A DNA stretch of 64,000 nt from an uncultured Candidatus Poseidoniales archaeon (GTDB lineage: Archaea > Thermoplasmatota > Poseidoniia > Poseidoniales > Poseidoniaceae). The notes beneath the pieces were generated by a model, which did no database searches, had not been told where the DNA came from, and saw nothing but the letters and a program-made list of their open reading frames with translations. This document shows positions 1 through 64,000 of the stretch, one piece after another. Location of the stretch: contig CAJJAP010000004.1 in the NCBI GenBank assembly GCA_905182185.1, positions 72,178 to 136,177 of the forward strand, read 5' to 3'. Position numbers and translations under genes: made by a program. Position 1 is the first letter of the stretch; the number at the start of each line of letters is the position of its first letter.

Positions 1-1
1 A

Positions 2-604
2 ACAATGGATTCCGACCTTGATGGAGTAGGTGACAATGCTGATGCATTCCCTAATGATGCTACTGAAACAGTTGATACTGATTCTGATGGAACTGGCGAT
101 AATGCTGAGCATTCCCATGCTGATGCTGCTGAAACAATGGATTCTGATGCTGACGGTGTTGGTAACAATGCTGATGCATTCCCTAATGACGCTAATGAAA
201 CCATGGATACTGATGGTGATGGTGTTGGAGATAACGCACAAGCTGCAGCAGAAGCAAAGGCTGCTAAACTTGCTGCAGAACAAAGTGAATTATACATGAT
301 GATCGGAATCGCAGCAGTTGTAATTCTCCTTTCACTGGCTGCAGTAGCGGTTTTCATGAAGAAAAAGGGTAGTGATGAACTAGTATTATCACCTAAGCAA
401 TATGATAATCCGCAGCCAATTACTCAGACTCAACAGTACGAGCCACAACCAATTACTCAGACTCAACAGTACGAGCCACAGCCTACGATAGTGGCTGCTG
501 CAACTGAAGTTCAGCGCTGGACAGACGAATCAGGGCACACTTGGAGAACCATGACCGACAATTCTACACAGTGGTGGAATGGTAGTGATTGGCAACAACG
601 CTGA
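2..604 (+). CDS. Surface/adhesin-like protein, C-terminal part (N-terminus upstream of window): acidic DxDxDG calcium-binding-type repeats, one TM helix, Q/P-rich tail
   Basis: Frame open to window edge. Three ~22-aa units (DAFPNDAxETxDTDxDGxGDNA). Hydrophobic MMIGIAAVVILLSLAAVAVFM followed by KKK. Tandem PQPITQTQQYE. Confidence 0.6.
   Translation, partial: TMDSDLDGVGDNADAFPNDATETVDTDSDGTGDNAEHSHADAAETMDSDADGVGNNADAFPNDANETMDTDGDGVGDNAQAAAEAKAAKLAAEQSELYMMIGIAAVVILLSLAAVAVFMKKKGSDELVLSPKQYDNPQPITQTQQYEPQPITQTQQYEPQPTIVAAATEVQRWTDESGHTWRTMTDNSTQWWNGSDWQQR
410..484 (+). repeat. 33-bp in-frame tandem repeat (2 full copies 410..442 and 443..475, plus a 9-nt partial third)
   Basis: ccNcaNccaattactcagactcaacagtacgag is repeated back to back and encodes PQPITQTQQYE twice. 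Confidence 0.85.
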
Positions 605-652
605 TTGATTTAGCATAGTCATCTTGAAAACAATTCTCGATGTGCAAGATAT

Positions 653-2176
653 GTGTCCAACCTATCTTCCTTGACTTGGTACTCCCGTTTCATAGATGAA
701 ACACCTGGAGATTCAGTTGTCGGAGGCCCTGCACGCCAAGTGGAAGGAGCGTGTTGGTCTAGAGTTCTACCAACTCCTTCACCCAATCCATCACTACGAT
801 TGTGGAGTGAAGAAATAGCTAATTCTTTATCGATTACAAAAGGTGATTTAGAAATCTTGTCCGGAGGTCCTCCAAGTCCAGACATGGACCCTTATGCACA
901 GCGCTATGGAGGGCACCAATTTGGAAATTGGGCACATCAATTGGGTGATGGAAGAGCGATTACACTAGGCGAAGTAGAAAGTGATGTAGGAATTGTTGAA
1001 TTACAACTCAAGGGGTCTGGACTTACTCCTTATTCACGTACTGCGGATGGAAAAGCCGTACTACGCTCATCGATTAGAGAATTTCTGTGTAGCGAAGCAA
1101 TGCACCATTTAGGAGTTCCTACAACGAGAGCATTGTCATTGGCTACAACTGGAGAAGAGGTGATGAGAGACGTCCTATATGATGGAAACCGAGCATTCGA
1201 GCAAGGTGCAATTGTATCCAGAATTTCTCCGAGTTTCATTCGCTTTGGAAGTTTCCAAATTCATACAGCAACTGGTGATAAAGAGACACTTAGAAAATTG
1301 GTTGAACATACGATAAGAAACCATTTCCCAGGCCATCAATACTCAAACGATCAACAATTACTAGCATGGTTAGCAGACATTGCAAAATCAACTGCAACTA
1401 TGGTTTCACATTGGATGCGAGTTGGTTTTGTTCATGGGGTAATGAATACAGATAACATGTCCGTCCATGGATTAACGATTGACTACGGACCATATGGATG
1501 GATTGAGGCATACGATCCGAACTGGACTCCAAACACTACTGATTTGTCCCATAGACGTTATAGATTTTCAAATCAGCCCCGTATTGCTGGTTGGAATGTT
1601 GCCAGATTATTAGAGGCGATTGCTCCACTTTTTGATGAACCTGAACAGTTGTCTCAAATTTTGGATGTATATTTTGAAGCCATTGGAGAGCAGCAAAACT
1701 CTATGTGGGCTGGAAAACTTGGATTTGATGTATTTAAAGATGAAGATGTTGAATTAGTTCGGGAATTAAATAACCTATTGCAACTAGTTGAAACTGATAT
1801 GACTATATTTTTCCGACTTCTATCAGATCTTGAGACTCCTGATGTTGAATCTCTAAAGTTTGCTTTTTATGAAGAGGATAAACTTCCCGTAAAGCAGTGG
1901 AATGAATGGTTGCTGAAATGGTGGAATCGAGTGGATGCCACCCCAGATAGAGTAAAAATGAAATTAGCAAATCCAAAATATGTATTTCGTAATTGGATGG
2001 CTCAGTTAGCAATTGAGGAAGCTGAAAAAGGAGATTTTTCTTTGTGTGAGGAGTTGTTGGAGTTATTGAAGAACCCATATTCAGAACAAATGGATATGCA
2101 CAGTAAATGGTTTACTAAACGACCTGAGTGGGCTAAGAGTAAAGTTGGATGCTCAATGCTATCTTGCTCAAGTTAA
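653..2176 (+). CDS. selO: Protein adenylyltransferase SelO (YdiU/UPF0061 family), Cys-type
   Basis: 507-aa ORF with RYGGHQFGNWAHQLGDGRAITLGE and VHGVMNTDNMS motifs typical of SelO. C-terminus is ...LSCSS. Confidence 0.9.
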   Translation: MSNLSSLTWYSRFIDETPGDSVVGGPARQVEGACWSRVLPTPSPNPSLRLWSEEIANSLSITKGDLEILSGGPPSPDMDPYAQRYGGHQFGNWAHQLGDGRAITLGEVESDVGIVELQLKGSGLTPYSRTADGKAVLRSSIREFLCSEAMHHLGVPTTRALSLATTGEEVMRDVLYDGNRAFEQGAIVSRISPSFIRFGSFQIHTATGDKETLRKLVEHTIRNHFPGHQYSNDQQLLAWLADIAKSTATMVSHWMRVGFVHGVMNTDNMSVHGLTIDYGPYGWIEAYDPNWTPNTTDLSHRRYRFSNQPRIAGWNVARLLEAIAPLFDEPEQLSQILDVYFEAIGEQQNSMWAGKLGFDVFKDEDVELVRELNNLLQLVETDMTIFFRLLSDLETPDVESLKFAFYEEDKLPVKQWNEWLLKWWNRVDATPDRVKMKLANPKYVFRNWMAQLAIEEAEKGDFSLCEELLELLKNPYSEQMDMHSKWFTKRPEWAKSKVGCSMLSCSS

Positions 2177-2423
2177 TTTTAACTCACAATTTCAACTAAC
2201 ATAGTTTGCCAGCCTACTGGGTTGTAAGAGATAGTAATACATCTGCTGTACAACTAAAGTAATGTTTCAGTGAACAAAACACCTAATGCAATAATTGAGT
2301 TGTTGTTTCAGTCGAGATTGCATTAAAGCAAACCACGCTTATCGATCAATTGGCAAGCAGTAATAGCTTGCTTTATGTAAACAGTTAAGTTAACAAAGAA
2401 TTGTTTCAGGAAAGTGAAAAATT

Positions 2424-2624
2424 TCACTCGTCTGAGACGACTTTTGAAACGCCGACTGCGTTAGGACCTTTTGGTCCTTCGCCGACTTCGAAAGTAACTA
2501 CATCTCCGTCAGTAATTTCTCCAGTGACTTCGGAGACGTGAACGAAAAGATCGTCACCCCCTTCTCTTTCTATAAATCCAAATCCTTTCGTAAAGTTAAA
2601 CCATTTGACAGTACCTTGTGCCAT
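2424..2624 (-). CDS. csp: Cold-shock protein (CspA family, OB fold), copy 1
   Basis: [33 protein letters not shown] carries RNP1/RNP2-like motifs. Start placed at the conserved MAQG rather than the longer track ORF (to 2657). Confidence 0.9.
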
Positions 2625-3091
2625 GTCGGGGGCTACGGCAAGGGGTATTTGAAGCATACCATGGAACCCTCAATAAAAAAAAACAGAATAAGCGATTGAA
2701 TGGCTCTGTTCGCAAGTGATAATTATTAGAAAAAAAGCGTTTTTTCGTTGTTTAGAGAACTATTCTACTTACCAGGAAATCACACCCTGGATAAATTGAT
2801 TTCCAAATAAAAGATTTACTCGACTACGATAGTAGGGGGGAAAAGTAGAGCCGAATGCTCATTCCGATCTTGCTAAAATGAATTCAATCCTCAATGAGCA
2901 ATGATTCCACTCGCTTCTAGTACGAAAAGAAACTGCTAATATAGAAACTACCAATGTAATGATTGAGTTGTTGTTTCAGTCGGGATTGCATTAAAGCAAA
3001 CCACGCTTATCGATCAATTGGCAAGCAGTAATAGCTTGCTTTATGTAAACAGTTAAGTTAACAAAGAATTGTTTCAGGAAAGTGAAAAATT

Positions 3092-3292
3092 TCACTCGTC
3101 TGAGACGACTTTTGAAACGCCGACTGCGTTAGGACCTTTTGGTCCTTCGCCGACTTCGAAAGTAACTACATCTCCGTCAGTAATTTCTCCAGTGACTTCG
3201 GAGACGTGAACGAAAAGATCGTCACCCCCTTCTCTTTCTATAAATCCAAATCCTTTCGTAAAGTTAAACCATTTGACAGTACCTTGTGCCAT
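3092..3292 (-). CDS. csp: Cold-shock protein (CspA family), copy 2, protein identical to copy 1
   Basis: Same 66-aa product. CDS nucleotides appear identical to 2424..2624 (offset 668). Confidence 0.9.
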
Positions 3293-3391
3293 GTCGGGGG
3301 CTGTAGCAAGGGGTATTTGAAGCAACACGGTAGAATCCCACCAATATGGCATTTAAACCGCATTCAGCAATAAGCCCAAAGGCAATATTAT

Positions 3392-5785
3392 TCACGAACC
3401 ACAACTTAGGCAATCGTCTGGAGTATCAAGAGAACAAGCAATCGCTTCTAGACTACTAAGCTCCTCTGCTCGATCTGCCAGACCTGCAACTGTTTGGTCA
3501 TCCTTTACCTTGGCTTCGACAGTAAATTGAATCGCATCGGCTGCAGCCTTGGTTCTAAGATAATACATTCCTGTCTTGAGACCCTTTCTCCACCCATAGA
3601 AATGCATTGAAGTGATTTTAGCCGGGTTAGCATCGACCATATGAATATTCAATGATTGACTTTGATCAACATATGCGCCTCGGTCAGCCGACATATCAAG
3701 GACGTAGCGTTGCTTTATCTCCCAGGTAGTTTTGTACATTTCTTTGATATCATCAGGGATCCCAGAAATGGCTTGAACACTACCTTTGTGCCTTAAGATT
3801 TCATCCTTCATTTCTAGAGACCACAAGTCTCTTGCAATCAAGTCCCGAACTAGGTGCTTGTTCAATACAATAAATTCTCCAGATAAAGTTCTGCGGACAT
3901 AAAGGTTTGAGGTAAATGCCTCAAAACACTCATTATTTGCAAGTATTTGGCTAGTTGATGCTGTTGGCATAGGCGCCACCAATAGTGAATTACGCATACC
4001 GTGCTCCACTATTTCTTGCTTCAGAGTATCCCAGTCCCAACGACCGGAGTGTTCATTCATCCCCCACAGGTCAAACTGAAGTTTTCCTTCACTAGCGGGT
4101 GAACCCTTGAAAGTGGAGTAAGCTCCTTCAGCAATCGCTGCATCCTTCGAAGCAGTACATGCTGCAAAGTAAATTGTTTCAAATATTTCCTTATTCAAGA
4201 CTCTAGCCTCTTCACTTTCAAAGCATAGCCCAAGCATTGCAAATGTATCTGCTAATCCCTGAACACCTAGACCAATAGGGCGATGCCTCATATTGGAATT
4301 TCGGGCTTCAATTACCGGATAAAAATTAACATCTATTACTCGGTTCAGATTTCCAGTTGCATGATATGTCACATCATATAATAATTTATGATTAAATGAT
4401 TTAGTTTCCATGTCAATATACTTTGGAAGTGCTATCGAAGCGAGGTTACACACAGCCACTTCATCTTCTGAAGTGTATTCCATAATCTCTGTACAAAGGT
4501 TTGAGGAACGGATAGTTCCTAAATTCTTTTGATTGGATTTTTCATTTGCTGCATCTTTGTAACACATGTATGGAGTTCCAGTTTCAATTTGAGATTCCAC
4601 AATTTTGTCCCAAATCGTGCGTGCAGGAATTGTTTTGCGCGCTCTTCCTTCAGCCTCATATGATTCGTATAACTGTTTGAATCCATCACCATAGGCATCT
4701 TGGAGACCTGGGCATTCATTCGGACAGAATAAAGACCAATCTGCATTTGCTTCTACTCTTTCCATAAATAGATCAGAAATCCACATTGCATAGAACAAAT
4801 CTCTTGCTCTAACTTCTTCCTTACCGTGATTCTTCTTTAAATCCAAGAATGCAACGATATCTGGGTGCCAAGGCTCAAGATATACTGCGATTGAACCCTT
4901 GCGCTTACCGCCGCCTTGGTCGACATATCGGGCAGTGTCATTGAATACGCGAAGCATCGGAACGATTCCATTGCTTGTGCCATTTGTCCCTTTGATATAT
5001 GCGCCTTGGGAGCGGATATGGTGAATTGAAAGTCCAATTCCACCAGCGGATTTAGAGATTAATGCACACTGTTTCAGAGTATCATAGATCCCTTCTAAGG
5101 AATCATCTTGCATTGTAAGTAAGAAACATGATGACATCTGTGGCTTTGGCGTTCCTGAATTGAATAGAGTTGGAGTTGCATGAGTGAAATATCCTTCCGA
5201 CATCAGATCATAAGTCCTCAATGCCTTCTCTATATTTCCATGGTGAATCCCTACAGAGACTCTCATCAACATATGCTGAGGTCTTTCTGCAACTTCGCCA
5301 TTGAGTTTCAGTAAATATGAGCGTTCCAAAGTTTTGAATCCGAAGTAATCATAGTTATGGTCTCGTCCATAATTGATGTGGTTATCCAAAATCTCAGCAT
5401 TTTCCATTATCACAGCATAAACTTCCTCGGAAATTAGAGGTGCGTGCTTGCGTGATTCCGGGTCGATGTAATCTCTTAGGTCGGTGATGACTTCCGAGAA
5501 TTGTGTTTTTGTTGAACGATGTAAGTCATCAACACAAATTCTAGCCGCTAAACGACTGTAATCAGGGTGCTGAGAAGCAAGTGAAGCAGCGGTCTCTGCT
5601 GCTAGTTGATCTAGTTCCCTAGTGGTAACTCCATCATATAATCCCTCTATTGTTAATTTTGCAACATGAGCGGGATCAATCCAAACCGGGTCTAAACCCT
5701 CAGCTAATTGCGTCAACTTTTCCATTATTGCATCAAAACGTACATCTTCACGTTCCCCTTTCCTATTTACTACTTGTAGTGCCAT
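3392..5785 (-). CDS. nrdA: Ribonucleoside-diphosphate reductase large subunit (class Ia R1, eukaryote-like)
   Basis: 797 aa. N-terminal ATP-cone ([20 protein letters not shown]), catalytic NLCTEI, C-terminal CLSCGS redox tail. Confidence 0.95.
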
Positions 5786-5845
5786 CTATTATTCCCCCTT
5801 CATTTCATTGTAATTGTTGATAATTATTATCCCATAACCCATGCT

Positions 5846-6799
5846 TCAGAAATCTTCATCCATTGAGAAGCGCTGTTGCACACTCCCAAGACTTGCTGAA
5901 TCCATAACGCCTGCTTTTTGGTATTCTGCGACTCTCTTCTCGAAGAAATTCGTTTTACCTTGCATTGAGATCATTTCCATCCAAGGGAATGGGTTCTCTG
6001 CATTATACAACTTTGAAGCTCCAAGAGTAATTAATAGGCGGTCTGCTACGAAATGAATGTATTGGGCCATCAAGTTCGAATTCATTCCGATTAGAGAAAC
6101 TGGAAGTGCGCTTGTTACGAATTCAATTTCAATTTCTACTGCCTCTGCAATAATTCCATGAATGGACTTTTCACCTGCTCCACGTAATAATTTATTATGT
6201 AATAAACAAGCGAAATCGCAATGAAGTCCTTCGTCTCGAGAAATTAATTCATTGGAGAATGTCAACCCTGGCATCAATCCTCTCTTCTTCAACCAGAAGA
6301 TTGCACAGAAAGAACCTGAAAAGAAAATACCTTCAACTGCTGCGAAGGCAACTAATCTTTCAGCGAATGAACCTTTCTTGCGAGATAGCCAACGCATTGC
6401 CCAATCGCCCTTTTTCTTAACTGCTGGCACAGTTTCTAATGCTTTGAAAAGGTGGTCCTTTTCTAGATCGTCCTTGATGTATGTATCAATGAGTAGTGAG
6501 TAAGTCTCTGCATGAACATTTTCCATCATGATTTGAAAACCATAGAATGCTCTAGCTTCAGCCCAACAAACTTCATTAGAGAAATTCATCACTAAATTTT
6601 CATTGACTATACCATCGCTTGCTGCGAAAAATGCTAGTATGTGTTTTAAGAAGTGTCTTTCATCATCGTTCAACTTATCCCAATCTTTGAGATCTTCTGC
6701 TAAGTCTATTTCCTCAGCCGTCCAAAATGATGCTTGTTCTTGTTTGTACATTTCCCAAATATCTGAATGCTCAATTGGGAATAAGTACAAAGCGATCAA
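5846..6799 (-). CDS. nrdB: Ribonucleoside-diphosphate reductase small subunit (R2), main fragment; N-terminus is in another frame (+1 shift near 6782)
   Basis: [61 protein letters not shown]-terminal FSMDEDF R1-binding tail. The track start is a TTG of convenience. Confidence 0.95.
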
Positions 6800-6887
6800 G
6801 ATTAGTTTGAAGCATTGGTTCTAAGTGCTCGTGACTCAAGTCTAATTCAAAGTCTTCTTCATTTGTACTTGGTTTTTCGATTACCAT
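6771..6887 (-). CDS. nrdB: R2 N-terminal fragment (38 aa) in the 0 frame
   Basis: ATG at 6887 gives [38 protein letters not shown]-stop. EPMLxxNxxRFV is the conserved R2 N-terminal motif that normally continues into FPIE. Confidence 0.75.
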
Positions 6888-7173
6888 AATTAGACACCCC
6901 CGATATTTCACACGCTGGAATTTTATTGCCCTCCGAGAGAGACTATAATACTGACCCCCAATGACACCTAGGAAACATGCATTAGAGCAGTGTTCGGCGA
7001 AAGTGAAAAGTACTAAGCAGCATAACGATTAGCATTTATGTTTGTAGCCTAGAACTAATCGATGATTTGAGGCTAAAAACTAACAATAAATACCCCCTAC
7101 CTTCCACTGGAGTTATGTAAGTAAGTTTCAACTTTAGAATAAGGGTCAAAAGCCCCCACCATAACGACCGTAT

Positions 7174-7626
7174 ATGGAGCAAATAAAATTGTCAGTCCAA
7201 TTCGCACGCCTCGATGATGAAGCAAGATTGCCAACCCAAGGCTCAGCATTGGCTGCTGGATGGGATTTGTATGCTTTATGCGAGACAATTGTCCCAAAAG
7301 GCGCAAGCACATTCATAGCAACTGGACTGGCTGTTGCCATACCTGAAGGATGGGAGGGGCAGATACGATGCCGCTCATCCCTAGGGAAAAAAGGAATGAT
7401 ACTACCAAACGGCGTAGGAACAATTGATGCTGATTATCGCGGAGAATTGAAAGTACTAGCAACATGGATTGGCCAAGGAGACAATTTTACAGTAAGTAAA
7501 GGCGAGCGTGTTGCACAGTTATTATTCGCACAAGTACCAAAGGTAACAATAGTTGAAACATCATACGAGGAATTAGGAAATACTGAGCGAGGGAGCGGAG
7601 GCTTCGGCTCATCAGGCCAGTATTGA
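7174..7626 (+). CDS. dut: dUTP diphosphatase (trimeric dUTPase)
   Basis: AAGWDLYA, GVGTIDADYRGEL, RGSGGFGSSG motifs. Confidence 0.93.
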   Translation: MEQIKLSVQFARLDDEARLPTQGSALAAGWDLYALCETIVPKGASTFIATGLAVAIPEGWEGQIRCRSSLGKKGMILPNGVGTIDADYRGELKVLATWIGQGDNFTVSKGERVAQLLFAQVPKVTIVETSYEELGNTERGSGGFGSSGQY

Positions 7627-7646
7627 CTAACTAAAGAGGCGATAAT

Positions 7647-8285
7647 ATGACCGAACAAAGAGATGTAGAAATAATTCATCTCGGTGAAATCCCTTACCAA
7701 GAAGCGTTGGATTTGATGAAAGAACTTCAACAGCAAAGAATCGATGATTTAATTCCAGACACATTACTATTACTACATCACCCCGAAATCGTAACAGTTG
7801 GGCCACGTGCTACAAATGACGGAATAAAAGCACCACAGGGTTACCCATCACATACAGTCGATAGAGGAGGCGGTTTAACCTGGCATGGACCTGGTCAATT
7901 GGTTGGATACCCAATTTTCAAATGGGATTTAGAAGGAGAAAATTCTGTCGCTGCAATAATCTCATTACTTGAACAATGGATCATTAATACTCTTGATGAA
8001 TTAGGAATAGAATCTTCAAGAGATGATCGGATGCAAGGAGTATGGGTTGATGGAAAGAAAATTTGCAGCATTGGACTTTCATTCCTTAGATGGGTCTCTC
8101 GTCATGGCTTTTCGATTAATATAGACACTCCTAGCGGGAGAGTGGAAGGTTTGGCAGGATGTGGACTTGAAAGTGAGACAACTACTTCTCTCGCAAGATT
8201 AGATTACCAAATTACAATTGAACAATTCACTCAGTCTCTGCTGAAAAACATGCAAAATATAGTTAAAAGAATTGCAAGAGATTAA
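7647..8285 (+). CDS. lipB: Octanoyl/lipoyl transferase LipB
   Basis: LLLLHHPEIVTVG and RGGGLTWHGPGQLVGYPI motifs; conserved K in GKKICSIG. Confidence 0.9.
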   Translation: MTEQRDVEIIHLGEIPYQEALDLMKELQQQRIDDLIPDTLLLLHHPEIVTVGPRATNDGIKAPQGYPSHTVDRGGGLTWHGPGQLVGYPIFKWDLEGENSVAAIISLLEQWIINTLDELGIESSRDDRMQGVWVDGKKICSIGLSFLRWVSRHGFSINIDTPSGRVEGLAGCGLESETTTSLARLDYQITIEQFTQSLLKNMQNIVKRIARD

Positions 8286-8344
8286 AATCAGTAGATAATT
8301 TCCAAAAATACAAGGATATGCTCAACAACTGCGACTGATTAGCG

Positions 8345-8896
8345 TTGAGCATGGACAACACATGGCCCCACCATGGTAGTCCTACAATCGGGAAAGAAAT
8401 TCACCCCATTCAATATCTTGAATGGTATGTTCCTCGTTTACAACAAATGAGAAAATATAATTTATCTTTTAGTGGACTACAATACTCTTGGGATTTTGAA
8501 ACATATCTAGCAGCAAATCTGAAAGATGTGGGCTATCATCACATTCCAGAGTTTCCTAATCCTGAGCAAATGGTTGCACAACGTTACGCAATAAGTCCTC
8601 ACAAAATTGCAATTACCCATGGGGCCACTCAGGCCCTAAACATTGCATTATTGGCTTGTTTAGAACCTACAACAAATGGTCAAAGAAATATTGTCGCAGT
8701 TGAATCTCCGGCATATGCGCCTGTTGTTCAAACTCCCTTATTGTTAAACTGTGACACAATCCCCGTTCAGAGATACCCTCCTGTTGATGGTTTTGGCCCA
8801 TGGAGAATAAACAAAAAAGAGTGGCTAGATGTTCTGCAACAATCAAAAGTATTGATGATAAACCCCACAATTAAACCCATGCGGATGGGATTATGA
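8345..8896 (+). CDS. Class I/II PLP-dependent aminotransferase, N-terminal fragment (+1 shift near 8864-8874)
   Basis: GATQALNIALLA, VAVESPAYAPV, VLMINP. The expected NPxNPxG continues in the next frame as NPCGWDY. Confidence 0.8.
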   Translation: MSMDNTWPHHGSPTIGKEIHPIQYLEWYVPRLQQMRKYNLSFSGLQYSWDFETYLAANLKDVGYHHIPEFPNPEQMVAQRYAISPHKIAITHGATQALNIALLACLEPTTNGQRNIVAVESPAYAPVVQTPLLLNCDTIPVQRYPPVDGFGPWRINKKEWLDVLQQSKVLMINPTIKPMRMGL

Positions 8897-8936
8897 AAGC
8901 AGTGACCGAAGATGGATAATAGATACATGTAAGAAA

Positions 8937-9509
8937 TTGGCAATCAAAATCATCTCCGATGAGGTCTATATCGATTCGATGAAGGGCACAGAAGATTACA
9001 AACCATTCCACTTAGAAGGCGAACACTGCATATCAATCAACTCATTAACCAAAATCTATGGATTGGGCCCACTTCGCTTTGGCTGGATCATCGCTAACAA
9101 AGAGATCATATCCAATGCAAAAAGAGCATTCTTAACATTTTCAGGGATGATGGCAAGCCCTACTATTCGCTTAGCAAGTGCTGTGTTCCCGCACTTGGAC
9201 TTAGCTCTTGAAAAAATAAAAAAATATAGAGAAATTAATCTCCCAGTATTAAGGGAAATGCTGGAAAGGCAAAATATTGTTTGGAATGAACCACCTCACG
9301 GGGTTTTCGGTGCTTTCCAACTTCCAAATGGATTTGATTCAATGACCTTTGTCGATGAAGCATGCGCAGAGCATTCAGTATTAGCAGTACCCGGCTCAAT
9401 GTTCTCAAGAGAGTTAAGTGGGTGGCTGAGAGTGGCTTGGTCTATAGAGCCCGTATTATTTTCTGAGGCAATAATAAACCTAGAAAAGGCCCTGATTTCA
9501 ATCAATTAG
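8937..9509 (+). CDS. Class I/II aminotransferase, C-terminal fragment (frame open from 8862)
   Basis: IISDEVY, SLTKIYGLGPLRFGW (PLP lysine), LRVAW. The track start is arbitrary. Confidence 0.8.
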   Translation: MAIKIISDEVYIDSMKGTEDYKPFHLEGEHCISINSLTKIYGLGPLRFGWIIANKEIISNAKRAFLTFSGMMASPTIRLASAVFPHLDLALEKIKKYREINLPVLREMLERQNIVWNEPPHGVFGAFQLPNGFDSMTFVDEACAEHSVLAVPGSMFSRELSGWLRVAWSIEPVLFSEAIINLEKALISIN

Positions 9510-9550
9510 TAAAAACAAGAGCATATATGCAAAAAGGAGTTGCACAGTAC

Positions 9551-10123
9551 ATGGGTGAAGTAGTAGTAGCAATAACCGGCGCATCTGGTGCAATATACGG
9601 CAAACGCCTTACTGAATGCCTGTCAAATCTTGGAGTCCAAGTAAGACTTGTTGTGACTGCATCTGGAGAACTTACACTCGCACATGAATGTCAAACCGAT
9701 AAAGAAACCATCGCTGCAAACTATTCTGTTATCCTTGAAGATGGAAAAAATGTCGCAGCGAAGTCTGCCTCTGGTTCTGCAAATATTGATGCTGTAGTCA
9801 TTTGCCCATGTTCAGGGACTACTTTGGGCAAACTAGCTGCAGGAATCGGTGATAATTTAGTTACACGTTCTGCAATCGTTGCATTAAAGGAAAGACGCAA
9901 ATTGATAATAGTTCCACGCGAAGCCCCTTATGCTACTGCCCATCTTGAAAATATGGCGAAACTATCAGCTTGGAATACGATCGTTATTCCAGCATCTCCT
10001 GGATTTTACAACCATCCTCAATCAATCGATGATATGGTCGACTTTATTGTTGCAAGAATACTTGACCAATTGGGACTAGAGCATGACATTGGCAAGCGAT
10101 GGACCGGCGAAGAAATCCCATAA
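9551..10123 (+). CDS. ubiX: Flavin prenyltransferase UbiX/Pad1 family
   Basis: MGEVVVAITGASGAIYG, VICPCSGTTLGKLA, IVPREAPY. Track ORF begins at 9527; 9551 fits the family N-terminus. Confidence 0.85.
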   Translation: MGEVVVAITGASGAIYGKRLTECLSNLGVQVRLVVTASGELTLAHECQTDKETIAANYSVILEDGKNVAAKSASGSANIDAVVICPCSGTTLGKLAAGIGDNLVTRSAIVALKERRKLIIVPREAPYATAHLENMAKLSAWNTIVIPASPGFYNHPQSIDDMVDFIVARILDQLGLEHDIGKRWTGEEIP

Positions 10124-10184
10124 TACTAATCATAATACCATTTAGTTCATCAAGGTCGGGCTAATAGCCCCCTATGGTGCAAAA

Positions 10185-10838
10185 ATGTCCGACACAGATT
10201 ACAATTCATTAAAAGTGTCCGAGTTAAAGGAACTTTGCAAAACAAATGCACTCCCAGTATCTGGAACTAAGGCCCAATTGATTGAACGTCTATCGGCTAA
10301 TCAGACAACCAAATCCATTCCACCGCAATCGGTTACAGAAGCGATATTAGTTGATACCGATTCCGATGAAAATTACCTCGAGTTAGAAGAAAAGTCGGAG
10401 ATTTCAAGCAATTCTTCCACTTTGCAAAGAATGATAGCACCACTCTCTGGTCCACATAATCTCAAAATAATAGCGGCAATCGGTCTTTCTTTGCTGATGA
10501 TTTCAGCAGTTCTTATTATTCAACCTGCGTGGCTTGGATTTGAAGATGAACTTGAATTTGAATTGATTGAGTTTGATGCATCTATGGCTAGAGGCTATGC
10601 TCAGAGCCTCGTTGATCTCGGCCACCCAGATTGGGAAGGCAGAATGAGCGGCACTGATGAAGAAGCAGCCGCTGCACAATTTATTGAGCAGCATTTCAAA
10701 TCGCTTGGGATGACAACTACCCTCCATTCATATGAGGTCCAGATGCACCATGTAAATGCAGAACCATCTCTACAAGTTTGTACTCCAGGCAATCTCCCAA
10801 TTCCTCGTACCACCATGTTCGGCTCTCGATATTGGTAG
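10185..10838 (+). CDS. M28-family aminopeptidase, fragment 1 of 3: N-terminal SAP domain, TM helix, start of ectodomain
   Basis: LKVSELKELCKTNALPVSGTKAQLIERL (SAP). Hydrophobic IIAAIGLSLLMISAVLII. The frame ends at 10838 while the +1 frame continues. Confidence 0.7.
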   Translation: MSDTDYNSLKVSELKELCKTNALPVSGTKAQLIERLSANQTTKSIPPQSVTEAILVDTDSDENYLELEEKSEISSNSSTLQRMIAPLSGPHNLKIIAAIGLSLLMISAVLIIQPAWLGFEDELEFELIEFDASMARGYAQSLVDLGHPDWEGRMSGTDEEAAAAQFIEQHFKSLGMTTTLHSYEVQMHHVNAEPSLQVCTPGNLPIPRTTMFGSRYW

Positions 10839-11535
10839 TGTTGCATATACCTTTGAACATCGAATTGACTATGTGATTCAAGGATTCAGTGGAAGGAGCT
10901 TCATACAATTCGGTGATAATGCCCCAGTTGTTGATTTAGGAAATGGTTCTGAAGATTCTCTTTGGCAAGAAGCGAGTGGAGGTATTGGCTATGTTAGGGG
11001 TGGTGGCTCAATTACTGGTAATACAGCATTGATGAGTAAGGCTGCAGAAAATGACTTGGTGTCATTAATCAGAGTAAATAAGGATTATAATTGTGGAAAA
11101 GTAGAGGCAACTGATTGCGTACCAATTTTCAAGGGCACCTCTATAGAAGCAATTACAGAAGCAAACGGTGGTAGCATACCAAGCGAGTTATCATTCATTG
11201 CAATGTCTAAGGATGCTGGAGAAATATTAGAAGCTGCAGTAATCAATGGCTCAGGAACTATCTCGCTCGACATAGATGTCACTAATGACGGCACTAGAAC
11301 AATATACGTGCCTTGTGGAGAATTCAAAGGTAAATCTTCCGAAGTAGTAATCGCTGGAGCACATCACGATACAGTCTACAACGGGCCTGGTGCAATTGAT
11401 GACACTTCAGGTTCTGCTAGTATAATGGAGATGTCAAGACAAATTTCCAAAATCGTTAACGAATCCGGAACACCTGATAGAACAATACAGATTCTGCACA
11501 TGGGGTGGAGAAGAAGAAGGGCTTTACGGCAGTAG
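10756..11535 (+). CDS. M28-family aminopeptidase, fragment 2 of 3
   Basis: GAHHDTVYNGPGAIDDTSGSASIMEMSR carries the Zn-ligand H and D motifs. Confidence 0.8.
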   Translation: MQNHLYKFVLQAISQFLVPPCSALDIGSVAYTFEHRIDYVIQGFSGRSFIQFGDNAPVVDLGNGSEDSLWQEASGGIGYVRGGGSITGNTALMSKAAENDLVSLIRVNKDYNCGKVEATDCVPIFKGTSIEAITEANGGSIPSELSFIAMSKDAGEILEAAVINGSGTISLDIDVTNDGTRTIYVPCGEFKGKSSEVVIAGAHHDTVYNGPGAIDDTSGSASIMEMSRQISKIVNESGTPDRTIQILHMGWRRRRALRQ

Positions 11536-11551
11536 AGCCTATGTCAATGAA

Positions 11552-11992
11552 ATGAAGGATGATTTGAAAAGAAATCTACGCCTATACATAAATTTGGATA
11601 TGAATCATGTAGATGCTGATTTTGCTAACCGTGGTAATTCATTGACATTGTTCACAAACAGTATGGACGATTATAGAAATGTTGAAAGCATCAAAAAAGA
11701 ATATATTTCCACATATCCGGATATTGCTAATAGATACGAAATTCGCATGTCTGCGCTATTAGGGGATAAGGGCGACAAAGATGGAATGCCGTACAATTCG
11801 GATCATGGACCATTTGTCTATGATTTAGGGAGTGGTGCAAACGGTAGAGCCGTCGTATGCTATGGTAGTGGAAGTTGGGAGTATCACACTTACAAAGACA
11901 ATATGGAACGTTTTAACGAAGAATCACTGGGTGTATCTGTTACAATTTATGGGACATATTTGAGTGCCTTAGCCTACAATATCGATTCTTGA
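11552..11992 (+). CDS. M28-family aminopeptidase, fragment 3 of 3 (frame open from 11426)
   Basis: Upstream in this frame: FCTWGGEEEGLYGSRAYV. Then YINLDM and NSDHGPF metal-ligand motifs. Confidence 0.8.
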   Translation: MKDDLKRNLRLYINLDMNHVDADFANRGNSLTLFTNSMDDYRNVESIKKEYISTYPDIANRYEIRMSALLGDKGDKDGMPYNSDHGPFVYDLGSGANGRAVVCYGSGSWEYHTYKDNMERFNEESLGVSVTIYGTYLSALAYNIDS

Positions 11993-12032
11993 TATTCAAA
12001 AGAGTTGAAGAATAGAATCTCATAGCCCTTTC

Positions 12033-12326
12033 ATGGTCGCACCTAATGCATGGGCAAGTCACATTTTGGTTGAATCTAAATCTGAAGCGGTACAGATTAT
12101 GGATAAAATTTCAAAGTTGAAAGATTTTCAAAAATTAGCAAGGAAAAAGAGTTCTTGTCCTTCTGCCCAAAAAGGTGGAGATTTGGGTTGGTTTCGCAAA
12201 GGAAATATGGTTAAGGAGTTTGAACTAGCGGTATGGGCTACTCCTTTGAAAACAGTCTCACCACCTGTAAAGACTCAATTCGGATACCATCTTATTTGGG
12301 TTCACGAAAGAGATTCTGAAGACTGA
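12033..12326 (+). CDS. Parvulin-type peptidyl-prolyl cis-trans isomerase (PpiC family)
   Basis: ASHILV, CPSAQKGGDLGWFRKGNMVKEFE, FGYHLIWV. Confidence 0.88.
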   Translation: MVAPNAWASHILVESKSEAVQIMDKISKLKDFQKLARKKSSCPSAQKGGDLGWFRKGNMVKEFELAVWATPLKTVSPPVKTQFGYHLIWVHERDSED

Positions 12327-12698
12327 GTGATCACTATGACTATCACTGTTGCTTTAGAGAACTATACCGTTATGGCCAAGCATGGCTATTACGAATTCGA
12401 GCATGAGCAAAATCAACCTTTTAATTTCAGTGTATGGGCGACAATAATAGATCATAGCATTGCAGGTAAGTTAACAAATACTTTGAATTATGCAGATATA
12501 CAAATTGCAATTGATGCTGAAATTATTGATTCTAAACCGATTGGGTTAATGGAAACAATGAGTGAAAGAATAATCAAAAACCTTTCCACTAATGAAATGG
12601 TTTCCAAAATAAAAATTAGAATTGAGAAGCCACAAGCACCTCTACCTCACCCAGGCGGCTTAGCCGTCATTGAGATGCAATGGGTTCGCCCCCAATAA
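12327..12698 (+). CDS. folB: Dihydroneopterin aldolase-like protein (FolB family)
   Basis: ~120 aa with a GYYEFEHEQNQPFNFSVW pattern resembling FolB. Start is GTG 12327 or ATG 12336. Confidence 0.6.
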   Translation: MITMTITVALENYTVMAKHGYYEFEHEQNQPFNFSVWATIIDHSIAGKLTNTLNYADIQIAIDAEIIDSKPIGLMETMSERIIKNLSTNEMVSKIKIRIEKPQAPLPHPGGLAVIEMQWVRPQ

Positions 12699-12771
12699 CC
12701 GGCTAGCAAATTGCAATTTGGTTACAAGTTTTTGCGTAAGTATTGAAGGGCTTCACATCGAGGGCGTTGTA

Positions 12772-13278
12772 ATGGCCGATACTCCGAGTCGCGTATTTGT
12801 TCCAACTGCAGTTGAGGCAGATGGTAAGGCCATTGGCATGGGTTGCTTTAGTTCAGAAGAGACTGCTTGGCTGGTATTACGTACTTTTCTAAAGAAAAGT
12901 GATCTTATGAATTTAAAATCTGCAAGCATAGTTATTTGGGAAATTGATATTGTTGGAGATGATGCAATGACCGTTCTATCTACAATTGAATGCAAAACTT
13001 GTCCTGTCTGTAAACGCAATACTTTTTGGTTAGATTTATCACAATTCAGCGCACTATGTCATGGGACGTCGTGCGCTGCGTGGGTTGAGGAAAGTACAGT
13101 GGAGCCGGGAATCATAGACTGTGGATGGCCTGCAATACAATTCTTAAAGCAAACAAGTTCAATAAAAGAGGCATTCAAAGAATTATACAAATTGGGCGAC
13201 CGCCTAACAGCTGCAGGTCAAGGTGAACAAATCGCTGGTACTGCTGAAGGAATGTTAGGAGAATTCCAAAATTCTTAG
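12772..13278 (+). CDS. Hypothetical protein with a Cys-rich (zinc-ribbon-like) segment
   Basis: CKTCPVCKRN...CHGTSC. Start set at MADTPSRV; the track ORF from 12670 overlaps folB. Confidence 0.45.
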   Translation: MADTPSRVFVPTAVEADGKAIGMGCFSSEETAWLVLRTFLKKSDLMNLKSASIVIWEIDIVGDDAMTVLSTIECKTCPVCKRNTFWLDLSQFSALCHGTSCAAWVEESTVEPGIIDCGWPAIQFLKQTSSIKEAFKELYKLGDRLTAAGQGEQIAGTAEGMLGEFQNS

Positions 13279-13371
13279 TTCTCAAATTAGTTGTAATACA
13301 ATTGATGCAATGAATGGTAGAGCGAATACAAGTATTTGCATTCTTGGTTATCTGTTGCTTTCGGCGAATTA

Positions 13372-13620
13372 TTAAACCAGTTGGAGAACGATTGAAGCGA
13401 TAAATGGTAAAGCGAATATACCAAAGAATACAAGCATTAAGACTCTAATTTGTTTCTGATTCTTCTCATTCTTCTCATTCTTAGTGAAACACTCTTCTTG
13501 CTTGCAAACCCTTGGTTCTGTTTTTGATGGAATTGCTTCTTGGCAAATCCTGCAATGCTTATGCGGCTGTACTCGGTTGCTATTGCGTGAATTTTTCGTA
13601 TTACTTGCTGATTCCGACAT
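13372..13620 (-). CDS. Small tail-anchored protein with an N-terminal Cys motif
   Basis: HKHCRICQE...VCKQEEC, then a K/N/E-rich linker and C-terminal TM helix VLMLVFFGIFALPFIASIVLQLV. Confidence 0.45.
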   Translation of the reverse strand: MSESASNTKNSRNSNRVQPHKHCRICQEAIPSKTEPRVCKQEECFTKNEKNEKNQKQIRVLMLVFFGIFALPFIASIVLQLV

Positions 13621-13629
13621 TTTCTCACC

Positions 13630-14337
13630 TCATGAAGTTATTAGTGTACCATCGAATGGTTGCCCATCTAATGCTTGTTCTAATGTTGAAATTTGGCGCC
13701 CATCTAAGACCGCTAAATCAATACAGGAATCTTTTGCCCAACCAACTGCTATTGGGTCAATAACCGCTGAAGCACCGGGTGCAAGCGGCTCACCGATTCC
13801 GGTAATCTCCGCCAACTCATCTATTGTCAATTTGGTCAGTGATTGAGCATCATCAAATTCTCTAGGATCTTTATCATAGACATGACTCACATTAGTTGCG
13901 ATAATACAGGTCCTTGAACCTGCATCTCTAGCAAAGGCAACTGCTACTGCATCTGTTGTATGTCCCGGAGTTGTCCCACCCATTACCACAAAATTGTATT
14001 TTTCTAATAATTCGGCAGACTCAGAAGTTGTGTGTGGGATTGAAGGCGCCACATTACAGCCGATATCAAGCAAGATTTGTTGAATTACTGTTGCATTCAA
14101 TCTTGTTGCTGCAATGCCAACTCGGTCTAATTTATCAGATGCTGAAACACAAGTTTTTGCTAATTCAATAGCCTCTCTTGCCGGAAGACCTCCACCTATG
14201 ACTATGCCAACTCTTCGACCATTACCTTCCAAGTGGACTGCTAGTTGCCTTAGTTGACCGAACCATGCACTGCGTTGTTCGGATTCCTCCGGCCGCAACA
14301 GACTGCCTCCTAATGCAACGATGTGACGACTTGTCAT
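13630..14337 (-). CDS. pyrH: Uridylate (UMP) kinase, archaeal type
   Basis: VVALGGSLL, VIGGGLPAREAI, GIAATRLNA, VMGGTTPGHTTD. Confidence 0.88.
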   Translation of the reverse strand: MTSRHIVALGGSLLRPEESEQRSAWFGQLRQLAVHLEGNGRRVGIVIGGGLPAREAIELAKTCVSASDKLDRVGIAATRLNATVIQQILLDIGCNVAPSIPHTTSESAELLEKYNFVVMGGTTPGHTTDAVAVAFARDAGSRTCIIATNVSHVYDKDPREFDDAQSLTKLTIDELAEITGIGEPLAPGASAVIDPIAVGWAKDSCIDLAVLDGRQISTLEQALDGQPFDGTLITS

Positions 14338-14540
14338 CGGCCTTCCCTCACAGCCCCTATTCTTTGAGCATATCCCTTGTGATTATTGACATAGAGCCAA
14401 TTATTAAGTTTCAATTAAATTCTATCCCAATGAATAGGAAATTTATCAAAGTAACTTGCTTGAGAACTTCAAAGTTAATTCAACAAAGGTGCGAGGGTTG
14501 AAAACCCCTCGTCTCTGCCACTAAATTAGAGGCGTAGACT

Positions 14541-15788
14541 GTGTCAGATGATGTTGAACTTGCTTCTCGCCGACTCCGTCTCAAGATGGCATTGGAAGAC
14601 CTTCGTGAAATGAAGGGTTTTGGCACTGAACTAGTCAGTATTATCATTCCACCAGACCGCCAAGTATCCGATGCTCGGCAACTACTTCAAAATGAACACG
14701 GCCAAGCTGCAAATATCAAATCTAAAGGTACTCGTAAAAATGTCCAAGGGGCAATTGATTCCGCACTTTCTTCACTTTCAAAAATAAAAAATGCTGGAGA
14801 AAATGGTATCGCCCTATTCGTTGGTTCAATCATCGTTGGAAATAATAGAAATCGTATGATCAATGTATTGGTTGAGAATCCACCTCAACCTCTTTTGTCA
14901 TTTCGCTATCGTTGTGATTCAACTTTTGAATTAACCCAACTTGAAGATATGCTTATCGACAGAAAGTCATATGGATTATTCGTTATTGATAGATCTGAAG
15001 CTGCATTTGGAATAGCCACCGGAAAAAGAATACATGTCCAAGAGCATTTAGTTTCCAATATCATGGGTAAGCACCGCCAAGGAGGTCAATCAGCACAACG
15101 TTTCGAGAGACTTATTGAAGAGGCTGCACACAAGTTCTTCAAGCGAGCCAGTGAGCATGCCTGTGATTACTGGCTACCAAATTTGGAAAACATCCAAGCA
15201 ATAATTGTCGGTGGACCAGGTGCTACAAAGGATTTCGTTGTCAAGAACGATTATTTCCATCACGAAATCGTTAAGATAATTGCTAAAACTACTTTTGATG
15301 TAGGATATTCCAACGAGAGTGGAATCCGTGAATTGGTCGGCAATGCTGGACAGATGATGGGAGAAATAGAACTTGACGCTGAGCGTAAAGTCATGGATGT
15401 ATTCCTTTCGGAATTGATTAAAACCCACCCAAAGGCAACATATGGCCAACAAATGGTTAAGCAAGCGCTTGACCAAGGTGCAGTTCAAAAATTACTTATT
15501 TCCGAAGCATTGCGAAAGAATACAATAACCCTGCAATGCGCCGGATGTAGACATCAATGGAAAATTACAATTGGCCGTATGGAAGCAATGCCAAATTGTC
15601 CTTCTTGTGATGTTTCTGGAGATAAAGCCAAGGAACTTGAAAATGTCTCCCTAATTGATGAACTGAGTGTAATGGCAGTCAAATCAAATACCGAACTTGT
15701 ATATATCTCGGTTGATACAGAGGAAGGGTCTCAACTAATGCAGGGATTTGGCGGTCTTGCAGCAATATTACGTTATCCGTGGGTGTGA
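14541..15788 (+). CDS. prf1: Peptide chain release factor aRF1
   Basis: NIKS and GGQSAQRF motifs. C-terminal zinc-ribbon insert CxxC...CxxC. GTG start. Confidence 0.93.
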   Translation: MSDDVELASRRLRLKMALEDLREMKGFGTELVSIIIPPDRQVSDARQLLQNEHGQAANIKSKGTRKNVQGAIDSALSSLSKIKNAGENGIALFVGSIIVGNNRNRMINVLVENPPQPLLSFRYRCDSTFELTQLEDMLIDRKSYGLFVIDRSEAAFGIATGKRIHVQEHLVSNIMGKHRQGGQSAQRFERLIEEAAHKFFKRASEHACDYWLPNLENIQAIIVGGPGATKDFVVKNDYFHHEIVKIIAKTTFDVGYSNESGIRELVGNAGQMMGEIELDAERKVMDVFLSELIKTHPKATYGQQMVKQALDQGAVQKLLISEALRKNTITLQCAGCRHQWKITIGRMEAMPNCPSCDVSGDKAKELENVSLIDELSVMAVKSNTELVYISVDTEEGSQLMQGFGGLAAILRYPWV

Positions 15789-15798
15789 GGTGAATTGA

Positions 15799-16410
15799 TT
15801 GAAACTTCTACGAGATGAGATTGAACAACTGATTGGCCAGGCCCTTGTCAAGGCCGGTATTTCTGGTGATAATTGGCGCCAAATGTTAGCACCTAGCCGT
15901 GATACATCTCAAGGAGACCTTTCACTTCCATGTTTCCCTTTGGCAAAACAATTGTCAAGAAATCCGGTTGAATTGGCGCAAGCCATTGCTGACGAAATCT
16001 CTTCTAACCCAGCGATAGGTGAAGTTTCTGCAGTTGGTGGATATCTTAACATCAAAGCCAATATGAATTGGCTAGCAAAACAAGTCTTGACTGGTAAAGT
16101 TCGTATTGGTGATCCTTTGGGAACGATGAATAGTACGGGAAGAAAAGTCCTCATTGAACATACATCTGCAAACCCAAATGGACCATTTCACGTTGGTAGG
16201 GCAAGAAATGCAATACTCGGCGATTCCTTAGTTCGTCTTCATCGATTATTTGGAAACGAGGTCAGAGCAGAATATTATGTTGATGACATGGGTAAGCAAG
16301 TTGCAGTATTAGCATGGGCTCTTGCAAACCTTAGCAAGGAGGAAGTTGAGCAAACCCTAGTCCGGAAGAGACGGCGTCAATCCTCGTTGGTCGGGCAAGG
16401 CAGATCATGA
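15799..16410 (+). CDS. argS: Arginyl-tRNA synthetase, N-terminal fragment (+1 shift near 16360-16370)
   Basis: HTSANPNGPFHVGRARNAILGD (HIGH-type), YYVDDMGKQV. Ends in an implausible RKRRRQSSLVGQGRS tail. Confidence 0.88.
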   Translation: MKLLRDEIEQLIGQALVKAGISGDNWRQMLAPSRDTSQGDLSLPCFPLAKQLSRNPVELAQAIADEISSNPAIGEVSAVGGYLNIKANMNWLAKQVLTGKVRIGDPLGTMNSTGRKVLIEHTSANPNGPFHVGRARNAILGDSLVRLHRLFGNEVRAEYYVDDMGKQVAVLAWALANLSKEEVEQTLVRKRRRQSSLVGQGRS

Positions 16411-16441
16411 AACAGTTCGCTGGTACCAAGCTGCACAAAAA

Positions 16442-17578
16442 ATGCGTGAAGGTGAAAACGCACAAGCGATAGAGGATGAAATCGGAAGATTAGTTCATGC
16501 TAGCGAAAATGGTGACCAAGAGGTCCTAAATCGATTTGAAGCAGCCTACCAACCAGTTCTTGATGGAATGCTGATGACTCTTAGCAGATTAGGAATAGAT
16601 TTTGACACCTTCACTAAAGAATCCAAATTCGTCATCGATGGAGATGTAGCCAAATTGATGCAAAGACTCAGTGAAATGGAGATTTATGGTGAAGCGGAGA
16701 ATGGTGCAGGTTACCTTGATTTGGGACAACGTGGCCTAAAGGGTAAAACTGAATTCTTCTTTAGAAGAGGAGATGGTTCATCCCTCTATGCAACTAGAGA
16801 TATTGCATATCACATGTGGAAATGGCAACAGAGTGATGACTTGATAAATGTTCTAGGAGAAGATCATAAATTACAAGGCAAGCAAGTTGCAATGGCTCTT
16901 ACCGAACTGGGAGAAAGAGTCCCAGAGGTACTGTTCTATAGTTTTATTAAACTACCAGAAGGAAAGATGTCTACAAGAAAAGGAAACGTTGTTTTCATGG
17001 ATGATTTACTTGAAGAAGCACAAGCACAAGCCGCAACTATTGTCAGGGGACTGCGCCCTGATTATTCCGAATCAAAGGTGCTGGAAATTGCCGAGGCTGT
17101 AGGTGTTTCTGCTGTTCGTTTTAACATCATAAAAGTGAGCCCGGACAAAGGATTCACATTCCGTTGGGAAGAAGCACTTGCATTTGAAGCGGGCTCAGCA
17201 CCATTCATCATGTACAGCCACACTAGAGCACATTCTGTAATGCTACGCTGTATTGAAGCGGGTGCTGATGTTGATTCCATTATAGCATCTCAAATTGATT
17301 ATTCACAGCAAGAGATGCCTACTGGACTTATAGAACTTCTAAGAACGATAGCAAGACATAACGATATACTCGACAAAGCAGTGAATATGAGAAAACCACA
17401 TCTGTTTGCCGCTCAATTACTAGATTTAGCAAATGCTTACAATGGATTTTACAGAGATTGCCACATTCTAGTTGAAGGTGTTCCTAACCCATTTTATCTG
17501 CAGGTTTCAGAAGTAGCAAGAAACCTATTGAAAACAGGAATGCAAGGTGTAGGAATAATTCCGATTGAACAAATGTAA
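16442..17578 (+). CDS. argS: Arginyl-tRNA synthetase, C-terminal fragment (frame open from 16361)
   Basis: LYATRDIAYH, VLGEDHKLQ, MSTRKGNVV, anticodon-binding DALR-type C-terminus. Confidence 0.88.
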   Translation: MREGENAQAIEDEIGRLVHASENGDQEVLNRFEAAYQPVLDGMLMTLSRLGIDFDTFTKESKFVIDGDVAKLMQRLSEMEIYGEAENGAGYLDLGQRGLKGKTEFFFRRGDGSSLYATRDIAYHMWKWQQSDDLINVLGEDHKLQGKQVAMALTELGERVPEVLFYSFIKLPEGKMSTRKGNVVFMDDLLEEAQAQAATIVRGLRPDYSESKVLEIAEAVGVSAVRFNIIKVSPDKGFTFRWEEALAFEAGSAPFIMYSHTRAHSVMLRCIEAGADVDSIIASQIDYSQQEMPTGLIELLRTIARHNDILDKAVNMRKPHLFAAQLLDLANAYNGFYRDCHILVEGVPNPFYLQVSEVARNLLKTGMQGVGIIPIEQM

Positions 17579-17579
17579 G

Positions 17580-18746
17580 TCATTCACGACGGTCCCAATC
17601 TCTTGTTTTCATATACTTCGGTTTAGCAATGTCAAGATCTCTTCGATACCATCCTTCTGGCAAACTTAGAGGGTCTATATCTCGGGCAGATTTCACTCTG
17701 CGAACAATTTCTAACCGCATAGCATCCATTCCAACGAATTCAGTTGCTGACATTGTCGGACGGCCTTGAGTGTCATAGAGCAGTGGCAATAGTGGGTCAC
17801 CTTCACTACCTTCATCTTGCCATAGCTTTTCTGCTGCAATAACTTCATCCCACATTTCTGGCTTTGGATTTAGTAAATCTGCTTTTGAAGATACAACCAA
17901 TAAATCAGTCTCAGGCAATAATCCCTTTACCTCTTCAAGAAGATTCAGTTGTTCTTCCATTGGAGTCCCACACTGCTCGCTTCCATCCAGCAAAAATAGA
18001 ACTAAAGAGCCAGTATTTTCTAATGCTGCTATCGCTTGCATTTCGATTGCGTTTCTCTTTATCATAGGCCTATCAAGCAAACCAGGCGTGTCAACTAATT
18101 GATGCTGAAGCCTTCTATGGAAGAAATGCCCAACATGTATTTGTTTAGTAGTAAATGGATAGTGATTTACTTCCATATTACCTGAACTCAATGCAGAAAT
18201 AAAGGCAGATTTACCGACATTCGGAGCACCACAGACCACAACACATGGCAACTCAGAATTAATTGTTGGTAATTTCTTGAGAGTCTCTCTAGCTTCACTT
18301 AGCCATAGTAACGATTTGCCTACTTGGCGCATAACAGAACTGATCCGACCATATGCTTCCTTTCTTGCATCATGCATCAATTCAGTCCTCGCAGTACGGA
18401 CAATTTTTTTGGAGTTCTGTCCAGAGATAGCAGTGATTCTTTTCGCAGCCCATTGTAGCATTGAAAGATGATGACGATAATCATCACACCCTACGCAGGC
18501 ATCTATCATTGCTACATCAAATTGAGGTGATTGGTCTAGGCTTGGCCAACATTCCACCATCTCAGTAAACTGACTATAGATTACATCTGCAGCGGTCTGA
18601 ACCATTCTGTTCATCTGTTTTCTTACACGAAAAACTTTGTCTGGATCATCGACTCTATCAGCTGCTTTTCGCGCTCTAGAGAAGGCTTTGTCGAGAACTT
18701 CGTCCTCCAAAAGAACTGTTGGTATTGTTCGCCATGAGACCTTCAA
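17580..18746 (-). CDS. NOG1-like GTP-binding protein (Obg/HflX superfamily)
   Basis: G1 GAPNVGKS, YPFTTK, DTPGLLDRP, SKAD, with an N-terminal NOG1-type helical domain. Confidence 0.8.
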   Translation of the reverse strand: MKVSWRTIPTVLLEDEVLDKAFSRARKAADRVDDPDKVFRVRKQMNRMVQTAADVIYSQFTEMVECWPSLDQSPQFDVAMIDACVGCDDYRHHLSMLQWAAKRITAISGQNSKKIVRTARTELMHDARKEAYGRISSVMRQVGKSLLWLSEARETLKKLPTINSELPCVVVCGAPNVGKSAFISALSSGNMEVNHYPFTTKQIHVGHFFHRRLQHQLVDTPGLLDRPMIKRNAIEMQAIAALENTGSLVLFLLDGSEQCGTPMEEQLNLLEEVKGLLPETDLLVVSSKADLLNPKPEMWDEVIAAEKLWQDEGSEGDPLLPLLYDTQGRPTMSATEFVGMDAMRLEIVRRVKSARDIDPLSLPEGWYRRDLDIAKPKYMKTRDWDRRE

Positions 18747-18919
18747 GCCTATTCCTCCATTCCATGCCGGTAGCCCATCCTTGATGAAGGCACTCCCCTA
18801 GATAAGCGACAATTATTGTACATCGAATGTTAAATCTAACATCTCAATGAACTTTTTGTCAAAGATATCCATTAAGATGGGTACGAGCGTTCAAGTAGCG
18901 TCGCCTAATCAACTACAAC

Positions 18920-19363
18920 ATGGCGAAGAAGAAGAACAGCGTTGAGTTACCAGAATGGGCGCAAACCTTGTGGGAAGAAATGGGCTCTCCAGATCTTGAA
19001 TCCAATGTTGGAATACACAATGGAAATCTGTTAGAAAGACGCCACGGCCTGCGCCGTGATGATTTGATAGAGATTCTAATGGATGCAAGAGCACTCGCTG
19101 AAGGGAACGATGGCTGGATTAAAGGTCGTTTGCTATCAAGCGGTAAGTCAAGCCTTGAGATACTAGCCGAGGATGGTAAGAATCACTATATCTCACGAGA
19201 TGTCATCGTTCAGGTTATTTTAGTGGCTCATACACGACCACCATATATTGACGATTCAGAATTACTCGCATTCGAAAGAGACGATATGAAGCGCCGTAGC
19301 AGTTTGCATGAAAAAGTAGAGAAGCAAAAAAGCGGCAACGATGACGCACACCTTTGGGGATGA
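18920..19363 (+). CDS. Hypothetical protein
   Basis: 147-aa ORF with coding-like composition and no motif I recognise. Confidence 0.4.
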   Translation: MAKKKNSVELPEWAQTLWEEMGSPDLESNVGIHNGNLLERRHGLRRDDLIEILMDARALAEGNDGWIKGRLLSSGKSSLEILAEDGKNHYISRDVIVQVILVAHTRPPYIDDSELLAFERDDMKRRSSLHEKVEKQKSGNDDAHLWG

Positions 19364-19369
19364 GAATCA

Positions 19370-19693
19370 ATGCCCGAAGGGGATGTTGGTTATTCACGCC
19401 ACGTCTTTATCTGTGGCCATCAAAGACCAGAGGGCTCTGGCAGAGCAAATTGTTTTGACAGAGGAAGTATAGATTACATGCGATCTCTAAAGTTGGCAGC
19501 TATTAAAGCAGGCTTGGGAGACATAAGAGTACAGAAATCGGGTTGCTTAGATTATTGCGACCAAGGAACTACTTGTGTTATTTATCCAGAAGGTGTATGG
19601 TATACAATCAGTGATGAAAATGACCTACTACCAATCATTGAGCATCTCAAAACGGGAAAGATTGCTGAAAAGCAACTCCTAAAATTAGACTAA
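19370..19693 (+). CDS. Thioredoxin-like [2Fe-2S] ferredoxin family protein
   Basis: HVFICGHQR...C...SGCLDYCDQG..VIYPEGVWY pattern. Confidence 0.65.
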   Translation: MPEGDVGYSRHVFICGHQRPEGSGRANCFDRGSIDYMRSLKLAAIKAGLGDIRVQKSGCLDYCDQGTTCVIYPEGVWYTISDENDLLPIIEHLKTGKIAEKQLLKLD

Positions 19694-20104
19694 TCAAAGT
19701 TTAACTGGCCTTGTTGCACCACATGCTTGGCACTTTAGAAGAGTGGTTCTATCCTCTTTGACAAAGTGAGTATCAGGGGCTGAACATTGGCTACACTTGA
19801 TGTATGTATTTACATAATTAGCAATCGTTCGCTTGATCCTCTTTGGTGGAATCCTTCCCTTGAATCTAGCACGTGGTCCATCTCTTGAACCTGAAGTCCC
19901 TAACTCGTTTAGGATGAATTGGTATACGTGATTATCATCTCTATCCATCATAGAGACCAATTCATTGAAGTTTCTAAGGATTGTATTTGAACCTTCAATC
20001 ATTATCTGAGGGATTGGTAATTTCCAACGAGAACCTGAAGAAATCTCTTCTGGAATATTTTCTCTGGCTCGGTCGAGAAGAGTCTCATATTCGAAGTCGC
20101 CCAT
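19694..20104 (-). CDS. eif2b: Translation initiation factor aIF2 beta subunit
   Basis: YETLLDRA N-terminus and C-terminal CSQCSAPDT...CQACGA zinc ribbon. Start moved to MGDFEYE. Confidence 0.88.
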   Translation of the reverse strand: MGDFEYETLLDRARENIPEEISSGSRWKLPIPQIMIEGSNTILRNFNELVSMMDRDDNHVYQFILNELGTSGSRDGPRARFKGRIPPKRIKRTIANYVNTYIKCSQCSAPDTHFVKEDRTTLLKCQACGATRPVKL

Positions 20105-20215
20105 GCCCCTTCCCTGTGCCGACCTTTCTTGAAGCCTTTGTAGGGCTAGAGGTCGCTTGCATGGAGGTCTTACAAGCAAAGGTTTGAATTGGGTGAGGCA
20201 ACCCCCTTTGGTTTG

Positions 20216-20797
20216 ATGGTATTAAGTATCGAAGAATTACGCACCCTCGCAACTAATCTGCGCCTTGAGGGATTAAACTCCCAACAGATTGCTGATGAAT
20301 TATCATTATCACAAGATACGATAGCCTGGCTTCTCACTGGAGAAAAAGAAAATCATCCAACTGATGTAAGAATCGGCTGGAGAACCATTGGTGTCAAACC
20401 TGGCCGTATTGCAGCGATTGGTGCAATAATGGGCGATGTTGTTGATGAAGAAATGGGACTCGGAGAAACTGATACTGTCGTAGGAATTTCAATCAATGGA
20501 ATTGCATTTGGTCACGAAGTAGCTCGTATGATCGATTCGGAAATGACTGTCTATAGGACCACTGATAGTGGAAATGGAAAAGGTTCTCTTTCCAATAAAT
20601 ATGGCCAAGTTGCTGGTAAGAAAGTTGTTATTATTGACGATGTACTTTCATCCGGAGTCACCATGACACGCACCATAAAGGCAATACGCGAGTCAGGTGG
20701 AGAGGTCGGACTCGTAGTGGTATTGGTAAACAAAACCACCCGTAACGAAATTGACGGCGTCCCCCTACGTGGAATCATTAGAGCTGTTGCAGTCTGA
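20216..20797 (+). CDS. HTH-PRTase fusion (PyrE-like / GfcR-type regulator)
   Basis: N-terminal HTH (LNSQQIADELSLSQDTIAWLL) plus PRPP-binding VVIIDDVLSSGVTM. Confidence 0.7.
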   Translation: MVLSIEELRTLATNLRLEGLNSQQIADELSLSQDTIAWLLTGEKENHPTDVRIGWRTIGVKPGRIAAIGAIMGDVVDEEMGLGETDTVVGISINGIAFGHEVARMIDSEMTVYRTTDSGNGKGSLSNKYGQVAGKKVVIIDDVLSSGVTMTRTIKAIRESGGEVGLVVVLVNKTTRNEIDGVPLRGIIRAVAV

Positions 20798-20808
20798 GGT
20801 GAGTGATA

Positions 20809-22413
20809 ATGCACTGGGCAGATGTAGCGGCAAAATCGTTGTCGCATAGAGGCAATACTCATGTCATCTCAACTGGCATCACCCCAAGTGGTGAATTTCA
20901 CATTGGCCACTTAAGAGAAATACTAACTGGAGACATGTTAGCAAGAGCAGCGAGAGATGCTGGCCTTGATGTTGATTTCATATTTATTGTAGATTCAGCA
21001 GACCCGTTACGTAAAGTCTACAGTTTCCTAGGTCCAGAATTCGAACAATTCATTGGCCACCAAATTGGTGCGATACCAGCACCAAAAGAAGGCGATAATA
21101 ATCCTGATTGGCAGAGATTCAATGATGAAGGATGGACCTATGCAGACCATTTCCTAACCCCCTTCATGGAAGCATTGGCAGAAATTGGAGTAAGGCCACG
21201 AATCATAGATAATTTGAGTTCTTATCGAGACGGCAAGTTCGCAGAAATGACCAAAATCGCTTGTGATTCGGCCGAACAGATTAGAGAGATCATCGAAAGG
21301 ATATCAAGTAGAGAATTAGCAAGTGATTGGTTTCCATGGAGCCCGCTTGATAGCAAGCAATCTTTAGATGACGTAAAAGTCACTGGTTACGAATACCCAC
21401 TAGTTCACTGGCTAGATTCACATGGAGTTGAGGGTTCTTCAGATATTACAAAAGGGGAAGGAAAGTTACCTTGGAGAATCGATTGGCCAGCAAAATGGAG
21501 TTGGATTGGAGTCACTTGTGAAGCATTTGGCAAAGACCATGGCGCTGCAGGCGGTTCATATGCAACCGGCAGAGAAATCTCCACACTTCTAGGACACCAA
21601 CCGCCGCAGCCTCTGACCTATGAATGGATTAGTTTGCGTGGAAAGGGCGCAATGTCATCATCGGCTGGAAACACCATTGGTCCAATTGAAGCATTGCGCT
21701 TAGTACCTCCACAGATTCTAAGATTATTAATTGCCAATTCAAAACCTAATAAGGCTATAGAATTTGACACTGGAATGGGTCTAGTAACTTTAGCAGACGA
21801 GTTTGAAAGACTTTGCACTAGAGATTTTGATAATGAAATAAATGATGAAAATATCAGCCGCAGACAACTTGTTCAAGTAGAGGATGCAAAGGCAGCGCTA
21901 CGAATGTCTATGGTTGAGCCTGGAACGATAGCAAAAGCCACTTCAGTGTCATTTAGACATCTGGCACTATTGGCCCAAACCAAATCAAGCGACGATGCAA
22001 TCTGGCAGAGCCTAATCTCATCTGCAGTGATTACTGAGCCTACTAAGCAATTAGAAGATAGACTCGCCCGCATGAGGTATTGGATTGAGAGTGAACACTT
22101 CCCAGAAGAAATGAGGATCAGAATATTGTCCTCCCCTGATGAAAAGGCATTATCGCTACTGGATAGTGATGAGAAATCTGCTCTAAAAGGATTGACTACC
22201 GCCCTACATAATTGTCAATGGGATACTGAATCAATAGGCAGTGCAATACCACAATCTGCCAAGGACAATGACATAAGCCCAAGAAGCGCATACCGTGCTG
22301 CCTATGCTGCATTAATGGGCCTTGAAAGAGGGCCTCGCCTGGCTCCAATTCTGGCTGAGATGGATAGGATTGAGATCCTAAAACAATTAGATTCTTGTTG
22401 TGAATTCGATTAA
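20809..22413 (+). CDS. lysK: Lysyl-tRNA synthetase, class I
   Basis: PSGEFHIGHLRE (HIGH), KGAMSSSAGN (KMSKS-like). GAGGTGA SD lies 7 nt before ATG 20809. Confidence 0.9.
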   Translation: MHWADVAAKSLSHRGNTHVISTGITPSGEFHIGHLREILTGDMLARAARDAGLDVDFIFIVDSADPLRKVYSFLGPEFEQFIGHQIGAIPAPKEGDNNPDWQRFNDEGWTYADHFLTPFMEALAEIGVRPRIIDNLSSYRDGKFAEMTKIACDSAEQIREIIERISSRELASDWFPWSPLDSKQSLDDVKVTGYEYPLVHWLDSHGVEGSSDITKGEGKLPWRIDWPAKWSWIGVTCEAFGKDHGAAGGSYATGREISTLLGHQPPQPLTYEWISLRGKGAMSSSAGNTIGPIEALRLVPPQILRLLIANSKPNKAIEFDTGMGLVTLADEFERLCTRDFDNEINDENISRRQLVQVEDAKAALRMSMVEPGTIAKATSVSFRHLALLAQTKSSDDAIWQSLISSAVITEPTKQLEDRLARMRYWIESEHFPEEMRIRILSSPDEKALSLLDSDEKSALKGLTTALHNCQWDTESIGSAIPQSAKDNDISPRSAYRAAYAALMGLERGPRLAPILAEMDRIEILKQLDSCCEFD

Positions 22414-22546
22414 TTATTTAGAAAGATTTACTAATTTCTAAGAAAGTTGTATACTATTGACGGCTTTTCGTTAGAAGTCAGTAACCTGCCCGCTTGTGTC
22501 GAAATCAGGCATACCCTTCAAATGTGGTGAAGTGTCTTCGCACACT

Positions 22547-23800
22547 ATGGCCGGCGTCTATTGTCCAACCTGTGAAGCAGGCGTTGAGGCGGCAGGAAAA
22601 TTCTGTTTGTCCTGCGGTCATGATTTGACCAGCCAAGGTCCAATCACTGCAACTGGGCATGATTTGAATCAACTGAAGGATGTAATTCGTATTCGCGATG
22701 ACCTTTCAATGGCTCAAAAATTCGATATGATCGCCAAAGTAGAGGAAGGTGCAAATCCGATTCTTATGGGAATCGCTGCGCCAGCAGAAGGTGATGAAAT
22801 TGACCTTACACTTGCTGAAGATGATGCAAATAGTTCCTCAAAGGCATTCGCAAACTATGAATGGGGTAAATCACCTGCCGCCAATGCTGCGGTTATGGCC
22901 GTTGTAAGAGATACCAATGGCTGGAATTTGATCCAATCAGGAAAATTGGATTTGAAAGAGGGCATGTTCAGAGAAGCAATGGACAATGGAATGGAAGCTT
23001 CCACACACATTCATGATGTTGCCAGTGGTGAACATGAAGGGATTGACCCCGATGCAATGCGAGCAATACCAGTCCTAAAACCACCAAAGAGAAGTTTCTG
23101 CCCTAAATGTGGTTCAGACATTCATGCAAATACGATGCTGCAGTGGAGAAAGTGGAGAGAATCTTCTAATGATGTTGTATCAATGCAACTTGAGGCTTCT
23201 ATGGAAACTGCTCTGATTCAAGTAGCATCTCACTATCTCGGAACATTGCAAATACTAACCGATGAGAGAGATGATGCAATTGCCCTATCTGGAAAGAATA
23301 ATCCTGCTGTGATTGAAGAAAAATTGCGAGTCAAATTAGAAAAAGAGATTCGTAAAGAATTAGAAAAGGAAATCCGCTCTGAAATGGAACAAGAATTTTC
23401 TGGAAGAGGTGCTGCAAGTTCTTCAAAATCAGAAACTAAGGGTGTAAGTGCTGGTAAATCATCTGGAACTTCCACCGCAAAGAAACCAACATCAGGTGGC
23501 ACCAAGAAGAAGACCGGTGGCGGCATGTTTGGTTCCAAGACCCCTAAGAAAACATACGAGGGTAAGGCTGCGGGCAAGGCTGATTGGTTCCTTTCTGATG
23601 CACTTGATACCGTTTACGACCCACATGGAACTGGGAAGACTATGAAGCCTGCAACAATTGTTGCCCGTTCAAGCGAGGGCAACGTTCGTGTTCGTGATGT
23701 TGTTAGAATCTATTCGGTTGAAGGAGAAGCGGGAATTAGTGAACTCGCTTGGACAAGTCCTCTAACCAAATATATCATCGAAGCATACGATGCTTGTTAA
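22547..23800 (+). CDS. Hypothetical zinc-ribbon protein with coiled-coil and K/G/S/T-rich low-complexity region
   Basis: CPTCE..CLSCGH and CPKCGSDIH ribbons, KEIRKELEKEIRSEMEQE, KKPTSGGTKKKTGGG. Confidence 0.5.
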   Translation: MAGVYCPTCEAGVEAAGKFCLSCGHDLTSQGPITATGHDLNQLKDVIRIRDDLSMAQKFDMIAKVEEGANPILMGIAAPAEGDEIDLTLAEDDANSSSKAFANYEWGKSPAANAAVMAVVRDTNGWNLIQSGKLDLKEGMFREAMDNGMEASTHIHDVASGEHEGIDPDAMRAIPVLKPPKRSFCPKCGSDIHANTMLQWRKWRESSNDVVSMQLEASMETALIQVASHYLGTLQILTDERDDAIALSGKNNPAVIEEKLRVKLEKEIRKELEKEIRSEMEQEFSGRGAASSSKSETKGVSAGKSSGTSTAKKPTSGGTKKKTGGGMFGSKTPKKTYEGKAAGKADWFLSDALDTVYDPHGTGKTMKPATIVARSSEGNVRVRDVVRIYSVEGEAGISELAWTSPLTKYIIEAYDAC

Positions 23801-23805
23801 ATAAA

Positions 23806-26800
23806 TCAATAGTGCACTTCTAGGCGCCTTGGTTCGAGATTATTCTCCAATCTCGCCTTCATTGCTGCAACTTCCATTACCGCACCACGCATTGTTGTGA
23901 CAAATGGTATATTCAATTCAACTGCTAAGCGTCGCATCATATTTCCATCTCGAACTGCTCCACCGGAGATGGTTGGCACATTTACAATGAAATTGACATC
24001 GCCTTTTCTCATTAAATCTAAGGAATCCGGATGCATTCTTTCTGCAATACGGTAGGATGTGGTAACAGGAATATTGGCTTTGCGCAATACATCTGCCGTA
24101 CCCGGTGTAGCGAAAATTGTGAAGTTGATATCTATCAGCGACTGTGCAATAGGGACCAGGGCTGCCTTATCTTCTTCCCTCACTGTAAGGTAAGCACCGC
24201 CTTCTGTAGCAACTGGAATCTCAGTTGCTAAACGGGCTTTGAGATATGCCAAGTCAGCCCTAATATCCGAGCCAAATACCTCTCCAGTTGATTTCATCTC
24301 AGGACCGGGAGCTGGATCTAATCCTCTTAACTTAATGAATGGGAAAACTGGTGCCTTGACACAAACGTGACCTGTTGTTCGCCGAGGTATTTCCTGTTGT
24401 GACAATGGAATACCGATTGTGATTCTTGCAGCGATTCTTGCCATTGGTAAACCAGTGGATTTAGCAACGAATGGAACTGTTCTAGAAGAACGTGGATTGA
24501 CTTCCAAACAGTATAAGTTATCGCCCTGAATTGCAAATTGAATATTATAGCAACCCTTTATCTTTAGTTTCAAACCAATAATTCTTGTTTGCTCATCGAC
24601 TCTCTTGAGCATTTCTTGCGAAATATTCTGTGTCGGGATGAAACAAGTGGAATCACCTGAATGAATCCCTGCTTGTTCTAAATGTTCCATTATAGCACCG
24701 ACCAGAACTTGTTCACCATCAGCAGCAGCATCAACATCAAGTTCAGTCGCATGACCAAGATACTCATCGATTAGCAATGGTTTGTCTGGAGCCAAGTAAG
24801 CCTCTTCCAAGTAAGCATCAACTTGCTTGTCGTTTGAGAGAATTTCCATTCCTCTCCCGCCAAGAACATACGATGGTCGAATCAATACTGGGAAGCCAAT
24901 ATTTTTGACAGCATCGCGTACATCATCGGCTGTAGTTCCTGTTTGTCCACGTGGCATCCGTATCCCATTACGCTTAGCAAACTTCTCAAATCGATCTCTA
25001 TCACTTGCTTCATCAATCGCATCACATGATGTACCCATTATATTCAATTCTAGCCCCAGTGTTTCCAGATGTGGCATTCTTTGTTGTAATGGTTCTGCCA
25101 AATTAATTGCAGTTTGTCCACCAAATTGTAGCAAAATCCCATGTGCATTCTCACGCAATAAGATTTCAGAGACATATTCTAGGGTTAAAGGTTCAAAGTA
25201 GAGCCGGTCGGAGGTATCAAAATCTGTAGATACTGTTTCAGGGTTATTATTTATCAATATTGCATCGTGACCTGCTTCACGAATCGCCTTAACTGCGTGT
25301 ACGCAGCCATAATCAAATTCAATACCTTGTCCAATTCTAATCGGTCCTGAACCGATAGCAACCAATCTCTGCTTTGTTCTATTTTCCAAATCGGATAACT
25401 TATCTATCCCTAACTCGTCATTAATTTCATATGTGGAATAATAATAAGGGGTTTTAGCTGCAAATTCAGCAGCACAAGAATCGACCATCCTGTATTTCGG
25501 ATGTAGCCCTAGTTCGTGACGGCGCAGCATTACCGCCTGCTCATTATGGCTACTTGGCAGTGATTTCGGACCCGATGCTGGGAAATTGGCTAATGCATCT
25601 GCGATATGAGCATCGCTAAATCCGTAACTTTTCCAGTTTCTAATTTGGCTATACTCTAATTGGCTTGGAGAAGATTCAGTTGCAGATATTTCTGCTTCCA
25701 TTTGAGCAATATTCTCAAAGCGATAAAGGAACCATCTAGTGATTCTAGTAATCTCATGAACTTTCTCTACGCTCCAGCCACGTCTAAAGGCTTCAATTAA
25801 CGCACCCATTCTTCTATCTGTTGCAACTCTGCACCATTCTACAAGAAGACTATCAGGAAGTGTTTCCAAAGCTCTTGAAGCCATGCCTTCTCCTTCTGAT
25901 TCATCTGCTCTAGTCAGAGGTCTTGGATGCGCATAACCTTGCTCAAGGCTGGCCCAAGCCTTGAGGAAAGCCTCCTCAAAGTTGCGTCCTATTGCCATTA
26001 CTTCTCCAGTTGACTTCATGCTTGTACCCAGCGTCCTATCCGCGGTTCGGAATTTATCAAATGGCCAACGAGGAATCTTAACAACACAATAATCAAGAGT
26101 TGGTTCAAAAGCAGCAGTTGTCCCCTCTCCAGTAATCGGATTTGGTAATTCATCAAGGGTATAACCTACCGCAATTTTCGCACCCATGCGAGCAATTGGA
26201 TATCCAGTTGCTTTACTGGCAAGTGCTGAGGAACGTGAAACGCGAGGATTAACTTCGATTACTCTAATTTCACCAGTAGATTGGTTGAAAGCAAATTGAA
26301 CATTACAACCACCCTTGATATTCAATGCCCGAATTAATTTAAGTGCTTGATCTCGCAATATTTGGTGGTCTGCATCACTGAATGATTGAAGTGGTGCAAC
26401 CACGGTTGATTCTCCAGTATGAACTCCCATTGGGTCAATGTTTTCCATCGTGCAAACGATGATTGCATTATCCGCATCATCTCTCATCACCTCATATTCT
26501 AATTCTTGCCATCCAAGAATTGATTCCTCAATAAGAACTTGACTTATTCTTGAATTTCTAAGACCCAAAGTAGCGATTTCCACTAATTGTCCCATGTCCC
26601 AAGCAGTTCCTCCACCAAGCCCACCTAGAGTAAATGCAGGTCGTATCAAAATCGGCCAAGATGCTAATTGTTCTGCTGCTGCAATAACTTCATCCATAGT
26701 AGTACAGGCGATAGCCTCACTCAATGGCAAACCTATAGACTCGCATACATCATTGAATAATTGTCTATCTTCTGCTTTATCGATTGCATCTAAATCTGAA

Positions 26801-27150
26801 CCAATTAACTCAATACCCAATTCTTCCAAAGTACCATTATGTGCTAGTTCACTAGCAATATTTAGAGCGGTTTGTCCACCCATTCCGGCCAATAATGCAC
26901 AAGGCCTCTCAATTTCCATAATTCTCTTTATTGTTTCTGGTAGCAGAGGTTCGATGTAGACTACATCTGCCATCTCCGGATCATTTTGAATTGTTGCTGG
27001 ATTAGAATTAACCAAAATCACTCGATATCCGTCCTCTCGTAATGCCTTTACTGCTTGACTCCCCGAGAAATCAAACTCTGCAGCCTGACCAATTTTAATC
27101 GGACCGCTACCGAGAACGAGAATCGTTTCTATATCATCTCGCCTTGGCAT
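23806..27150 (-). CDS. carB: Carbamoyl-phosphate synthase large subunit
   Basis: 1114 aa, duplicated ATP-grasp halves, MGS-like C-terminal domain. Confidence 0.96.
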   Translation of the reverse strand: MPRRDDIETILVLGSGPIKIGQAAEFDFSGSQAVKALREDGYRVILVNSNPATIQNDPEMADVVYIEPLLPETIKRIMEIERPCALLAGMGGQTALNIASELAHNGTLEELGIELIGSDLDAIDKAEDRQLFNDVCESIGLPLSEAIACTTMDEVIAAAEQLASWPILIRPAFTLGGLGGGTAWDMGQLVEIATLGLRNSRISQVLIEESILGWQELEYEVMRDDADNAIIVCTMENIDPMGVHTGESTVVAPLQSFSDADHQILRDQALKLIRALNIKGGCNVQFAFNQSTGEIRVIEVNPRVSRSSALASKATGYPIARMGAKIAVGYTLDELPNPITGEGTTAAFEPTLDYCVVKIPRWPFDKFRTADRTLGTSMKSTGEVMAIGRNFEEAFLKAWASLEQGYAHPRPLTRADESEGEGMASRALETLPDSLLVEWCRVATDRRMGALIEAFRRGWSVEKVHEITRITRWFLYRFENIAQMEAEISATESSPSQLEYSQIRNWKSYGFSDAHIADALANFPASGPKSLPSSHNEQAVMLRRHELGLHPKYRMVDSCAAEFAAKTPYYYSTYEINDELGIDKLSDLENRTKQRLVAIGSGPIRIGQGIEFDYGCVHAVKAIREAGHDAILINNNPETVSTDFDTSDRLYFEPLTLEYVSEILLRENAHGILLQFGGQTAINLAEPLQQRMPHLETLGLELNIMGTSCDAIDEASDRDRFEKFAKRNGIRMPRGQTGTTADDVRDAVKNIGFPVLIRPSYVLGGRGMEILSNDKQVDAYLEEAYLAPDKPLLIDEYLGHATELDVDAAADGEQVLVGAIMEHLEQAGIHSGDSTCFIPTQNISQEMLKRVDEQTRIIGLKLKIKGCYNIQFAIQGDNLYCLEVNPRSSRTVPFVAKSTGLPMARIAARITIGIPLSQQEIPRRTTGHVCVKAPVFPFIKLRGLDPAPGPEMKSTGEVFGSDIRADLAYLKARLATEIPVATEGGAYLTVREEDKAALVPIAQSLIDINFTIFATPGTADVLRKANIPVTTSYRIAERMHPDSLDLMRKGDVNFIVNVPTISGGAVRDGNMMRRLAVELNIPFVTTMRGAVMEVAAMKARLENNLEPRRLEVHY

Positions 27151-28460
27151 TACAATCCACCTCCCAAATGAGAATCAACTATTTCTCTAAAGCGTAGAAA
27201 TAATGGTGCTGCATCATTAGGACCAGGGCATGCTTCAGGATGAAATTGGACTGTAAATGAGGGGTGGTCTACGATATCCAACCCCTCAACAGTTCTGTCA
27301 TTAGCATTGACATAGCGAACTTTTACCTCTGCACCATGCTGGTTTTCAACCAACTGCGAACAGGCTCCACTTGGATGAGCTGCTAACATCCCGGAGTCGG
27401 GGTCAGCGACTGCAAAGCCATGGTTTTGGCTGGTTATCAAAACAGTACCATCTGCTAAGTCGATTACCGGTTGGTTAGCACCACGGTGTCCATATCTCAT
27501 TTTGTAGGTCTGTAAACCAGAAGCAAGTCCCATTAGTTGATGACCTAAACAAATTCCCATAACAGGCATATGGTCCCTTACAGCAGCGGCAAGGGTATTC
27601 TTAGCATCACTTGCCATCCCACTATGAGCAGGGTCTCCTGGGCCATTTGAGCAGAATAATGCATCGATTTGATAATTATTTTTCAAAGTGTTAAAATCTG
27701 TATTAGGTGGACACCAAACAACCTCAAAGTGACGGCAAAGGTTTCTCAAAATATTGTACTTAATCCCGCAATCCAAGGCACCAAGACGTGGCAGTGGCCG
27801 GTTTAACTCATCGACTGCACCCTCATTGAGAATAACAGGTGAGTTGATTGAGACTTCATCGACAAGGTCTTCCAAATCCGGAGAGGTCAATTGTTGTAAT
27901 CTCACATTGAGTTGTTGTTCCGCATCTTTGGGTCCAAATACGCACAGCACAGTTCCAAGTTCCCTAACTCTGCGAGTAATAGATCTAGTATCAATGCCCT
28001 CGATCCCAGGAACTCCATGCAACCTCATCAAGTCTCCAATAGTTGCAATCGAATCGCGATGGTCTGGCTGAGTCATTGCATGGCGGACCACAACTCCACG
28101 TGGCCATACACTTGATGATTCAGACTTTCCTTGATGAATACCATAATTTCCAATCAATGGGTAAGTGAAGGTTAGTACTTGTCCAGCGAATGATGGGTCT
28201 GTCAATGATTCTTGATACCCCATCATTCCAGTTGTAAATACCAATTCACCTTCGCCATGTTTTTCTGCACCGAAAAGTGAACCCTCATAACGGCCACCAT
28301 CTGCGGTTAATAGAATTCCATCACCGTTTGCAGAAGGTGGTAATTCATCGCCTAAAACCAGTCCATCTGCGGCATCAAAAAACGTAGGAGTAGTGCCAAC
28401 TCCGCGGCTTCTAGAGCCAGGGGAGAAACTGCCGTACTGCGAACCGTCTTTCGACATCAA
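27150..28460 (-). CDS. carA: Carbamoyl-phosphate synthase small (glutaminase) subunit, with ~45-aa N-terminal extension
   Basis: VFTTGMMGYQESLTDPSF, GICLGHQL catalytic Cys, FHPE. Overlaps carB by 1 nt. Confidence 0.93.
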   Translation of the reverse strand: MMSKDGSQYGSFSPGSRSRGVGTTPTFFDAADGLVLGDELPPSANGDGILLTADGGRYEGSLFGAEKHGEGELVFTTGMMGYQESLTDPSFAGQVLTFTYPLIGNYGIHQGKSESSSVWPRGVVVRHAMTQPDHRDSIATIGDLMRLHGVPGIEGIDTRSITRRVRELGTVLCVFGPKDAEQQLNVRLQQLTSPDLEDLVDEVSINSPVILNEGAVDELNRPLPRLGALDCGIKYNILRNLCRHFEVVWCPPNTDFNTLKNNYQIDALFCSNGPGDPAHSGMASDAKNTLAAAVRDHMPVMGICLGHQLMGLASGLQTYKMRYGHRGANQPVIDLADGTVLITSQNHGFAVADPDSGMLAAHPSGACSQLVENQHGAEVKVRYVNANDRTVEGLDIVDHPSFTVQFHPEACPGPNDAAPLFLRFREIVDSHLGGGL

Positions 28461-28578
28461 CTTTGGTCGTTACCGGCGACTCATAATCATTAGGTATGAG
28501 ATACATAGATTATCAAGCAACATGCATTGAACTATTACAAAGTAATAATAGCGCTTAGCACTATGAGTAAGAATCTAC

Positions 28579-29148
28579 TCACTCTTCTTCTTGGCGGTCT
28601 AAATCTATAACGTTCTTGCCATCGGGCGATGGTTCAATTACCAAGCGGGCATTATCAAAATTTCTTTCGCTTGCAGCCTCTCCATACCACGCATCAAGAA
28701 AGAGCGCTAAAGCGGCTACTTCTGAATGTGGTTGATTTCCAACTGCAACATTATATTGTGATAATTTGTATACATCCCCTGGGACTTTAGCACCACCAAC
28801 AATTATTGCCACTGGTCTATCTCTTCTAATTCGAGGAATCGCCTCCCTAAATGGTTCACCATACATGGTTAGATGGATCGCAACTCCAGGTTCTCCATCA
28901 CCCGCATCTTCCGATACAAATCTTCGAAGCCAACTCATTGGACTCTTGATATGCTCACATTGCATATCGCCACCAAAACGGGTATTGACTGATTTAACAT
29001 TATCAAACATCTTAGCATCATCATCGCCAGCGAGTAGGAATCTATCTGCACCAAGCGCCCTTCCAACAAGTGCTAGATGAGTGGTTATGCGCGGGTCACG
29101 TCCTCTGCGATAACCTAAGCGCAAAATATCAAGTCGCTCACCTGCCAT
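28579..29148 (-). CDS. trm56: tRNA (cytidine56-2'-O)-methyltransferase aTrm56 (SPOUT)
   Basis: LRLGYRRGRDPRITTHLALVGRALGA. Start moved to MAGERLDIL. Confidence 0.8.
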   Translation of the reverse strand: MAGERLDILRLGYRRGRDPRITTHLALVGRALGADRFLLAGDDDAKMFDNVKSVNTRFGGDMQCEHIKSPMSWLRRFVSEDAGDGEPGVAIHLTMYGEPFREAIPRIRRDRPVAIIVGGAKVPGDVYKLSQYNVAVGNQPHSEVAALALFLDAWYGEAASERNFDNARLVIEPSPDGKNVIDLDRQEEE

Positions 29149-29185
29149 GCCGCAAGCCAACAATCAGCCCTTCAAGAGGATGCCG

Positions 29186-29842
29186 TCACAACAATTCTGC
29201 CAATACATCAGCATCCCCAGTCATCTCTTGAGGTTTTTCCTGATTGTTTGATTGAATATCAATTCCTTTAGCATCACAGAATTGTTTGAGCCACAGTAGT
29301 AATGCTGAATCTACTAATAATTTTGCTCCGATTGTAACACCAACCCATAAAATGACCAATCTAATTGACCTGAATAGTCCTTCTTCCAAGTCAAAATCAT
29401 TTGGCCATATACCGTTAATTAGTGGTTCAAAGACATAGAGTACGCTGAATATTATCATGCCACCAGAAATGAATGAAGGTGCTAATAACCCAAGTTCTCT
29501 GCTAAAATCTTTAAGAATTGAGGACATTAGGGCTAATCCAATAACGATAAGGGCAACTTCTGAGAAGTTAAATGCAAAGAACTTGGAAACTCCAACATCT
29601 AAATTATCGGTCACAGAATGTACTGACAACCACCAAAAGACCACCATTAAAGTAACCAATCCGCCTCCGAATGACCCTTTTTTAGAGATCATTTCTCTCA
29701 ATGCACCTCGGTTTTCTGGACTCAATCTTTCAATCAAACGGTTGGCCAATTCGAGATTGGATTCACTGGGCTCATCTACCTCATGAGTGGAGGGAATATG
29801 TGCTCTATCCTCAAATTCCAATACTTCGGCCTCTTCGGACAT
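29186..29842 (-). CDS. Hypothetical membrane protein (about 4 TM)
   Basis: Acidic N-terminus followed by several hydrophobic helices. Confidence 0.5.
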   Translation of the reverse strand: MSEEAEVLEFEDRAHIPSTHEVDEPSESNLELANRLIERLSPENRGALREMISKKGSFGGGLVTLMVVFWWLSVHSVTDNLDVGVSKFFAFNFSEVALIVIGLALMSSILKDFSRELGLLAPSFISGGMIIFSVLYVFEPLINGIWPNDFDLEEGLFRSIRLVILWVGVTIGAKLLVDSALLLWLKQFCDAKGIDIQSNNQEKPQEMTGDADVLAELL

Positions 29843-29895
29843 ACGGAGTGCTTCACCGTCACATCTTATGAAACCTGCCGCGCTGGCCTTGACTG

Positions 29896-30525
29896 ATGAG
29901 GCGTGACTCTAGACCCAATGATTCACGCCGAGAGGGCGTTTCTGCGGCTTTACGCAGAAATGATGAAGACTCATGCATAATAATGGGAATTCTCAATATC
30001 ACACCCGATTCCTTTCATGCTGCCTCAAGACAAGACAGTCTAGATAGCGCTATTGAAAATGGATTGCGAATGTGGAAACAGGGTGCAACTTGGGTTGATG
30101 TTGGTGGTGAATCAACAAGGCCCAATGCTGAAACGGTTTCACTGCAGGAAGAACTTGACAGGGTAATTCCTGTAATTAGTGGACTTAGGCAAGCAAATCC
30201 AGACGGGTTGATTTCTATTGACACAAGAAGGCCAGAAGTCGCACGACAAGCGATTCAAGCAGGTGCCGATATGATAAATGATGTATCTGGCCTACGTGAT
30301 CCTGAAATGATTGAAGTTGTTCTTAACAGCGGTTGTGCTATTTGCATTATGCACATGCAAGGTGAACCAAGTAACATGCAAGCAAACCCGAACTACCAAA
30401 ACTGTAGCCAAGAAGTTTCAGAGAACTTGAAAGAAATCGCCAACGCATTGATCATGGCTGGACATTCACGAACAGTTGATCTGTGTGGACCCTGGCATCG
30501 GCTTTGGGAAAACTCTGCAGCATAA
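29896..30525 (+). CDS. folP: Dihydropteroate synthase, N-terminal fragment (+1 shift near 30466-30478)
   Basis: MGILNITPDSF, DVGGESTRP, INDVSG, IMHMQG. Confidence 0.88.
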   Translation: MRRDSRPNDSRREGVSAALRRNDEDSCIIMGILNITPDSFHAASRQDSLDSAIENGLRMWKQGATWVDVGGESTRPNAETVSLQEELDRVIPVISGLRQANPDGLISIDTRRPEVARQAIQAGADMINDVSGLRDPEMIEVVLNSGCAICIMHMQGEPSNMQANPNYQNCSQEVSENLKEIANALIMAGHSRTVDLCGPWHRLWENSAA

Positions 30526-30760
30526 TGTGGAATTACTTCAAAACCATGAAATGTTTCGTGGAGTCAATAACTATTCCATCTTATGGGGTGTTTCAAGAAA
30601 ATCAATGATATCCCAATTAACTGGAAAAACAAATTCAGATGACAGGTTGCCTGGAACTCTTGCCATTGCAGCATTTGCCCATAATGAAGGCATAGATATT
30701 CTACGTGTTCATGATGTAGAAGAGCACATTGATTTACTCAAAGTTCTCAATAATTTGTGA
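30476..30760 (+). CDS. folP: Dihydropteroate synthase, C-terminal fragment (frame open from 30452)
   Basis: ICVDPGIGFGKT, GVSRKS, ILRVHDV. Confidence 0.88.
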   Translation: MICVDPGIGFGKTLQHNVELLQNHEMFRGVNNYSILWGVSRKSMISQLTGKTNSDDRLPGTLAIAAFAHNEGIDILRVHDVEEHIDLLKVLNNL

Positions 30761-30761
30761 A

Positions 30762-31925
30762 TTACAATCCGAATCCACCGAGCAATCCTGCCGCAGCCAC
30801 CCATGCACCGGCCATACTACCAAGATTGGTCAGTGCTGTGACCAGCAAAACTCTACCAGCTTTATTTGACCAAAACATTCCAAGATTATCTAGTTTTAAG
30901 AAATCTGCTAAATCCTCTGCGCTAGGTTCTGCCATTTTCAATTGCACATATCCTGCGAACCAACCCGCTGCTAATGCTGGATTCAATGAAGTGATCGGGG
31001 AGGCGAGTGCTGCAGTCAGTATTGCCAATGGATGGCCTCTTGCAAGAATACATCCAATTGCGGCAAAAATAGCGTTTGCCGCAGTCCATACTGTGAAAAA
31101 TTGAACCAAGTCAATATCGGTGCCAGTGGACAAATAATAGGCCATTAATCCCATTACCAGCATTGGTATCGCCCATGGCATTACCTTCATAGCGAATGTT
31201 TTTCGAGGAAGATTTTGTAATTGTTTTATTCGATTAATGTCACATTTATTCTCAACTAAGTACTCCTTAATACCCGCTAGATGACCTGCACCAACTACTG
31301 CCAAAACCTTCTTTTCCGAGTTTAGAGCAGATATTTTTGTTGCTAAGTATTCATCTCTTTCATCGATTAAGACTTTACCAGCACCTGGAGAAAAACCTCT
31401 CAATTCCTCCATCAACGAGGATAACAAATCACTATCATCAAGAAGTGTGTTGACATCAGGGGCTTCTTCTTCATCATCATCTTGACCCAACAACGATTTC
31501 AAAACTCTAAACTTTTCGATGAATCGCATATTCTTCCATGCTCTTCGCAATGTTACTTGGATATCCCTATCAACCAATGCAACTTCTAAGCCGGCTGCTT
31601 TTGCTTCTTCGACTGCAGCAATCAATTCCGCACCTGGTTGCTGGCCTTCATCCAAGCCAAGTTTTCTCTGCTCAGCAGCCAATAGTGACTGAATTAGGAC
31701 TAGAGGTGCCTTGCCTTCTTTGACGACTTTGAGTAAACCTTCTTTGTCCAATCTGCGGTCACTGGTCAAAGCCTCATGTCTTGATTTGCATAATTCCACA
31801 GCGACTATATCTGGCTGATATTCAGCGATATGATGCCTTACCGCTTCTACACTCGCCGTAGCAACGTGAGCAGTTCCTAGAATTCGGAGGTTGGGACTTA
31901 TATCAATAAATGGTGAAGTAGTCAT
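30762..31925 (-). CDS. TraB/PrgY family protein
   Basis: ILGTAHVATASVEAV...PDIVAVELCKSR, GAGHLAG, C-terminal TM helices. Confidence 0.8.
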   Translation of the reverse strand: MTTSPFIDISPNLRILGTAHVATASVEAVRHHIAEYQPDIVAVELCKSRHEALTSDRRLDKEGLLKVVKEGKAPLVLIQSLLAAEQRKLGLDEGQQPGAELIAAVEEAKAAGLEVALVDRDIQVTLRRAWKNMRFIEKFRVLKSLLGQDDDEEEAPDVNTLLDDSDLLSSLMEELRGFSPGAGKVLIDERDEYLATKISALNSEKKVLAVVGAGHLAGIKEYLVENKCDINRIKQLQNLPRKTFAMKVMPWAIPMLVMGLMAYYLSTGTDIDLVQFFTVWTAANAIFAAIGCILARGHPLAILTAALASPITSLNPALAAGWFAGYVQLKMAEPSAEDLADFLKLDNLGMFWSNKAGRVLLVTALTNLGSMAGAWVAAAGLLGGFGL

Positions 31926-31939
31926 TCAATCCCTCCGAT

Positions 31940-33337
31940 TTAGTTGAATACTTTTTCAAGTTCTATTGCCATGGCTTTCAATGCATCATCACTTGCTTGA
32001 TCTACATCATCTACTACTTCATCCAATAGTAATTCGAATGGAATTTGCCCACCTGCAAGGGCCTTGTGACCTCCTGCTAATCCATCAGGCCATCTTTCGG
32101 CCAATAAACGGCCGATGTGGATGTCCGGGTTGCTAGTTCTTGCTGAAAGAATGATTCTACCACGCCTTGGACCGAAGACGATGACATTGTCAACATCTGC
32201 AGTCGGTAGTAAAAAATCTGCGATTTGAGCTAATGCATCGCGATTTGGCATTTGCCTAATTGGCGCTAAGAGAGTCTTACCGACTAGAATTCGATTATTG
32301 AGCCCTTCACTGAATGATTCGAGTGTTTGTTGTGAACGAGGTGGAGCTTCTATAGAACGGAGTAAGTCTGAATCGACCCATGCATTCAACCATGATAATG
32401 CCCTAATATCAACCGCATTGAAGTCTCTTGTAAAACCCAAAGTATCGGTTCTGATCCCAAATGCTAATGCGGTTGCAACTCTAGTATTCATTGGGAAATT
32501 AATACTCATTAACAAACTAGCAACCAGTGAGGATGTTGCGGAAAACTCAGGCCGAACCATTGTGATGTCGGCAGCGACACTAGTTTCAACACTGTGATGA
32601 TCAATAATTATATGAGGCACACAATCCTCTGGTAGAATGTTATTTGCCCCTGGTCTATGGAAATCAACAGTGATAATCACATCACTCTCCCTTAGAACAT
32701 CCGCCACCTCCCAATCTAGAATTAAGCGGCGTACTGGAATGTCAAGCAGATGAACCATCGCTCTGTTTTGTTGGTGTTCAATCAATCCACCGTGGTATAA
32801 TTTAGCATTAAGACCCATAGTATTGACAAATTCATGGATTGCAAGACCTGCTGCAAGGGCATCGGGGTCGGGATTGTCGTGGCAAAATATTGCAACCTTA
32901 GACCCACTAGGAACGCTTGAAAGATAATGCTGCACTACTGTTGAACCATCTTTTCTATCCCATGCCCGAATCCTATCTTGTATTGCTGCAAATGAAACAT
33001 CATCGATACTAACTAAATCAATTCCATCTCCTTGAAGCGGTAAAGTGGTTAATATCGGAACATTTGGCCACATTGTATTCAGTGCTTGAATCGGATTTGA
33101 ATCTTCCAAAGCACTCGGATCAAGTAATAATACTGCTGTTGGACTTCTATCTCCAAGTGGTAGTGAATTCAATGAAACTGCATGCGGCAATGCCATTACT
33201 TCAACATTTTTAAGTTCGTCTTGCTGCTGAATTGGCAATTTTTCACTCAAACCAACGATGATGCAACTTCTACTGCTCTGGCACCAAGTAGCCAAGCGAA
33301 TTGCGAGGTTTCCGGAGCCGATTATTAAGAACATCAA
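31940..33337 (-). CDS. DHH-family phosphoesterase with N-terminal Rossmann-like (TrkA-N-like) domain
   Basis: IIGSGNLA at the N-terminus. CHDNPDPDALA, IIIDHHS, DHHA1-like GGHKALAGG. Confidence 0.7.
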   Translation of the reverse strand: MMFLIIGSGNLAIRLATWCQSSRSCIIVGLSEKLPIQQQDELKNVEVMALPHAVSLNSLPLGDRSPTAVLLLDPSALEDSNPIQALNTMWPNVPILTTLPLQGDGIDLVSIDDVSFAAIQDRIRAWDRKDGSTVVQHYLSSVPSGSKVAIFCHDNPDPDALAAGLAIHEFVNTMGLNAKLYHGGLIEHQQNRAMVHLLDIPVRRLILDWEVADVLRESDVIITVDFHRPGANNILPEDCVPHIIIDHHSVETSVAADITMVRPEFSATSSLVASLLMSINFPMNTRVATALAFGIRTDTLGFTRDFNAVDIRALSWLNAWVDSDLLRSIEAPPRSQQTLESFSEGLNNRILVGKTLLAPIRQMPNRDALAQIADFLLPTADVDNVIVFGPRRGRIILSARTSNPDIHIGRLLAERWPDGLAGGHKALAGGQIPFELLLDEVVDDVDQASDDALKAMAIELEKVFN

Positions 33338-33549
33338 ATCCCTCCGATTTTACAATTAATGCCAATGGTGTTTGAATGTTATGCAATCTTCGCATTTTCA
33401 ATAACAGGATTTAAGTCCGTGTTTTAGACAAATCGTCTCCCCTCTTTGAACTATCCCCTGTATCATATAGGAAATAACAATGACCACGTGAATTGAAAGT
33501 ATTCCATCTATGCGTTAGTATCATGTGCAATTGTCATCCCCGCAACATT

Positions 33550-35001
33550 ATGGGACTACATCAATCACCTGCGGTATTGTTTACTCTACTCATGATAAGT
33601 GCCACATTATCAGGATGCTTTGGAAATGAAGAAGTTGAGAACGTAGTAGAAATTGATAATCCTCTAGATGGATTATTCACATCTACATCATGGTATCATT
33701 ACCCTGGAGCTGTAAATGCTAGTAATGATACAATAGGATATGACAACCTAACTGGAAACTCAACTCCATACCCTGCTAGTGGAACCTATTACGGAATAGG
33801 AGATACTACTTTTGAACCTACAATTGGAGTTACATCAACCGGCGGAATCCATTACGCATCTTTTGGCGGAGCCGGTAGAGGAAGCATGGTCTATACCTCG
33901 ATGGACCAAGGTCAAACATGGACTAATATGGGTCCATTCAATCCAGTATTACCAGATATAGGGCAAGTTCCTTCATCTAATGACCCTTACATCTATGTCG
34001 ATAAGTGGACTGACCGAATTGTAAAATTTGACATGCATGCTCTAACCGCTATGTTCGTTGAATATTCTGATGACGATGGACAAACATGGTCTATTCCATT
34101 CACAGCAGAAGGATACTATACTCCACAAGACCACCAATCAATTGCTTCAATGCCAGATGTTGAAGGGAATGCGCTGTATGATACAATATTTGTTTTCTGT
34201 ATTAATACCGGCAGTTCTGCAGCAGGACCTCAATGTTCCCGTTCTCTAAATGGAGGACTTACATGGGATATTCAGAGACCAGGATACCCTACCGACACTG
34301 CACAATGTTCCGGATTACATGGTCACCTAGCTGGATCTGCTGATGGTGCAATATATCGAGGAAACCCTTCATGCGATGGACCTGCAGTCTATCGCAGTTT
34401 AGATGGTGGAACAATATGGACTGAACATACTATTACCACTACAGTTCCAATGCAAGAAGGTTGGCATAGTCATGAAGTTGCCGTAGCAGCAGATGATGCC
34501 GGCAATCTATTCGCTTCATGGATTAGCATTGATGATATGCCTTGGATGGCATATTCTCGTGACCAAGGAGACACATGGTCGGAACCGATGATGGTGGCAC
34601 CACCAGGAGTTAATGAAACAGGATTCCCTACTATTTTTGCTGGCGCAGAAGGTAGAGTCCTCGTCGGATATATCGGCGAAGGTGATGACAATGGTGGCTG
34701 GAGCGGTTACATGTCGGTTATGACCGATGCATTCGCAGAAAATCCATTGATTACAACTGTTGCAGTCAATTCACCTGATGACCCACTAGACATTACCGAT
34801 GATTGTGGAAATGTACGCTGTGGTGGATTTGGAGATTTCATCGACGTTGAATTTGATGATGAAGGAAGACCATGGATCGCATTAGCACATAATACAAATG
34901 GAGAAATTGGAATAGTTGGAACATTCATTACTGGACCAGCACTATTTGGAGAATTGAGGCAATTGCCTGAACTCTCACCTGGTGGACCAAGTACTCTTTG
35001 A
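33550..35001 (+). CDS. BNR/Asp-box repeat (sialidase-like beta-propeller) lipoprotein
   Basis: Signal peptide with lipobox LSGC. Five SxDxGxTW boxes (SMDQGQTWT, SDDDGQTWS, SLNGGLTWD, SLDGGTIWT, SRDQGDTWS). Confidence 0.75.
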   Translation: MGLHQSPAVLFTLLMISATLSGCFGNEEVENVVEIDNPLDGLFTSTSWYHYPGAVNASNDTIGYDNLTGNSTPYPASGTYYGIGDTTFEPTIGVTSTGGIHYASFGGAGRGSMVYTSMDQGQTWTNMGPFNPVLPDIGQVPSSNDPYIYVDKWTDRIVKFDMHALTAMFVEYSDDDGQTWSIPFTAEGYYTPQDHQSIASMPDVEGNALYDTIFVFCINTGSSAAGPQCSRSLNGGLTWDIQRPGYPTDTAQCSGLHGHLAGSADGAIYRGNPSCDGPAVYRSLDGGTIWTEHTITTTVPMQEGWHSHEVAVAADDAGNLFASWISIDDMPWMAYSRDQGDTWSEPMMVAPPGVNETGFPTIFAGAEGRVLVGYIGEGDDNGGWSGYMSVMTDAFAENPLITTVAVNSPDDPLDITDDCGNVRCGGFGDFIDVEFDDEGRPWIALAHNTNGEIGIVGTFITGPALFGELRQLPELSPGGPSTL

Positions 35002-35010
35002 AGCATTACT

Positions 35011-35286
35011 TCAACGTGAACCAATTACAAAGATGAAATTTAACAACGCTTGGAAAAAGAGAAACCATCCCAATAGCATCCCAACTAGTGGAGCGAGTGG
35101 AGGGTCTTCGCCAAATACCGTAGTGTAGAATATGATACAAGCGGCAAACCCTGCAACGAAAAATACTCTGTAAAGAATCTGTGCGCCTATTCTTTTTCCC
35201 AATGAAAGTTGCTTCCATCCCTCAAAACCAAACCATAGCCAAATTAAATTTAGCATACCGGCATCGTTGTTATTGTCATCATCCAT
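35011..35286 (-). CDS. Small hypothetical membrane protein (3 TM)
   Basis: 91-aa hydrophobic ORF. An alternative-frame ORF overlaps it, so the call is weak. Confidence 0.35.
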   Translation of the reverse strand: MDDDNNNDAGMLNLIWLWFGFEGWKQLSLGKRIGAQILYRVFFVAGFAACIIFYTTVFGEDPPLAPLVGMLLGWFLFFQALLNFIFVIGSR

Positions 35287-35315
35287 AGATGAGCCAATCG
35301 AAATTACCGCATAAC

Positions 35316-36305
35316 TTAATCGGACTTTTTCTGAATATAAGTACGAACAACAACCGATGAAGGGTTCTTGGGAGCTTCACTAAATCCAAACTTACATTGC
35401 TCGGTCATTAGCATTTTTTTGCCAGCATCTTTGCCATTGATCGTTGCCTTAGCCTCTATAATTTTGGAAACTCGGTCAATCGCATACCATTCCTTGCGGT
35501 TATTCTTGGAACGACCATGAGTCCTTGTTCCCCAAAAGATTCTAGCAAATACTAATTCTACCGTTGCTATGAAAAACAGTGAACGGCTAAATGGTATTGA
35601 CCATCCTCTATTCCATTTGTATTCAAGGTTCAGTGATTCCGAACTCAAGGTCATTTCTTGGAGGCGGTGAGCAATGTTTATCTCTTCAATCAATACTTCT
35701 TCAAAAGTATACAATGATTGTACATAATCCGATATTTGGGTATTGGGGGCTATTAGAATTCTCTTTCCCTCACTTGTTGCCCACATCACATCGGTAAAAC
35801 TTCCAAATGGAGAGTCCTTCCAATCGCCGATGACAATTCTATCACCACTCTCAAAACCACAAGAAGTTATTCTTCCTGAAAATACATCCATCTTTTTGAT
35901 ATTTCTTTCTTGTCCTTTGAAAGGGGTAATCTCTCCAATCCAAGCAATTGTAAAGATTAGAATGAGTTGAATTACAAATCTAAAGATGTGGAAAACGTTA
36001 TCATATTGTGTTTCATTCAAAGGGATATCATTGTACCACATGTTGAAATTGGCCCAATATAATGCTACAAGCATCCAAGCGATACCAAAAGATGCCAAAG
36101 CCCTCGTCCGTGGAATAATCAATAAGAGTCCAAGAGAAGCCTCGAAAAAGCCACTAAGCAATACCCAGAATTTAGGTGATGGGAGAATCTCAGGTACAAT
36201 CGGTTGATACCAAGAGGGATGGATGAAATGATCAATTCCAATAGAAATGAAAGCCAAACCTAAGCCGAAGCCGAGGATTCCCCGTAGGTTGAAATTGACT
36301 TTCAT
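35316..36305 (-). CDS. Membrane protein: DoxX-like 4-TM N-terminal domain plus uncharacterised C-terminal domain
   Basis: Four N-terminal helices resembling DoxX, then about 200 aa that look soluble, with no motif I recognise. Confidence 0.5.
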   Translation of the reverse strand: MKVNFNLRGILGFGLGLAFISIGIDHFIHPSWYQPIVPEILPSPKFWVLLSGFFEASLGLLLIIPRTRALASFGIAWMLVALYWANFNMWYNDIPLNETQYDNVFHIFRFVIQLILIFTIAWIGEITPFKGQERNIKKMDVFSGRITSCGFESGDRIVIGDWKDSPFGSFTDVMWATSEGKRILIAPNTQISDYVQSLYTFEEVLIEEINIAHRLQEMTLSSESLNLEYKWNRGWSIPFSRSLFFIATVELVFARIFWGTRTHGRSKNNRKEWYAIDRVSKIIEAKATINGKDAGKKMLMTEQCKFGFSEAPKNPSSVVVRTYIQKKSD

Positions 36306-36500
36306 AAGTTGCCGTAATCCACTTTAGACATAAAGTAATGTTAATTGGCAGGGAGATTAATTCACTGTAGTAAGTAATAACTAACCAACAAACCGTTTTA
36401 GCCGCATACGAACAAAGAGGACCTCTTGCAGATAGGAGGAAATATCACTATTTCAGGTGTCCGGGCGATTGGCTAAATACTAGCAAAATGAGGATAAGAT

Positions 36501-36941
36501 ATGTCCAAAGAAGTTGACCCACATAGTCAGCCAGAATCTCTCTTTGTTGGCCATGTTTCTGAAACTGTTTCTCAAATACAAAACGAGAGCCCAATAATTT
36601 CACAACAACAAATAGAACCCATTAATCTAAAATATAGTCCTGAAGTTAATCTACGAACTTATTCTTATTTTGCGATTGTAATCGGACTTATAGCATGTAT
36701 TGCATCATGGTGGATTGGTTCTTGGCCCGAATTTATTTGTGGAAATACATTGTGCTTTTTTTCCTTTGCAATAGCCTTATTCATGGATGCTTCGTACTCC
36801 AAAGGTAAATCTGATTGGGAATTGTCAGTAGGTCGATCAAATTTGAAATCAACTATTGGAATGATTTTCTGTATAATCCTTGGAATGGTTTTTACTGTAA
36901 TTGTAGTATTTGTGCTTTATTTCATGACTGAATTTGGTTAA
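36501..36941 (+). CDS. Hypothetical membrane protein
   Basis: 146 aa with a hydrophilic N-terminus and 3-4 TM helices. Confidence 0.45.
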   Translation: MSKEVDPHSQPESLFVGHVSETVSQIQNESPIISQQQIEPINLKYSPEVNLRTYSYFAIVIGLIACIASWWIGSWPEFICGNTLCFFSFAIALFMDASYSKGKSDWELSVGRSNLKSTIGMIFCIILGMVFTVIVVFVLYFMTEFG

Positions 36942-37020
36942 CTGCTTAACATCGGTTTACAAGTGTATATGCTCAACATTAACACCCAGATATGATGCTT
37001 TTAAGCATTTTAATGATTAA

Positions 37021-37398
37021 TCAGTCGATTCTGAGAATGATTGGTTCAAAATTTTCTTTTCTAAAATCCCGTACTAGATTTTCCAAACATTCCGAATCTC
37101 CAGATCCAGATTGGTGAACAACTATCACTACTTTGTTAGAATTCAATGTATCTTCATCTAATTTGGCGAATTCAAGTAATGGTTTGAGGCCCCCGGATTC
37201 ATATATTGGACTGCTCTTAATTTTTACAGGCAATCCTTTTCCTCCCTGCATCCAGTGTGCTGCAGGGTGGTATCGGATACTAAAACTACCATCTCCAAGA
37301 TTAGATAACATGTCAAAAACTACAGTAAACTGCATAACATCTCCTGTAAGTTCGATGTATTGAATGTATTCATCTGAACCAACAACAAATTGATTCAT
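37021..37398 (-). CDS. Hypothetical protein
   Basis: 125-aa ORF with no recognised motif. Confidence 0.4.
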   Translation of the reverse strand: MNQFVVGSDEYIQYIELTGDVMQFTVVFDMLSNLGDGSFSIRYHPAAHWMQGGKGLPVKIKSSPIYESGGLKPLLEFAKLDEDTLNSNKVVIVVHQSGSGDSECLENLVRDFRKENFEPIILRID

Positions 37399-37465
37399 AG
37401 AGTTCTGTTCTCAAAGGGGAACTGCTAAGAACAAAATCAATACACCGGCAAATGAGGCAATCGTC

Positions 37466-38227
37466 ATGAAACTTCGAATTCATCAATTTCTTTCAAAATG
37501 TGGCGAGTTTTCATCAAAAGGAGATGTCAAACAAGCCATTTGGAGTGGTGATATCACAGTCAATGATTCCATTGTGAAGCACATTGCCTATGAATTCAAT
37601 CCTGCAAAACGTACTGTAAAGTACCGTGGAAAGGAATTGTTTCTCCCTTCTAATGATGTTTATTTCCTCCTCAACAAACCTTCAGGGTGTATTTGCTCTC
37701 GCCTCAATTCACAAGAACTCGAACATCGCAAAGCCTCTGTCTATGAGATTTTCCGCGACGAAGTAGAGCCATCTATCTACGAATCACTGATCACTGTAGG
37801 CAGACTTGATGAAGAAACAACTGGCTTGCTTTTGGTTACTACTGATGGAAAATTAGTCCATTCAGTAACCGAACCTGATAAGAAAATTAAGAAAACTTAT
37901 CGAGTGGAGACTGAGGAAGAGATTACTGAAGCTCAACTTGAATCAATTCGCCAAGGTGTTGATGTGTCCGTCACCGAATACGGTTCATTAGAAGAGTTTC
38001 AAACTCGACCTGCGACTATTGAGTTAGAACATGCAACAAGTGCTGTTTTGACTATAGATGAGGGGAAGAAAAGGCAAATCAGGAGAATGTTCACGACTCT
38101 TGGAAACCATGTTACCCACTTACACCGATTATCAACCGAGAAAATGGTGTTGAAAGACTACAACCTTGAACCAGGCCAGTTTTGTACAATCACACGTGAA
38201 GAAATAGACCGAACATTGTTCTCTTGA
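37466..38227 (+). CDS. Pseudouridine synthase, RsuA/RluB family (S4 domain + catalytic domain)
   Basis: GRLDEETTGLLLVTTDG with the catalytic Asp, and KKRQIRRM. Confidence 0.85.
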   Translation: MKLRIHQFLSKCGEFSSKGDVKQAIWSGDITVNDSIVKHIAYEFNPAKRTVKYRGKELFLPSNDVYFLLNKPSGCICSRLNSQELEHRKASVYEIFRDEVEPSIYESLITVGRLDEETTGLLLVTTDGKLVHSVTEPDKKIKKTYRVETEEEITEAQLESIRQGVDVSVTEYGSLEEFQTRPATIELEHATSAVLTIDEGKKRQIRRMFTTLGNHVTHLHRLSTEKMVLKDYNLEPGQFCTITREEIDRTLFS

Positions 38228-38281
38228 TTTGCAACATGATGGTTGAGTCAATCATGCTCAAAGATGGTTAAGACGTGGTGA

Positions 38282-39502
38282 TCAAAGAGACTCGATAACC
38301 ATGGCAATTCCTTGCCCGCCACCGATACATGCTGTAGCGACACCATATCTGCCACCACTGCGTTGTAATTCATATGCAAGAGTAAGTGCAAGACGAGTTC
38401 CTGTTGCTGCTAATGGATGGCCAAGGCCAACTGCACCACCGTTTACATTGACTTTACTAACATCGATTCCTAAGTCTTTGATACAGGCCACTGCTTGACC
38501 TGCAAAAGCCTCGTTAATCTCCCAGCGGTCAATATCATCAACACTCAATCCAGCCTTTTTAAGAGCCTTACGAGATGAAGGAACTGGCCCATATGCCATT
38601 ATTGCTGGTTCTAGGCCAACGATTCCCCAAGAAACAATACGGGCCAGTGGTGAATCGCCATCCGCTTTAGCCTGAGTTGCTGATTTGATTACAACCGCTG
38701 CTGCACCATCAACAATCCCTGAAGCATTACCTGCTGTTACAAAGGATTCAGGGCCAAATGCCGTAGGCAACTTAGCCAGTGACTCACTAGTACAACCAGA
38801 AACAACGTGATCTTCGTCTTTGTGAGTAATTACTGTATCTCCTCTTCTCGACTTAATAGTAACCGTAACTATTTCTTTCTCAAACAAACCTTCATCAATT
38901 GATTTTGTAGTTCGGGCATGAGAGAGTGCTGCATATTCATCAATTTCCTCTCTTGTTACACCTTTTCTATTACAAATTTCATCAGATGTTTGAGCCATAT
39001 ACATTCCACAAGTCAAATCTTGTAAGTTTGTCATCATATAATCTTCAACAGGGGGTGAGCGACCTAATTTCCATCCATCTCTTGCACCACGAAGTACATG
39101 AGGTGCTTGGGATAAGTTTTCCATTCCACCAGCAACAACTGTATTAGCATCTCCAAGCATTATCATTTGTGCGCCTGTGATTATTGATTGAACTCCTGAA
39201 CCACAGATTCGTGATAGAGTTAACATCGGAACTTCTTGAGGTATTCCGCCTTGCAAACCTGCATGACGTGAACCATAAATCGACTGAGCGCAGGTTTGTA
39301 GGGCATATCCCATTACCACATGGTCAACACTTGCTGGGTCGGTTCCAGTCTTTTCTAAAGCACCAGCAATAGCGATTCCACCGAGTTGTTGTGCGCTGAG
39401 ACTCTTCAGTAAGCCCCCTGGCTTACCATCGCCTCTCTTTCCTCCAACCCATTCGCAGAAGGGAGTGCGAGCCCCGCCGATAATTACAACATCTTCACTC
39501 AT
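38282..39502 (-). CDS. Acetyl-CoA C-acetyltransferase (thiolase)
   Basis: LSRICGSGVQS active Cys, NVNGGAVGLGHPLAATG, CIGGGQG. Confidence 0.92.
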   Translation of the reverse strand: MSEDVVIIGGARTPFCEWVGGKRGDGKPGGLLKSLSAQQLGGIAIAGALEKTGTDPASVDHVVMGYALQTCAQSIYGSRHAGLQGGIPQEVPMLTLSRICGSGVQSIITGAQMIMLGDANTVVAGGMENLSQAPHVLRGARDGWKLGRSPPVEDYMMTNLQDLTCGMYMAQTSDEICNRKGVTREEIDEYAALSHARTTKSIDEGLFEKEIVTVTIKSRRGDTVITHKDEDHVVSGCTSESLAKLPTAFGPESFVTAGNASGIVDGAAAVVIKSATQAKADGDSPLARIVSWGIVGLEPAIMAYGPVPSSRKALKKAGLSVDDIDRWEINEAFAGQAVACIKDLGIDVSKVNVNGGAVGLGHPLAATGTRLALTLAYELQRSGGRYGVATACIGGGQGIAMVIESL

Positions 39503-39580
39503 TAAACTGGCCGAGAAGGGGTTAGGTCAAAAACTCAACCTATGACAATAATACTCACTAAGGGTCTATGAGTTTGGAAT

Positions 39581-40024
39581 TCACTGTTTGTCACTTTCTC
39601 TACCTGGAAAGTTTTCTGGCTTTGATTGCCAAATCATCCAAGTTCCAGTTGCAGTTGCGATTAATCTTCCAGACTGTGTTCTAATTTCACCAGAAAGGTG
39701 AGCGACATTTCTTCCTCTGCGCGTAACAGAGCCTACTGCTTCCAATCTCTCACCGACTCTTCCAGCGTCAATAAATGAAACATTTAGTTGAGTCGTAGCA
39801 CACCATTCTTCCTTTAACAAACCCGAAACTAATGCACCACCGCAAGCCATATCCAGCATTATTGTAAATAGCCCACCATGTGCAACTCCACCTTTGTTAC
39901 AATGGAATTCTTCAACATTGACAAAGACACTACAGTGACCCGGAGACCATTGACCTCTTTCAATAGATAATGATTTTGCCATACCCGATAAATTCGGAGC
40001 TTGTGAGAAAATATCTTCTGCCAT
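39581..40024 (-). CDS. PaaI-family hotdog-fold thioesterase
   Basis: NKGGVAHGGLFTIMLDMACG pattern, ~147 aa. Confidence 0.7.
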   Translation of the reverse strand: MAEDIFSQAPNLSGMAKSLSIERGQWSPGHCSVFVNVEEFHCNKGGVAHGGLFTIMLDMACGGALVSGLLKEEWCATTQLNVSFIDAGRVGERLEAVGSVTRRGRNVAHLSGEIRTQSGRLIATATGTWMIWQSKPENFPGRESDKQ

Positions 40025-40056
40025 AACTACACCTCAACAAGTGATTCAATTTCAAC

Positions 40057-40524
40057 TCACTGGGCAATAATACCTACAACTTTGACCAGTATTCTTTTAT
40101 TGCGCATTCCATCGAACTCTGCATAATGGATTTGTTCCCAAGTTCCTAAGTGTAATTGACCATTTTTTACCGCCATTGTGACTTGTTGACCGAGAAGTTG
40201 CCGCTTTAGATGGGCATCGCCATTATCTTCTCCAGTCTGATGATGATGGTATTCTTCTCCTGTTTTGCCGTCTGCCCCATAAAATGGTGCCAATTTCCCT
40301 AACCAATTCATAATGTCATGATGTAAGCCAGATTCAAGATCATTAACATAACACGATGCTGTAATATGCATTGGATTGACCAATACGATACCATCACTGA
40401 TTCCAGATTGTTTTATGACATTCTGCACATCTTGAGTGATGCACATTATCTCATATCTTTTGTCTGTATTTATCCATAATTCTTCAACATACGTCGCTGC
40501 AGTCCCTGTTACTAAAGTTCCCAT
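40057..40524 (-). CDS. YjbQ/UPF0047 family protein (secondary thiamine-phosphate synthase)
   Basis: HITASCYVND, GEDNGDAHLKRQLLG, GTWEQIHYAEFDG. Confidence 0.8.
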   Translation of the reverse strand: MGTLVTGTAATYVEELWINTDKRYEIMCITQDVQNVIKQSGISDGIVLVNPMHITASCYVNDLESGLHHDIMNWLGKLAPFYGADGKTGEEYHHHQTGEDNGDAHLKRQLLGQQVTMAVKNGQLHLGTWEQIHYAEFDGMRNKRILVKVVGIIAQ

Positions 40525-40576
40525 ATTAATGAAAAATCAGCGACGACTGATGGTATTTTCCATCTTTCATCTATGA

Positions 40577-41389
40577 TTATGAGAATAAACTTGAATCGTC
40601 TAATCCACCATTGGCTGACATAAGTGGTATCGCAACAATCAATCCGCATATTCCATAACAGACTGCTGAAACTGCAATCATAATACCACCAAGTATTGCC
40701 CCACCAAATCCTTGAGTGGCATCGTAGTCTTCCTGTGTCATGTTGCCATTATCAATCTCTTCTAGCATGATATCGCCCATAATAAAAGACGATGCTGATG
40801 CAGCGATAAAACCAACTAAGACAGTTATTAGAACTAATTGAACCCCTCTTCTTTCGTAATTTGTCATCCAATAGCCACCCAAAACAGAAGCGGCGCTTCC
40901 CGCTAAACCAAGAATTGCAATTATAAGTGGAATCACTACTGAGGAATATGACAGGGAACCAACAATATCCATTAGCCCAGACATTACTCCGAAGCAGCCT
41001 GAAATAATTATCAATACTCCAATGACTTTAGCAGCACCTGATGGTTGTTGCACCATTATTACTTGACCAGGAATTATGCCTGGGTGGCCGAGGACTGAAG
41101 GTACTGCACTTACATTCCCCATCATTACTGCTTCAGGAGAATAGTGATTATTAATCACATCGCCTGTGTGTATATCACCACCTACGACACTATCCTGAAT
41201 TGCTGATTCAGGTTGTTTGTGGTCCGGTTGTTGTCCTCCCCATGGGTCTGGCTGCATGTTACTATGTAGGGTGATTAGGTCTTTTAATACTCGTACATTA
41301 TTATGGCATAGGACTGGAATTTCCATTGGTGGTGTTGAAGAAGGAGTGCCTCTTGGATTGTAATGAGGGAGTAATGTTATGGTTGACAT
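40577..41389 (-). CDS. Hypothetical membrane protein (soluble N-terminus, 4 C-terminal TM)
   Basis: The start may instead be M22 (41326), because 41389 overlaps the divergent nadK start. Confidence 0.45.
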   Translation of the reverse strand: MSTITLLPHYNPRGTPSSTPPMEIPVLCHNNVRVLKDLITLHSNMQPDPWGGQQPDHKQPESAIQDSVVGGDIHTGDVINNHYSPEAVMMGNVSAVPSVLGHPGIIPGQVIMVQQPSGAAKVIGVLIIISGCFGVMSGLMDIVGSLSYSSVVIPLIIAILGLAGSAASVLGGYWMTNYERRGVQLVLITVLVGFIAASASSFIMGDIMLEEIDNGNMTQEDYDATQGFGGAILGGIMIAVSAVCYGICGLIVAIPLMSANGGLDDSSLFS

Positions 41390-42263
41390 CTTAGTTGTTT
41401 ACAAGAAGAACTTTGAAGCAGTTCATGATGAAAGCCTCAACCAAATTAGCAGTATTCTTGATGAGATCGGACTTGAGAGAGGCCTGAGAGTGGACATACG
41501 AGCAAGAGAAAGAGTTCGTCGTGCTGATTTTATTGGACGTGATCTGGTGATTGTACTTGGAGGAGATGGAACATTAACCAGTATATCTCACAACATTGAC
41601 GCAAATACTCCGGTAATGGGAGTTAATTCTCATCCAAAAGATGAGGATGAGGATGGAAGTTTTGGTTTTTATATGGATTCTAACATCCACACATTTGCAG
41701 AAGATATTCAATCAGCACTAGATGGGACAGCGATTGAAAATGATTTACCACGCTTACAGGCAATCATCGACACTACATCTGGTAACCGCTTTACAACTGA
41801 CCCTGCAATGAATGATTTACTAATTGCAAATACACATCAATATGCTCCAAGCAGGTATCACTTGCGAAGAGGAGAGGATAAATTGGTCCAGCATAGTAGT
41901 GGATTAATATTTTCTACTTGGCTTGGAAAAGGTGCATGGCTAAGTCATGCTGCAAATGAGCAGCAATACAATCAAATATCCGACTCTATAGAATCTAATG
42001 AAACAGATTCTCATTATTTTATGCTAGCAAGAGACATACCGCATTCGCAAAGAAAGGACAATCCTTGGGCATCTTTAGCTTGGACCTCTGAAACGACCAC
42101 ATTAACATCTGATATGCATAGGGGAATGATTGTCCCTGATGGATGGGATGAAGTCCATTTCAATAGAGGTGCTACGATTACAGTTAATTTAGAAGCACCG
42201 AGAATTAGATTGTTAACATTTAGGCAATCGATGAGTCAACGTCTTCACAACTTGAGCAAATAG
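41379..42263 (+). CDS. nadK: NAD kinase
   Basis: DLVIVLGGDGTL motif, with NDLLI downstream. Confidence 0.8.
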   Translation: MVDILVVYKKNFEAVHDESLNQISSILDEIGLERGLRVDIRARERVRRADFIGRDLVIVLGGDGTLTSISHNIDANTPVMGVNSHPKDEDEDGSFGFYMDSNIHTFAEDIQSALDGTAIENDLPRLQAIIDTTSGNRFTTDPAMNDLLIANTHQYAPSRYHLRRGEDKLVQHSSGLIFSTWLGKGAWLSHAANEQQYNQISDSIESNETDSHYFMLARDIPHSQRKDNPWASLAWTSETTTLTSDMHRGMIVPDGWDEVHFNRGATITVNLEAPRIRLLTFRQSMSQRLHNLSK

Positions 42264-42376
42264 GATAGTTACGGCAACCTGGGCTGATGATCAGCCTATA
42301 CCAATTATACAATTGCAATAATTCAAGTTAAATCCATTTGGTTACTTAATGTAAAAAGTAAACCTTGGCATCGATT

Positions 42377-42414
42377 AAAAAAGGGTGGAAACGGGGGCCG
42401 AAGCCCCCGTTTCC
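42377..42414 (-). terminator. 12-bp GC-rich hairpin with C(UUCG)G tetraloop followed by ACCC-TTTTTT, 10 nt after the 16S 3' end
   Basis: Minus strand: GGAAACGGGGGC-TTCG-GCCCCCGTTTCC (42414..42387), then a T6 run (42382..42377). Confidence 0.7.
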
Positions 42415-42423
42415 GGGTTTCTT

Positions 42424-43889
<1,466 letters not shown>

Positions 43890-44145
43890 TCTCTTGTTAC
43901 GATCCTTTGGGCTACTTGTCACTTTTTCAATTTAATGAATAGCTGACCTAAAAAAATTGGCGAGAAAATAATGCACTTGAGCTTCTTGCACAAAATACGT
44001 CATAATCTCGATCACCTTCCTGACCCTGAGCTTGCTCCATGAGGAGGTTTCTCTGAATCGCAATGGCTTCGGCTTCACGTATGCAGAGGATGGCGGCAGT
44101 CATTGTCCCGAGGGACTCAGCCGCCAACGCCGTTCTACACAACGC

Positions 44146-44175
44146 AAGCAACCCCCCGTCTCACCTCCCCTATAT
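44146..44175 (-). promoter_or_regulatory. 30-nt conserved G-rich motif, copy upstream of 16S (ATATAGGGGAGGTGAGACGGGGGGTTGCTT)
   Basis: 26/30 identical to 58871..58900 upstream of rpl3, in the same orientation. Contains a TATA-like ATATA and the SD-like GGAGGTGA. Confidence 0.55.
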
Positions 44176-44439
44176 CAAGATAACCTATCTCGCAGGGGGC
44201 GAGAAATGACGCACTGCTAAGCAATTATTGGCAAAAAATTCCGGCCCTGGCTCTTCAATTATAGGCCGGCGCCAATAACCACATTCCAATTAGTCAAAAT
44301 GGCGACTGATTATGAAGCAATAAGACTGATTTTCGCCCTATTAGGACAACTATCGTTCAAAGACAAGTTCTGATGCAAAATTGACAACAGGACCGATACT
44401 AACAATGTTGAGGCATCGATGGCCGGAGGCCCCTGTAAA

Positions 44440-46383
44440 TCATTCAGCGCCGAAGAACTGGCGGATCATCGGATGCATCTCCATCGCCTGTTCTTTCTGA
44501 ATCTGCTCATAGGTCCGCAAGATGATACCAACGGCTAGCAATAGACCTGTACCCGTAGCATTACCCACCGTACCTAACAAGTCGGCACCAGCAGCTAGCA
44601 ATCCTACGAAAGCACCAGAGAAGTATGTCACTGGAGGAATATAATTCTCAAGAATCTTTTCTAAAATCTTTGGATTCTTACGGAAACCTGGAATCTGCAT
44701 TCCGGTCCGTTCAATCTGCTTTGCTACGTCCTTCGTACCCATATTTGTAGTATCTATCCAGAACTTAGCGAATACCATAGAACCTGCAGTCATCAAGGCT
44801 ACATAGAATACTACGTGTACCATGATTTGAGTTAGCGAATGGCCGAATTGATCACCAGTTTGATTGAGCAGCGGCATAAACCAATCATTCACCCCATTTA
44901 CCATACTTGCATACCAGGCAAATCCACCTGAGGCCGTCGTTTGACCTTGATCATATGTACCGATATATTTCGACATAGAAGCGATACCCTCCCGACCCAA
45001 TATTGGTGTCTGCGAGAGCGTAGGATGGCTCCAGAACAAGAGTGTGAACATGTTGACGTTTGCTAATAAAGCGGCCATTAAAATGACCGGAATGTTACTC
45101 GCATAAACTAAACGAATAGGATATTTACCTCTATGACCACGGACTTTACCATGAGTCAAAGGAAGTTCCAATTTACTTGATTCTGCGAATGCAACAACTA
45201 GGAACACAACGATGGAAGAGAATAGCGCAGCCATAGGGTTGACGTGAGTCAGTAAAATGGTTTCGAAACCATTACCACCGCCAGGCAGTGAAACCATTTG
45301 GGTTGCCGTCGCCTCCCTAAACATGTAGAATATCATCGGTAGTGTCCCTGATGGAGGATTGGCTAGACTGTATGCTTGTCCTGCTGTAGCAGGGAGAGGA
45401 GAGAGAGTTCCAACGAATGTTGACTGTGCAACACCTGCAGCGATGAATAAGGAGATACCAGAGCCGATACCCCACTTGCTGACAAGTTCGTCGAGAAGGA
45501 ATACCAGGTAGGAACCAGCGAATAGTTGAGCGACGATAACGAAGTTAGCCCAACCCATTCCATATGCATCGATTAGCCACTCACTAGGATCTAAGAACCC
45601 ATAGGTCTGTGGAATCGATTCAATTGGGATCATTATTAGAACAAGTAGTTTTTGAACACCTTGGTAAAGAGCTTTATCATCGGAGTCACCTAGATCTAAT
45701 CTAATAATCTTAGCACCAGCGAATAATTGCATAATAATGGAACCAGTAACGATTGGACCGATACCCAAGTGCATAATGGTACCAGAAGCACCTGCCATAA
45801 TCGAACGGAATCCACTGAATAGGTCAAGTGCTTGACCTGACAATCCGAATAGCATGACATTGGTCATTGCGAAATAGATAATCAAAACGAATGTGGTAGT
45901 CCACATCTTTTCATTAAATCTAACGTGTCGGTCTGGCTTGGTAATAGTTGGGTAAACATCTACGAATCTTCGTAGAGCGTATAAACGGCTGCTTTCATCA
46001 CCACTCCACATGAAACAAGTAAGGATAGCAGCAGCCCCGAATCCAAGGAGAATAACCCCCACAAGGAAGAAACCTACTGCTTCATCATAACCGCCCCATG
46101 CTGCAGGACGGACATAGTAAACTGCGAATGCAACAAATGCCAACCATCCCATTAATTTACCATAACGGCCGACAAACTTCTCTTTCAAATTACTTGGGAC
46201 ATCTGTTCGGAAACAGAAGATACAATACGCAAGATAAATTACAGACAAAACCAGACCAACAACTGCTGCTTCGAATGCTGGACCACTTTCTGTGGATAGA
46301 GCATCTGATTGCCAATAGATCATCAGAGCATAGTATAATGCACCGGTTAATCCGATTGCCCATGGTATTGATTTGTGTTTCAT
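44440..46383 (-). CDS. secY: Preprotein translocase subunit SecY with ~135-aa N-terminal 4-TM extension
   Basis: The canonical archaeal SecY N-terminus (ITKPDRHVRFNEKMWTTTFVLIIYF) starts only at about residue 140 of the 647-aa ORF. Confidence 0.92.
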   Translation of the reverse strand: MKHKSIPWAIGLTGALYYALMIYWQSDALSTESGPAFEAAVVGLVLSVIYLAYCIFCFRTDVPSNLKEKFVGRYGKLMGWLAFVAFAVYYVRPAAWGGYDEAVGFFLVGVILLGFGAAAILTCFMWSGDESSRLYALRRFVDVYPTITKPDRHVRFNEKMWTTTFVLIIYFAMTNVMLFGLSGQALDLFSGFRSIMAGASGTIMHLGIGPIVTGSIIMQLFAGAKIIRLDLGDSDDKALYQGVQKLLVLIMIPIESIPQTYGFLDPSEWLIDAYGMGWANFVIVAQLFAGSYLVFLLDELVSKWGIGSGISLFIAAGVAQSTFVGTLSPLPATAGQAYSLANPPSGTLPMIFYMFREATATQMVSLPGGGNGFETILLTHVNPMAALFSSIVVFLVVAFAESSKLELPLTHGKVRGHRGKYPIRLVYASNIPVILMAALLANVNMFTLLFWSHPTLSQTPILGREGIASMSKYIGTYDQGQTTASGGFAWYASMVNGVNDWFMPLLNQTGDQFGHSLTQIMVHVVFYVALMTAGSMVFAKFWIDTTNMGTKDVAKQIERTGMQIPGFRKNPKILEKILENYIPPVTYFSGAFVGLLAAGADLLGTVGNATGTGLLLAVGIILRTYEQIQKEQAMEMHPMIRQFFGAE

Positions 46384-46451
46384 GAAATCGCCTCTTATTG
46401 TTGGATATTATTTTTATTTATGAGTATTGAGGTTCAAAACCTTGGATAAGT

Positions 46452-46859
46452 TCATTCTTCTCCGGCTTCTTCCATTTCTAGAGAGCCGCCAGCAGCTTCA
46501 ATCTTCTCGATAGCTTTTGCACTTGCTTCAGCGACTATAATCTTCAATGCAACCTGCATTCGTCCACTTCCAAGAACCTTGTCGATATCTAATGCCGTCA
46601 AATCCAGTGTATCTGCACCATTTGCCAATTCTTCGAGTTGACTTACATTTACAGTAACACTGAAATTTCTAAGTGTTGGGTGACGGTTAAAACCGTGCAT
46701 TCCCCAGTGATTTGGCATGTACTTGTTACGGTACATAACACGGTGCTTATTCATACCCGCATTACCACGTCCACCACGCTTTCCTGCTCCACGACCTGCT
46801 TTCTTTCCACGACCGTGGTAACGGTTTCGTCCACGATGCTTATTTGCTTTAGTTCCCAT
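46452..46859 (-). CDS. rpl15: 50S ribosomal protein uL15
   Basis: G/R/K-rich N-terminus and operon position between L30 and SecY. Confidence 0.9.
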   Translation of the reverse strand: MGTKANKHRGRNRYHGRGKKAGRGAGKRGGRGNAGMNKHRVMYRNKYMPNHWGMHGFNRHPTLRNFSVTVNVSQLEELANGADTLDLTALDIDKVLGSGRMQVALKIIVAEASAKAIEKIEAAGGSLEMEEAGEE

Positions 46860-46870
46860 TCAAAATCACC

Positions 46871-47341
46871 TCAAATCATACGCTCTACAAGAGCTGTAAT
46901 TTTATCGCCACGAGGGCCAAGTCCACCGCCAATAACGAATGTGCGCTTTATTCCGCCCCATCCCTTTGCTCCAACTGGTGGATGTAATCTAAACACACGC
47001 TTCAAGTCAGGTACTGCCTTGACTGTCGCTTTATCAGCGCAAATTGCCTTAGCAAAAGCCTTAATATTCTTGAAATCAGTGTGTTCTGCAACTATTTCAT
47101 CTGTCAATGGCTTGTCACCGACCATACGGCCACGCTCAGCAAGCATCTTCTCAACAAGTTCCTCTGTTGCTTCTCCCCAAGTGATGTAATCCTTGGCCTT
47201 CTGTAACATACCACGGTATTGCTCATTATTTGGAATAATGATTGCATGATTGACCTTAGTCAGGTTTAGATGGCTCATAGTCTCACGAATAGATCGTTCA
47301 ACATTTACATTACTTCTTGCACGTACTACGATAAAACTCAT
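46871..47341 (-). CDS. rpl30: 50S ribosomal protein uL30
   Basis: Archaeal L30/L7e-type sequence and operon order. Confidence 0.9.
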   Translation of the reverse strand: MSFIVVRARSNVNVERSIRETMSHLNLTKVNHAIIIPNNEQYRGMLQKAKDYITWGEATEELVEKMLAERGRMVGDKPLTDEIVAEHTDFKNIKAFAKAICADKATVKAVPDLKRVFRLHPPVGAKGWGGIKRTFVIGGGLGPRGDKITALVERMI

Positions 47342-48102
47342 TCAATCATCCTCCCTTTGTGAATAAACAGACGTTCTGTTTGTTCGTTCGAAACACGGGT
47401 TGTGTTAAGATTTTTCAGCGCATTAAATGTTGCTGCGGCATAGTTGATTGTGGTACGAGTTTGTCCCTTGGTTCTTGAAAGTACGTCGGTAACTCCTCCA
47501 AGTTCAAGTACACGCTTTCCAGTTTCTCCAATAACTAATCCCTTACCAGATGGTGCAGGCATTAGAGTTACACGAGTAGAGGCTGAGCGTCCCTTAATCT
47601 TGAAAGGAATAGATGTTCCAGGACCCATAGAAGATTCCCAAGAACCATTTCCACGTTGTACTGAGATAACATTCAACTTTGCTGCGACGATTGCCTTTTC
47701 GATAGCTTGTCCAACGTCCTTTGCTTTTGCCATTCCAAGACCAACATATCCATCACGGTTGCCTACGCAAGCCATTACATTGAATCGGACACGTCGTCCA
47801 CTGTCAGTCATTCTTTGAATCATGTTAACCTGAATTACTTCATCCTCAAGATTTGGGATTAGTGCATCAACGATTTCAACTTCCCTAATAGGGAATCCAG
47901 AAATCAAAGCTTGTTCAAAGGTGATAATTTCACCAGCCATGACCTTTTGGCCAAGACGAGTACGTGGTTCCCACTTACGCAAATTTGCAATCGGATCATT
48001 CTGCTTTCTTTTACGGCGGCGGTCTGATGGATCTTCCTTTGGTTCAGGAGCATGAGCCTGGATTAAACCTGGCGCCATTGGTTTTACTTCTTCTTCAGTC
48101 AT
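47338..48102 (-). CDS. rps5: 30S ribosomal protein uS5 (with N-terminal extension)
   Basis: S5 dsRBD and C-terminal domain motifs (VVGNRDGYVGLG-like) and operon order. Confidence 0.92.
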   Translation of the reverse strand: MTEEEVKPMAPGLIQAHAPEPKEDPSDRRRKRKQNDPIANLRKWEPRTRLGQKVMAGEIITFEQALISGFPIREVEIVDALIPNLEDEVIQVNMIQRMTDSGRRVRFNVMACVGNRDGYVGLGMAKAKDVGQAIEKAIVAAKLNVISVQRGNGSWESSMGPGTSIPFKIKGRSASTRVTLMPAPSGKGLVIGETGKRVLELGGVTDVLSRTKGQTRTTINYAAATFNALKNLNTTRVSNEQTERLFIHKGRMIE

Positions 48103-48103
48103 A

Positions 48104-48613
48104 TCAGTAAGCCTCCTCTATTGCATTCTTTGTTGATTCTACCGCAGTTGCGATTGCATCACTGATGTGAGCGCCTGCTATCCTGCCTTCATCCGGCAAT
48201 ACATTCTCGCCATGAGGAATTTCTAATCCAGCATCAACCATACCCTTTAGGGCAGAGAAAACTCGCCCACCAGGGGTGCTTGCAGCAAGACCGATGTCCA
48301 GAACTGCTTCTGTTGCACCAGTTGCTAATGCTGCCTTGCCCATTGCAAAGCCCACTAGGTATGAAGCAGAAACAGATTTTTGAGAGAAACTCTCAGGCCA
48401 TCCGTATTTCTTTAGTAAATCAGAGCCGGTAACAGTAACTGCAACCAAATCTCCGTCCTTTGCCCAAGAAACTAATTGGCAAGTTGTTCGAGTGTTTGAG
48501 ATACGAACTACTGCACGAGGTTTATTGCCACGAAGTAACTTCAAACGGCGACGGTAATCTGTCAGTCCTGCTCTGCGTCGTCTAAATACTGAGCGTTGTC
48601 TATTTCCTCGCAT
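48104..48613 (-). CDS. rpl18: 50S ribosomal protein uL18
   Basis: RRRAGLTDYRRRLKLL N-terminus. Confidence 0.92.
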   Translation of the reverse strand: MRGNRQRSVFRRRRAGLTDYRRRLKLLRGNKPRAVVRISNTRTTCQLVSWAKDGDLVAVTVTGSDLLKKYGWPESFSQKSVSASYLVGFAMGKAALATGATEAVLDIGLAASTPGGRVFSALKGMVDAGLEIPHGENVLPDEGRIAGAHISDAIATAVESTKNAIEEAY

Positions 48614-49074
48614 TATTGTTCACCTCCAGTGAAAGTTACACCCTCAACAGTCATCTGTGAGCGCATGTGAGCAATAGAACGGTATGAACCGCCCTTTGCC
48701 TTTAGATAATAACGGCGATACTGAGAAGGTTCGATAGTACCATCTGCACGGAAAGCCTTGAGAACACGGCGTTGGGAACGAATTGTTCTCATCCAACGGT
48801 TCTTCCTTGGGTTACGAGCGTTAGCAGTACCTGCACGAGTACCATGTCCCTTACGGCGACCCTTACGCTTTTGAGCAAGACGTAGGCGAGCACGAACACG
48901 AGATGTCCCCTTGATCGGCTTGGCCTTAATCCAGCCTTCTTCTATGAATTCACGGATGTCATCAGCTTGTACTGAATTAGCAATCTGGTCAACATATGAT
49001 GGGTTGATCCAAACACGGTGGACACCACATTTTAGAATTCTTGCAGCTAAACGCTTTTGATTAGTAATTTGCAT
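48613..49074 (-). CDS. rpl19e: 50S ribosomal protein eL19
   Basis: QKRLAARILKCGVHRVWI. Confidence 0.93.
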   Translation of the reverse strand: MQITNQKRLAARILKCGVHRVWINPSYVDQIANSVQADDIREFIEEGWIKAKPIKGTSRVRARLRLAQKRKGRRKGHGTRAGTANARNPRKNRWMRTIRSQRRVLKAFRADGTIEPSQYRRYYLKAKGGSYRSIAHMRSQMTVEGVTFTGGEQ

Positions 49075-49739
49075 TAAACATCCCTCCTTCTGTTAAGAAC
49101 ACGGATACCTAATTCATCAGCACGACTGTAGATGTGTCCGCACTTTCTTCTACCGACAGTACCACCAACACGTGCTGCTTCTGTCTCAGGATCAATCTCT
49201 TCCAAATCCCCAGAATTTTGAACCATTACTTCTCTAAATCCAGATGGATGTAGGCCATGAGCAGCGGAAACTTTTCCGTGACCGACTCTAACCAATGAAG
49301 AACGGTACTTGAGGTTCTTACGTTGTTTGTTGTCCATTCCGTGAGGTGCTCTCCAACCTGAGCGTGCAAGACGCTTGTATCGGAACCACTCAGTACGGCG
49401 GAAGGAAGGGGTTGCCTTCTTTTGCTCTGCACGTAAAGCTAGTGCTGCTTTTGTAGCATCATCTAGAACTGGCTTTTGTTTTGCGACGTGAACTTCTGCG
49501 ACATCCTTGTCCCAGTCTTCTTCATCGTCCCAGTTCTCGTCTTCTTCGGTAACTGTTGCTTCTTCAGCAACTGCTTCTTCAACAACTGCTTCTTCAACAA
49601 CTGTTTCTTCAACAGGTGCATTCCCTGCATCACTCAAACGAGAGACGAGGTCTGCCTTCTTTCCAGAAACTGGAAGTCCTGCTTCCTTCAGTTGAACCTT
49701 AAGTTCAGCGACTGTCATATTATCATAATCTTCTGTCAT
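49074..49739 (-). CDS. rpl32e: 50S ribosomal protein eL32 with N-terminal SAP domain and acidic linker
   Basis: The C-terminal ~110 aa is eL32-like (FRRTEWFRYKRL...WRAPHGMDNKQR). N-terminus TVAELKVQLKEAGLPVSGKKADLVSRL. Confidence 0.88.
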   Translation of the reverse strand: MTEDYDNMTVAELKVQLKEAGLPVSGKKADLVSRLSDAGNAPVEETVVEEAVVEEAVAEEATVTEEDENWDDEEDWDKDVAEVHVAKQKPVLDDATKAALALRAEQKKATPSFRRTEWFRYKRLARSGWRAPHGMDNKQRKNLKYRSSLVRVGHGKVSAAHGLHPSGFREVMVQNSGDLEEIDPETEAARVGGTVGRRKCGHIYSRADELGIRVLNRRRDV

Positions 49740-49744
49740 TCAAA

Positions 49745-50287
49745 TCACTCCTTGTTTAGTAAATATATACCATCTTGGAAAACACGTCGGTCACGATTCT
49801 TCACCGTAGTACAGCGTTCAATATTCGCTGCTGTTTGACCAACATTTTCCTTGTCAATTCCAGTTACGGTCACTTCGACCTTTTTGCTGATTTTTACAGT
49901 AACTCCATCTAGAATTGCTGCTGTTCGTGGAACACGTTCACCAAAATAATTGTTTACAATAAATTGGTTTCCTTTCTGGGCAAGCGTCATAGGAAAGTGA
50001 GAGTAAAAGGCTTTCAGATTGTATGTGAATCCTTGCGTTACTCCTCTTACCATGTTATTCAGATGTGCTACCCAGGTTCCAACCATTGCCGCTTGTTTGC
50101 GGCGTGGCATATCTACACGAACTTTTAGTTCTGAACCTTCATGAAATAGATCTACTACTGGGCTTAGGAATTGCCTTGATAGTTTTCCTTTCGGGCCTGT
50201 TATTGTTACGACGCCATCTTCGCTGAGAGATACATTCACATCTTCAGGGATGGTTACTGATTTTTCGATTCTGTCGAGTTTTACCAT
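49745..50287 (-). CDS. rpl6: 50S ribosomal protein uL6
   Basis: Start at ATG 50287, preceded by GAGGTGA. Confidence 0.92.
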   Translation of the reverse strand: MVKLDRIEKSVTIPEDVNVSLSEDGVVTITGPKGKLSRQFLSPVVDLFHEGSELKVRVDMPRRKQAAMVGTWVAHLNNMVRGVTQGFTYNLKAFYSHFPMTLAQKGNQFIVNNYFGERVPRTAAILDGVTVKISKKVEVTVTGIDKENVGQTAANIERCTTVKNRDRRVFQDGIYLLNKE

Positions 50288-50297
50288 ATTATTCACC

Positions 50298-50687
50298 TCA
50301 ATATACGTAAGCGAGTAGCTTACCACCGATACGAGCGTCTTTTGCATCATAATGATGCATTACGCCGGAGTTTGTTGTTAGTATTAGAAGACCGAAGTCT
50401 TGAGCAGGAAGGTATCGAATTTCCCACTGGTCGTATTCTTGGCGGCGTACGCTGTGACGAGGTTTTACCGTACCACAGCGATTGATTGCACCGCGTAGTT
50501 CAACTACGTACATTCCGCCACGACCGTCTTCAGTACGGTCAATAGCTCCGACGTAGCCGGACTTTTGCATTATTTCTAGGACATTGCCAAGCAACTTACT
50601 TGCCGGTTTAAGTTCAACATTGAACTTTCCAGCCTGTTCGGCATTGTACATCTTAATTAGAGCGTCATTTAGTGGATCTGTTTGCAT
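50298..50687 (-). CDS. rps8: 30S ribosomal protein uS8
   Basis: DPLNDALIKMYNAE N-terminus. Confidence 0.93.
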   Translation of the reverse strand: MQTDPLNDALIKMYNAEQAGKFNVELKPASKLLGNVLEIMQKSGYVGAIDRTEDGRGGMYVVELRGAINRCGTVKPRHSVRRQEYDQWEIRYLPAQDFGLLILTTNSGVMHHYDAKDARIGGKLLAYVY

Positions 50688-50699
50688 ATTAATTCCTCC

Positions 50700-50852
50700 T
50701 CAACTCATTTTCTTAAATCCGATTTGTGGTGCTACGTCTCGGAAACATTGACGGCATAAGCGAAGCCCATGTCGGCGAATCATTCCTCTTTTTCGTCCAC
50801 ATCGTCGGCAGCCAATTGTGCGGCCAATTCTTTCTCCATGATCTCTTGCCAT
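50700..50852 (-). CDS. rps14: 30S ribosomal protein uS14 (zinc-binding type, 50 aa; below the ORF-track size cutoff)
   Basis: Hand translation gives [50 protein letters not shown], with CxxC...CxxC. Confidence 0.9.
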
Positions 50853-50854
50853 TT

Positions 50855-51382
50855 TCAGTCCTCCAAAATTGTTAAATCGTAATTTTTCTTAAACCACTCT
50901 CTTGCTTCATCAGCAGTTACGTGGTGGCTCATTGCAACCTTTGCCTTGCCTTTTCTTCGGCGAGAGACACGGTGTCCTGGGCGTTCTAGAACAATTGTGA
51001 TATCCATTCCGTAGATTCCGATATCAGGGTTATACTTCTGGTCAGGGAAATCAGTGTAATCACGGATACCAAAGGAAAGGTTACCCGAGAGGTCAAAGTT
51101 CCACTTAGGAATAATCTTTTCACGGACCCAAAAAGCATCGGTTAAGAACTTCTTAATCGATTCCTTGTTCCTCATGGTTGCTTTACAACCAATCGGAGCG
51201 CCTAGGCGAACCTTCAGGTCACGGTTTTGGATTCTTCCAAGAGTTCTTTGAGGTTTTATACCGGTAACCAATTGCAATACACTTTCTGCATTGACAAGGC
51301 GATCTCCACCTTCACCAACACCGATGTTGACTGAAACCTTGGTAATCCTCGGCTCAGACATTGGATTTGCTTTCTCACTCAT
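50855..51382 (-). CDS. rpl5: 50S ribosomal protein uL5
   Basis: Operon order and uL5-like sequence. Confidence 0.92.
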
Positions 51383-52089
51383 TCAACCACCTCTGACATT
51401 GGAAGTGAAACTTCTCCTACTGCGAAGACATTATCTAAAGTAGTACCAAATGCTTCGAATTGAACTTCGTTTGGCATACTGGAGCGCTTTACGATGTAAT
51501 CCTTAACTTCAGCATATTCTCCTACGTGAGAACCACCGGTCAAGAAACAACGAGTACCTTCACCGAAGCGAATGTGTTCAACTACTTCTTGAGAAGGAAG
51601 AGAAATCTTTAGTGAATCCCCTGTATTGTATTCTGCTGCATCTTCACAGATAATATTACGACCATCGTGTAAGTTGATTTGTGTCTTACCACCCTTGATT
51701 GTAGTCTTACCATCAATGCGGCAAATCTTCCAAGAAGCTTCTTCACTGGATATAGGATGGTATCTTAGTCTTCCTTTTACATCCAGAACACATCGGTAAT
51801 TAGTTTCACCAATAGTTAGGACGTCCATTAGACCAACACCACGACGTGTATCTTTGCAGATACGGCCATCAACTAGTGCTAATCCATTGTGTAGGATGTG
51901 GCGAACTTCTCTAGTTGATCGTGCGACTCCAAGTACATCACGGATGATGACATTGATAGGCATACACGTATCGAGTGCGTGAGCACCAGGTGCTGCACGA
52001 GTTACCCAAATAGTGGTCTTACGTGGAAGAGGCCAGCTACGTGGCATTGCTAAACGCTTCAAGTGATTACTGCTTCCCATTCTATTCAA
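51379..52089 (-). CDS. rps4e: 30S ribosomal protein eS4
   Basis: HLKRLAMPRSWPLPRK N-terminus. Confidence 0.93.
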   Translation of the reverse strand: MNRMGSSNHLKRLAMPRSWPLPRKTTIWVTRAAPGAHALDTCMPINVIIRDVLGVARSTREVRHILHNGLALVDGRICKDTRRGVGLMDVLTIGETNYRCVLDVKGRLRYHPISSEEASWKICRIDGKTTIKGGKTQINLHDGRNIICEDAAEYNTGDSLKISLPSQEVVEHIRFGEGTRCFLTGGSHVGEYAEVKDYIVKRSSMPNEVQFEAFGTTLDNVFAVGEVSLPMSEVVE

Positions 52090-52493
52090 CTCCTGTTACC
52101 GGTTAGTTGTTGCACACGCAACTTGTCGGTTTCGTCAAGTTTGACGACTACGACATTAGAAGAGTGGACCGGTACCGCTTCTTCCTTATTGTCTGATTTA
52201 CTTCCTTTAGCACCTTCGATGAAGATGCGTCCAGTCTCAGATTCGATTCTTAGAACTGCTCCAGTTAGTGGGTTTGCGTTACGCTTTCCACCATGGCGCT
52301 TTCCACCATTTGAGAAATCGCCGCGGATGACACGAACTGTGTCGCCTACACGAACTGTGACAGAGCGTACACTAGCAAAACGTGCATCTGGTTTGTCAAG
52401 AAGAAGTCTTGCTGCAATTCGCTTGCGCTTCTCATGAAGAGGAGCGTTATAGTGCGCCTTACGTTGTTTGTTTGGTTTCATACTTTTTACCAT
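52086..52493 (-). CDS. rpl24: 50S ribosomal protein uL24
   Basis: KOW motif region VRVGDTVRVIRGDF. Confidence 0.9.
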   Translation of the reverse strand: MVKSMKPNKQRKAHYNAPLHEKRKRIAARLLLDKPDARFASVRSVTVRVGDTVRVIRGDFSNGGKRHGGKRNANPLTGAVLRIESETGRIFIEGAKGSKSDNKEEAVPVHSSNVVVVKLDETDKLRVQQLTGNRS

Positions 52494-52503
52494 TCAATTC
52501 ACC

Positions 52504-52902
52504 TCAGATAATTTGTTTCGCGTTTGCTGCGATACGAGGCCAGCGTTCTGCTGCCTCTCTTGATACTGGCCCCTTAATATCGGAACCCTGGACATCGCCT
52601 TTCTCATTTGTAATGACGCAAGCATTGTCTTCGAATTGTACCCATGTTCCGTCAACACGACGGAAAGGTCTGCGTTGGCGGATGATAACTGCATTGAACA
52701 TTTGGCGACGTGTCTCAGGTGTACCCTTTTTGACAGAAACCTTAGCAAGATCACCTACTCCACCAGCAGGGTAACGACGCATTGTGTTACCCAACTTTAG
52801 AATGTTAATGATTTGTACAATCTTTGCACCTGTGTTATCTGCAACGTGTAGACGTGCAGCGGTTGGAAGACCACGGGTTTGACGTCCTGCAATTCCCTTC
52901 AT
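52504..52902 (-). CDS. rpl14: 50S ribosomal protein uL14
   Basis: LHVADNTGAK, 132 aa. Confidence 0.94.
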   Translation of the reverse strand: MKGIAGRQTRGLPTAARLHVADNTGAKIVQIINILKLGNTMRRYPAGGVGDLAKVSVKKGTPETRRQMFNAVIIRQRRPFRRVDGTWVQFEDNACVITNEKGDVQGSDIKGPVSREAAERWPRIAANAKQII

Positions 52903-53237
52903 TGTTCTTCACCACCGTTTATTTCTACAACACAGAATGAAACCGTCTTTGAAAGTGGTCTGCATTCCATAACCTTGACTTTGTCGCCAACGTTAACTTC
53001 ACCAACACAAGCAGGGAGATGTGCGGAAAGTGAACTTGTGCGCTTTTCGAATCTCTCGTACTTCTGCATGTATCGAACATTATGACGTTCAATCGTGATC
53101 GTTCTGCTCATACCAATGCCAGAGATTGTACCCTCTAGCATCTGTCCTCGTAAACGCAAACTGCCGTAAAACGGACAATTAGCGTCGCCATCCCATTCCC
53201 CTGAAGGTATCTTTACGTCTACTCCGATGTCTCGCAT
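52899..53237 (-). CDS. rps17: 30S ribosomal protein uS17
   Basis: Operon position and OB-fold S17-like sequence. Confidence 0.9.
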   Translation of the reverse strand: MRDIGVDVKIPSGEWDGDANCPFYGSLRLRGQMLEGTISGIGMSRTITIERHNVRYMQKYERFEKRTSSLSAHLPACVGEVNVGDKVKVMECRPLSKTVSFCVVEINGGEEQ

Positions 53238-53239
53238 GA

Positions 53240-53497
53240 TTATGCCATCCTGTATTTTTTGTTGATTCTGTCTTCCGGGCGTTGTCCAACACGTGCCCCA
53301 TTTATTACAACATCACTGTTGCCGATTTTGAAATCAATACTTTGTTTTCCGAGGCTGATTTCATTGCTTTCCTCGAGTATTGTAATAGTTTCTCTGCTCT
53401 CATCAAGAACAACACCAATACGACCCAATAGTGAAGAGTCTGGTGATGCTACAACTGTGAGTTGTTCACCAATCCATGTAGAGTTGTAGATATTCAT
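53240..53497 (-). CDS. rnp1: RNase P protein component 1 (Rpp29/Pop4)
   Basis: Conserved position between aIF1 and S17. Sm-like small protein. ATG 53497 follows GGAGGTG. Confidence 0.75.
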   Translation of the reverse strand: MNIYNSTWIGEQLTVVASPDSSLLGRIGVVLDESRETITILEESNEISLGKQSIDFKIGNSDVVINGARVGQRPEDRINKKYRMA

Positions 53498-53498
53498 A

Positions 53499-53798
53499 TC
53501 AGCGCACCTCCACATTAAATCCGTTTTCCTTTAGAACTCCAGCAGCCTTTTTCTTATGGTCACCTTGAAGTTCGATTACACGACCTTTGACAGTTCCACC
53601 GGCTGCACACTTGTTCTTGAGAAGTTTAGCGAGTTTGTTGATATCAATAGCTGCGTCTTCGATCCCTTCCACCTTTGTGACGATCTTTCCATATCGGCGA
53701 TGGTCGGTTGACAAAATTGCACATTGCTGCTCTTTAGCGATCTCCTGACAGATACATAGTTCGTCAGGAAGTCCACAAACGTTACAAATTGCTGCCAT
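53499..53798 (-). CDS. Translation initiation factor aIF1 (SUI1)
   Basis: N-terminal CxxCxxxxxxC zinc knuckle and SUI1 fold (ELQGDH). Confidence 0.88.
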   Translation of the reverse strand: MAAICNVCGLPDELCICQEIAKEQQCAILSTDHRRYGKIVTKVEGIEDAAIDINKLAKLLKNKCAAGGTVKGRVIELQGDHKKKAAGVLKENGFNVEVR

Positions 53799-53818
53799 AT
53801 CAAATCACCTCCCTTTAA

Positions 53819-54010
53819 TCAATTATTCAAATGTGTTAGAAGACGAGCAATACTTCTACGTGTTGCCTTGTATTCTCCAAGACTCGCTGGTGTACCACCA
53901 AGAGCCTTTTCTGCACGAAGTTGGAGCAACTCCTCTCGGAGTTCCAATAATCGGGACTCGCGAGCATCTCGGCTCATAGCCTCAATTTCTCGGTTGGAGA
54001 CGAAACTCAT
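53819..54010 (-). CDS. rpl29: 50S ribosomal protein uL29
   Basis: LELREELLQLRAEKA. Confidence 0.9.
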   Translation of the reverse strand: MSFVSNREIEAMSRDARESRLLELREELLQLRAEKALGGTPASLGEYKATRRSIARLLTHLNN

Positions 54011-54678
54011 GCGCTCGCCTCCGCAGCTGCTGCTTCTTCACGGATTCTCAGTTCTTCTTCAGAGAAAATACTAATCTCGTGAGGTAGACGAGTTCCTGAG
54101 CGCATGATTTCAACTGTAACACCGATTGTTCCAAGCTTCTTAATCGCTACAGAATATCCCTTGTCCATGTGTTGTAATGCTGTTTCTCCACAAAACTTTA
54201 CGTGACCCAATAGGAACTTCTGTGTGCGGTTTCTTGAACCGGTCAACTTTCCAGCGATTGTAATCAAAACACCACGTGCGCCTGCATCCATAATGTTGGT
54301 TGCAGCACTTGCACCAGCACGGCGGTAGTACCAGCCGCGCTCCATAGCGCTTGCAATCTTTTCAGCCATTACTTGAGCGTTAAGAGTTGCATTTTCAATT
54401 TCTTCAACCATTAACTTAGGTTGTAGAAGTGTGAACTCTTCATTCAAGCGGCGTTGAAGATCTTTGATGATTTTTCCTTTTGAACCGATGACCATACCAG
54501 GTCTGTCTGCAGTTACTGTAAGGATATCTTGAGGTTTGTTGTTATTCTTGTTTAGAACTCTTTCGAATTTAAGACTACCGAAACCTGAACCCTTAGTGTT
54601 GTTCATTAAGAATTCCTTAACAAGATGGCGTTCGACGTTACGGTCAACTATTGATCGGAGTGTACTTTGTTTACCCAT
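54007..54678 (-). CDS. rps3: 30S ribosomal protein uS3
   Basis: KH domain (PGMVIGSKGK). ATG 54678 preceded by GAGGTGA. Confidence 0.93.
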   Translation of the reverse strand: MGKQSTLRSIVDRNVERHLVKEFLMNNTKGSGFGSLKFERVLNKNNNKPQDILTVTADRPGMVIGSKGKIIKDLQRRLNEEFTLLQPKLMVEEIENATLNAQVMAEKIASAMERGWYYRRAGASAATNIMDAGARGVLITIAGKLTGSRNRTQKFLLGHVKFCGETALQHMDKGYSVAIKKLGTIGVTVEIMRSGTRLPHEISIFSEEELRIREEAAAAEASA

Positions 54679-54688
54679 GATATTCACC

Positions 54689-55285
54689 TCAGAATTCATC
54701 CTCTAACTCATCGTCAGTTGCGTTGAAATCTTCAAGGAAGATTTCTAGATTAACACGGTAATGGTTACTAGGAGTTGCACGTCCACGAGCACGAGGAATC
54801 CATCCCTTCTTGATCTGTCCTCTGTGTGCTGCAACATGCGTAATTTCCATTTCCTCTGCGTCTACATCTTCATATTGATGTCGAGCATTTTCCATTGCAC
54901 TTTCAATCAACTTGATGAATGCACGGCTTGCCTTTACTGGGAAACGTCCAGGTCCGATACCGCCTTTACGGTGTCCGACCATACTAGGTCCAGAACGTTT
55001 CTTTTTCAGGTTGCCACTTCCCAAACGGAATGGGACTGCTACGGCCTTACGGCGAATATCTGGGCGGTCTGAATCAATCTTCAGTACTTGGTTAAGGAAA
55101 TTAATCGCTTTTCCAGCCTTCATGTGCTTGATGTAGCGGGCGATTTCGAAACAATGCTTGACGTGCATGTCGACATCGACTGTACGAGCTGTTGCTAAAT
55201 GGCTGCCTTGTAGGAGTTGCGTGTATCCCTTTTGGGGAAGTGCACTTCTCTTGCTGCGTCTGTCTAATTCTTTTGCTTTAGCCAT
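54689..55285 (-). CDS. rpl22: 50S ribosomal protein uL22 (acidic C-terminal tail)
   Basis: ATG 55285 preceded by GAGGTG; operon order. Confidence 0.9.
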   Translation of the reverse strand: MAKAKELDRRSKRSALPQKGYTQLLQGSHLATARTVDVDMHVKHCFEIARYIKHMKAGKAINFLNQVLKIDSDRPDIRRKAVAVPFRLGSGNLKKKRSGPSMVGHRKGGIGPGRFPVKASRAFIKLIESAMENARHQYEDVDAEEMEITHVAAHRGQIKKGWIPRARGRATPSNHYRVNLEIFLEDFNATDDELEDEF

Positions 55286-55295
55286 AATAAACACC

Positions 55296-55793
55296 TCACT
55301 TCAATGCTACGTTCTGAGAAGAACGAGTTGCACCCACACCAGGGCCACTGTGAGTGACGCTATGGCGGGTCTGTCCGAATTCACCGAGATAGTGCCCAAT
55401 CATTTCTGGGGCGATCTCGACTTCTACGAACTTTAGACCATTGTAAATTGCGATTCTCTTACCCACGAACTCAGGTAGAATTGGCATGTCACGGCGATGC
55501 GTACGAATAGATTTTCCAGTAGTACGGCGGACACGTTCCAAAAAGTGCTCATTCTCAAGAGAAAGGCCACGTGCGATAGAACGGCGTGCACGAGATGGTA
55601 GTAGAGTGATTACAGATGGCGCATCAGGGTTATCTTCAGAAGGCCATAGTGGCATTTCTGTTAATTCCGCGACAGTATATCCACGGTATGTGAATTCCTT
55701 CTTTACACGGCCTGATGTAGTTGAAAGGCGCTTGCGTGCCTTTCGGCGGCTTGCCTTTGGGGTCATAAACGACTTCTTCTTCTTTCTTCCCAT
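55296..55793 (-). CDS. rps19: 30S ribosomal protein uS19 (basic N-terminal extension)
   Basis: IAIYNGLKFVEVEI...GHYLGEF. Confidence 0.92.
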   Translation of the reverse strand: MGRKKKKSFMTPKASRRKARKRLSTTSGRVKKEFTYRGYTVAELTEMPLWPSEDNPDAPSVITLLPSRARRSIARGLSLENEHFLERVRRTTGKSIRTHRRDMPILPEFVGKRIAIYNGLKFVEVEIAPEMIGHYLGEFGQTRHSVTHSGPGVGATRSSQNVALK

Positions 55794-55804
55794 AATAATT
55801 CACC

Positions 55805-56521
55805 TCAAAGTTTCTTGCCGCGGCCTCTACCAGTGCGGCTTGGTGCGATAAGTCCGACCTTAGCACCCGGCGGAGTTCCACGTGCAACTGAGCTTGGTCC
55901 GTGGACAGCCTGATGATTTCCACCACCGTGCGGATGATCCACTGGATTCATTGCTACACCACTGACGTGAGGGAACAGTTTTCCACGGGCCTTAGCCTTG
56001 TAGTATGCTGCTCCAGCAGTACGCAGTGGCATCTCGTCACGACCATGACCGGCTAAGACACCGATGGTAGCACGACAATTTGCTGGAAGTTCTTTGAGAG
56101 CCCCAGATGGAAGACGAATACGAACTTTGCCTCCAATTCGAGCCTCTACAATACAGGAGTTTCCTGCTGCACGAGCAATCTTTCCCCCGTCACCTGGACG
56201 AAGTTCAAGATTGTTGATTGCGGTACCTTCTGGAATATTAGCAAGCCTAGTAATGTTACCAGGTTTTAGAGCCACATTGTCGCCGATTGCGACACTGCTT
56301 CCTATTGCAATTCCTTCAGTAGCCGATACTAGTGTTGTTTCTCCACCAGGCAACTTCACTCTTGCAAGTGGAGCTGAATGTACTGGAGAATGTACTAGTT
56401 CTGTTACTTCACCGACTATGTCGGTTGCGCGTGGCATGCGGTTAGCACCTGGGAAACGATGACTCGCCACGCGGTAACGTGGTGAGGATCCTTTACGTTG
56501 TGCACGAATTCTCTTACCCAT
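55805..56521 (-). CDS. rpl2: 50S ribosomal protein uL2
   Basis: GVAMNPVDHPHGGG. Confidence 0.96.
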   Translation of the reverse strand: MGKRIRAQRKGSSPRYRVASHRFPGANRMPRATDIVGEVTELVHSPVHSAPLARVKLPGGETTLVSATEGIAIGSSVAIGDNVALKPGNITRLANIPEGTAINNLELRPGDGGKIARAAGNSCIVEARIGGKVRIRLPSGALKELPANCRATIGVLAGHGRDEMPLRTAGAAYYKAKARGKLFPHVSGVAMNPVDHPHGGGNHQAVHGPSSVARGTPPGAKVGLIAPSRTGRGRGKKL

Positions 56522-56532
56522 GATAAATCACC

Positions 56533-56790
56533 TCAGAATGCTCCTAGACGCATAGCCGCGTCTTCTGCATCGTAACCTTCAGCAAGGCGCACAGATGCGT
56601 GCTTTCCATGCTTTGTGTTACGAACGTTAACCTTTGCAACTTCAACTTCGAAAAGTTCTTCAACCGCTCTTGCGATTTGATTCTTATTTGCACTGCGATG
56701 AACGATGAATTCAAGTCGTCCTTGACTTGAACGAGCTTCCATCGATTTCTCTGTTAGCCACGGTTGAATTATAATACTGTATGCGTCCAT
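56533..56790 (-). CDS. rpl23: 50S ribosomal protein uL23
   Basis: ATG 56790 preceded by GAGGTGA; LTEKS motif. Confidence 0.92.
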   Translation of the reverse strand: MDAYSIIIQPWLTEKSMEARSSQGRLEFIVHRSANKNQIARAVEELFEVEVAKVNVRNTKHGKHASVRLAEGYDAEDAAMRLGAF

Positions 56791-56800
56791 GATATTCACC

Positions 56801-57682
56801 TCAGTTAAGAGCCTCCACAGCCGCCTTGGTAAAGACGGTTAGACGACCGACATCGCCACCAGGTGCCAAATCTTCAGCAGATAGGTTGCGAGCAGCGACT
56901 ACGTCTACACCAGGCAGGTTTCTTGCAGCATTTGCAAGTCCGGATTTATCCTTAACGACCAATAGAATGGACTTAGGTGTCTTGTGAACACGCCCTCTCA
57001 TCTTTCCTTTTCCAGCACGGATATTTCTTCCATCTCGAGCACGCATCAGATCATCTCCAAGGCCAATCTCGTTGAATATGGATAGTACCTTTCTTGTAGC
57101 ACTACCATGATTGAATTGTTCAATATCGAATTCTTCGCTCTTTCCATCACGAACTTCTACATAATTCCCTAGAATCAGTGGAAGTGCGGTAATATCTCCA
57201 GAGAATCTGTGACCACGGTTTGCTACTGTATCAAGATTAGTAGTAGCTGCGAGTGCTGAGTTTCTAGCGATTCTTCGCTCTTTGGAATTCAACTTACGAG
57301 CCCAGATTTTCTCAACCTTAGGACCATGTGCACGTCGACCACCTAGAGTGTGCGGGCTTTGTGCACCACGGCTTTGACCAGTACGGCGCATAATACGAGA
57401 GACACCTCGTCCCTTGCCCCACCATTCGACGGAGTGCTTCATACCAGACATAGGCGCACGCTTTCCTCCGTGTGCTCTTTGACCGTATGCTTGTCTTCGG
57501 TTAGCACGAGCGCTTGCTACTGCTAACTTGATCATGTCTGGGCGATGTGGTGCGGTGAATGCCTCAGGAAGAGTTACTTTCTCCCCTAGAGAAACTTCAA
57601 CAGAGAAGTTTTCTTGGAGGCGTCCTGCATCAAGTTCATCTTGACTGACATTATTTGTAATATCCATAACTGTTACTTTCAT
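56801..57682 (-). CDS. rpl4: 50S ribosomal protein uL4
   Basis: L4/L1e family sequence and operon order. Confidence 0.92.
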   Translation of the reverse strand: MKVTVMDITNNVSQDELDAGRLQENFSVEVSLGEKVTLPEAFTAPHRPDMIKLAVASARANRRQAYGQRAHGGKRAPMSGMKHSVEWWGKGRGVSRIMRRTGQSRGAQSPHTLGGRRAHGPKVEKIWARKLNSKERRIARNSALAATTNLDTVANRGHRFSGDITALPLILGNYVEVRDGKSEEFDIEQFNHGSATRKVLSIFNEIGLGDDLMRARDGRNIRAGKGKMRGRVHKTPKSILLVVKDKSGLANAARNLPGVDVVAARNLSAEDLAPGGDVGRLTVFTKAAVEALN

Positions 57683-57684
57683 GC

Positions 57685-58704
57685 TCAGACCCCCTGCTTC
57701 GATGCTGTACTTACATAGGTAATCTCGTAATCATGTAGTGCCTTATCGCTACCACGAGTTGCGTCACGGAATCTGATCAAACGCTTTGCAGGACCAGGAA
57801 CGCTACCATGAACTAGAATGTAATCGCACTTTACTTCACCATAGTGAAGGAAACCGCCAGCAGGCGTAATTGAATGCTCTTCTGGGTTTGCTACACGCAT
57901 GATACGCTTGTTGTACTCAGTTCTTTGATGATATCCAGTTTGACCACCTTGACGGATGGACTTTCGAACATATCCGTCACCGAATGCTCCCATGTTACCG
58001 TGTTGTCGGCGTTTCTTGGAGTTCTTGTGAGATTGAAGCTTTCCACCGAATCGCTTGATAACACCTTGCCATCCATAGCCCTTGGTTACAGCGATAATAT
58101 CTGTTAGTCCGCCTTCCTTGAATGAATCTGCGAAAGAATATTCTTCACCCAACTTTTCCTTAGCGAATTGAAGTTGTTCTAAGAAAGTGCCACCATCAAG
58201 TCCCATCTCCATAACATCAGGGACCTTTGTTGAGAGTCCGCCGACTGTAGCAGGTTGTGTTGCAACGATTAAGCGAACTTCACAGAGATCTGCATTTTCT
58301 AGATTCTCGAAGTGCTTCTCTGCATCGTGCTCTTTGCGCTCTGGTAGGCGCTTGAATAATTCAGGGAAAGCATCAGAGATTTGGCTTGCATCTGACCAAG
58401 CCTCTCCGATTGCCCTCATACCATAGGGGCTCATTTCGTATCCACGTACTCCAAGAATTCTCATCTTAGGGCATTCAACAACTGTTACTGGAACACGAAC
58501 TTCTTGACCTGCAGAAAGACTAGTTGGGTTTAAATCACGAGAAAGAATGTGAGTCATGCCAGCTTTCCAGCCAGCAAATCCTTGCACTCTAACTTCGCTC
58601 GCATCGGTTGTTGGCCACGAATTTACATGACCGAATGTGCGGGCAGACCGCTTTCGCGGGCTAAACGCCATCGATCCACGACGTGGGTGATTTCTCTTTG
58701 CCAT
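57685..58704 (-). CDS. rpl3: 50S ribosomal protein uL3
   Basis: MAKRNHPRRGSMAFSPRKR N-terminus. ATG 58704 preceded by GGAGGA. The track ORF extends to 58806. Confidence 0.93.
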   Translation of the reverse strand: MAKRNHPRRGSMAFSPRKRSARTFGHVNSWPTTDASEVRVQGFAGWKAGMTHILSRDLNPTSLSAGQEVRVPVTVVECPKMRILGVRGYEMSPYGMRAIGEAWSDASQISDAFPELFKRLPERKEHDAEKHFENLENADLCEVRLIVATQPATVGGLSTKVPDVMEMGLDGGTFLEQLQFAKEKLGEEYSFADSFKEGGLTDIIAVTKGYGWQGVIKRFGGKLQSHKNSKKRRQHGNMGAFGDGYVRKSIRQGGQTGYHQRTEYNKRIMRVANPEEHSITPAGGFLHYGEVKCDYILVHGSVPGPAKRLIRFRDATRGSDKALHDYEITYVSTASKQGV

Positions 58705-58870
58705 ATGGGATTCCTCCAGTTTTTTGTACAACGAATTGGCCCCACCGAAGGGGCGTACGAGGGCTCTCAAGTTGAGAGAAGCCGTGACACTGCGTTCCGT
58801 TTCCACTGTTGGAAAACGAGACTATAGGATTCCTCTCGGGATGGTCCTGTGTGTCTGGCTACTCACCTTT

Positions 58871-58900
58871 AAGCAACCCTCCGACAAACCTCCCCTATAT
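58871..58900 (-). promoter_or_regulatory. 30-nt conserved G-rich motif, copy upstream of rpl3 operon (ATATAGGGGAGGTTTGTCGGAGGGTTGCTT)
   Basis: 26/30 identical to 44146..44175. Lies 167-196 nt upstream of the rpl3 ATG. Confidence 0.55.
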
Positions 58901-59068
58901 GAGGAGTTCGGTCTCTAAATGCGGCTTAGTTGCGTGGTTCTTTAATATCCAACCCACCTAGCAATCCCATAAAAAAACACCCCAATGCTACAAAAAGATT
59001 TCAGATTTCACTTTCATTATTCAGCAACCCCACGCATTATCCTTTTTTACCCTCGCCGTAAAGGAAAG

Positions 59069-61723
59069 GATATGGCAACTGTTCAACACCCATTCCTAAA
59101 GGATGGCGTTGAGGCAAGAGCATACCAATTTAAGGCCCTGAAGCAATGTTTAACGGCATCCACGATGATGGTGATGCCTACCGGTTTTGGCAAAACCGCA
59201 GTAGAATGGATGGCGATGGCCAATTGTCTGCACAATGAAAAAGGCAAGGTATTACTTATCGCACCTACTACCGGATTGGTTGAACAACAACAGAGAATGG
59301 CTAGGGCTATGATCGATATTGATGAGAATGAGATAATCACCTACACAGGCGATAACACACCTGCTAACAGACCAGAGTTATGGGATACTGGTAAAATTAT
59401 TATCGCAACGCCCCAAGTAATTCGCAATGATGTCCAAAATGGACTTATTGATTTGGCCGACTTAGGTCTAATAATTTTTGATGAAGCACACCATGCAACG
59501 GGCAACCATGCTTATTCTCAAGTTGGACAGTTGATGTTTAGCGCTAATCCCAAATGTTCCGTTATCGGTGCAACTGCTAGCCCTGGTTCTACTGAAATTG
59601 GAATTAGACAAGTCGCTAAAAATTTGAATATCAAAACTTACTCCGTTAGTAAGAAGGAAAATTCTCTTTTGCAACCATATAAGGTCAACATGAAAATCAC
59701 CCCTCACTATCTGGAACTTGGAGATGAACTCAATAAGATCATCCTACCTTTAGAACTCCATCAAAACGCAGAAGCAGAACAATTGAGAAAAATGGGATTC
59801 TTAGCCCCTACTGGGCATTTATCTTCGAAATTGATAGAAGATGCACAACGTAAGGCAAGCATTGCGATTCAAAGAAGAGATACTAGAGGGTATAATGCTG
59901 CAAGGAAGATCTCTAATCTGCGTAGGGTTCACATCTTGCTGGACCTCCTTAGAACTCAAGGATTGAAATCTGCCCAGGCATTTGTCGATAGAGCAGAAGA
60001 AGATGGCAGAAGTGGGCAAAGGGGCACAAATAGTTTCATTGCATTACCTTGCATCCATAATTTTAGAAATGTTTCAAAGCAATTCGATGAATTACATCCA
60101 AAACCTCAACATGCAGCTAACCTATTATCACAGCAATTGAAAGATTCCCCCGAAAGTAAAGTCCTAATCTTTACCGAATACAGAGATACGGTCGAATTGT
60201 TAACAGCCAAGTTCAATTCTATAGAGGGAATCATTGCTGACCGTTTTATTGGTCAATCTGGAACTGGAAGCAGAAAGGGAATGAATCAGAAACAGCAATT
60301 AGCACAATTACAAAGATTCCGTGAAGGAGACATCAATGTCCTAATTGCCACCTCTGTCGGAGAGGAAGGATTAGATGTCCCTGCTGCCGATTTAGTAATA
60401 TTATATGAGCCCGTTCCAAGCGCTATTCGAACCATACAAAGAAGAGGAAGAACTGCCAGACAACGGGATGGAGAAGTCCATATTCTAATCACAAGCGATA
60501 CACGAGATGTGTTCGTCTACATGGCTTCAAAAAGTAGAGAGAAGAAAATGCACATCCACCTAGATAAGATAAAGCGTGGTATTATATCGATTTTAGATAA
60601 CCATACAACTGGTGATGTTCTATCCGACTTTTCTGTTGCTGAGGAGGATGGAAGTATAGTCACTGCTGCCGATTACCTCTCCTCTGAAAAAAATAGACTT
60701 GACGAACTATACCCTGTATTAGAAACAGTAGAGCCAGAGGTCAAGAAAGGTAGCGGTGGAGTAAATATTACGGCTGGTGACAGTATTCCGCTAATCACTC
60801 CAGCGATGCGAAGGCCAAGCAATCAAATGGGATTAGATTCATTCTCCAATCTCAGTGAAAAGAAAACTGAAACGACCAATGTTGAAAAGGAAATTATTCT
60901 CGATAGTAAACAATTGAACTCGAAATGGAAAGTGACCTTAGATGGCTCCAAACAACAACTCATCGAAAAGGATGATGCTGATTATGGAATTATACAAGTT
61001 GACCACCGCGAAGCATCTACTACATTTGTCGCCCATATGCGTAGTATGAAATGTAATATTCAACTTACTCATCTGTACAACGGAGATGTACGCATTTCAG
61101 ATAGAGTCTTGATCGAAAGAAAAAGTTCTCGAGATATTATCTCCTCGTTGATGGATGGAAGATTATTATCGCAGTGCAGAAGATTACTTGCTGCCGCACC
61201 CCGCCCCTTATTGCTAGTTGAAATCGGAACTGAAACTGGCCACGCAGTCCACCCAAATGCAGTTCTTGGTGCATTAGCACACATTACATTAGATTTAGGC
61301 GTGCCAGTAATGATGACACAAAATGCCAAGGAATCTGCTCACTTTGTTAGTATTGCAGCAAAGCGTGAATTTGATTTATTGGAAAAATTGGCAACTTATT
61401 CATTGAACAAGAAATCAAATGCTGATTCCGAGAAAGGAGAGATTGAAAATTGTATTAACGCTGCAAATAAAGAAATTATCTCCATTATCAATGAACAGGA
61501 AGAAAGTGGACCCTTGGCAAAGCGATGGAACAAACTAGTTTCTAAGCAAAGAGTCGAAGTTCTTGCTGCGATCCCAAATTTAGGAAATAAGAAGGCCCAA
61601 TTACTTCTCGACCATTTTGGTACGATAGCAGCTGTATTATGTGCTAGTCAGAGTGAGTTGGCCAAGGTTGAAGGAATTGGGCCATCCACGGCAGCAACTA
61701 TTGAACAAATACTCAATGCTTGA
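59069..61723 (+). CDS. hef: Hef: helicase-associated endonuclease for fork-structured DNA (SF2 helicase + ERCC4/XPF nuclease + HhH2)
   Basis: MPTGFGKT, FDEAHHATG, QRRGRTAR. ERKSSRDIISSLMDGRLLSQ nuclease motif. C-terminal tandem HhH. Confidence 0.9.
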   Translation, partial: DMATVQHPFLKDGVEARAYQFKALKQCLTASTMMVMPTGFGKTAVEWMAMANCLHNEKGKVLLIAPTTGLVEQQQRMARAMIDIDENEIITYTGDNTPANRPELWDTGKIIIATPQVIRNDVQNGLIDLADLGLIIFDEAHHATGNHAYSQVGQLMFSANPKCSVIGATASPGSTEIGIRQVAKNLNIKTYSVSKKENSLLQPYKVNMKITPHYLELGDELNKIILPLELHQNAEAEQLRKMGFLAPTGHLSSKLIEDAQRKASIAIQRRDTRGYNAARKISNLRRVHILLDLLRTQGLKSAQAFVDRAEEDGRSGQRGTNSFIALPCIHNFRNVSKQFDELHPKPQHAANLLSQQLKDSPESKVLIFTEYRDTVELLTAKFNSIEGIIADRFIGQSGTGSRKGMNQKQQLAQLQRFREGDINVLIATSVGEEGLDVPAADLVILYEPVPSAIRTIQRRGRTARQRDGEVHILITSDTRDVFVYMASKSREKKMHIHLDKIKRGIISILDNHTTGDVLSDFSVAEEDGSIVTAADYLSSEKNRLDELYPVLETVEPEVKKGSGGVNITAGDSIPLITPAMRRPSNQMGLDSFSNLSEKKTETTNVEKEIILDSKQLNSKWKVTLDGSKQQLIEKDDADYGIIQVDHREASTTFVAHMRSMKCNIQLTHLYNGDVRISDRVLIERKSSRDIISSLMDGRLLSQCRRLLAAAPRPLLLVEIGTETGHAVHPNAVLGALAHITLDLGVPVMMTQNAKESAHFVSIAAKREFDLLEKLATYSLNKKSNADSEKGEIENCINAANKEIISIINEQEESGPLAKRWNKLVSKQRVEVLAAIPNLGNKKAQLLLDHFGTIAAVLCASQSELAKVEGIGPSTAATIEQILNA

Positions 61724-61726
61724 GAT

Positions 61727-62584
61727 TCAACTTCCAATAATAAGCGCACGTGTTCTTAGTTGTGCAAACCTATCTGGATAGTGTCCTAAGGCGAATGCAA
61801 CTAATTCTGCAAGATGTAATACTGGCATTGCAGTATCCTTCCCAGTTAATTTACCAGCCCTTGATTGATAAGAATCAAGATTCGAATGAGAAATAGTGCA
61901 CGTACTTACCATGATATCTGCTCCACTCTGTTTTGCATCTGCAAGAACTGCTGCTGTCATGGCCATTGTTGTACCCTCTAGAGTAAGAAGTGAAGGTGCG
62001 CCAACACTTTGGCACTTGAGTTCGTAATCTACCGGAGTTCCTCCCATTGCATTGATTAACTGTTCTAAGTAATTAGGAAGGAAAGCATCGTCATCACCAC
62101 AAGCACCCTCTCTTTGCATATTAGAACCATAGTACCCTGCAACATTGAGTTTTATCGGATTGACTACAGCGGCACTAATTTTATCTAAACCAATGTCTTC
62201 AACCAAGTAGTGAAGAAGATGGCGAGATTTAGATTCCCCTGAATATTCGATTCCAGATGTCATAGAGATTAGATTATTCAATTGTGAAGCATATACTGGA
62301 TCGGAAGCAATGATCTCCGCAGTATCACACATTATTGCGTGAGATGTTGCACAGGTAGTCATGATATCGATACTTTTTTGTTCAGCAAGAGCAAGATTGC
62401 GAGCAACCAATGAATGCTGTAATTTCGGCGATGCTTGGCTGATGATATTGCCGCCATCACTCGATGACTTTGGAATTTCTATCAAATCAATTCCAAGTGT
62501 CTTACACAAAGGAATGATGCAATCCTCAACTTCCATAGAAGCTGCCCTTGCAGTATTGCCTGGATAATATGCTATTTTTGCCAT
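61727..62584 (-). CDS. HdrB/SdhE/GlpC-like double CCG-domain homolog with degenerate cysteine motifs
   Basis: The two-halves pattern KIAYYPGN...SSSDGGN...TTCATSH and VAGYYGSN...CQSVGAP...STCTISH parallels YFPGC...CCG...CxxC. Judged by eye only. Confidence 0.5.
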   Translation of the reverse strand: MAKIAYYPGNTARAASMEVEDCIIPLCKTLGIDLIEIPKSSSDGGNIISQASPKLQHSLVARNLALAEQKSIDIMTTCATSHAIMCDTAEIIASDPVYASQLNNLISMTSGIEYSGESKSRHLLHYLVEDIGLDKISAAVVNPIKLNVAGYYGSNMQREGACGDDDAFLPNYLEQLINAMGGTPVDYELKCQSVGAPSLLTLEGTTMAMTAAVLADAKQSGADIMVSTCTISHSNLDSYQSRAGKLTGKDTAMPVLHLAELVAFALGHYPDRFAQLRTRALIIGS

Positions 62585-62593
62585 ACCAATCAC

Positions 62594-64000
62594 TCAGAAC
62601 CTCTTGTCAATTTCATTGAATAGGCTGACAACTTCATGATGCGCATCAACCTTTGAATTGATCATGTTTGGTATCTTACCAATTCCTGATGGTGGCACTA
62701 ATAGTCCTTGAAAACCACGGATTGGTGGCCCTCCATTACGCGTGAATCCTAATAGCATGCGTGCAGAAATACCGTTGAAAATGTTGCCAATCAAGCCAAG
62801 TGGCCCAAGCACCTGACGGTATAGTGTAGTTTCATTGACATTACCTGTCCACTTAACACTGCGTCCATACCACTTTACTAAGCGACCATGTTTACCACCG
62901 TAATTACTTGAGTTGAGTAGATGTGCTCTTGCAGAGTTCAATCCTCTTGCTGCAAGTTTCCCATCTGTTCCATAGCGTGCGATTGAAGATAAATCTGCTT
63001 CCGCCCATACTCCGTCTGTTTCATTCAATGAAGAGAGAATGCTCTTTCTTTGCTCTACCCCACACCTTGGGTCTTCAGCACGTAGCCATTGCTGTAAATG
63101 AATGCCTGGTCCTTCGTATGCCTTGTCATAACTTGAAGTATCCGACATTGATTGAACTAATTGATAAGATAAAATATCACTCTTTTGATGCAACTCAGTA
63201 GCGAGTGATGCTTCCATTGTACCAACAGCAGCGCCGTTCAATAAACGAGACCCTTCTCTTGGGTCGGCTCTCATCCAAGGCTCTGCTCTTGCCCTTGCTG
63301 CCTCATATCCTGATAAATCAACAATTAAGTCACGGATAATAGGTAATCCTGGTGCTGGTTCAATCTTCAAATTACCTCTAGACCCAATTAAATCTGAGAC
63401 TCGTGTGATATCTGCAAGAACAATTCTTCCATTAACACGAACTCCAGTAGTTGGCGTACCGCCGTTTGTTCCTCTTCTGAATGCCAAACTACCATCAATA
63501 TCTTGCTGAATTGCAAGCAACAAATCTTCAACTGTTGCGTGAGCAGGTACAGCGCACGAGATTGTGTCCCAGCCTGATTGTGCTGCGCTAGGACAATACC
63601 TGAATAATTCAATGGTTACTGAAATTTCATCCATTACTACCGTACCAGGTGTGAAATCACCAGAGGATACTGAATCATCTTGGCCAGCACCATATGCAGT
63701 CATTTCCTCAACTAATGATTCGTGGAATACTCCGGCACTATCGACACAAGCGATGCGAGGTAACACAGTTTTGACCCATGCAGCCCAAGGTTCGTCAAAA
63801 TCAACATCACATAGTTGTATTTCCTGAATTGAAGTCGCCCCTAGTGCTGAAAACTTTTGATCCCAATCCACTCCGGCTTTACAAAATTCGTCATAAGAAG
63901 AGTCTCCAATCGCACAAACTGAATAATTAAGTCCTGCTAAAGTAGGAGATGAACTGTTTATTCCTTGCCAGAAATCTTCTGCATTATCTGGCATATCACC
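62594..64000 (-). CDS. Flavodoxin-like module fused to an SdhB/FrdB-like domain lacking all Fe-S cysteine ligands (5' end beyond window)
   Basis: Frame open to the window edge. GDSSYDEFC flavodoxin-type motif. SLAFRRGTNGGTPTTGVRVNGRIVLADIT and PGLPIIRDLIVDL align with SdhB [17 protein letters not shown]..LAC and PGLPVIRDLVVDM. Confidence 0.6.
   Translation of the reverse strand, partial: GDMPDNAEDFWQGINSSSPTLAGLNYSVCAIGDSSYDEFCKAGVDWDQKFSALGATSIQEIQLCDVDFDEPWAAWVKTVLPRIACVDSAGVFHESLVEEMTAYGAGQDDSVSSGDFTPGTVVMDEISVTIELFRYCPSAAQSGWDTISCAVPAHATVEDLLLAIQQDIDGSLAFRRGTNGGTPTTGVRVNGRIVLADITRVSDLIGSRGNLKIEPAPGLPIIRDLIVDLSGYEAARARAEPWMRADPREGSRLLNGAAVGTMEASLATELHQKSDILSYQLVQSMSDTSSYDKAYEGPGIHLQQWLRAEDPRCGVEQRKSILSSLNETDGVWAEADLSSIARYGTDGKLAARGLNSARAHLLNSSNYGGKHGRLVKWYGRSVKWTGNVNETTLYRQVLGPLGLIGNIFNGISARMLLGFTRNGGPPIRGFQGLLVPPSGIGKIPNMINSKVDAHHEVVSLFNEIDKRF

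Follow-up and report, generated by a model that had tools for sequence, protein, structure and literature searches.

What could a 16S rRNA gene and a ribosomal protein operon have in common that would place the same G-rich 30-mer upstream of both, and is such an element read as DNA or as RNA? The question is raised by a window of 64,000 nucleotides (the whole stretch of DNA that was analysed) in a MAG of the Poseidoniaceae (Marine Group IIa; 1.55 Mb, 42% G+C, 63% completeness). In the window, the ribosomal protein cluster L3-L4...L18-S5-L30-L15-SecY has the 16S promoter immediately after it, in the same orientation, and a divergent gene for a Hef-type helicase-nuclease lies upstream of rpl3. 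The 23S and 5S genes are absent from this genome, probably because it is incomplete. The SecY ORF at the end of the cluster (44440-46383, minus strand) encodes 647 aa, of which the Pfam SecY/plug match covers only the part from residue 168 onwards; either the protein carries a long extra N-terminal part or its start was called too far upstream.

Two copies of one element

Direct inspection of the sequence bore out the earlier note in its basic description: the copies at 44146-44175 and 58871-58900, both on the minus strand, are identical at 26/30 positions (4/30 mismatches), and they lie 257-286 nt upstream of the 16S gene (42424-43889 by Rfam) and 167-196 nt upstream of the rpl3 ATG (58704), respectively. 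None is expected by chance, a degenerate pattern of the 30-mer having returned 0 matches in 100 dinucleotide-preserving shuffles of the window. The flanks had been called unrelated, which holds outside the block; however, the 3 nt preceding ATATA (TTG or CTC) are part of the same TATA octamer, and a CG or GG dinucleotide 6-7 nt further upstream is a BRE common to both copies. The features of the two loci are as follows, with model positions numbered from the first T of the TATA box (position 0).

44146..44175, minus strand: 30-mer, 16S copy, covering roughly -26 to +4 in the predicted promoter of 16S
44179..44186, minus strand: 16S BRE region, GG at model positions -7/-6 (general model S at -7, G at -6)
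44171..44178, minus strand: 16S TATA box TTGATATA, model positions 0-7, about -29 to -22
44150..44170, minus strand: 16S G-rich spacer, -21 to -1, with GGGG, GG, GACGG and a G run
44149, minus strand: predicted start of the 16S precursor, the G of TTGCTT at a pyrimidine-purine step, placed by geometry
43890..44148, minus strand: predicted 16S 5' leader, about 260 nt including the start base
42424..43889, minus strand: 16S rRNA gene, unlinked to 23S (Rfam RF01959, 1466.7 bits)
58871..58900, minus strand: 30-mer, rpl3-operon copy, as in the earlier note
58904..58911, minus strand: rpl3 BRE CCGAACTC, with CGAA at -7 to -4, unchanged across 76 related loci
58896..58903, minus strand: rpl3-operon TATA box CTCATATA, best site of the general model in the intergenic region
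58875..58895, minus strand: rpl3 G-rich spacer, GTCGG at -11 to -7
58874, minus strand: predicted rpl3-operon start, from geometry and the general promoter model
58705..58873, minus strand: rpl3-operon 5' leader, conserved and structured, separate from the promoter motif
57685..58704, minus strand: rpl3 (uL3; Pfam PF00297, 1.1e-85), head of the L3...L15-SecY cluster that ends at 44440

Core promoter anatomy and the predicted start

The 30-mer is predicted to be core promoter DNA, spanning a TATA box, a G-rich spacer and a start site from about -26 to +4. This reading follows from a general promoter model, obtained blind to the motif by running expectation-maximisation over the regions upstream of crude ORF calls (853 regions), together with about 150 leaderless genes. 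The elements of the model are:

-7 to -4: BRE, C/G, G, A, A
0-7: TATA octamer, T-T-S-A-W-R-A-A
13-15: spacer element, G-G-C
18-21: spacer element, T-T-G-G
28: T near the start

In the upstream regions of both 16S and rpl3, the best site of this model falls exactly on the motif, with T0 at 44178 and 58903, and the predicted starts are therefore 44149 and 58874, in each case the G of TTGCTT, preceded by T as in a typical pyrimidine-purine initiator. The two octamers, TTGATATA and CTCATATA, fit the de novo consensus TTSAWRAA, the rpl3 octamer scoring 13.4 bits (about the 95th percentile). The distance to the start is set by 150 genes of this genome in which the ATG stands 29-31 nt after T0; these are taken as leaderless mRNAs, which puts the start at position 29/30, the G-C of TTGCTT. 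A pyrimidine-purine step is thus predicted by geometry at a fixed distance from the TATA box, and T28-G29 occurs in all strong copies. The proposals of the earlier note that ATATA is the TATA box, here part of the octamer, that transcription would start near TTGCTT, here a prediction from model geometry, and that the conserved G-rich block occupies the initially melted region, where it fills the spacer as well, are all upheld by this analysis.

Further copies of the motif agree with this layout. The copy before rps13 ends 35 nt and that before rpl18e 20 nt upstream of the ATG, each ATG having its own Shine-Dalgarno (SD) sequence, which leaves no room for a further promoter 3' of the motif. At rpl3, position 58874 is also where the leader starts to be conserved among 18 diverse relatives and where its first predicted hairpin begins. 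Summed depths of RNA-library contigs were 208, 23 and 114 in the bin 58356-58882 and 0, 0 and 1 in the bin 58883-59400 in the same three runs from three studies, and one listed contig ends at 58840; these depths are consistent with a start near 58874 and give a weak hint of it, although assembled Logan contigs do not reveal 5' ends. In a fourth run a contig passes through the rpl3 start region, and this may be DNA or another strain. A scan of the 16S upstream region for sigma-70 promoters, which have no bearing on an archaeon, and for terminators returned no terminator-like site.

Several observations were made alongside. The lineage's general promoter reads BRE CGAA, TATA TTSAWRAA, GGC at about -16 to -14 and TTGG at about -11 to -8; about 150/407 modelled promoters are leaderless, and ribosomal protein genes keep SD-led 5' UTRs. 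The rpl3 leader (about 170 nt, 58705-58873, minus strand) is conserved across the family almost like a structural RNA: RNAalifold predicts 39 pairs, 6 of them with compensatory changes, and one predicted helix pairs CCUC with the GGAGG of the rpl3 SD. No Rfam family matches this leader, which is a candidate for an autoregulatory ribosomal protein leader.

A promoter class for the translation apparatus

A genome-wide search found two further full copies elsewhere in the genome, before rps13 and rpl18e (genes by Pfam), along with at least eight weaker copies. A matrix was then built on 12 instances taken from two further genomes of this genus, preceding L3, L18e, 23S, S13, S19e, S3Ae, L15e and S12, the genome under study being excluded to avoid circularity. 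In a scan of 3.09 million positions of this genome the matrix returned 18 sites above 8 bits. The top 12 precede the S13, L3 and L18e operons, 16S, an L41e-like 35-aa ORF, L15e, S8e, the L11-L1 operon, L37e, EF-1alpha, L21e and S2; RpoP, SufC, tRNA-Ile and L10e come after them. All of the top 12 are translation genes, so the motif marks the translation apparatus well beyond the two loci of the window. In relatives it also precedes 23S-5S, S12, S19e, S3Ae and L15e.

The motif thus appears, from its sequence contexts, to be the core promoter of a specialised class that serves the ribosome and the translation apparatus in Poseidoniales (Marine Group II), and to mark a co-ordinated "ribosome regulon". 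The link between rRNA and ribosomal protein synthesis drawn in the earlier note is strongly supported, with at least 12 translation operons carrying an element that is kept across the order. The wider search that it had called for located the motif before 23S-5S (in relatives), ribosomal protein operons, EF-1alpha and RpoP. The possibility of a generic repeat, which it had raised against itself, finds no support among the 12 best matches, all of them before translation genes, and the orthologous rpl3 and 16S loci carry the motif.

The search also touched on genes that are of interest in their own right. The L41e-like ORF (G000:C4:149195-149299, minus strand), outside the window, sits between two tRNA genes; Pfam returned no match to it, and its identity is based only on an Arg/Lys-rich RWKWRRKK pattern. 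The rpl37e gene (G000:C4:187328-187504, minus strand; L188:428-604), also outside the window, has a Pfam match of 6.9e-23 and lies upstream of a purF-like gene. Both were missed by simple ORF calling and were found only via the promoter motif; Rfam returned no match for three unexplained sites from the matrix and GTCGG searches, one of which later turned out to be rpl37e. Outside the window, downstream of Spt5 and a copy of the motif, rpl11 (G000:C10:148841-149152) appears split over two frames, a short ORF (MEFDTYAETLDIEADN) in one and the L11 RNA-binding domain in another, which suggests a frameshift or an atypical L11 N-terminus. In the relative G163, S3Ae (L130:128-1102, plus strand) has a C-terminal SAP domain (Pfam 2e-13).

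Conservation across Poseidoniales

Allowing up to two mismatches, the pattern is present in 84/101 sampled genomes of the family, with 1-4 copies each and a reversed-pattern control of essentially zero. A class-wide sample places it in 80/89 Poseidoniaceae and in 31/66 genomes of the sister Poseidoniales family, where matches precede S19e, L15e, S12, L37e, an rpl3-like leader and rRNA-like contig ends; in the same sample the class's two other families have the motif in 0/45 genomes, the reversed-pattern control again being about zero. At the rpl3 loci of other species the motif stands at the same distance in 76/80, and all four loci without it have too little upstream sequence. Conservation at these loci begins sharply at the BRE (ACCGAAC), with CCGAAC invariant in the 76, and the sequence further upstream is unrelated between genera.

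In three relatives with an assembled 23S-5S operon, the motif lies 131-132 nt before 23S. The 16S promoter is found at the same 257-nt distance in three relatives, with ATATAGGGGAGGT and TTGCTTGCG kept, and the position and much of the sequence of the 16S leader are kept in relatives as well. The G run at -8 to -3 is missing from the 16S promoter of same-genus relatives, which means that the block also contains dispensable parts. As a point of genome organisation, 16S is unlinked from 23S-5S in the relatives G012, G023 and G021, each unit having its own copy of the motif, and in G012, a complete genome, 16S follows 16 kb after the rpl3 promoter, an arrangement that the window shares.

Shared pattern and class-specific spacer

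How far does the ribosomal class depart from the ordinary promoters of this genome? The latter have a spacer G+C of 0.52, above that of the genome, with a weak GG(C) at 13-15 and T-S-G at 19-21, and tRNA promoters show looser versions of the pattern. The ribosomal class ranks only 57th-58th of 853 on the general model. Its layout consists of a BRE with S-G at -7/-6, seen in all ribosomal copies examined; an almost perfect TATA octamer, TTSATATA, at 0-7; a 21-nt spacer with fixed GGG(G) at 8-11, GG at 13-14, G(T/A)CGG at 18-22 and GG at 24-25; and an initiator T-G-C-T-T, in which G at 29 is the predicted +1. Compared with the general model it has T instead of C at 15, G instead of T at 18, C instead of G at 20 and G at 22-25, and the bases that are fixed in the class are T at 4 and 6 in the TATA box, GGG at 8-10, G18, C20, G22, G24-25 and C30-T31. 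These deviations, at well-constrained positions, are explained by a class-specific reader no less well than by the basal machinery.

The non-template strand of the 16S spacer is 67% G; in four strong copies the non-template G content of the spacer lies at the 96th-100th percentile of 395 promoters, and G+C at -11 to -1 is 0.64-0.82 as against a mean of 0.50 among the 395. Only 10 intergenic sites of this genome combine a TATA box with a correctly spaced GTCGG, namely those before L15e, L3, S13, S8e, EF-1alpha, RpoP, the thermosome gene and three of unassigned identity. Mean column identity of the spacer is 0.87 for L3 (63 unique orthologues) and 0.56 for the thermosome promoter (30 family genomes), the one control promoter, from a genome sample that differs from that for L3; the BRE/TATA values are 0.92 for rpl3 and 0.86 for the thermosome. 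The spacer is hence kept at L3 and not at the thermosome while BRE and TATA are similar, which argues that the spacer of the ribosomal class is under selection of its own. It would accordingly count as a class-specific element, with the proviso of a single control promoter and differing genome samples. Judged by sequence comparison, ribosomal promoters appear to be both general and special, in that shared elements are sharpened and bases of their own are fixed.

Alternative explanations

The anatomy set out above bears on readings in which the motif acts as RNA, as folded DNA or not at all. The earlier note had considered that the motif might be transcribed; on this account a promoter further upstream would carry GGAGGT(GA) into the RNA as an SD mimic pairing with the 16S 3' tail. 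The complementarity is there, GGAGGTGA of the 16S copy against the 16S 3' end GGATCACCTCCT, and in one run an RNA-library contig bridges the 16S promoter, although this may be DNA, read-through or another strain. However, the predicted start lies 3' of the G-rich block and would leave the block outside the transcript, the general model offers no better promoter further upstream, and a separate SD follows the motif at rps13 and rpl18e. Nor is the GGAGG core kept: position 12 is A or T, L18e reads GGGTTGGCG or GGGATGGCG and 23S TGGGTGGTA, so that these copies contain GGTTGG, GGATGG or GGTGG, several others have GGAGA or GGAGT, and those of S19e and L15e are also without GGAGG at that place. The invariant TATA, GTCGG and TGCTT have, moreover, no anti-SD logic, and a transcribed SD-like element is extremely unlikely. 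A G-quadruplex in the non-template strand that would control promoter opening finds some encouragement in the 3-5 runs of at least two Gs within 25 nt of each copy. With at most two runs of three or more Gs per copy, where the canonical structure has four, only a weak two-tetrad form would be possible, which argues against a canonical quadruplex; the bases that vary least include T19 and C20 of GTCGG as well as TGCTT, which such a fold does not require, and the same-genus 16S copies lose the long G run. We regard a quadruplex as very unlikely. A purely historical similarity, by recent duplication or gene conversion of one promoter with no shared function, might be suspected of two copies only 15 kb apart on the same strand, but the flanks of these two are unrelated, at least 12 dispersed operons carry the motif, and each keeps its own variant across genera and both families, the ATAATGGG..GGC form always standing before rpl18e. 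Conservation across the order refutes this explanation, to which we assign a negligible chance.

An account that leaves the motif where it is, in the core promoter spacer, deserves more weight: the G-rich block may be bound by a regulator dedicated to the ribosome regulon, either a repressor occluding polymerase recruitment or a protein that recognises the non-template strand, rich in G, once the complex is open. The block lies between the TATA box and the start site, the usual place for archaeal repressors to bind. The block is class-specific, the TATA box with GTCGG being confined to the 10 intergenic sites, mostly at translation genes; the class departs from the general consensus at constrained positions; and its spacer is far more constrained than that of the thermosome promoter, the single control. 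Against this, no spacer in any copy or in the consensus contains an inverted repeat of 4 nt or more, which speaks against a classical dimeric operator, similarity to the matrix is graded from 56 down to 12 bits with no on/off class of sites, and GG at 13-14, T-S-G at 19-21 and T28 are common to ordinary promoters. No candidate factor was identified, and the number of TFB paralogues does not track the range of the motif. Of the earlier note's proposal of an operator for a co-regulating factor, the link between rRNA and ribosomal proteins stands, while the dedicated operator is weakened by the lack of dyad symmetry and the partly ordinary promoter pattern; a dedicated regulator, though a rival to be taken seriously, is rather unlikely.

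A proposed discriminator-like element read by the basal machinery

Any mechanism has to accommodate the position and geometry of the element, its gene set, its conservation across the order and the constraint on its spacer relative to the control, all of which the analysis shows. The reading that we favour, at a probability of roughly 55%, is that the spacer is a discriminator-like element read by the basal transcription machinery, and it would act during assembly of the initiation complex and DNA opening. It is favoured because GTCGG and the G run would lie in the melted region and because of data on TFE in Sulfolobus (PMC4495717). The archaeal melted region begins about 12 bp upstream of the start (PMC7289017). 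The strength of Sulfolobus rRNA promoters depends in part on the sequence here, which also determines the degree of stimulation by TFE, and TFE-beta declines in stationary phase (PMC4495717).

Under the favoured reading, TBP would occupy the TATA octamer and TFB the BRE, and GGGGWGG, just downstream of the TATA box, would lie at the DNA contact of the first TFB cyclin fold. The initially melted region (-12 to about +2) would have GTCGG and the G run as its upstream half, over which the TFB linker/reader, TFE and the RNA polymerase clamp may act. A common and unusually G/C-rich melted region could impose the same initiation and opening kinetics on all operons with the motif, and the synthesis of ribosomes would follow, as a unit, any factor that limits formation of the open complex, be it the level of TFE, supercoiling or the initiating NTP. 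Shared opening kinetics of this kind would couple the ribosome operons to growth, in functional analogy to the bacterial discriminator.

In 5/5 genomes of Poseidoniaceae there are two TFBs and a single TBP, with a further weak TBP-like match. Counts of TFIIB cyclin-repeat matches are four per genome in both Poseidoniales families (two TFB genes) and six per genome (three TFB genes) in the class's two families that have no motif. A TFB or TBP paralogue as the class-specific reader was considered and rejected, as the TFB count does not track the distribution of the motif and ribosomal and ordinary promoters have the same BRE.

A bolder proposal, which we hold to be possible though doubtful, is that the spacer is the cis-element of a dedicated growth-rate control of archaeal ribosome synthesis, with a candidate single class-specific reader. 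The rRNA, ribosomal protein and elongation factor operons would then be switched together via GTCGG and the G runs, and the reader would be a regulator or a specialised use of TFB/TFE.

Relation to known promoter systems

In its kind the element is already known, being a member of the archaeal BRE/TATA/Inr promoter family. In methanogens, tRNA and rRNA promoters were described in the 1980s as a box A (TATA) about 25 bp upstream and a box B (TGC) at the start. As in these, and as in the archaeal BRE/TATA/Inr scheme (PMC7289017), a BRE adjoins a TATA octamer; the pyrimidine-purine step is part of a TGC that follows the final A of the TATA box by about 22 bp, and the pattern is strongest and most regular on rRNA and translation genes. 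The 21-nt spacer of Marine Group II differs from those of described archaeal promoters, which are low in information or A/T-rich, in being conserved and G-rich (GGGG, GG, GTCGG), and the lineage's TATA consensus TTSAWRAA is unusual as well. What appears new, on the evidence of the sequences, is an information-rich, G-rich and regulon-specific spacer that is kept across an uncultured order. No published description of a Poseidoniales promoter motif was found in the searchable literature. The bacterial discriminator is a G+C-rich segment between the -10 element and +1 in rRNA, tRNA and ribosomal protein promoters under stringent and growth-rate control. Like it, the archaeal block is a G/C-rich segment just before the start, in the melting region, common to rRNA and ribosomal protein promoters. 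Unlike it, the block belongs to an archaeon with TBP and TFB, with no sigma factor such as sigma-70 and no known ppGpp/DksA, and it is longer, strand-asymmetric and sequence-specific (GTCGG); the relation is one of analogy, not membership.

The closest archaeal comparison for a functional role is the proximal promoter element and melted region of Sulfolobus, where the sequence from about -12 to the start affects rRNA promoter strength and the response to TFE, the latter offering a possible route to growth-phase control (PMC4495717). The Sulfolobus region is A/T-rich and no motif common to ribosomal genes was reported for it, whereas the Marine Group II block is G/C-rich, regulon-wide and known from sequence. 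Marine Group II start sites were mapped by mdRNA-seq in the Red Sea, with no archaeal promoter motif reported (PMC5069720). The TCT core promoters of eukaryotic ribosomal protein genes offer a parallel as a distinct core promoter variant reserved for the translation apparatus, although there is no sequence relation, and TCT coincides with the start site and works with a TBP-related factor (PMC5580651). Among the genomes sampled no alternative TBP or TFB tied to the motif was found, unlike in the TCT system. The G/T-rich bases just after the TATA box resemble the downstream TFIIB recognition element, where TFIIB/TFB contacts DNA.

Implications for ribosome synthesis in Marine Group II

A group that ranks among the most abundant archaea of the surface ocean appears to mark at least a dozen translation operons, including both unlinked rRNA units, with one extended core promoter, the spacer of which seems to be under purifying selection across an order. 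The interval from TATA box to start in archaea can, it seems, be G-rich and rich in information, against the usual picture of an A/T-rich melted region. In practical terms, the motif may be used on uncultured genomes of Marine Group II to locate promoters and predicted starts of their ribosomal operons; it also provides a defined sequence for functional testing of ribosome-operon control. To our knowledge, archaea have a stringent-like control without bacterial ppGpp/DksA, and we know of no established signal of a ribosomal regulon. The element bears on how archaea match the synthesis of rRNA and ribosomal proteins to growth, and a dedicated control, if true, would make it an archaeal counterpart of the stringent promoters of bacteria or of the ribosomal protein core promoters of eukaryotes.

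What the first reader, a model, noticed from the sequence alone, without database searches (positions are those of the whole stretch)
61727..64000. Cysteine-stripped SdhB-like and CCG-domain (HdrB/SdhE-like) gene pair, with a flavodoxin-like module fused to the SdhB-like protein
The two adjacent minus-strand genes look like the iron-sulfur half of a type-E succinate dehydrogenase or thiol:fumarate reductase (SdhB plus an HdrB-like CCG subunit). Every cluster ligand I can align has been replaced.

Against E. coli SdhB, recalled from memory:
- [30 protein letters not shown] aligns with SLAFRRGTNGGTPTTGVRVNGRIVLADIT, so all four 2Fe-2S Cys are lost.
- PGLPVIRDLVVDM aligns with PGLPIIRDLIVDL, which anchors the alignment.
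- CILCACCSTSCP aligns with NGAAVGTMEASLA.
- FRCHSIMNCVSVCPKGLNP aligns with VWAEADLSSIARYGTDGKLA.

The downstream protein keeps the two-lobed CCG-domain layout, but YFPGC becomes YYPGN/YYGSN, CCG becomes SDGGN/CQSVG, and CxxC becomes CATSH/CTISH.

Both ORFs are long and intact, and the SdhB-like one carries a flavodoxin-type N-terminal module that continues past the window edge. This looks like a retained, co-evolved complex repurposed to a flavin-based or non-redox role, possibly an iron-sparing adaptation. It does not look like a decaying pseudogene. I do not know of a described family like this.
Basis: partly seen in the sequence, partly recalled or inferred. Interest (0 to 1): 0.72.

Follow-up and report, generated by a model that had tools for sequence, protein, structure and literature searches.

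The report
Cluster-less SdhB/HdrB pair with tethered carriers
Marine Group II archaea all keep a strongly conserved two-gene relic of succinate dehydrogenase's iron-sulfur subunits that has lost nearly all its iron-sulfur ligands and is fused to ferredoxin and flavodoxin domains, which points to an undescribed low-iron electron-transfer device that genome annotations currently mislabel.

Summary
Window 62594-64000(-) encodes the C-terminal 468 aa of a ~655-aa protein. It contains a flavodoxin domain, an SdhB-like body with no Cys in any of the 11 cluster-ligand columns, and a conserved C-terminal extension. Window 61727-62593(-) encodes an HdrB/SdhE homolog (PDB profile E 2e-43; TM 0.88) that keeps only 2 of 10 CCG cysteines.

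Both genes are under strong purifying selection (dN/dS 0.05-0.09). They are translationally coupled and syntenic (thermosome | pair | Hef | rpl3 operon). Relatives occur in 416 species-level genomes, nearly all labelled Poseidoniales.

- 94%-identical full-length homologs carry an N-terminal 4-Cys monocluster ferredoxin on an Ala/Pro linker. Other lineages have Fld-Fld, Fd-Fd or Fd alone.
- The HdrB-like partner shows three graded states, with the N-terminal CCG motif intact, partly lost or fully lost. Fld-Fld occurs only where that motif is partly or fully lost.
- The closest canonical relative examined lies in an sdhA-sdhB-CCG operon, so the ancestor was type-E-like.

Most likely this is a cofactor-stripped SdhB/SdhE scaffold whose electron transfer now runs through tethered Fd/FMN carriers. 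Donor and acceptor are unknown. I found no published description, only misleading automatic names ("cysJ", "sdh cytochrome b").

The parts
62594..64000 (-). C-terminal 468 codons plus stop of the fusion protein (~655 aa in 94%-identical homologs P0001-P0005). The N-terminus, which in those homologs holds the ferredoxin, an Ala/Pro linker and the first half of the flavodoxin, lies beyond the window edge.
63794..64000 (-). C-terminal half of a CysJ/CPR-type FMN flavodoxin domain. It includes the STWGEGDMPDNA-type and IGDSSYDEFC FMN-loop motifs. The phosphate loop GSQTGNA is seen only in homologs, off the window.
   Evidence: Pfam Flavodoxin_1 E 8.5e-12; PDB NOS/CPR/CysJ FMN domains E 1e-17 to 6e-20; NCBIfam cysJ partial hit
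63614..63793 (-). Partly conserved linker between the flavodoxin and the SdhB-like body (ACVD.SG...L..EM..YG motif).
63308..63613 (-). SdhB N-terminal beta-grasp (Fer2_3) domain without the four [2Fe-2S] cysteines (T, gap, T, D). This loop carries indels across the family.
62885..63307 (-). Remnant of the SdhB [4Fe-4S]/[3Fe-4S] helical domain. The seven ligand columns read I, Y, V, S / E, I, G.
62597..62884 (-). C-terminal extension, the most conserved part of the protein. It is homologous to the extension of CCG-partnered SdhB proteins and carries a family-specific insertion (GFTRNGGPPIRGFQGLLVPPSGIGKIP). AF2 confidence is below 35 when modelled alone, so it probably folds on the HdrB-like partner.
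61727..62593 (-). HdrB/SdhE-like two-lobed CCG-fold protein (288 aa from GTG 62593). The likely true start is ATG 62584, giving 285 aa, with a GAGGT 13 nt upstream inside the fusion gene.
62351..62353 (-). Cys81, the retained first Cys of the N-lobe CxxC. It is invariant in all ~230 relatives. The neighbouring former ligand positions are N13, S45, D46 and S84.
61898..61900 (-). Cys232, the retained first Cys of the C-lobe CxxC, in an invariant C-T-x-S-H motif. The former ligand positions are S157, S196, V197 and S235.

Best explanation
The two genes encode a conserved two-subunit module descended from the iron-sulfur subunit (SdhB) and the CCG subunit (SdhE/HdrB-like) of a type-E-like succinate:quinone oxidoreductase.

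**What was lost.** The internal Fe-S wire has been dismantled. All three SdhB clusters and the C-lobe noncubane cluster were lost in the common ancestor of the family. The N-lobe noncubane cluster was lost later, in steps, within Poseidoniales.

**What replaced it.** Redox capacity moved to N-terminally fused carrier domains on flexible linkers. These are a monocluster [4Fe-4S]/[3Fe-4S]-type ferredoxin and/or one or two CysJ/CPR-type FMN flavodoxins.

**How it most likely works.** The SdhB'/HdrB' body serves as a docking scaffold. Its C-terminal extension clamps the HdrB-like subunit. The tethered Fd/Fld domains shuttle electrons between a soluble donor and an acceptor.
- Candidate donors in these archaea are 2-oxoacid:ferredoxin oxidoreductase and ETF.
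- The acceptor would bind at the remodelled, still conserved HdrB' pocket (quinone or a disulfide), or sit on a partner complex.

The series Fd or Fd-Fd, then Fd-Fld, then Fld-Fld, running parallel to loss of the last CCG cluster, fits progressive replacement of Fe-S by flavin, that is, iron economy.

**Shown:** homology, ligand loss, fusion architectures, graded states, purifying selection, synteny, distribution.
**Inferred:** heterodimer formation, electron transfer, and the identity of donor and acceptor.
For: - **Homology and folds:**
- **Ligand loss with hydrophobic replacements and loop indels:**
- **Ancestral context:** sdhA-sdhB-CCG-sucCD in L057.
- **Architectures among clusters:** Fd-Fld 70, Fld-Fld 51, Fld 6, Fd-Fd 1, Fd 1.
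- **Ferredoxin domain:** resembles D. gigas, T. maritima and P. furiosus monocluster ferredoxins.
- **Linker:** the Ala/Pro/Glu-rich linker is visible in P0001/P0002.
- **Three HdrB' states:** CCCCC, NSCCT and NSDC(S/A), with the C-lobe always xSVCS.
- **Pairing:** Fd-only and Fd-Fd occur only with an intact N-lobe CCG. Fld-Fld occurs only with a degenerate one.
- **Former ligand sites stay conserved:** N13/S45/D46/C81 and S196/V197/C232/S235/H236.
- **C-terminal extension is the most conserved part yet unfoldable alone.**
- **Selection:** dN/dS 0.05-0.09.
- **Translational coupling:**
- **Distribution and synteny:** 416 genomes with conserved synteny.
- **MGII core gene list** has korAB, etfAB and an 11-subunit nuo without nuoE/F. 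No fixC/ETFDH is listed.
- **Precedents:** a single-CCG-cluster enzyme with an orphan catalytic Cys (DsrK, PMC10861901), and CCG proteins taking electrons from ETF (EtfD, PMC13083937).
Against: - No experiment, and no structure of the complex.
- AF2 of the SdhB' body alone is weak (pLDDT 59.5).
- No donor or acceptor gene is linked to the locus.
- Whether the tethered domains ever reach the HdrB' pocket is unknown.
- The N-terminus of this particular window's protein is not visible.
- Loss of the SdhB clusters predates the marine radiation. It is also present in the high-GC estuarine L053 and in the 69% GC L058, so iron limitation cannot explain the first step.
- The conserved polar pocket could equally serve a non-redox role.
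Confidence: 0.45

Rival explanations
1. The pair is the actual iron-sulfur and anchor part of Marine Group II complex II. It binds SdhA, and the tethered FMN/Fd replaces the 2Fe-2S/4Fe-4S/3Fe-4S relay between FAD and quinone.
For: - SdhB-type beta-grasp and C-terminal extension are retained.
- IMG names the HdrB-like protein 'succinate dehydrogenase cytochrome b subunit'.
- The Tully 2019 core table lists sdhA, one sdhB cluster and one 'sdhC' cluster but no sdhD. The published 'canonical complex II' call may therefore rest partly on these genes.
Against: - No sdhA-like gene lies within 3.5-10 kb in the window or in ~217 related loci (2.2 Mb searched). The canonical relative, by contrast, has sdhA adjacent.
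- The same core table lists 'cysJ' (very likely this fusion) separately from an 'sdhB' cluster, which suggests a distinct canonical SdhB exists.
- The former 2Fe-2S loop, which sits at the SdhA interface in canonical SdhB, is the least constrained part and carries indels.
- I could not fetch an MGII sdhAB locus to settle this.
Confidence: 0.15
2. It is a thiol-based reductase. The two invariant orphan cysteines (C81, C232), one per lobe across the former heterodisulfide cleft, form a redox-active dithiol/disulfide. This pair is reduced by the tethered FMN/Fd. In basal lineages the chemistry would instead use one noncubane cluster plus the orphan Cys, as in DsrK.
For: - C81 and C232 are invariant in all three states, although the clusters they once ligated are gone.
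- DsrK, HmcF and TmcB work with one CCG cluster plus a strictly conserved Cys from the lost motif (PMC10861901).
- The surrounding polar residues are conserved.
Against:
- The retained Cys position differs from that of DsrK (first Cys of CxxC here, versus the CCG position in GECGH).
- No candidate disulfide substrate is known in these aerobes.
- Flavodoxin-type FMN normally does one-electron transfer to metal centres, not to disulfides.
Confidence: 0.15
3. It is a non-redox pseudoenzyme. The SdhB'/HdrB' body has a structural, assembly or regulatory role, for example as an accessory subunit of another complex. The Fd/Fld domains would act as sensors or merely be parked there.
For: - Complete loss of the internal wire.
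- The strongest constraint is on an interaction element, the C-terminal extension.
- The housekeeping neighbourhood (thermosome, ribosomal operon) is conserved.
Against: - The carrier domains keep all cofactor motifs and are exchanged only for other carriers (Fd and Fld), which is typical of functional electron transfer.
- Basal lineages keep one complete CCG cluster motif.
Confidence: 0.15
4. They are decaying pseudogenes, or a chance resemblance.
For: Loss of ligands is what decay would also produce.
Against: - dN/dS is 0.05-0.09 over dS up to 1.6.
- ORFs are intact in 416 genomes.
- The replacement residues themselves are conserved.
- Homology E-values range from 1e-29 to 1e-43.
Confidence: 0.01
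5. The clusters are still bound, but through non-cysteine ligands (Asp, His, Ser).
For: - D at one 2Fe-2S column, and invariant S169 and E217 at two cubane-cluster (4Fe-4S/3Fe-4S) columns.
- Asp replaces the last CCG Cys in some DsrK proteins.
Against: - Most former ligand columns hold I, Y, V, L or G, so no site has a complete alternative ligand set.
- The 2Fe-2S loop has deletions of up to 5 residues in some members.
Confidence: 0.04

Closest known systems
Type-E succinate:quinone oxidoreductase SdhB + SdhE (Sulfolobus/Acidianus SdhABEF; Campylobacter/Wolinella MFR SdhABE)
   Same: - The same two-protein pairing: an SdhB with a C-terminal extension followed by a ~285-aa two-lobed CCG protein.
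- NCBIfam MFR_anch_SdhE (114 bits) and PRK12576/12577 SdhB models hit both proteins.
- The canonical relative P0283 sits in sdhA-sdhB-CCG.
- SdhE is described as a monotopic anchor binding a [4Fe-4S] cluster through its CCG domains (PMC2754724).
   Different: - No SdhA or SdhF at the locus.
- 0 of 11 SdhB ligands and 2 of 10 CCG cysteines are retained.
- All scores are far below the family cutoffs.
- N-terminal Fd/Fld domains are added, and the C-terminal extension carries an extra insertion.
Methanogen heterodisulfide reductase HdrB (with HdrC)
   Same: - Best sequence and structure match for the downstream protein (E 2.4e-43; TM 0.86-0.88).
- Two pseudo-symmetric lobes.
   Different: HdrB binds two noncubane [4Fe-4S] clusters through CX31-39CCX35-36CXXC, twice. 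Here one Cys per lobe is left. The host is an aerobic heterotroph, and the partner is SdhB-like (with a Fer2_3 domain), not HdrC.
DsrK / HmcF / TmcB and FadF / DgcB (CCG proteins with only one cluster-binding CCG motif)
   Same: - Precedent for losing one of the two CCG clusters while keeping a conserved orphan Cys.
- Precedent for taking electrons from a flavoprotein.
- The basal state of this family (CCCCC|xSVCS) is analogous.
   Different: - Those proteins keep canonical [4Fe-4S] ferredoxin-like domains and membrane partners.
- The motif lost and the Cys retained are at different positions.
- None is known with both motifs lost.
Thiol:fumarate reductase TfrB
   Same: SdhB-like and CCG modules in one system. 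There is a weak NCBIfam hit.
   Different: TfrB is a single Cys-rich polypeptide working with TfrA. Here there are two polypeptides, no clusters, and no TfrA/SdhA neighbour.
FMN domains of CysJ / cytochrome P450 reductase / NOS, and ferredoxin-to-flavodoxin substitution under iron limitation
   Same: - The flavodoxin domain is of this type.
- Fd and Fld modules are interchanged between lineages as in classical iron-sparing swaps.
   Different: No FNR-like FAD/NADPH domain follows. The domain is fused to an SdhB-like body, an architecture for which I found no description.

Membership tests
SdhB/FrdB iron-sulfur subunit | N-terminal plant-ferredoxin-like (Fer2_3) domain homology | tested here: met
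   Pfam PF13085 E 3.1e-11, 43.7 bits, above cutoff 27. Foldseek hits to SdhB/FrdB chains at E ~1e-10 over ~250 columns.
SdhB/FrdB iron-sulfur subunit | Four Cys ligating [2Fe-2S] | tested here: not met
   The columns read T / gap / T / D in the window protein. No full set exists in any of 14 family representatives, and the loop has indels.
SdhB/FrdB iron-sulfur subunit | CxxCxxCxxxC(P) and CxxxxxCxxxCP motifs for the [4Fe-4S] and [3Fe-4S]/[4Fe-4S] clusters | tested here: not met
   The columns read I, Y, V, S / E, I, G. There is no Fer4 Pfam hit. No C..C motif occurs in the last 340 aa of 171 locus-encoded homologs.
SdhB/FrdB iron-sulfur subunit | Curated family score (NCBIfam SdhB models) | tested here: not met
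   The best hits are 62 bits against cutoff 228 (PRK05950) and 58 bits against cutoff 344 (PRK12576).
SdhB/FrdB iron-sulfur subunit | Partnership with an SdhA/FrdA flavoprotein (usually operon-linked) | tested here: not met
   There is no SdhA-like tblastn hit in the window or in ~217 related loci. Physical association was not testable.
HdrB / SdhE CCG-domain proteins (PF02754) | Two-lobed HdrB fold | tested here: met
   AF2 pLDDT 86.3. TM 0.86-0.88 to 5odc_B and 8rvy_B.
HdrB / SdhE CCG-domain proteins (PF02754) | Two CXnCCGXmCXXC motifs (10 Cys) binding noncubane [4Fe-4S] clusters | tested here: not met
   The pattern is NSDCS|SSVCS, with only C81 and C232 left.
HdrB / SdhE CCG-domain proteins (PF02754) | Curated score cutoffs (Pfam CCG; NCBIfam CoB_CoM_SS_B; MFR_anch_SdhE) | tested here: not met
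   15.3 bits against 20.6; 123 against 345; 114 against 500.
Type-E SQR / MFR complex | SdhA + SdhB + SdhE (+ SdhF) encoded together | tested here: not met
   Only the B'-E' pair is present. The neighbours are the thermosome and Hef.
Flavodoxin_1 (CysJ/CPR-type FMN domain) | Domain homology above the curated cutoff, and FMN-binding loops | tested here: met
   PF00258 at 45.9 bits, above cutoff 25. The W/Y stacking loops are in the window. The GSQTGNA phosphate loop is seen only in 94%-identical homologs, off the window.
Monocluster ferredoxin (Fer4_13/15) | CxxCxxC...CP ligand set | not testable with these tools
   This region lies beyond the window edge. It is present in homologs P0001-P0005, which are 94% identical over the window-encoded part.
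Thiol:fumarate reductase TfrB | Single polypeptide with SdhB-like clusters plus two Cys-complete CCG motifs | tested here: not met
   There are two polypeptides and the Cys are absent. The NCBIfam TfrB hit is 32 bits against cutoff 385.

The most novel reading that the evidence does not exclude
This is the missing electron-input module of Marine Group II respiration. It would be a membrane-peripheral device in which tethered ferredoxin and flavodoxin domains collect electrons from 2-oxoacid:ferredoxin oxidoreductase and/or ETF. They would deliver them to quinone, or to the NuoEFG-less complex I, on a scaffold that once carried about five Fe-S clusters.

Across Poseidoniales lineages the scaffold has been converted step by step to flavin, and in the Fld-Fld forms it would be entirely iron-free. 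That would be the first case of wholesale Fe-S-to-flavin replacement inside a complex-II-type framework, and it would come with a natural series of intermediates.
Probability: 0.2. Interest if true: 0.88.

Novelty: new variant of a known kind. Interest (0 to 1): 0.66.

Why it matters
Poseidoniales are among the most abundant archaea in the surface ocean. This pair is apparently universal in them and is under strong constraint, yet it is annotated only by misleading automatic names.

**Annotation consequences.**
- The names in use are 'sulfite reductase flavoprotein/cysJ', 'succinate dehydrogenase cytochrome b subunit' and 'heterodisulfide reductase B'.
- These names feed into published metabolic reconstructions. 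Calls of a 'canonical complex II' may rest partly on the cluster-less HdrB-like gene.

**Biological consequences, if the module is an electron-transfer device.**
- It would bear on three open points in these organisms: how reduced ferredoxin and ETF are reoxidised, what feeds an 11-subunit complex I, and how low-iron surface-ocean life trims its Fe-S budget.
- The graded series (one CCG cluster intact, then partly lost, then none; Fd, then Fd-Fld, then Fld-Fld) is a ready-made comparative system for studying how a protein scaffold survives the loss of its cofactors.

Tried and rejected
1. **Exact-sequence lookup** of the window's HdrB-like protein found no contig. I used 94%-identical homologs instead.
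2. **Canonical sdhA/sdhB locus of a Poseidoniales genome.** I could not retrieve one.
   - tblastn of canonical SdhB and SdhA against the window and all fetched loci gave only the expected locus.
   - Cluster look-ups of the 20 best canonical outgroups gave no archaeal names.
   - The search for related loci ranks hits by similarity to the first sequence, so it could not be steered to MGII.
   - The question rests on the indirect evidence of Tully's core-gene table.
3. **L056**, the only non-family hit of the first scan, is an ordinary acidobacterial sdhA-C-D-B operon. It is not informative.
4. **A 2Cys-2His metal or Rieske-like site** made from C81/H85 and C232/H236. I rejected this as the main idea because S84 and H85 are only ~65% conserved, with A and Q as the alternatives.
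5. **Cys-Cys distance and domain docking.** Model coordinates are not exposed, so neither could be measured.
6. **Literature searches** for any description of the fusion or of Cys-less CCG/SdhB proteins returned nothing relevant.
7. **Pseudogene reading** rejected by dN/dS.


Full report
**1. What is in the window**

Two adjacent minus-strand ORFs occupy 61727-62593 (288 aa) and 62594-63994, the latter staying open to the window edge at 64000. The stop of the upstream gene is followed by GTG ATT GGT ATG. A GAGGT lies 13 nt before that ATG, inside the end of the upstream gene. The downstream gene therefore most likely starts at ATG 62584 (285 aa, as called in relatives) and is translationally coupled.

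A Hef-type helicase/nuclease gene (58985-61723, +) converges on the pair. The rpl3 ribosomal-protein operon follows it.

**2. The upstream protein**

- Pfam gives Flavodoxin_1 (E 8.5e-12) and Fer2_3 (E 3.1e-11), both above their gathering scores.
- Database relatives 94% identical over all 468 residues are 655-656 aa long.
- In order, those relatives contain:
  - an N-terminal CxxCxxC...CP ferredoxin, resembling the monocluster ferredoxins of D. gigas, T. maritima and P. furiosus;
  - an Ala/Pro/Glu-rich linker;
  - a complete CysJ/CPR/NOS-type FMN domain (E down to 6e-20 against PDB);
  - the SdhB-like body.
- The window therefore shows only the last two-thirds of the protein.

A MAFFT alignment with nine Cys-complete SdhB-like proteins is anchored along its whole length (DGSL.FR, P...(I/V)RDL.VD, PW, GP, DPR). 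It shows no ligand set in any of the 11 conserved Cys columns. This holds for the window protein and for 13 family representatives down to ~40% identity; two representatives each carry one stray Cys.

- The 2Fe-2S loop varies and carries indels.
- The cubane-cluster positions are mostly filled by I, Y, V, L and G, with an invariant S and an invariant E.
- This argues against alternative ligation.
- Homology continues into a C-terminal extension shared with those canonical SdhB proteins that pair with a CCG subunit. That extension, plus a family-specific insertion, is the most conserved part of the protein.
- AF2 cannot place the extension when the chain is modelled alone (pLDDT below 35), as expected for an element that folds on a partner.
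- Foldseek confirms SdhB/FrdB as the closest solved folds (E ~1e-10).

**3. The downstream protein**

- Pfam CCG is sub-threshold. HdrB is nevertheless found at E 1.7e-29 with the single sequence, and at E 2.4e-43 with a family profile.
- The AF2 model (pLDDT 86, pTM 0.87) superposes on HdrB with TM 0.86-0.88.
- NCBIfam hits both the HdrB and the MFR SdhE models, far below their cutoffs.
- Of the ten CCG cysteines only C81 and C232 remain. The replacement residues are themselves conserved across ~150 relatives: N13, S45, D46, S/A84 in the N-lobe and P/S157, S196, V197, S235 in the C-lobe.

**4. Not decay**

- Nei-Gojobori dN/dS is 0.05-0.08 for the SdhB-like part, 0.05-0.08 for the HdrB-like gene and 0.07-0.17 for the flavodoxin part, at dS of 0.3-1.6.
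- Pattern scans of one genome per GTDB species found 416 genomes encoding a relative. Nearly all are labelled Poseidoniales, Poseidoniaceae, Thalassarchaeaceae or generic euryarchaeote. A few are obviously mis-binned.
- The order thermosome | fusion | HdrB-like | Hef (opposite strand) | rpl3 operon is kept even in members only ~40% identical.

**5. Where it came from**

The representative-library search shows a tight island of 24 clusters at E below 1e-30. There is then a gap down to ordinary SdhB proteins at E ~1e-12.

One of the best canonical relatives, P0283, carries the same C-terminal extension. It lies in an sdhA-sdhB-CCG(291 aa)-sucC-sucD operon. It matches the long SdhB (PRK12577) and MFR SdhB models, and its neighbour matches MFR SdhE.

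The ancestor was therefore a type-E-like SdhA/SdhB/SdhE enzyme (for SdhE see PMC2754724). No SdhA-like gene is present in the window or in ~217 related loci.

**6. A graded series**

The HdrB-like partner occurs in three states:

| State | Pattern (N-lobe, C-lobe) | Clusters | Found in |
|---|---|---|---|
| N-lobe motif intact, C-lobe degenerate | CCCCC, xSVCS | ~45 | some Thalassarchaeaceae; L053, L058, L059 |
| N-lobe partly lost | NSCCT, PSVCS | 74 | Thalassarchaeum, MED-G34 |
| N-lobe lost | NSDC(S/A), xSVCS | ~110 | Poseidoniaceae, including the window |

- The C-lobe is degenerate everywhere, and the SdhB-like body is Cys-less everywhere.
- N-terminal architectures among database clusters are Fd-Fld 70, Fld-Fld 51, single Fld 6, Fd-Fd 1 and Fd 1.
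- In 75 distinct loci where both genes can be read:

| N-lobe CCG state | Architectures observed |
|---|---|
| Intact | Fd, Fd-Fd, Fd-Fld (9) |
| Partial | Fd-Fld (20), Fld(-Fld) (9) |
| Cluster-free | Fd-Fld (27), Fld-Fld (6) |

- Fld-Fld, which would make the whole complex iron-free, never accompanies an intact CCG motif.

**7. Mechanism**

*Shown:* a conserved, co-inherited pair in which the former Fe-S relay is gone, while bona fide one-electron carrier domains have been added on flexible linkers and are exchanged only for other carriers.

*Inferred:*
- The body is a docking scaffold, with the extension clamping HdrB'.
- The tethered Fd/FMN domains carry the electrons.
- In basal lineages the electrons go to one remaining noncubane cluster.
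- In the window's lineage they go to whatever binds the remodelled, conserved pocket, or to a partner complex.

*Candidate partners* come from the MGII core gene list in Tully 2019:
- korAB at ~87-92% of genomes;
- etfAB at ~94-97%;
- nuoA-D and nuoH-K present, but no nuoE/F;
- no fixC or ETFDH.

*Precedents:*
- CCG enzymes that work with a single cluster plus an orphan Cys (DsrK).
- CCG proteins that accept electrons from ETF (EtfD).

I put ~0.45 on this tethered-carrier scaffold model. The nature of the acceptor, quinone or disulfide, stays open. The rivals are listed separately.

**8. The complex-II question**

[quoted passage not shown] Pereira 2019 describes exactly this gene pair, next to the ribosomal operon, under the names 'succinate dehydrogenase cytochrome b subunit' and 'sulfite reductase NADPH flavoprotein' (PMC6741140).

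Tully 2019 reports 'canonical' complex II. Its core table lists the following:
- 'cysJ' in 100/99% of genomes;
- one 'sdhB' cluster (92/90%);
- one 'sdhC' cluster (96/92%);
- no sdhD.

The most economical reading is that 'cysJ' is this fusion, that 'sdhC' is the HdrB-like protein, and that a separate canonical SdhB exists. I could not fetch an MGII sdhAB locus to verify this, so the idea that the pair serves SdhA keeps ~0.15.

**9. Novelty**

Full-text searches found no description of an SdhB-flavodoxin fusion, of Cys-less CCG or SdhB proteins, or of this MGII gene pair beyond automatic names.

It belongs to known superfamilies but fails the defining cofactor features of each. I class it as a new variant of a known kind. 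It is of above-average interest because of its ubiquity in a major ocean lineage, the natural series of intermediates and the annotation consequences.

Noticed in passing
window 42424-43889 (-): A complete archaeal 16S rRNA gene (Rfam RF01959, 1466.7 bits). It has no adjacent 23S, and there is no tRNA gene anywhere in the 64 kb. This is the unlinked rRNA arrangement described for Thermoplasmata-related lineages including MG-II (PMC4153887).
   Followed up: partly
window 58985-61723 (+); L001 12862-14781, L058 12829-15735, L061 4862-6652: The Hef-like helicase that converges on the pair ends 3 nt from the HdrB-like stop codon. Its length varies from 596 to 968 aa among relatives. The short forms show only helicase Pfam domains and lack the ERCC4/HhH nuclease part.
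   Followed up: no
L111 (NZEQ01000037.1), L200 (CAXRJJ010000097.1), L208 (JAOMAZ010000036.1): Loci with the Poseidoniales-type fusion gene sit in assemblies labelled Verrucomicrobiales, Yoonia sp. and Deltaproteobacteria. This is probably binning or single-cell contamination rather than transfer.
   Followed up: no
window 61727-64000 and relatives P0130, P0135, P0425, P0430, P0034: [quoted passage not shown] They call the fusion 'sulfite reductase flavoprotein'. Published MGII reconstructions ('canonical complex II', 'cysJ' as a core gene) may partly rest on these labels.
   Followed up: partly
PDB 3kwl versus models m8b7f5b543c61 and mec10ecf5bc97: A 498-aa Helicobacter pylori 'hypothetical protein' crystal structure matches the HdrB-like model (TMq 0.75, E 2e-10). 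It also matches the SdhB-like model more weakly. It may be a solved fused Fer4/CCG-type protein worth comparing.
   Followed up: no
L058 (ENA ERZ26167216 ctg495766, 3.0-Mb contig, 69% GC locus): This is the most divergent family member. It has a single ferredoxin domain, no flavodoxin and an intact N-lobe CCG motif. It comes from a high-GC organism with no close species representative in the genome collection (best tblastn identity 44%). It could represent the basal state of the system.
   Followed up: partly
L001 4752-8117, L058 2198-5503, L059 4909-8247: A ~1100-aa protein without any Pfam hit is conserved immediately upstream of the thermosome gene in all lineages examined. It forms part of the same deeply conserved neighbourhood.
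   Followed up: no
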